In this document: positions 1-13,585 of the stretch, one piece after another
Layout of the letters: each line of letters opens with the position of its first letter
Position numbering within the stretch: the first letter of the stretch is position 1
Virus record (IMG/VR): IMGVR_UViG_3300034126_000013
Origin: a virus
Taxonomy: Duplodnaviria > Heunggongvirae > Uroviricota > Caudoviricetes
Direction: 5' to 3' (one strand)
DNA: 13,585 nucleotides
Translations under genes and position numbers: made by a program
Notes under the pieces: generated by a model
The model's input: only the letters and a program-made list of their open reading frames with translations
Database searches by the model: none
Told to the model about the DNA's origin: nothing

Positions 1-594
1 GTAACGAATAACACCGTTCTTATCTGGATCAGCAATACCATGTTGAGGATGACCTTCTGGATACAACCACCACTTCACCCAATCAAACAAGAAGCTGTCA
101 GGATCAGGGTTGCAGGATAACCAGATTGAAGGGTTAAGATCAGCAGCAGTACGAAGTCGAGACACCAACCACCAGATATGTTCCTCACTGGCGTGTGTCG
201 CTTCGTCATAGAAAACGTTTGAGAGTTGAAGACCTTGATACTGTTGTCCGGCTGCATCGTTCTCATAGTGAGAGAATGTTACCGAAGCACCAGAAGGGAA
301 AACCAGTTTCTGATCTTTCCATTTGATCTTCAAGTCGGGGAATACTTTCTGATACAGTGCGATTGCTTCTTGGAACAAACCGCCTGCTTTCATAAGTGTG
401 GTACTGTTCTTTCGAATACAGTAACCATTGTAATTTGGATCATGCGCCCAACGTAAGTGACGCATCAAACCGACATAACTCTTAGAGCTACCGGCTGCAC
501 CACCAACTACCAGAATCTTTGCATTTGATTTCAGGTACTTCTCTTGGAAGGGGGATTGTGGACGCACCATCTGGACTTCATGCTTAGTTTCCAT
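1..594 (-). CDS. terL: Terminase large subunit (N-terminal ATPase domain; runs off the window edge)
   Basis: Not in the ORF track; translated by hand from ATG at 594: METKHEVQMVRPQSPFQEKYLKSNAKILVVGGAAGSSKSYVGL...VFYDEATH...WLSCNPDPDS. Walker A-like GGAAGSSKS, Walker B VFYDE and coupling-motif-like SCNP; frame open to position 1; SD GGAGA 6 nt upstream. Confidence 0.93.
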   Translation of the reverse strand, partial: METKHEVQMVRPQSPFQEKYLKSNAKILVVGGAAGSSKSYVGLMRHLRWAHDPNYNGYCIRKNSTTLMKAGGLFQEAIALYQKVFPDLKIKWKDQKLVFPSGASVTFSHYENDAAGQQYQGLQLSNVFYDEATHASEEHIWWLVSRLRTAADLNPSIWLSCNPDPDSFLFDWVKWWLYPEGHPQHGIADPDKNGVIRY

Positions 595-606
595 TGGTGT
601 TCTCCG

Positions 607-628
607 GGGAGACAATTTCTTATCTCCC
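607..628 (-). promoter_or_regulatory. 9-bp hairpin with GAAA tetraloop in the terL 5' leader, next to the SD
   Basis: Minus strand GGGAGAUAA-GAAA-UUGUCUCCC (one U.G pair), followed by C and the SD GGAGA. Confidence 0.55.
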
Positions 629-639
629 TATAAGTGACC

Positions 640-668
640 ATATTAAAGGATAATCGTTTATTTGTCAA
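640..668 (-). promoter_or_regulatory. sigma70-like promoter for terL
   Basis: TTGACA-17 nt-TAATAT on the minus strand in the intergenic gap. Confidence 0.65.
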
Positions 669-673
669 GAGGC

Positions 674-1108
674 TTATGCAAATTTAGCAAGATATTCTTT
701 AATCATTTTATCTTTACCGCGACCAACTACACCAACTTCCTTACAAACAGCACGGAACTCAGTTTCAAAGTCCATTTCCAATAGCTGTTCTTTTGTATAT
801 GGGGCACCAGAAACATTAGAGTTATCTACTTTATCTTCGTCGCTATCCATTGAAAAGGTTGCAGCAATAGCAGCAGGTTTCGGATTGATAACTTCTTGGC
901 AAGTATCAGCATGGAATACACGGATGCAAGCGCTGGTGTAAGGGGCTTCCTCTGCTTCCAGAATCATGCTCACACTGTGTGGGAAGCGCATTGCAGGGAT
1001 AGTACCGGGTTTCATTACAGCACCCATATTGGCGAGCATGATAACGTTCTCGATCATGTTCATACCAAGGGAGTCGGAACTGGTTACGTGGATGTGATAC
1101 TTGTTCAT
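674..1108 (-). CDS. Hypothetical protein between terS and terL (144 aa)
   Basis: ORF with SD GAGGA; co-oriented with neighbours; acidic linker and a short helical C-terminal segment; no family recognised. Confidence 0.8.
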   Translation of the reverse strand: MNKYHIHVTSSDSLGMNMIENVIMLANMGAVMKPGTIPAMRFPHSVSMILEAEEAPYTSACIRVFHADTCQEVINPKPAAIAATFSMDSDEDKVDNSNVSGAPYTKEQLLEMDFETEFRAVCKEVGVVGRGKDKMIKEYLAKFA

Positions 1109-1118
1109 TGTTTATTCC

Positions 1119-1559
1119 TCAATTAAATGTTTGGTTGTCCATATCCATACTGAATGCACCAGTTGCAGTTGCTTCAGCGGATTGGTTTTCTTCAAGTTGG
1201 CGTGCGTCTTCAGCATTACCTTTATCACGAACACCAAGAATTGCCATCTCTTCACGCAGACAGGTGTTGTTTAGGGATTCGATCTTGTTGACAACAAACT
1301 TAGCCATGTCAACTTTCTCTTTAGTCATCTGAGTAGGTTCACCGGCACTATTCTTACCAGTCATACTAATACGCAGAATCTCTAGAGCATCAGGTTGTAA
1401 CTCACAAAGTTTAGCAAGTTGCGTTCGCATTTTGGATCGTGGGTTTTTCTTTCCAGTTCCCTTTGGTCGTCCGGCAGGATTACCAGATATACCGGGTTGG
1501 AATCGGGTGTCTCGTTCTTCATGTAAAGGTGATTCACCCATATCTTCGTAATGGCTCAT
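1119..1559 (-). CDS. Probable terminase small subunit (DUF5681-like motif)
   Basis: RFQPGISGNPAGRPKG motif typical of DUF5681/TerS N-termini; SD GGAGGT; lies upstream of terL. Confidence 0.65.
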   Translation of the reverse strand: MSHYEDMGESPLHEERDTRFQPGISGNPAGRPKGTGKKNPRSKMRTQLAKLCELQPDALEILRISMTGKNSAGEPTQMTKEKVDMAKFVVNKIESLNNTCLREEMAILGVRDKGNAEDARQLEENQSAEATATGAFSMDMDNQTFN

Positions 1560-1585
1560 AATACCTCCGATATGTCAAGTGTTTC

Positions 1586-1614
1586 ATTCTACTTGTAAAT
1601 GTGTTATTTGTCAA
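1586..1614 (-). promoter_or_regulatory. sigma70-like promoter for the terS operon
   Basis: TTGACA-17 nt-TAGAAT; shares TTGACAAATAA with the terL promoter. Confidence 0.8.
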
Positions 1615-1633
1615 TACCATAAAGTACAGACGC

Positions 1634-1664
1634 AAAAAAGCCCCGCGATTAAGCGAGGCTTTTT
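1634..1664 (-). terminator. Intrinsic terminator ending the tRNA-array transcript (possibly bidirectional)
   Basis: Minus strand GCCUCGC-UUAAUC-GCGGGGC followed by UUUUUU; A/T runs on both sides. Confidence 0.85.
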
Positions 1665-1700
1665 GTAAAACTACAATTCCTTGTCGGGTAATTGTTTTGA

Positions 1701-1822
1701 TTTGATGCTCGGTTCACGGTGCAGGTTACTTAGACCCGAATTTTTATCACTGACACATCAAATGGGCGCAGATGCAGGTCCTTTTAACCTAATCGTTTAA
1801 GAGTGTCCACCACTCTCTGCAT
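1701..1822 (-). ncRNA. Unknown bipartite structured RNA, copy 2 (module A 1763-1822, module B 1701-1762)
   Basis: A: AUGCAG/CUGCAU closing stem, GAGUG/CACUC hairpin, GGUUAAAAGG motif. B: UGAUGU/GCAUCA, GUCA, UAAAA, UCGG/CCGA. Homologous to 1829-1953. Confidence 0.55.
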
Positions 1823-1828
1823 AATCAA

Positions 1829-1953
1829 TTTGATACTCGGTAGCTTAACATGACCGTACCGATAACTTTTACATGACATATCAGAATTTCAAGGTTACCT
1901 GTGAGGACTTTTACCCCAGTGCATTACGCTAGTTACAACGCAGAACCCTCACA
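1829..1953 (-). ncRNA. Unknown bipartite structured RNA, copy 1 (module A 1900-1953, module B 1829-1885)
   Basis: A: UGUGAGG/CCUCACA stem, internal hairpin, GGGUAAAAGU motif. B: UGAUAU/GUAUCA, GUCA, UAAAA, UCGGUA/UACCGA. Confidence 0.55.
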
Positions 1954-1992
1954 TTGTACTGTTGTCTTACTTGATCGTCACCAAGTCTTGTT

Positions 1993-2080
1993 TGGCAGTA
2001 GATGAGTGATTCGAACACTCGGAGCTTTTACACTCGACGGTTTAGCAAACCGTTACATTAAGCCACTCTGTCAATCTACT
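1993..2080 (-). tRNA. tRNA-Ser(GCU)
   Basis: AGUAGAU/AUCUACU acceptor, anticodon loop UUGCUAA, long variable arm, T loop UUCGAAU, G73, CCA. Confidence 0.95.
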
Positions 2081-2084
2081 ATAT

Positions 2085-2175
2085 TGGCGGAAAGCAGAGG
2101 AGTCGAACCCCATCCACATAAGTAGAACCTAGTTTTCAAGACTAGTCGCAGGCCAACCCCGCTGCTTTACTTTCC
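2085..2175 (-). tRNA. tRNA-Ser(UGA), atypical D region
   Basis: GGAAAGU/GCUUUCC acceptor, CUAGU-CUUGAAA-ACUAG, long variable arm, T loop UUCGACU, G73, CCA; AAA connector instead of U8-A9. Confidence 0.9.
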
Positions 2176-2283
2176 ATATCGCGTTTGCTGCCATTATTAC
2201 CAAGCGGCTAAACCCTATGGGTACACGGCGAGGCTGGTACGATTACCTCATCTACTTAAAGACTAATAACCTTTTCAACAAAT

Positions 2284-2359
2284 TGGTCACCCCTGAAGGA
2301 CTCGAACCTTCGACTTCTCAGTTCCAAACCGAGCACTCTACCAACTGAGCTAAGAGGAG
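2284..2359 (-). tRNA. tRNA-Pro(UGG)
   Basis: 76-nt cloverleaf, C1-G72, anticodon loop UUUGGAA, A73, CCA. Confidence 0.95.
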
Positions 2360-2366
2360 TTTTAAT

Positions 2367-2451
2367 TGGTGGTTCATCTAGGACTCGAACCTAGGATGTA
2401 TCAATGTGCCGGGTTACAGCCGGTCGTCTTCGCCGCTCGACGCAATGAACC
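2367..2451 (-). tRNA. tRNA-Tyr(GUA)
   Basis: GGUUCAU/AUGAACC acceptor, loop CUGUAAC, long variable region, CUAGG-UUCGAGU-CCUAG, CCA. Confidence 0.95.
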
Positions 2452-2480
2452 ATATTTATTTTAACAAGCGATATTCTCAA

Positions 2481-2574
2481 GCCTGTTTGAATTAGTACCG
2501 GGATATTTCAGTATGTACTAGTATTTAACTTCATATCCCTGTTGAGCTTACCTTATTCATTCCAAGTAACAGAC
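2481..2574 (-). ncRNA. Putative pseudoknotted RNA in the tRNA array
   Basis: Four helices by hand: GUCUGUU/AACAGGC, UGAAU/AUUCA, GGGAUAU/AUAUCCC, and loop UAGUAC pairing with downstream GUACUA. Confidence 0.45.
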
Positions 2575-2579
2575 GTATT

Positions 2580-2652
2580 CACGTAAGCAGGGAATCGAAC
2601 CCTAATAAGTTATCTCACATAATGGGGCGTATACCCCGTTCGCTATTGTTGA
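2580..2652 (-). pseudogene. Degenerate tRNA (His GUG-like) with intact D and T arms
   Basis: 73-nt canonical spacing; D arm GCG/CGC with GG; T arm UAGGG-UUCGAUU-CCCUG; U-GUG-A at the anticodon position; acceptor and anticodon stems do not pair; no CCA. Confidence 0.55.
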
Positions 2653-2710
2653 CTTAAGTCGAATAGCATTTCTACGAATTCGTGAAGCAGTTTAACGTCG
2701 TGTTCAGGAC

Positions 2711-2809
2711 AACATTCAATAAAGCGCTTTAATCCACTAAGCTATCAGCCCTGTTAGGCGGGCCGTCCGAGACAAGGGACTTGAACCCAAGTTCTCTTTA
2801 TCAAAAGTT
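2711..2809 (-). ncRNA. Circularly permuted tRNA-like RNA (YrlA/Y-RNA-like topology)
   Basis: 5'->3': long stem strand, UAAAG, variable AGAAC, T arm (loop UUCAAGU), 7-nt insert, closed acceptor hairpin CGGCCC/GGGCUG, UA, D arm GCUU-AGUGGAUUA-AAGC, G, CUUUA closing onto UAAAG. The closing stem has 14 positions with one U.U mismatch. Confidence 0.7.
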
Positions 2810-2812
2810 TAC

Positions 2813-2938
2813 TTACGAAACCACTTTACCGGAGTAAGGGTTTTTACCTTTCAGACCTTTGTTCGGATGGCCTTTCGACTTCTCCTTACTCTTTTCGATC
2901 TTGGTGTGTTCTTTTGTTGCATCGTAAAACTTAGTCAT
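2813..2938 (-). CDS. 41-aa Lys-rich small protein or leader peptide
   Basis: SD AAAGGAG 8 nt before ATG; MTKFYDATKEHTKIEKSKEKSKGHPNKGLKGKNPYSGKVVS (11 Lys); below the ORF-track cutoff. Confidence 0.6.
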   Translation of the reverse strand: MTKFYDATKEHTKIEKSKEKSKGHPNKGLKGKNPYSGKVVS

Positions 2939-2967
2939 CTTTACAACTCCTTTCTCTCTTTAATGTT

Positions 2968-3043
2968 TGGCTCCCCCGACACGACTCGAACGTGTGACCA
3001 CGGTATTAACAGTACCGCGCTCTACCAACTGAGCTACAGAGGA
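2968..3043 (-). tRNA. tRNA-Asn(GUU)
   Basis: UCCUCUG acceptor, CGGUA-CUGUUAA-UACCG, G73, CCA. Confidence 0.96.
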
Positions 3044-3052
3044 ATATTTGTT

Positions 3053-3127
3053 TGGTGCGGGTACAGAGACTTGAACTCTGACAGACGACTTGGAAGGACG
3101 CCATGCTACCAATTACATCATACACGC
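3053..3127 (-). tRNA. tRNA-Gly(UCC)
   Basis: GCGUGUA acceptor, loop CUUCCAA, CAGAG-UUCAAGU-CUCUG, CCA; A73 and two stem mismatches. Confidence 0.88.
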
Positions 3128-3134
3128 TTTTCTT

Positions 3135-3212
3135 TGGTGGGCCAAGGCGGATTTGAACCGCTCCTTCTTCCTGTTATGAGCAGGTAGCTTTAACCGATTA
3201 AGCTATAAGCCC
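3135..3212 (-). tRNA. tRNA(CAU), probably Ile2 (lysidine) rather than Met
   Basis: G1-C72 (not initiator), loop CUCAUAA, C4-G69 and C29-G41 (Ile2-like features), A73, CCA. Confidence 0.85.
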
Positions 3213-3223
3213 ATTTACTTATT

Positions 3224-3301
3224 TGGCAGATCGACTCCGATTCGAACAGAGAATGCAAGGATTTGGAATCCCGCCGTTGACCAATTAAACATTACCGACC
3301 T
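3224..3301 (-). tRNA. tRNA-Trp(CCA)
   Basis: A1-U72 acceptor AGGUCGG/UCGAUCU, loop UUCCAAA, T loop UUCGAAU, G73, CCA. Confidence 0.92.
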
Positions 3302-3316
3302 GTATCTACTAATTTG

Positions 3317-3364
3317 TTGTTGTGATTCGGAAGGCCAATCCTCACTAACGTCGAATCACAACAA
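3317..3364 (-). repeat. Perfect 13-bp inverted repeat in the tRNA operon leader (candidate RNase III-type processing stem)
   Basis: ttgttgtgattcg (3317-3329) / cgaatcacaacaa (3352-3364), 22-nt loop. The processing role is inference. Confidence 0.6.
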
Positions 3365-3455
3365 GCAATCCCGCACATCACCTGATTCCTTAGAGGAGAG
3401 GGCTAAGTACCAATTCATCAGTTTGGGAATGCTCTTTTGTCTGGATATACGGTCC

Positions 3456-3484
3456 ATTATATAGAAACACTCCCATCCTGTCAA
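3456..3484 (-). promoter_or_regulatory. Consensus sigma70 promoter driving the tRNA array
   Basis: TTGACA-17 nt-TATAAT, followed by a GC-rich discriminator GGACCG. Confidence 0.92.
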
Positions 3485-3493
3485 GACCTATTT

Positions 3494-3541
3494 TCAAATA
3501 TCTGGCCTTTCATCTAAACCATCGTACTCTTCTTTAAACAT
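3494..3541 (-). CDS. Putative 15-aa acidic micro-ORF (MFKEEYDGLDERPDI)
   Basis: Strong SD GGAGGAG 5 nt upstream; overlaps the end of the 3534-3728 ORF. Confidence 0.4.
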   Translation of the reverse strand: MFKEEYDGLDERPDI

Positions 3542-3728
3542 TGTGACTCCTCCGCTTATAGCATGACGAACGTTCGGTCAAGCTTTCATGTGCATATTCA
3601 AACCGGAAGTTGCGACCTTCTGAATCTTCATCGACTGATAGCAAATCAATATCAGAATCTGATTCAAGCAGATCATTTACAGCTTCCAGTTCTTTCATTA
3701 CGTCTTCGTAGCTATTGGGCTTATTCAC
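3534..3728 (-). CDS. Hypothetical acidic protein (64 aa)
   Basis: GTG start, AAGGAA upstream, promoter directly upstream. Confidence 0.55.
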   Translation of the reverse strand: MNKPNSYEDVMKELEAVNDLLESDSDIDLLSVDEDSEGRNFRFEYAHESLTERSSCYKRRSHNV

Positions 3729-3765
3729 ATCTTGGTTTCCTTCTGTCGAGTTAATAGAGACTCAC

Positions 3766-3795
3766 ACTCTACACCCTTTTGTCGGAAATTGTCAA
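3766..3795 (-). promoter_or_regulatory. sigma70-like promoter
   Basis: TTGACA-18 nt-TAGAGT. Confidence 0.5.
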
Positions 3796-4091
3796 GACCT
3801 ACTAACAACCCAGTTGACAGCAGCAGCAATTACATCGCCGTGACAAGCTTGCGGGGCACAGAAGCAACCCAGACGCTTCCCATGAAGTGCACGAAGGTCA
3901 TCGGGAGTTACGAAACCCTCTTTCATCTGGTGCCATAAATATTCTTTGTACGCAGCGACAGCCTCTTCACGTGTCTCAACCTTGTGGCTGGCTTTTGTTT
4001 CAGGCATGTGGCTGAATGGGTTACCCCACTTGCTCCCGCGCCCAATATAAATATCGTATTCACTTTTGTATTTGTTCACTACCGTACACAT
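3792..4091 (-). CDS. DUF4326 domain protein
   Basis: YIGRGSKWGNPF...LGCFCAPQACHGDVI signature. Confidence 0.88.
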   Translation of the reverse strand: MCTVVNKYKSEYDIYIGRGSKWGNPFSHMPETKASHKVETREEAVAAYKEYLWHQMKEGFVTPDDLRALHGKRLGCFCAPQACHGDVIAAAVNWVVSRS

Positions 4092-4094
4092 AAA

Positions 4095-4262
4095 TCACCA
4101 TTGATCAAAGGAGCTACAAGGCTCGTCTAAGCCACTCATTGTGAATTCTGGGTCATGATCCACCTTGAACGTCAGAACGTCTCCTGAGTGTGTTGTGAAG
4201 CTTGCAGAACCGCATGTGGAGTCAGCCAACACAGCACCACCAAAGAAATCGTTATCACGCAT
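4095..4262 (-). CDS. Hypothetical protein (55 aa)
   Basis: Hand-translated MRDNDFFGGAVLADSTCGS...SFDQW; TGATG overlap with the upstream ORF; fills the gap exactly. Confidence 0.65.
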   Translation of the reverse strand: MRDNDFFGGAVLADSTCGSASFTTHSGDVLTFKVDHDPEFTMSGLDEPCSSFDQW

Positions 4263-4510
4263 CACAAAATTACCTCGCTTTCAGTTACAGAGAATTTATC
4301 CAGACCATTTCGCATCCGTTCAATAAGTCTGACATCAACTCCTTTCTCGGTCAACACCTTTTTACTATCTTCGAACCGATTCTGTTCTTCTGCCATATAC
4401 CAATCTCGCAGGTATTCTGCTACCTCTTTGCGTACACACCGATGCAGAACAGTCATAGCGTGTGAGTCATGAAGGATTACATCGTAGGTGTAAATAATAC
4501 CGTCGTTCAT
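4262..4510 (-). CDS. Hypothetical protein (82 aa)
   Basis: ATGA overlap with the upstream ORF; SD GGAG. Confidence 0.75.
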   Translation of the reverse strand: MNDGIIYTYDVILHDSHAMTVLHRCVRKEVAEYLRDWYMAEEQNRFEDSKKVLTEKGVDVRLIERMRNGLDKFSVTESEVIL

Positions 4511-4716
4511 TTTCCTATCTCCATTTGTCGAATGCTGATCAGTTTAATGTTCTTCTTGATAATGTCAAGAACTACTTTATCATCAATCTGCATTTCGTTG
4601 CAGCAGCTACACTTATGCTGAACACTACCCAACATCTGATACATCTTACGCTTTACACCTTTCAATCTCTTAGCTGGAAGGCTGTACACAAACAAAATAC
4701 TCAATGGTTCAATCAC
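4507..4716 (-). CDS. Hypothetical protein (69 aa, CxCC motif)
   Basis: GTG start 6 nt after AGGAGA; promoter directly upstream. Confidence 0.65.
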   Translation of the reverse strand: MIEPLSILFVYSLPAKRLKGVKRKMYQMLGSVQHKCSCCNEMQIDDKVVLDIIKKNIKLISIRQMEIGK

Positions 4717-4746
4717 TTCATTTCTCCTATCTGGTCGATGTCGCTC

Positions 4747-4774
4747 ATTCTACATGGTGTGTCAGTAAAGTCAA
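4747..4774 (-). promoter_or_regulatory. sigma70-like promoter
   Basis: TTGACT-16 nt-TAGAAT. Confidence 0.6.
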
Positions 4775-4821
4775 TAGCTTTTTGTTTTATTTCTCTGCTT
4801 GTGTACACCCATAACATCTGT

Positions 4822-4960
4822 TAAAATAATATATTAAAGAATTACATATATCTAAAAGATATAATAATAGTAGTAAAGATAAAGAAAGAGATATAAAGAT
4901 AACGTAGTGTTATCACACTACAAGAAAGAGCAGAAGCAAGATCAAGATCAAAAGCTCTTG
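4822..4960. other. Non-coding AT-rich, purine-skewed tract with inverted repeats (candidate origin or regulatory region)
   Basis: AAAGATAAAGAAAGAGATATAAAGAT tract, CAAGAT x2, GTAGTGT-TATC-ACACTAC hairpin, ATATCT-AAA-AGATAT; no convincing ORF. Confidence 0.4.
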
Positions 4961-4966
4961 AACTGC

Positions 4967-4995
4967 ATTATACGGATGTGTACGCATTCTGTCAA
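4967..4995 (-). promoter_or_regulatory. Consensus sigma70 promoter (leftward)
   Basis: TTGACA-17 nt-TATAAT. Confidence 0.88.
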
Positions 4996-5040
4996 GAGGC
5001 AAAAACCTATCGATTGGTGAAAGCTGATAGAAAATATCAA

Positions 5041-5068
5041 TTGACAAGGGTGTTGAACCTGATAGAAT
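5041..5068 (+). promoter_or_regulatory. sigma70 promoter (rightward, extended -10) for the rnl-pnk operon
   Basis: TTGACA-16 nt-TAGAAT with TGn; A/T-rich upstream. Confidence 0.8.
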
Positions 5069-5097
5069 GGACCACATCAACCAACAGGAGAGTCATC

Positions 5098-6195
5098 ATG
5101 CAAGTCATTCAATTCATCAAGGAACACGGTCTGGAAGCACTGACTGAGCAGTTCGCAATCAGTGTCAAGAAGGTGGACGACCTACTGGTCCTCAACTACA
5201 ACCAAATCGATAGCCCAAAGACACACCCAATCGTGATCGAATGCCGTAGCCTCATTCTGGAAGCCAAGACACTCAAGGTTGTAAGCCGATCCTTTGATCG
5301 GTTCTTCAATCACGGCGAAGCACTGAATGTAATGCCTGAGATTGACTGGAGCCTTGCTGTAGCTTACGAAAAGGTTGATGGTAGCCTGATTAAGATTTAT
5401 AACCATAAAGGTCACTGGTGCGTTTCTACGAAGGGTACACCTTATGCAGACAGTGATTGCATGGGTTACGGAATCACTTTCTTCGAACTAGTACTCAAAG
5501 CTCTTGGCTGCAAAGATGATGCTGAGTTCCAAACTCTTTGCAAGATGTCTGACCTGTGGCACTCATTCACATATATCTTCGAACTGACATCTGCTGAAAA
5601 CCGTGTTGTAAAGCGTTATGAAGGCTACAAATTGCATTACTTGGCTACTCGTGATAATCCAAGTGGTCGCTATGTGAGTGATACTGAAAAAGATCGTGCA
5701 TTAGCTCTTGGTGCACTTGAAATTGAAGAATATCGCTTCAACACAGTTGATGAGTGTATGCGTACTTCTCGTGAATTGAAAAACCTTGATGAAGGATATG
5801 TTATTTATCAAGGTGGTGTTCCTATTGCAAAAGTGAAATCACCAGCGTATGTTGCCGTGCATCACATTCGCGGTGAAGGCTTGAACCCAAAACGGATCAT
5901 GCAATTGGTTTTGGTGAATGAGCAGGATGAATACCTTCAGTATTTTCCAGATGACCGTGTTGTTATGGAGCCATATATTAAAGCTAAAAAAATCCTTGAC
6001 TTGACTATCTTGGGTACTTACAATGGAATCAAGCACATCGAAGATCAAAAGGACTTCGCTCGCCAAGCAGGTGTAATGCCATTCAAAGCGGCGTTGTTCC
6101 AAGCTCGACAAAAGAACATCTGTGCAATTCAGGCTTTCAACGATCAACGTGAAATTTATAAAATGGAAATTCTCAAGGGGTATGTCGTAAAATGA
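5098..6195 (+). CDS. rnlA: RNA ligase, T4 Rnl1 family
   Basis: Motif I YEKVDGSLI, FELTS, EGYV, KVKSPAY; start reassigned to ATG 5098 after SD AGGAGAG (the ORF-track start at 4978 overlaps the promoters). Confidence 0.9.
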   Translation: MQVIQFIKEHGLEALTEQFAISVKKVDDLLVLNYNQIDSPKTHPIVIECRSLILEAKTLKVVSRSFDRFFNHGEALNVMPEIDWSLAVAYEKVDGSLIKIYNHKGHWCVSTKGTPYADSDCMGYGITFFELVLKALGCKDDAEFQTLCKMSDLWHSFTYIFELTSAENRVVKRYEGYKLHYLATRDNPSGRYVSDTEKDRALALGALEIEEYRFNTVDECMRTSRELKNLDEGYVIYQGGVPIAKVKSPAYVAVHHIRGEGLNPKRIMQLVLVNEQDEYLQYFPDDRVVMEPYIKAKKILDLTILGTYNGIKHIEDQKDFARQAGVMPFKAALFQARQKNICAIQAFNDQREIYKMEILKGYVVK

Positions 6196-6314
6196 AAGGT
6201 TTCGCCAAGGTTGAAAAAGCTGATTTGCTAGCTACAACAGATGGTTATGTTCTGGTCGATGACAAAATGGCCAGCGTAATTGTGAAATACAAAATATATT
6301 TGGAGAAAGTGTAA
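6192..6314 (+). CDS. Hypothetical protein (40 aa)
   Basis: MKGFAKVEKADLLATTDGYVLVDDKMASVIVKYKIYLEKV; ATGA and TAATG overlaps on both sides. Confidence 0.7.
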   Translation: MKGFAKVEKADLLATTDGYVLVDDKMASVIVKYKIYLEKV

Positions 6315-7195
6315 TGCGTGCAATTATTACAGTAGGTGTACCAGCTTCAGGCAAAACAACCTTTGCAAACGAAATGGTTAGCAAGTTTGGATTCCGTGAT
6401 ATCAATCGGGACTTCATCCGATTCAATCTGGTAAAGCCCGGTTCCACTTGGGCAACCTACAAGTTCAACAAGGCAAATGAACGTGCTGTTGACGATATCC
6501 ACGGCAAAATGATTATGGAGTCTTGGGAAAACGAAGAAGACATCATCATTTCGGATACCAACCTTAACACCAAACGTCGTCGTGTATTGATTGAACGCCT
6601 ACAAGACTTGGGTTATGATGTTGAAGTTAAGCCGTTCGAAATCAGTCGTAAAGAAGCACTGAAGCGTGATAACCTTCGTGCGAATGGTGTTGGTCATGAT
6701 ATCATCTATCGAATGATGCAGAAATGGAACGAGTTCGTCGGTCGGCTTACGTACACACCAGATACATCGTTGCAGAAAGCAGTCATCTTCGACGTTGACG
6801 GCACAATTGCTGAGATGAATGGTCGTGGTCCTTTTGAATGGCATCGTGTTGGTGAGGATAAACCTCGTGAAATGATTATCAAAATGCTTCAGGGTTATGC
6901 AAACCTTGGATTCCATATCATTATCTGCTCAGGTCGATCTGATGAATGTTTCAAAGAAACAGCAGAATGGCTTGACAAATATGTAGGATTGAATTACTGG
7001 GACAAGCTTTACATGCGTAAGGCTGGTGACTATCGGAAAGATACCGAAATTAAAGAGGAAATCTTCTGGACACACCTCGCAGATAAGTATAACATCGTGG
7101 CTTGTGTTGATGACCGACCAATGATGATTCGGCTTTGGCATGAACTGAAAATCGAAAACGTGATCGCAGTAGCCGATCCATACATTGAATTTTAA
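6314..7195 (+). CDS. pseT: Polynucleotide 5'-kinase / 3'-phosphatase (T4 PseT-like)
   Basis: N-terminal P-loop GVPASGKTT with RD motif; C-terminal HAD motifs FDVDGT, SGR, K and DDR. Confidence 0.95.
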   Translation: MRAIITVGVPASGKTTFANEMVSKFGFRDINRDFIRFNLVKPGSTWATYKFNKANERAVDDIHGKMIMESWENEEDIIISDTNLNTKRRRVLIERLQDLGYDVEVKPFEISRKEALKRDNLRANGVGHDIIYRMMQKWNEFVGRLTYTPDTSLQKAVIFDVDGTIAEMNGRGPFEWHRVGEDKPREMIIKMLQGYANLGFHIIICSGRSDECFKETAEWLDKYVGLNYWDKLYMRKAGDYRKDTEIKEEIFWTHLADKYNIVACVDDRPMMIRLWHELKIENVIAVADPYIEF

Positions 7196-7208
7196 GGAGA
7201 AACAAAAT

Positions 7209-7424
7209 ATGAGCAAATCAAGTCTGAAATTTAAAGCAGGTGATACAGTTTGCATTATTGACGACACAACATTTCATGGCTTCGAAATCGGTAGCTTCAT
7301 AACTATCGAAAGTATTAAAGACTGGGATAATGGTTTCTTTAGTTATGAAGCTATTGATAAAGATGGTGACTGTATGCTATTTGACGATGACGACTGCTCA
7401 GCAATCCAAGGAGTACTTCAATGA
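7209..7424 (+). CDS. Hypothetical protein (71 aa)
   Basis: SD TAAGGAG, ATG 7209, ATGA overlap downstream. Confidence 0.75.
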   Translation: MSKSSLKFKAGDTVCIIDDTTFHGFEIGSFITIESIKDWDNGFFSYEAIDKDGDCMLFDDDDCSAIQGVLQ

Positions 7425-8251
7425 TTAAGTATAAAACAGGTAATATCCAAACGACAGTTCGTCAGTGGACCTTTCCAGACGGTTGTGTAGGCATCGACCT
7501 GCAACTTGGAAGTCAGCAAGTTGATTTCCTTTGCGCTGAAGTGCATGTGACTTGCATCTTTGGTAGCGAAGGGTTTACAATCAATGACGACATCATTGCA
7601 CTGGCATTCGTTCGTGATGCATTGCGGACTCAATATCCGATTGCAAATATCCATCTGAGCCTACCATACATTCCATATGCTCGCCAAGATCGAGCCTGTA
7701 ACCCCGGTGAGGCTGCTAGCTTGAAAGTAATCGGTAACATGATCAACGGTATGGGTTTCGCTACTGTGCGTTGTGTAGACGCTCACAGCATGGTTGCAGG
7801 GGCATGTATTGACCGACTTTATGTCGAGGATCAGTATTCTGTATTCAGTGGTGTGCGTCAGAGCTTCCGTGAAACGTATATCGTTGCTCCCGATCAAGGT
7901 GCAAGCAAGAAGTGTGAAGACTTTGCAAAGCGTGTTGGTGCGGCTGGTGTTATCACTTGCGCAAAGAACCGTGACCTGAAGACCGGTAAAATCATTGGCT
8001 TCCGTGTAATTGATGACGTTCCACCAAATGCAGACCTTCTGGTTCTGGATGATTTGTGTGACGCTGGTGGTACTTTTATTGCTGTAGCTACTGAGCTACG
8101 CAAGCATGAACCTGCACGTCTGGACTTGGCTATCACACATGGTCTGTTCACGAAAGGTGTTGGTATTGTCAAGGATCATTTCGACAAAGTTTTCACAACA
8201 AATAGCTACAACAGCAATAAAAATGGTGCGATTGTTATTGACTTGGGTTAA
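7421..8251 (+). CDS. prs: Ribose-phosphate pyrophosphokinase-like protein (NARP1 Adps-type ADPR-PP synthetase by context)
   Basis: YIPYARQDR, VDAHS, VAPDQGA and PRTase motif VLDDLCDAGGTF. Confidence 0.92.
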   Translation: MIKYKTGNIQTTVRQWTFPDGCVGIDLQLGSQQVDFLCAEVHVTCIFGSEGFTINDDIIALAFVRDALRTQYPIANIHLSLPYIPYARQDRACNPGEAASLKVIGNMINGMGFATVRCVDAHSMVAGACIDRLYVEDQYSVFSGVRQSFRETYIVAPDQGASKKCEDFAKRVGAAGVITCAKNRDLKTGKIIGFRVIDDVPPNADLLVLDDLCDAGGTFIAVATELRKHEPARLDLAITHGLFTKGVGIVKDHFDKVFTTNSYNSNKNGAIVIDLG

Positions 8252-8266
8252 TCACTCAGGCACAAT
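8238..8266 (+). promoter_or_regulatory. Putative internal promoter
   Basis: TTGACT-17 nt-CACAAT, followed by the leader motif shared with the promoters at 5041 and 10864. Confidence 0.5.
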
Positions 8267-8296
8267 GGCTTCACATTAACGAAACAGGAATATGAC

Positions 8297-8581
8297 ATGA
8301 AAGTCCGCTGCATTGAGAAATCGACACCACGTTCTGACGGTGTACAAGGTCAACCAATTGGTTTGACAATCGGGAAAACGTACAAGGTTGCTGAAGTTCT
8401 TATCGGTGGACGATCTAATCAATATTCAATCATCAATGATGACTTTAAGATTGCACGATACAGTCAGTGTCGTTTTGAAGTTGTCTGCGATGAGCCAGTG
8501 AAAGGTTTACGTGATGCGTTTAACTGGTTGACAACTGAACTTCGTTCACGTATAAAAGAACTTGAAAGTAATCAATACTAG
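8297..8581 (+). CDS. Hypothetical phage protein (94 aa; LTIGKTY..V...Y.I..D...Y...RF pattern)
   Basis: ORF with AGGA SD; pattern resembles small beta-barrel phage proteins (inference). Confidence 0.75.
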   Translation: MKVRCIEKSTPRSDGVQGQPIGLTIGKTYKVAEVLIGGRSNQYSIINDDFKIARYSQCRFEVVCDEPVKGLRDAFNWLTTELRSRIKELESNQY

Positions 8582-8590
8582 GAGAAAGAC

Positions 8591-9007
8591 ATGAGCATTA
8601 CATTGCGTTTAGATACAACTGGTTTGCGTAAAATGATCGAAGACAACCCTGAGTTCAAGATCGAGATTCAAAAAGGTGTGCTTGACAACATTAACTCAGA
8701 TAACATTGAACAAGCAGTTCGTACAAAGATTGAAATTGTACTTCGAAGCATGTGTAAGGAAGAGGGTAACTACTATAACAAAAAGTATACAATTACGGAT
8801 GCTAAACTTATCGAAGCAATGAGGCTTATTGTAGAACAACAGGTTGTTGAACTTTCTGAAACTGCAATCAAAAATAATATTGCTGATATTATTAGCGGCA
8901 TTGCATTAGAACTACGTCGTGATATGAAAGCTAATCTAAAGGCAAGCATTCTTGAAGTAATGACGCCTGAGCTTGCTAAAGAAATCCTCATTGCAAAACT
9001 TGTATAA
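8591..9007 (+). CDS. Hypothetical helical protein (138 aa)
   Basis: SD AGGAGA; fills the gap before the NAMPT-like gene. Confidence 0.8.
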   Translation: MSITLRLDTTGLRKMIEDNPEFKIEIQKGVLDNINSDNIEQAVRTKIEIVLRSMCKEEGNYYNKKYTITDAKLIEAMRLIVEQQVVELSETAIKNNIADIISGIALELRRDMKANLKASILEVMTPELAKEILIAKLV

Positions 9008-9017
9008 GGAGAAACAC

Positions 9018-10817
9018 ATGAAACTTTTCGCAGCCTTTCTGTCTGATGGTTACAAACTGGGTCACCCTGACATGTACGCAGATGGTACTGAAGTCGTATC
9101 TTCTAACCTTACGCCACGTGGTGACAAGATTTATCGCAGGTCGTGCACTCGTTACTATGACGGTAAGCTCACTGTAATCGGTCACGCTGGTGCAATCCAA
9201 GAAATCGTTGAGATGTGGGACGACTTCTTCAAGATGGATCGAGGTATTGCAATCGCTCGATTCAAACTGCTGTGCGACCATTACTTTGGTTACGATGTAA
9301 TCACAACTGACCGTCTTGCATTGCTTCACAAGTTGGGTTATCTTCCTCTGGAGATTCGTACTCTCGACGAAGGTAGTAAAGTCAACATGGGCGTTCCAGT
9401 TCTGACAATCCGTAACACCATTTATCATGCGTTTTGGTTGGTGAACTTCATTGAAACCGTAATCAGCAACTTGACTTGGAAACCGTCTACCGCTGCAACC
9501 ATCGCTCAGGAATATCGTGCGATGCTGACTGACTTTGCAATCCGTACTGGTACTCCGCTTGATGTTGTAAATATTCAGGCTCACAACTTTGCTGATCGTG
9601 GTATGTCCGGTTTCGAAGACGCAGCACGTACTGGTTTCGGTCACGCTGCAAGCTTCCTCGGTTCTGATTCGTTGGGTACGGTTATGTACGCTCAACAATA
9701 CTATCGTGCCGGTAACTTTGTTTCCTGCTCGGTTCCGGCAACGGAACACGCTGTATCTACTAGCAACATTCTGCGAATTGAGAATGAGATTTATGATGGT
9801 ACTTACAAATTTAAGAATGAAGAACATACTCAAATTTTTGTAAACATGAATGTAGTTGGTGGTGATCTGCGACTTATCGCTGAAATCATGTTCATGTACG
9901 AACTGATGCTGAAGTTTCCAGTTGGTATCCTATCGTATGTAGCTGATAGCTTTGACTTCTACGGTCTGATTTCTCGTGGTTTGCCATACCTGAAAGATGT
10001 AATCCTGCGACGTGAATCGAACGGTGTAACTCCCGGTCGTCTGGTTATTCGTCCTGATTCGGGTGATCCATTGACAGTTCTGTGTGGTGTCAAGGTTCAT
10101 GATATGCCTCATAGCACTCAGTCTTTTATTGATGAATGTGATGAAGCATACGATAGTCTTTCTGACATTGCCGACGGATACAACAACGGTAAGGAGGAAG
10201 AAACTTTCTACATTCGAACTACAGATGGTGATGTTATTGAAGTTCACGCTTCGTATGAATATGAGCGTTACTATAATACTTGGTCCTATACTGGCTGTTC
10301 TGCACGTGTTGTTGAGTTGACCGTTGAACAACGTGGTGCAATCGATGTACTCGGTGAAATCTTTGGCTTTGACCTGACTCCAACTGGTCACAAGCTGTTG
10401 AATGACCACATTGGTCTGATTTACGGTGACTCGATTACCACAACTCGCTGCCTGAGTATTCTGGAACGCATGGATGAGATGGGTTTTGCATCCGGTTGTG
10501 CAATGTTCGGTATTGGTAGCTACACTTATCAGTGTGTGACTCGTGATACCTTTGGTTTCGCAGTCAAGGCAACATACACTCGTGTTAACGGTAAGTGCAT
10601 TCCGATCTTCAAAGACCCGAAGACCGATAGCTCCAAGAAGTCTGCAAAAGGTCTGTTGTATGTAGGTATTGGTGAGAACAATGAACCTGAACTGCTGGAT
10701 AATGTGTCAATGGAAATTCATACGTCTGAAGAGAACCTGTTGAAAGTTCGCTTCCTCGATGGTCAGTTCTACAACATGCCAACCCTTGATGGAATTCGTG
10801 CAAAACTGATGGTTTAA
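9018..10817 (+). CDS. nadV: Nicotinamide phosphoribosyltransferase-like protein (NARP1 Namat-type by context)
   Basis: DGYKLGH, HNFADRG, SVPATEH, SYVADSFD, VIRPDSGDP, LIYGDSI, KDPKTD..KKSAKG; start at ATG 9018 after SD AGGAGA. Confidence 0.94.
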   Translation: MKLFAAFLSDGYKLGHPDMYADGTEVVSSNLTPRGDKIYRRSCTRYYDGKLTVIGHAGAIQEIVEMWDDFFKMDRGIAIARFKLLCDHYFGYDVITTDRLALLHKLGYLPLEIRTLDEGSKVNMGVPVLTIRNTIYHAFWLVNFIETVISNLTWKPSTAATIAQEYRAMLTDFAIRTGTPLDVVNIQAHNFADRGMSGFEDAARTGFGHAASFLGSDSLGTVMYAQQYYRAGNFVSCSVPATEHAVSTSNILRIENEIYDGTYKFKNEEHTQIFVNMNVVGGDLRLIAEIMFMYELMLKFPVGILSYVADSFDFYGLISRGLPYLKDVILRRESNGVTPGRLVIRPDSGDPLTVLCGVKVHDMPHSTQSFIDECDEAYDSLSDIADGYNNGKEEETFYIRTTDGDVIEVHASYEYERYYNTWSYTGCSARVVELTVEQRGAIDVLGEIFGFDLTPTGHKLLNDHIGLIYGDSITTTRCLSILERMDEMGFASGCAMFGIGSYTYQCVTRDTFGFAVKATYTRVNGKCIPIFKDPKTDSSKKSAKGLLYVGIGENNEPELLDNVSMEIHTSEENLLKVRFLDGQFYNMPTLDGIRAKLMV

Positions 10818-10823
10818 CTGATG

Positions 10824-10849
10824 ACCCCGCTTCGGCGGGGTTTTCTTTT
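10824..10849 (+). terminator. Intrinsic terminator
   Basis: ACCCCGC-UUCG-GCGGGGU followed by UUUCUUUU. Confidence 0.93.
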
Positions 10850-10863
10850 GCCTAAAATAAAGC

Positions 10864-10891
10864 TTGACGTGGTTTACTCATCTGATACAAT
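10864..10891 (+). promoter_or_regulatory. sigma70 promoter (extended -10)
   Basis: TTGACG-16 nt-TACAAT with TGn, immediately after the terminator. Confidence 0.78.
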
Positions 10892-10919
10892 GGACACATC
10901 AAAAACGGGAGAGACAAAG

Positions 10920-11390
10920 ATGGAAGAGCAAATGGTAATGGCATTGGTTTTCGCAGCAGAGAAACACAAGGATCAAATGTATGGTGACAAGCCATACCTG
11001 TATCACCTTTATCAAGTTGACAACCTTGTAACGCGAATCTATGCGAAGGTGAGTTCCCCAAGTGAACCATTCTCCAAAGAACCGGGAGATGAAGTGGACA
11101 ACCTGCGTGCTATTGCTTTCCTGCACGATGTGATTGAAGACACCGATGCAACTTACGAAGATTTGTACGATGCTGGTTTCAACGAACATGTTGTTCAAGC
11201 TGTCGGTATGCTCAGCAAGGTTGATGGTGAAAGTTACGAGCAGTACATTGAAGGTGTTTTGACAAATGAGCTTGCACGCAAAGTTAAGCTGTGCGATACT
11301 AGTGCCAACTTGATGAATAGCATTCAAGAAGGTAATGCATACCGTATCAACAAATACAGCAAGCAGATTCAATTACTCGGTGGATTCTAA
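10920..11390 (+). CDS. HD-domain hydrolase, SpoT/Mesh1 (small alarmone hydrolase)-like
   Basis: HKDQMYGDKPYLYH, FLHDVIEDT, KVKLCD...N motifs; start at ATG 10920 after SD GGGAGAG. Confidence 0.85.
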   Translation: MEEQMVMALVFAAEKHKDQMYGDKPYLYHLYQVDNLVTRIYAKVSSPSEPFSKEPGDEVDNLRAIAFLHDVIEDTDATYEDLYDAGFNEHVVQAVGMLSKVDGESYEQYIEGVLTNELARKVKLCDTSANLMNSIQEGNAYRINKYSKQIQLLGGF

Positions 11391-11548
11391 TGCAAAAGGG
11401 TGATACAGTGGGTAACTGGACATGGTACACTAAGCAAGTAATTGCAAAGCTGGAACGTCCACTAGAAGCGAATGAATATAAAGACTTGCTCAAAATGTAC
11501 ATTGCAGGTAAACCTTGGATCAATGCTGTTGAGGAGATTAGTAAATGA
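11390..11548 (+). CDS. Hypothetical protein (52 aa)
   Basis: Hand-translated MQKGDTVGNWTWY...EEISK; TAATG and ATGA overlaps. Confidence 0.7.
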   Translation: MQKGDTVGNWTWYTKQVIAKLERPLEANEYKDLLKMYIAGKPWINAVEEISK

Positions 11549-11715
11549 TTACCCAGAAAGAGATTCGTGAAATTGCACTTGCTGATATGATCGCTAGTTT
11601 GAAGTCTGCAAAACAATCAGCTAAACTTGGTGGCTTCGGTTGGGAAGTTGATGACGATCTATGCACACTCATTGAACAAGCCGAACATGCATATCAAGAG
11701 GAACTTGATTCATGA
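11545..11715 (+). CDS. Hypothetical protein (56 aa)
   Basis: MITQKEIREIALADM...QEELDS; SD GAGGAG; ATGA overlaps. Confidence 0.72.
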   Translation: MITQKEIREIALADMIASLKSAKQSAKLGGFGWEVDDDLCTLIEQAEHAYQEELDS

Positions 11716-11981
11716 GTCGGATGGAATATAATAAGGGAACACTATTCCCAACCAATATTGATACTGAATTGTTCGGTGATGACGAGTTTGAAGTTTACCG
11801 AGAGAATGGATATATCGTAATCCATCGTGATGTTTATTCTGTTGTCTGGGAACACCAATCTACTGACCTTGAAGAAGGTTTCAACCGAACAACTATAGAT
11901 GCAAATGGGACAATCCATTTCGAAACATATCACTATAATGGTGGAGCATGTTGGACAGAACTTGTTGAGGAAAGGGTATGA
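11712..11981 (+). CDS. Hypothetical protein (89 aa)
   Basis: Overlapping start/stop chain; SD GAGG. Confidence 0.75.
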   Translation: MSRMEYNKGTLFPTNIDTELFGDDEFEVYRENGYIVIHRDVYSVVWEHQSTDLEEGFNRTTIDANGTIHFETYHYNGGACWTELVEERV

Positions 11982-12178
11982 GTGGGGCAATTGTAACTTG
12001 GCAATCAAAACTTGATGCGACAAATGGCATTAAACCAGTTGCACATAGTCATATCGGTGGTGTACACTATGAAGATTACGAACTACCTGACGGGTATTGG
12101 CGTTATACGTGGACCAACTTCACACTCGATGACCATCCTGAGTTTATTGAAGTAAATCTGATGGAGTATGGAGTATGA
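11978..12178 (+). CDS. Hypothetical protein (66 aa)
   Basis: ATGA overlap; SD GAGGA. Confidence 0.72.
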   Translation: MSGAIVTWQSKLDATNGIKPVAHSHIGGVHYEDYELPDGYWRYTWTNFTLDDHPEFIEVNLMEYGV

Positions 12179-12384
12179 AATTTGCAGAACGTATTGATAA
12201 TCTACCAGCTAGTTGCTTTCGAGAGGGACAATACCAAGATGGTTGGTATGAGTGTCGTGATTATGCCTCTGAAATCGCAGGACAAGCTGATAAACTAATT
12301 AGCAAGCTGTTTGATGCATTATGTAATCGCCATGCTGATGATCTGGTTGATAAATTGAAAGAGGAGTATGGATATGACTGCTGA
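12175..12384 (+). CDS. Hypothetical protein (69 aa)
   Basis: ATGA overlap; SD GGAG. Confidence 0.72.
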   Translation: MKFAERIDNLPASCFREGQYQDGWYECRDYASEIAGQADKLISKLFDALCNRHADDLVDKLKEEYGYDC

Positions 12385-12541
12385 TAAGGCATTTGAGAAG
12401 TTTGTTGAGATTGCAGTACGTGAGTTCCTTTACTCGACAGCAGAAGTAGCAGCATTCAGCGTTGAAATCTATGATCGCCTTCGCTCAATGCCCGAACTCG
12501 ATGAAGAAACACTTCGTGAACTGGTAGAAGAGATTCTTTAA
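12374..12541 (+). CDS. Hypothetical protein (55 aa)
   Basis: Hand-translated MTADKAFEKFVEIAVREF...VEEIL; GAGGAG upstream; TAATG overlap downstream. Confidence 0.7.
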   Translation: MTADKAFEKFVEIAVREFLYSTAEVAAFSVEIYDRLRSMPELDEETLRELVEEIL

Positions 12542-12756
12542 TGTTCAAGTCTGTTGAAGAAGTTAAATTCGATAACGGTGATGAAGTTACCGTTCGGTTA
12601 TCTGAGTATCATAGTGAACCATGTGGTCGCCATTGGGTTGAACTTCATATATGGGATGATTACGAAGGTCGTGGTGGTAGTGCCGCTCTTTATGATCTAG
12701 AATCGCTTGACAAAGTAATTGCAATGTTGCAGAATGCACGCAAGGAGATGGTTTGA
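12541..12756 (+). CDS. Hypothetical protein (71 aa)
   Basis: Coupled stop/start chain. Confidence 0.72.
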   Translation: MFKSVEEVKFDNGDEVTVRLSEYHSEPCGRHWVELHIWDDYEGRGGSAALYDLESLDKVIAMLQNARKEMV

Positions 12757-13046
12757 TGTCTGATGTAAAGAAAGTGAAGCCGATGGTAACCGTAACTGTA
12801 ACCTTCGATCAATTCACTGAATGGGATTTCGTACCACCGGGTAGCTATTACATCCGTGATGCAGTCGGGAACTACGTATTCATGAAAACATCGAATCGTC
12901 AACTTGCACAAAAGTATATTGATGAGCAATATGGTAAAGGAAAATACACAGTCATCCCAGCAAAGGATGATAAGAACAAATCCAAACTTGAAAGTGGTGG
13001 TCTTAGCTGCACAGGTACTTCAACTCGCCGGGGACAAAAACGATGA
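12756..13046 (+). CDS. Hypothetical protein (96 aa)
   Basis: ATG 12756 (TGATG overlap); SD AAGGAG. Confidence 0.75.
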   Translation: MSDVKKVKPMVTVTVTFDQFTEWDFVPPGSYYIRDAVGNYVFMKTSNRQLAQKYIDEQYGKGKYTVIPAKDDKNKSKLESGGLSCTGTSTRRGQKR

Positions 13047-13234
13047 AATATGTATACGTTGTAACTAGTGTTGAAATGGGTTGGGATTGTGTATGTGGTG
13101 TTTACGAGAATCTCGATGATGCATATCAGTCATGCTTTCATGATAACCCACTCAATCTAAGCCTTGAACAAATGGAAGAGATGGTTGAAGATGGTGATAC
13201 AAATTATGTTGTACATACCAAGAAACTTAAATAA
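13043..13234 (+). CDS. Hypothetical protein (63 aa)
   Basis: ATGA overlap; small acidic ORF. Confidence 0.7.
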   Translation: MKYVYVVTSVEMGWDCVCGVYENLDDAYQSCFHDNPLNLSLEQMEEMVEDGDTNYVVHTKKLK

Positions 13235-13247
13235 TTAGGAGAAAGAA

Positions 13248-13585
13248 ATGCAAGAATTTAAACGTGTAGACACAACCGATATTCAAGAAGCATCTCTGGT
13301 TAACTTCATGGCTGCACTTGGTTATGAACCAACTTACCGACATGCTGGTAAGCGTGAAATTCTGACTGGCTTCTTTCAACCGAAGTATGCACGTATCGGT
13401 AAAGCACGACTGAACCTGAATACTGCAATCCGACTGCATAATAATCTGGCTGAAGATACTTTCGCAAAAGTCAAGTCCCAACCATATGAAGAGTTCGGCA
13501 CCTTCGTCGCAAAAGAAGCAAACGTTGATGAACTGGTAGCTCTGTTCGCCGGTACTTGCAAGATCGTTGAAACAGTGAAAGCGAA
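13248..13585 (+). CDS. Hypothetical protein (runs off the window edge)
   Basis: SD AGGAGA, MQEFKRVDTTDIQEASLVNFMAALGYEPTYRH..., frame open to the end. Confidence 0.8.
   Translation, partial: MQEFKRVDTTDIQEASLVNFMAALGYEPTYRHAGKREILTGFFQPKYARIGKARLNLNTAIRLHNNLAEDTFAKVKSQPYEEFGTFVAKEANVDELVALFAGTCKIVETVKA

Follow-up and report, generated by a model that had tools for sequence, protein, structure and literature searches.

Small non-tRNA RNAs inside phage tRNA clusters have been known for decades. Bands C and D of T4 were found in the 1970s, and the small RNAs of phage tRNA clusters have been without known function since (PMC4933390). The closest described systems are T4 RnaC and RnaD (the species 1 and 2 RNAs) and sRNA2 of PAK_P3, which are small non-tRNA RNAs of unknown function within a tRNA cluster (PMC9697503, PMC4933390). 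In PAK_P3, a spacer RNA between tRNAs is one of the late RNAs with the highest expression (PMC4933390). Type III antitoxins offer a second point of comparison, as they are pseudoknots with an A-rich loop (PMC4627078, PMC12283969). Orphan stable RNAs in phage tRNA clusters are an already known kind. What is new here are three families of them, which neither Rfam 15 nor the papers that were searched contain.

The window (the whole stretch of 13,585 nt that was analysed) is part of a 97-kb virus record. Its source is a phiPMW-like Pseudomonas myophage, and its terminase fragment is 88% identical to the terminase of Pseudomonas phage phiPMW. The tRNA array is on the minus strand, upstream of the terminase large subunit gene, and extends between a sigma-70 promoter and a terminator-like hairpin. 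The landmarks of this setting are as follows.

3484-3456, minus strand: perfect sigma-70-type promoter (12/12 match) upstream of the tRNA array
1993-2080, minus strand: tRNA-Ser(GCU), in myophages the usual upstream neighbour of module A1
1664-1634, minus strand: intrinsic terminator-like hairpin at the end of the tRNA transcript, an inverted repeat with A and T runs, read from the sequence
4978-7195, plus strand: RNA ligase of the T4 Rnl1 type and Pnk kinase/phosphatase, with transcription directed away from the array (Pfam PF09511, PF25109)

Prs-like and nicotinamide/nicotinate phosphoribosyltransferase genes at 7421-8251 and 8973-10817 (Pfam PF13793, PF04095) recall phage NAD-rebuilding pathways. 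More structured non-tRNA segments lie in the array at 2171-2283, 2452-2810 and 3213-3450, several of them kept in the relatives L007, L010 and L012. A tRNA-Trp-like gene near 3225-3300 was not called by ARAGORN.

The original prediction described the segment between tRNA-Ser(GCU) and the terminator as two tandem copies of one bipartite A-B RNA, here called A1, B1, A2 and B2. No ORF of at least 50 amino acids overlaps this region, and neither ARAGORN nor Rfam calls a tRNA among the modules. The proposed Rfam scan was run; no Rfam 15 covariance model matched 1660-1995 even at E ≤ 10, which leaves the families uncatalogued, and the homologues of the modules gave no match either. A literature search found no papers on the conserved motifs of the modules, and nothing relevant on phage tRNA-array mimics or phage RNAs complementary to 23S rRNA. 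The whole region folds no better than shuffled sequences (z = -0.23), so homologues were collected, both from named phages and from contigs of viral and metagenome origin (the latter carry L numbers below). The evidence for structure comes from the comparison of these homologues, not from folding the region alone. The minus (tRNA) strand is the relevant one. The comparison shows four separately folding small RNAs from three uncatalogued families in place of a tandem repeat. The prediction was right in that real, selected, uncatalogued structured noncoding RNAs lie at the 3' end of the tRNA transcript. Its A-B duplication and its structures for the A modules did not hold.

Module A1 is the best represented of the families.

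about 1889-1985, minus strand: module A1 (~97 nt), with 28 homologues (19 canonical and 9 divergent)
1985-1970, minus strand: P1 hairpin of A1
1969-1961, minus strand: A-rich linker
1960-1953 with 1939-1931, minus strand: P2 stem, capped by a 13-nt loop at 1952-1940
about 1930-1919, minus strand: P3, variable
1918-1902, minus strand: T-loop hairpin
1901-1892, minus strand: 3' tail, which pairs with the P2 loop to form a pseudoknot of 3+5 bp around a 2-nt bulge

The 5' hairpin and the A-rich linker, overlooked originally, are present in all 19 canonical copies. P2 pairs in 88 of 95 cells of the canonical copies, compared to 52 ± 4 with the arms shuffled and 28-46 with the arms slid, and all six of its pairs show double-sided change. 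The closing stem first proposed for this module would disrupt P2. Only 3 of 19 homologues can form it completely, 13 of 18 break its A-U pair, and it does not covary. Its bases form instead a 4-bp hairpin, paired in every copy, with a 7-nt T-loop-type loop (UAAAAGU, UAAGAGU or UACGAGU). The 13-nt loop and the 3' tail pair in 98.6% of cells in the canonical copies, a figure that is little proof alone, since this helix barely varies among them, partly through the search patterns used. In the divergent copies of phiPsa300, L031, Amme-3 and Y1-MI, loop and tail are rewritten and the pairing is kept. Over five unrelated sequence types, the cognate loop-tail duplexes come to -47.8 kcal/mol in all (mean -28.3) and rank first among 120 permutations. 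Four of five further divergent copies fit by inspection, and the fifth (L278) pairs only partly. This complete rewriting with pairing preserved indicates that the shape of the helix matters, not its sequence.

In myophages, A1 usually follows tRNA-Ser(GCU) and starts a few bases past the tRNA CCA end. Its neighbours vary (Ser, Pro, His or Thr tRNA, or B), and small-RNA clusters on unrelated siphophage-like contigs that have no tRNA array (L037, L042, L052, L074 and L110) contain it too. Pattern scans of genome and metagenome contigs gave mostly chance matches, and every real match was phage-like. The A1 and B models had no match in the PAK_P1, PAK_P3, T4, AM24, M1, VH-8 and ET-ABTNL-9 regions or in rRNA operons. 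The T-loop hairpin of A1, stacked on the 8-bp pseudoknot helix, would make a rod about the size of the top half of a tRNA. A CCA end was found in one A1 copy (L031) and is absent from most, and the T-loops do not have the UUCR sequence of tRNA; any tRNA mimicry by A1 would therefore be loose. At 4906-4970 of L045, a 20-nt exact match to the A1 T-loop hairpin and tail lies within another structured RNA, which is larger and may be a group II intron.

Modules B1 and B2 belong to one family.

1829-1885, minus strand: module B1, a closed pseudoknot with 8 family members
1875-1872, minus strand: 5' strand of helix b, in a bulge with an A-rich loop inside the closing stem P1
1862-1857 with 1842-1837, minus strand: stem P2 of B1
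1852-1849, minus strand: 3' strand of helix b, in the terminal loop
1701-1762, minus strand: module B2, whose nearest relative is the phiPsa300 copy (89%)

Eight distinct sequences define family B as a closed pseudoknot of about 60 nt. Its members have in common a U-G pair that never varies, a closing stem in which changes are compensated, an A-rich stretch, and a 5' bulge starting with GUC. The A-U to G-C compensatory swap that had been pointed out in the closing stem of B1 and B2 is present. The second stem opens with UCG/CGA and covaries beyond it, and the unpaired bases UGUC, AA and CGAG are invariant. Helix b, which joins four bulge bases to the terminal loop, had been missed, and its sequence differs in almost every copy. 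It forms 26 of 28 pairs, compared to 15.6 ± 2.4 with the loops exchanged among copies (1 of 5040 permutations) and 14.9 with shuffled loops (0 of 20000); the helix was first spotted by eye, and the control was given the same free choice of position. The source genome contains no family B copies beyond the two in the window. A hammerhead reading of B was rejected, as the bases of the supposed core pair within a covarying stem and only 3 of 8 copies keep GAAA. A likeness of the first arm to the E. coli 23S L1 stalk was also rejected (9 nt, chance level). Other small modules have a B-like helix order by eye (bulge with terminal loop), with different sequence and no B-model match; those of L037 and L042 lie just 3' of A1, and that of L038 lies between A1 and module C. 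Another, at 2438-2496 of L006 and before module C in L252, has a B-like UUUGAA/UUCAAA closing stem and a different interior.

Module A2 is a tRNA-like RNA of a third family.

1763-1821, minus strand: module A2, without anticodon arm, with a 92% identical copy in phiPMW
1791-1775, minus strand: T-like arm, a 5-bp stem with a 7-nt loop
1765-1763, minus strand: CCA, after the discriminator

It further has a 6-bp acceptor-like stem, a D-like hairpin with a GUGGA loop, and a 9-nt linker that replaces the anticodon arm. Acceptor-like stem, T-like arm and 3' CCA are thus all found, as in tRNA-like mimics. A2 was rejected as an ordinary tRNA, as it has neither an anticodon arm nor a canonical T-loop. 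Folded with the true 3' end, the tRNA-like pairs have probabilities of 0.91-1.0, versus 0.01 for the closing stem first proposed. The phiPMW copy follows tRNA-Pro. Between the two copies, one pair of the D-like stem is swapped (G-C to C-G), one acceptor pair changes from U-G to U-A, and two bases of the T-loop differ, all of which is compatible with the tRNA-like fold. The two known sequences are too few for statistics. Two pattern scans for further copies returned only phiPMW and chance matches, so no A2 model was built.

The features that had suggested a duplication are partly real. As reported, the strings common to the B modules lie 128 nt apart, with starts at 1829 and 1701, and the GG(G/U)UAAAAG motifs lie 127 nt apart, at 1908 and 1781. 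B1 and B2 are homologous, with a local score of 50 (shuffle mean 28.8) that none of 2000 shuffles reached. A1 and A2 show no detectable homology (score 32 versus 25.5 ± 3.7, P = 0.064), and a search with the A1 covariance model did not find A2. B2 is 89% identical to the phiPsa300 copy and only 63% to B1, no higher than its identity to any other family member. A1 reaches about 32 nt past its earlier boundary, to 1985, and the 128-nt period is therefore a coincidence of module sizes. The modules also occur alone or in other orders in relatives, which speaks against a bipartite A-B RNA. PhiPsa374, VCM, Bobbio and many contigs have A1 and no B, phiPMW has A2 and no B, and L010, L012 and L032 have B and no A1. 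In L031, B precedes A1, and in L035 a tRNA lies between A1 and B. L007, with a terminase 96% identical, has none of the four modules and runs from tRNA-Ser straight into module C; as such relatives exist, none of the modules is essential. Bare 4-10-nt spacers join the same tRNAs in relatives. Because the modules are independent, A1 and A2 are unrelated, and B2 is closest to phiPsa300, the A-B-A-B order and the 128-nt period are an accident of cassette stacking, not of duplication.

The 3' end of the tRNA operon is thus a row of exchangeable small-RNA cassettes, A1, B1, A2, B2 and C. The cassettes fold separately, are selected for their fold (the evidence being covariation for A1 and B, and two sequences only for A2), and have been gained, lost and reordered independently among Pseudomonas phages.

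The last cassette is a hairpin just outside the region that had been flagged.

1673-1695, minus strand: module C, a small hairpin whose strand 1691-1675 is an exact 17-nt complement of 23S rRNA 1937-1953 (helix 70/71)

The complement holds for both E. coli and Pseudomonas 23S rRNA, and 0.007 such matches are expected in the whole window. The 10-nt core of module C is in a small hairpin in phiPMW, SYP, PAK_P1, Amme-3, Y1-MI and T4, with compensating flanks, and in T4 it lies just 3' of rnaC. Its target includes UUCCU of 23S helix/loop 70, which MazF-mt3 and MazF-mt6 cleave and which subunit joining requires (PMC5408214). Module C may block or shield the 50S subunit, or serve as a repair splint. 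Two related clusters contain look-alikes of host RNAs. One is a stand-alone abiF RNA (RF03085, 43.4 bits against a gathering threshold of 37) at 1295-1332 of L052, minus strand, directly 3' of an A1 copy. No AbiF-sized ORF lies downstream of it on the 2.4-kb contig, and abiF-motif RNA neutralises the AbiF toxin in trans (10.1101/2025.04.15.648962); the L052 RNA is possibly an antitoxin mimic. The other, at 11669-11722 of L031 (minus strand, in the tRNA array), copies part of 23S helices 43-44, with 18 nt identical to E. coli 1062-1079. In the Pseudomonas siphophage small-RNA clusters of L042, L052, L074 and L173 (phage MR14), there is a common small hairpin with an ACAU or ACGU loop; L052, L074 and L173 also have a long stem that closes off a variable insert. 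A two-hairpin module with an A-rich linker, in the slot preceding module C, was seen after A1 in L008 and before module C in L190.

We favor the reading, with a probability of roughly 45%, that the modules are cut out of the tRNA transcript as stable decoy RNAs, comparable to T4 RnaC and RnaD. The analogy to the T4 species 1 and 2 RNAs, or to decoys, was already raised in the original prediction, and we have kept it as the best reading. Like RNAs of the RnaC/RnaD kind, the modules are noncoding, on the same strand and within the tRNA operon. Judging from the biology of tRNA operons, the cassettes would be transcribed from the promoter at 3484 and excised at short A/U-rich linkers by the host nucleases of tRNA maturation. 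They would then build up as stable late RNAs of 60-100 nt, protected by closing stems and pseudoknots, as the cases of T4 RnaC/RnaD and PAK_P3 sRNA2 suggest. In the least certain step, they would act in trans as shape decoys for host RNA-recognising proteins that threaten or control translation. A2, with its acceptor stem, T arm and CCA, and A1 would occupy tRNA-binding proteins, for example toxins that attack tRNAs, or sensors. The target of B, whose compact pseudoknot combines an A-rich loop with an invariant core, would be a toxin or regulator that binds RNA. Alongside the tRNAs, Rnl1 and Pnk, the cassettes would keep translation going against host defences. In 151 sampled Pseudomonas genomes, searched with strict filters and no positive control, the A1 and B models had no match. 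This search thus gave no host antitoxin or other RNA that they might imitate, which counts against a decoy role. The abiF and rRNA-copy neighbours lie in other phages, and they therefore provide guilt by association only. A bolder proposal is that A1 and B are two new folds, both trans-acting anti-defence decoys that each imitate the RNA ligand of an undescribed Pseudomonas defence protein, much as the abiF copy next to an A1 homologue would imitate a known antitoxin, or that one of them is a new class of ribozyme or nucleotide sponge; this we consider rather unlikely.

Other explanations have to be weighed against the decoy reading. The modules might act in cis, A2 as tRNA-like punctuation that attracts RNase P, and the A1 and B pseudoknots as blocks to exonucleases that protect the tRNA transcript. 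All of them are in tRNA operon spacers, A2 has its acceptor-like stem and CCA, and A1 usually starts next to a tRNA end, as such elements might. However, A1 is also found in clusters without an adjacent tRNA and with varying neighbours, relatives manage the same tRNAs with bare spacers, and the invariant unpaired cores exceed what a simple roadblock needs. A role in cis is unlikely in our view. A new class of self-cleaving ribozyme in A1 and/or B, trimming the tRNA transcript as theta ribozymes do, would agree with the compact pseudoknots, the small conserved core and the variable peripheral stems, and the A1 T-loop hairpin and A-rich linker recall twister-sister L4 and the hatchet linker. We nevertheless think this very unlikely. 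As in the original prediction, no known ribozyme consensus fits: no Rfam ribozyme matched at E ≤ 10, and on inspection none of the hammerhead, twister, twister-sister, pistol, hatchet and HDV/theta catalytic motifs is present. In addition, the A1 pseudoknot sequence turns over completely, and there is no fixed position relative to a tRNA end.

The invariant unpaired bases (UGUC, AA and CGAG in B; linker and T-loop in A1) and the riboswitch-like size of the pseudoknots, with no downstream gene to regulate, could instead point to aptamers that soak up a nucleotide signal, such as an immune second messenger, as RNA counterparts of phage sponge proteins. We give this little probability: no Rfam riboswitch matched, what is conserved in the core of A1 is largely a generic T-loop module, and we know of no precedent. 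Module C, with its complement to 23S rRNA, appears to be antisense, and it might be asked whether the other modules are also antisense to host RNAs. Their rRNA matches are at most 11 nt in A1, A2, B1 and B2 and are not common to family members, and the longest conserved stretches are paired internally, which makes this highly improbable. Equally hard to credit is the model proposed at the outset, one A-B RNA in tandem that mimics a type III antitoxin and is cut at UAAAA. It can point to two B copies 128 nt apart and to B as a pseudoknot with an A-rich loop, but its duplicated architecture is already refuted by the unrelated A1 and A2, the separable A and B, and the low identity of B1 and B2. 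Moreover, the pseudoknot of B is enclosed by a closing stem and has no free tails. UAAAA itself is not conserved: most A1 homologues have UAAGA and some UACGA, A2 of phiPMW has GAAAA, and B keeps only the AA. In A1 and A2 it falls in the T-loop and varies, and in B it is part of the A-rich loop; A-rich cleavage sites common to the modules are thus unsupported.

With the decoy reading, the modules would be baits for undiscovered host RNA-binding defence proteins. If A1 and B are indeed new decoy folds, phage tRNA clusters would be interchangeable libraries of RNA decoys, with which unknown RNA-controlled defence systems could be fished out. Two of the families (A1 and B) are backed by covariation and offer exact pairings to break and restore, and cultured phages carry them (phiPsa374, phiPsa300, VCM, Amme-3 and Y1-MI, with A2 in phiPMW). 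The question of function is therefore directly testable.

Several known RNAs resemble the modules in part. Phage mimicry of a type III antitoxin has a precedent in the pseudo-ToxI of phiTE. ToxI, AntiQ, CptI, TenpI and the phiTE mimic have in common with B a small pseudoknot and an A-rich loop. Unlike them, B has no near-identical tandem repeats, conserved cut site or free tails, and it occurs as single copies in relatives; no cognate toxin gene or host copy was found for it in the same 151 genomes, searched with strict filters and no positive control. The abiF RNA, antitoxin of AbiF, adjoins an A1 homologue in one siphophage, and none of the four modules of the window matches it. Theta ribozymes lie just 3' of phage tRNAs, hatchet has a hairpin followed by ACAAAC, and twister-sister has a 7-nt T-loop hairpin, all of which recall the modules. 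Helix order and catalytic residues of theta (HDV-like), hatchet and twister-sister do not fit, however, in line with the lack of an Rfam match. The helix order of B is that of the 16S helix-18 pseudoknot, and the sequence differs.

A1 resembles the 3' tRNA-like structure (TLS) of TYMV in its idea, a T arm on a pseudoknotted acceptor-like helix, and the tRNA-like domain of tmRNA has an acceptor, a T arm and CCA with no anticodon arm, as does A2. Compared to these two and to YrlA (RF02553), the modules have no Rfam match, their T-loops are without UUCR, and a CCA end is rare in A1. A2 keeps the normal order, without permutation, and does not have the Ro60-binding stem. The A1 and B models show no similarity to T4 RnaC/RnaD or PAK_P3 sRNA2; for A2 the comparison with RnaC/RnaD was by eye. 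RnaC and sRNA2 do have a T-arm-like hairpin near the 3' end, as do modules here, whereas A1 and B are pseudoknots with a non-tRNA T-loop or an A-rich loop.

What the first reader, a model, noticed from the sequence alone, without database searches (positions are those of the whole stretch)
2711..2809. Circularly permuted tRNA-like RNA: 3' half before 5' half, closed acceptor, open anticodon end
All tRNA parts are present in permuted order: UAAAG (39-43), AGAAC (variable), UUGGG-UUCAAGU-CCCUU (T), a 7-nt insert GUCUCGG, ACGGCCC, loop GCCUAACA, GGGCUGA, UA, GCUU-AGUGGAUUA-AAGC (D), G, CUUUA (27-31). The anticodon stem is extended into a 14-position duplex with one U.U mismatch. The 5' half closely resembles the neighbouring tRNA(CAU) (GGGCUUAUAGCUUAAUCGGUUAAAGC). 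This T-acceptor-D order is the known topology of bacterial YrlA Y RNAs and of permuted tRNA genes in red algae and some archaea, but no Ro60/Rsr gene and no BHB motif is visible here. The upstream strand reads CU-UUU-GA at positions 32-38 (Lys-like), and the window has no canonical tRNA-Lys. It could be an elbow-displaying decoy with no cleavable anticodon loop, or a precursor that the phage Pnk/Rnl1 could join. Both ideas are inference.
Basis: partly seen in the sequence, partly recalled or inferred. Interest (0 to 1): 0.85.

Follow-up and report, generated by a model that had tools for sequence, protein, structure and literature searches.

The report
Phage permuted tRNA-like RNA family
A roughly 90-base RNA in this phage's tRNA gene cluster has all the parts of a tRNA in rearranged order with no anticodon loop; the same element is conserved in about two dozen unrelated phages, so it is a real tRNA look-alike family, not described before as far as I could find, whose job is still unknown.

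Summary
On the minus strand, 2711-2809 reads: closing-helix strand, T hairpin, closed acceptor-like hairpin, D arm, closing-helix strand.

It is not a chance abutment of broken tRNAs. The same element occurs once per genome in 22 distinct phage sequences. These include Seunavirus phages, one T5-like phage, Pseudomonas pf16, jumbo phages and metagenomic contigs. A strict core pattern found it in none of 185,579 bacterial and archaeal genomes.

- **Covariation:** all 8 closing-helix pairs and all 6 T-stem pairs covary.
- **Covariance model:** members score 76-100 bits and everything else scores 31.5 bits or less.

The nearest known kind is bacterial YrlA, a circularly permuted tRNA mimic. This family fails the YrlA model, has no conserved Ro-binding helix, and 13 of 14 carrier records lack Ro60/Rsr.

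The idea that it is a precursor joined by Pnk/Rnl1 is not supported. Rnl1 is missing in four of five other carriers, and the "anticodon loop" bases lie inside a 6-27 bp helix.

Best reading: a stable tRNA-shaped mimic cut out of the tRNA operon transcript that engages a host tRNA-binding factor. That function is inferred, not shown.

The parts
2796..2809 (-). 5' strand of the closing helix (AACUUUUGAUAAAG). It takes the place of the anticodon-stem 3' strand.
   Evidence: Pairs with 2711-2724: 13 pairs and one U.U mismatch. All 8 inner pairs covary across 19 sequences. RNAalifold predicts the helix independently.
2792..2795 (-). AGAA linker, in the position of the variable loop.
   Evidence: AGAA or AGAU in nearly all members.
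2773..2791 (-). T-like hairpin: 6-bp stem CUUGGG/CCCUUG with two U.U mismatches, and loop UUCAAGU.
   Evidence: All 6 stem pairs show compensatory changes in relatives, for example CCGGG/CCCGG, UCGGG/CCCGA and CCAAUG/CAUUGG.
2771..2772 (-). UC. It pairs with G6-A7 (2745-2746) and forms the inner two pairs of the acceptor-like stem.
   Evidence: U-A in 14 sequences and A-U in 5, never unpaired. C-G in 19/19.
2765..2770 (-). 6-nt bulge UCGGAC (consensus NNGGAM) in the 3' strand of the acceptor-like stem.
   Evidence: GGA is invariant in all 22 members. It is absent from the bulge-less cousin L036. With the bulge removed in silico, ARAGORN accepts 16/22 re-joined sequences; with it kept, 2/22.
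2747..2764 (-). Closed acceptor-like hairpin: GGCCC, loop GCCUAACA, GGGCU.
   Evidence: The stem is invariant apart from a G.U/G-C switch. The loop always begins GCC and ends AAYA, with 1-6 variable bases between. The window has the shortest loop. This held in BLAST-found members and in a scan that left the loop free.
2743..2746 (-). G6 A7, then U8 A9.
   Evidence: G6 pairs with C2771 and A7 with U2772. U8 and A9 are invariant.
2725..2742 (-). D arm: GCUU, loop AGUGGAUUA, AAGC, then G26.
   Evidence: The stem is paired in 19/19 sequences. The D loop starts with A and contains GG wherever the T loop is tRNA-like. It changes together with the T loop in L023 and L027.
2711..2724 (-). 3' strand of the closing helix (CUUUAUUGAAUGUU).
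3456..3484 (-). Consensus sigma-70 promoter (TTGACA-17-TATAAT) upstream of the tRNA cluster. It is the likely source of the transcript that carries the element.
   Evidence: 12 of 12 consensus matches. That it drives this transcript is inferred.

Best explanation
2711-2809 (minus strand) encodes a member of a phage-borne family of roughly 90-110-nt structured RNAs that I could not find described. Each member is a circularly permuted tRNA body.

- A plain helix of variable sequence and length stands where the anticodon stem would be, and it carries the two RNA ends.
- From it branch a T-like hairpin, a closed acceptor-like hairpin and a D arm.
- The acceptor-like hairpin has an invariant 6-nt bulge (NNGGAM) and an invariant loop (GCC...AAYA).

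The RNA is transcribed as part of the phage tRNA operon. It is probably freed by the same enzymes that free the flanking tRNAs, followed by trimming back to the closing helix. It cannot decode because it has no anticodon loop, and it is not a tRNA precursor.

The most likely function is a trans-acting tRNA mimic. An L-shaped scaffold would present the invariant acceptor hairpin, bulge and D-stem region to a conserved host tRNA-binding factor. Candidates are RNase P or a CCA-end enzyme, or a tRNA-directed defence protein. The fold, family, strand and context are shown. The processing route and the partner are inferred.
For: **Family and conservation**
- There are 22 distinct copies, in 12 isolated phages of four or more unrelated groups plus IMG/VR and metagenome contigs.
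- There is one copy per genome.
- The strict core pattern found none in 185,579 prokaryote genomes.

**Structure**
- The closing helix covaries at 8/8 pairs and the T stem at 6/6.
- The U-A/A-U switch at pair 7-66 is perfect.
- 94.5% of cells are paired, against 24-52% for slid controls.
- RNAalifold recovers the four helices independently.
- The G.U pair at 5-68 in 13/19 sequences fixes the strand.

**tRNA-likeness**
- U8, A14, G18G19, G26 and the T loop UUCRANY are present.
- Where the T loop departs from that consensus, the D loop changes with it: CGUU/AACG in L027 and UGCC/GGCG in L023.
- ARAGORN/22 in native order, 16/22 after re-joining the halves and removing the bulge, and 0/22 shuffled.

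**Context**
- The element lies inside tRNA clusters. It often starts 1-4 nt after the CCA of the preceding tRNA and ends a few nt before the next tRNA.
- The stand-alone Peetri copy instead has a 27-bp closing helix.
- In GSW6 the element arrived together with an extra tRNA as a 226-nt insertion absent from its close relative EH3.
- No protein family is shared by the neighbourhoods of different lineages. This points to a host partner, or at least one not encoded nearby.

**Precedent**
YrlA is a crystallographically verified permuted tRNA mimic with a closed acceptor loop (PMC4201824; bioRxiv 10.1101/312249).
Against: - No expression, processing or binding data exist for any member, so the function is pure inference.
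- The invariance of the acceptor helix, bulge and loop is closer to what is seen in ribozymes or aptamers than in simple protein decoys.
- Part of the observed invariance is circular. The metagenomic members were retrieved with patterns that required the acceptor or D-arm sequence.
- The T stem of the window's copy has two U.U mismatches, and its single-sequence fold is not more stable than shuffles (z = -0.9).
- A mimic with a closed acceptor end and no anticodon loop cannot be a substrate decoy for the best-known anticodon nucleases.
Confidence: 0.55

Rival explanations
1. RNase P substrate that becomes a two-piece tRNA-like RNA. RNase P cuts the closed acceptor loop between AAYA and G1. The 3' tail is trimmed to GCC and completed to GCCA by the host CCA-adding enzyme. 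This gives a nicked, L-shaped molecule with a free acceptor end, which could be charged or could soak up factors that act on tRNA 3' ends.
For: - The acceptor-like stem has 7 pairs, as RNase P prefers.
- The loop always starts G-C-C directly after the 3' strand, in the position of N73-C74-C75. By established knowledge, bacterial RNase P RNA contacts these bases.
- M. smegmatis YrlA, which has a 7-bp acceptor stem, is cut by RNase P and receives CCA in vivo (PMC4201824).
- A second permuted tRNA-like RNA on contig L021 (1111-1219) encodes a full ACCA after a 7-bp acceptor stem.
Against: - Position 76 is U in most members, A in only three and G in four. Every ordinary tRNA gene beside the element encodes CCA.
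- The 6-nt bulge interrupts the acceptor helix, and the T stem has 6 rather than 5 pairs. The distance RNase P measures would therefore be off.
- The window's loop is only 8 nt.
- Position -1 is A, not the preferred U.
Confidence: 0.2
2. A folded RNA with its own chemistry or ligand, that is a small ribozyme or aptamer built on a tRNA scaffold. The invariant bulge and loop would form an active or binding site rather than a protein-binding surface.
For: About 35 nucleotides are invariant in unpaired or helix positions across very distant phages, while the other helices covary freely. This pattern is typical of ribozymes and riboswitches.
Against: - No Rfam ribozyme or riboswitch family matches, even at E <= 10.
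- No gene is consistently downstream, so a cis-regulatory riboswitch role is unlikely.
- The tRNA core nucleotides explain much of the conservation.
Confidence: 0.08
3. A cis-acting processing or stabilising element of the tRNA operon transcript, with no role in trans. It would act as a tRNA-shaped punctuation mark that guides RNase P or RNase E, or protects neighbouring RNAs.
For: It is almost always embedded between tRNAs and small ORFs. tRNA-like punctuation is an established way to process polycistronic RNAs.
Against: - Ordinary tRNAs already do this job, so the strong sequence invariance of the acceptor hairpin and bulge is unexplained.
- The Peetri copy stands alone between protein genes.
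- The element spreads horizontally as a unit into clusters that work without it, as the GSW6 versus EH3 comparison shows.
Confidence: 0.1
4. A true permuted tRNA gene. The ends would be joined, for example by the phage Pnk and Rnl1, to make an anticodon loop, and the acceptor loop would then be opened.
For: - All tRNA parts are present in permuted order.
- The window encodes Rnl1 (4978-6195) and Pnkp (6314-7195).
- The phage has no tRNA-Lys.
Against: - The closing helix is a continuous 6-27 bp duplex with unrelated sequence in each phage. There is no conserved 7-nt loop, anticodon or junction motif.
- Rnl1 is absent in 4 of 5 other carriers tested.
- Carriers keep normal tRNA-Lys genes.
- The acceptor stem carries a 6-nt bulge that would be foreign to any known tRNA.
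Confidence: 0.03
5. Two decayed tRNA genes that abut by chance: the 3' half of one pseudogene followed by the 5' half of the next.
For: Real tRNA-tRNA junctions give weak hits to the family model at 12-19 bits, and to YrlA.
Against: - The same junction, bulge and loop are conserved in 22 sequences from unrelated phages, with compensatory changes. Member scores lie 45 bits or more above any junction.
- Neither missing half is present upstream or downstream.
Confidence: 0.01

Closest known systems
YrlA (Y RNA-like A, Rfam RF02553), the bacterial and phage Ro60/Rsr-associated tRNA mimic
   Same: - Circularly permuted tRNA layout: closing stem, variable linker, T arm, closed acceptor-like stem-loop, UA, D arm, closing stem.
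- The tRNA tertiary nucleotides are kept.
- It is thought to derive from tRNA and is sometimes encoded next to tRNAs.
- In M. smegmatis the acceptor loop is opened by RNase P (PMC4201824; 10.1101/312249).
   Different: - The YrlA model gives no hit to any member.
- The closing helix has no conserved Ro-binding sequence.
- 13 of 14 carrier records lack a TROVE gene, and the one that has it keeps it 12 kb away.
- In YrlA the T and D stems are conserved and the acceptor stem varies. Here the acceptor hairpin and D stem are invariant and the T stem varies.
- This family has a unique NNGGAM bulge and GCC...AAYA loop.
- A YrlA-like RNA and a family member coexist on one contig, L021.
Phage T4 stable RNAs species 1 and 2 (rnaC, rnaD)
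   Same: Small stable RNAs of unknown function, encoded inside a phage tRNA cluster and released by tRNA-processing enzymes. rnaC ends in a T-arm-like hairpin.
   Different: There is no sequence or structure match to the family model. The best hit in the T4 region is a tRNA-tRNA junction at 14 bits. The T4 RNAs are longer and are not permuted tRNAs.
Permuted tRNA genes of Cyanidioschyzon merolae and some archaea
   Same: The 3' half is encoded before the 5' half, and the acceptor ends are linked by a short intervening loop.
   Different: - Those genes yield real tRNAs through a bulge-helix-bulge cut, circularisation and acceptor-end processing.
- Here there is no anticodon loop and no conserved junction motif. 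The helix length varies from 6 to 27 bp.
- By established knowledge, bacterial hosts lack the splicing endonuclease.
Two-piece (circularly permuted) tmRNA
   Same: Permuted gene order around the acceptor stem, a T arm, and an intervening segment removed at the acceptor end.
   Different: There is no tag reading frame or pseudoknots. ARAGORN finds no tmRNA in the genome. Only the T loop matches the tmRNA model, at 8 bits. Position 3-70 is G-C, so the alanine identity pair is missing.

Membership tests
YrlA (RF02553) | Scores at or above the Rfam gathering threshold of 69 bits. | tested here: not met
   No hit at E <= 10 on the element alone or in the whole genome. No hit on ten other members' loci at E <= 5.
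YrlA (RF02553) | Permuted tRNA-like domain: T arm, closed acceptor-like stem-loop and D arm within a closing stem. | tested here: met
   The covariation-supported structure has this order. The re-joined sequences are accepted as tRNA by ARAGORN.
YrlA (RF02553) | Encoded next to a Ro60/Rsr (TROVE) gene. | tested here: not met
   There is no TROVE gene in the window's genome or in 12 other carrier records. One carrier (G007) has TROVE 12 kb from the element.
YrlA (RF02553) | Conserved Ro-binding module in the stem formed by the 5' and 3' ends. | tested here: not met
   All 8 closing-helix pairs vary freely, with 4-6 pair types per position. There are no conserved bulges, and the length is 6-27 bp.
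Canonical tRNA (RF00005) | Cloverleaf in the normal order, with a 7-nt anticodon loop. | tested here: not met
   ARAGORN and the Rfam tRNA model find nothing at 2711-2809. ARAGORN/22 members in native order.
Permuted tRNA gene (red-algal or archaeal type) | The halves re-join to give a conserved anticodon stem-loop, and there is a junction motif for processing. | tested here: not met
   The flanks form a continuous helix of unrelated sequence and variable length, and no loop is conserved.
Permuted tRNA gene (red-algal or archaeal type) | A circular or re-ligated RNA intermediate exists. | not testable with these tools
   This needs RT-PCR or long-read RNA sequencing of infected cells.
T4 rnaC/rnaD stable RNAs | Sequence and structure similarity to T4 species 1 or 2 RNA. 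| tested here: not met
   Model R1 with filters off gives no hit on rnaC or rnaD, apart from a 6.5-bit T-arm fragment.
tmRNA (two-piece) | tRNA-like domain plus a tag-peptide reading frame. | tested here: not met
   ARAGORN with tmRNA search finds none in the genome. The Rfam tmRNA model matches 13 nt of the T loop only.

The most novel reading that the evidence does not exclude
The closed acceptor loop is opened by host RNase P and completed to GCCA. This would make the first known phage-encoded two-piece tRNA-like molecule. Its free, bulge-marked acceptor end would serve as a sacrificial substrate or trap for host defence enzymes that attack tRNA 3' ends or acceptor stems, or it would be aminoacylated for a non-ribosomal purpose. 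A single small RNA, moved horizontally between unrelated virulent phages, would then be an RNA-only counter-defence.
Probability: 0.12. Interest if true: 0.9.

Novelty: new variant of a known kind. Interest (0 to 1): 0.7.

Why it matters
Phage tRNA clusters are now seen as weapons against host tRNA-cutting defences, but their non-tRNA RNAs have been ignored since T4's species 1 and 2 RNAs were found.

This family shows that a permuted tRNA mimic can exist and spread among unrelated virulent phages without Ro60. Until now this kind of RNA was known only as YrlA, the partner of Ro60.

- It gives YrlA biology an independent second example in which the tRNA-like module must work on its own. That may help identify the long-sought factor that binds such modules.
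- It offers a compact, well-defined RNA (invariant bulge and loop, freely variable helices) that is easy to mutate and to pull down.
- It is currently mis-annotated as small hypothetical proteins in several deposited genomes.

Tried and rejected
- **Rfam on the window and on the element alone.** No family matched.
- **YrlA model on the genome and on ten member loci.** It gave only tRNA-junction noise.
- **T4 rnaC/rnaD as relatives.** Rejected.
- **A shared neighbouring protein.** All-against-all comparison of ORFs within 3 kb found nothing shared across lineages except antisense-of-tRNA artefacts.
- **Link to Rnl1.** Rejected.
- **Link to Ro60.** Rejected.
- **A host tRNA with the same 5' half.** A scan of 185,579 genomes gave 55 matches. 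Only 11 were tRNAs (9 Ala, 1 Lys, 1 Val), so there is no clear target of mimicry.
- **Members with a different acceptor loop or D stem.** Only chance matches appeared, plus one bulge-less cousin.
Rejected on pair counts.
- **Single-sequence folding of the window copy.** Not informative (z = -0.9).
- **A coding reading.** Rejected. Loop lengths differ by non-multiples of three, and there is no ORF of 20 aa or more over the element on its strand.
- **Literature searches** for a phage permuted tRNA or tRNA mimic. No description of this family was found.

Full report
**What is in the window.** The window is part of a 97-kb IMG/VR phage record. It carries terminase, T4-type RNA ligase 1, polynucleotide kinase-phosphatase and NAD-salvage genes. 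A cluster of seven tRNA genes lies on the minus strand at 1993-3212, downstream of a perfect sigma-70 consensus promoter at 3484-3456. A 516-nt stretch between tRNA-Asn and tRNA-Tyr contains a 41-codon ORF (2938-2813) and the finding.

**The observation.**
- UAAAG, AGAAC;
- a T-like hairpin with loop UUCAAGU;
- GUCUCGG, ACGGCCC, loop GCCUAACA, GGGCUGA, UA;
- the D arm GCUU-AGUGGAUUA-AAGC, then G and CUUUA.

The outer strands extend to a 14-position duplex with one U.U mismatch. ARAGORN and Rfam call nothing here.

**It is a conserved element, not an accident.** A sensitive BLAST of the intergenic stretch hit only the ~80-nt core, at 81-94% identity, in phages that share nothing else with this one:
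- Seunavirus phages of Cronobacter, Enterobacter and Salmonella (GAP31, EC152, FENT2, KE22/23, NINP13076);
- one T5-like Salmonella phage (GSW6);
- Pseudomonas phages pf16, RVTF4, Psa21, Astolliot, Milchi and Peetri.

Pattern scans added IMG/VR and metagenome copies, giving 22 distinct sequences. The strict core pattern matched none of 185,579 bacterial and archaeal species genomes.

The closest relatives of the window's own phage are phiPMW, PHB09 and Bitten. They share its tRNAs and the small ORF but not the element. GSW6 differs from its near-identical relative EH3 by a 226-nt insertion directly after tRNA-Tyr, made of the element plus an extra tRNA-Glu-like gene. The element therefore moves horizontally as a unit within tRNA clusters.

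**Structure.** I wrote a structure on a 19-sequence MAFFT alignment (A4).
- 94.5% of cells pair, against 24-52% when partners are slid by 1-3 columns.
- 15 of 25 pairs carry compensatory changes, against 11.4 +/- 1.4 in shuffles.
- All 8 closing-helix pairs and all 6 T-stem pairs covary.
- The closing helix has an unrelated sequence in every lineage and is 6 to 27 bp long.
- RNAalifold, given no structure, returns the same four helices.
- A G.U pair in the acceptor-like stem in 13 of 19 sequences, and many G.U pairs in the closing helix, fix the functional strand as that of the tRNAs.

A covariance model built from this alignment (R1) scores members at 76-100 bits. Everything else in 187 kb of phage loci scores 31.5 bits or less, and it finds one copy in the window's genome.

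**The acceptor stem, revised.** Across the family those two outer pairs form in only 5/19 and 4/19 sequences. The comparative data give this layout instead:
- The G after the T stem pairs with the C before it, making a sixth T-stem pair (C-G in 16 sequences, U-A in 2).
- The next two bases, U/A-C, pair with G6 and A/U7. The pair is U-A in 14 sequences and A-U in 5, never broken.
- The following six bases, NNGGAM, are a bulge with GGA invariant.
- GGCCC then pairs with G1-Y5.

A bulge-less cousin on contig L036 has exactly this stem without the six bases: CCACC-CCGGCCC paired with GGGCUGG.

An in-silico test agrees. ARAGORN accepts 0/22 members in native order. It accepts 16/22 when the halves are re-joined through an artificial loop and the bulge is removed, 2/22 with the bulge kept, and 0/22 shuffled.

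**tRNA-likeness.** U8, A9, a D loop that begins with A and contains GG, G26 and a UUCRANY T loop are present in most members. In the members whose T loop is not tRNA-like, the D loop changes with it and the two loops become complementary: CGUU with AACG in L027, and UGCC with GGCG in L023. This is what an elbow contact would require, but it rests on two sequences.

The window's 5' half matches its own tRNA-Met(CAU) at 13 of 14 positions, and the two share the GGGCU/GGCCC acceptor end with a G.U pair. This suggests descent from such a tRNA, most simply by tandem duplication and loss of the outer halves. That origin is inferred.

**Context and likely biogenesis.** In most carriers the closing helix begins 1-4 nt after the encoded CCA of the preceding tRNA and ends a few nt before the next tRNA. 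Normal tRNA processing plus trimming would therefore release it. This step is inferred.

The Peetri copy lies between protein genes with no annotated tRNA nearby, and it has a 27-bp closing helix. That is long enough for RNase III, which is again an inference.

No protein family is shared among the neighbourhoods of different lineages. Several deposited genomes annotate small hypothetical proteins over the element. Loop-length differences that are not multiples of three argue against coding.

**Comparison with what is known.** The topology is that of YrlA, the Ro60/Rsr-associated bacterial Y RNA. Its tRNA-like domain has been solved and described as a circularly permuted tRNA with a closed acceptor loop (PMC4201824; bioRxiv 10.1101/312249). 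Membership fails on four counts:
- The Rfam YrlA model gives no hit on any member.
- The closing helix has no conserved Ro-binding sequence.
- 13 of 14 carrier records have no TROVE gene, and in the one that does it lies 12 kb away.
- The conservation pattern is inverted. Here the acceptor hairpin and D stem are invariant and the T stem is free; YrlA conserves the T and D stems and varies the acceptor stem.

Contig L021 carries both a family member (3046-3139) and a separate YrlA-like permuted tRNA-like RNA (1111-1219, 35.8 bits), so the two are distinct. T4's species 1 and 2 RNAs, the classic unexplained RNAs of a phage tRNA cluster, are not related. I found no paper describing this family.

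The precursor idea is not supported.
- The Lys-like CUUUUGA is part of the closing duplex.
- The flanks are not conserved, and no 7-nt loop can be formed in common.
- Rnl1 is absent from pf16, GSW6, Psa21 and Astolliot.
- Other carriers keep ordinary tRNA-Lys genes beside the element.

The decoy idea survives only in general form. Without an anticodon loop the RNA cannot bait anticodon nucleases.

**Most likely function.** The invariant surface is the acceptor hairpin with its GGA bulge, the GCC...AAYA loop, G6/W7, U8/A9 and the D stem. I therefore favour a trans-acting mimic that presents this surface to a conserved host factor that binds tRNA (confidence 0.55 for the whole statement; the fold and family are near certain, the function is inferred).

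The GCC directly after the acceptor 3' strand sits where N73-C74-C75 would be. [quoted passage not shown] Against it, position 76 is not A in most members, and the bulge and the extra T-stem pair distort the measured helix. Ribozyme or aptamer, cis-processing element, true permuted tRNA and chance abutment are ranked lower, for the reasons given under rivals.

**Limits.** There are no expression data. Part of the apparent invariance comes from the search patterns used for the metagenomic members, although the BLAST-found members and a loop-free scan show the same loop. The covariance-model E-values are rough. Host Ro60 status was not examined.

**Earlier scan notes.** The scan's notes hold no copy of this element from other DNA. 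The only related note is on this same window.

Noticed in passing
window 2570-2700 (minus strand): A second odd tRNA-like piece lies between the element and tRNA-Tyr. It has a good T arm (AGGGUUCGAUUCCCU, 2603-2589) closed by an acceptor-like stem (AUGUGAG/CUUACGU), plus two further hairpins. It folds better than shuffles (z = -3.2), but ARAGORN and Rfam do not call it, and no relative was found in the phage collection.
   Followed up: partly
window 2813-2938 (minus strand): A 41-aa lysine-rich ORF with a strong ribosome-binding site ends 3 nt before the element. A 47-aa homologue exists on L002, but about 1.2 kb away from that phage's element. The DNA is conserved in phiPMW-like phages that lack the element. 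The ORF is therefore not a conserved partner of the RNA.
   Followed up: partly
L021:1111-1219: This contig holds a different permuted tRNA-like RNA with a 7-bp acceptor stem, an encoded ACCA, U at -1, a 5-bp anticodon-like stem and no neighbouring tRNA halves. It scores 35.8 bits on the YrlA model. It looks like an RNase P substrate or a genuine permuted tRNA, and it lies on the same contig as a family member.
   Followed up: partly
L036:1221-1324 (minus strand): A bulge-less cousin of the family (31.5 bits on R1, 34.8 bits on YrlA) lies in a complete 76-kb phage genome. That genome also encodes a 557-aa TROVE/Ro60 protein about 7 kb away.
   Followed up: partly
L006:1488-1713 (Salmonella phage GSW6): Relative to phage EH3, GSW6 has a 226-nt insertion after tRNA-Tyr. 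It holds the element and an extra tRNA-Glu-like gene with an internal duplication of its anticodon and T region.
   Followed up: yes
window 4978-11390 (plus strand): A gene block encodes T4-type RNA ligase 1, Pnkp kinase-phosphatase, a ribose-phosphate pyrophosphokinase-like protein, a nicotinate/nicotinamide phosphoribosyltransferase-family protein and an HD-domain protein. Together these amount to tRNA repair plus NAD salvage, both typical counter-defence functions.
   Followed up: no
L002:5650-5678: Directly upstream of the L002 element is a tRNA 3' end (GGUUCGAUUCCACC...CCACCA) that ARAGORN does not call as a tRNA. It may be another non-canonical tRNA.
   Followed up: no
L009:1199-1321, L010:1199-1321, L015:1127-1374: The deposited annotations of KE22, NINP13076 and FENT2 place small hypothetical protein genes over the RNA element. 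These are probably mis-annotations.
   Followed up: partly
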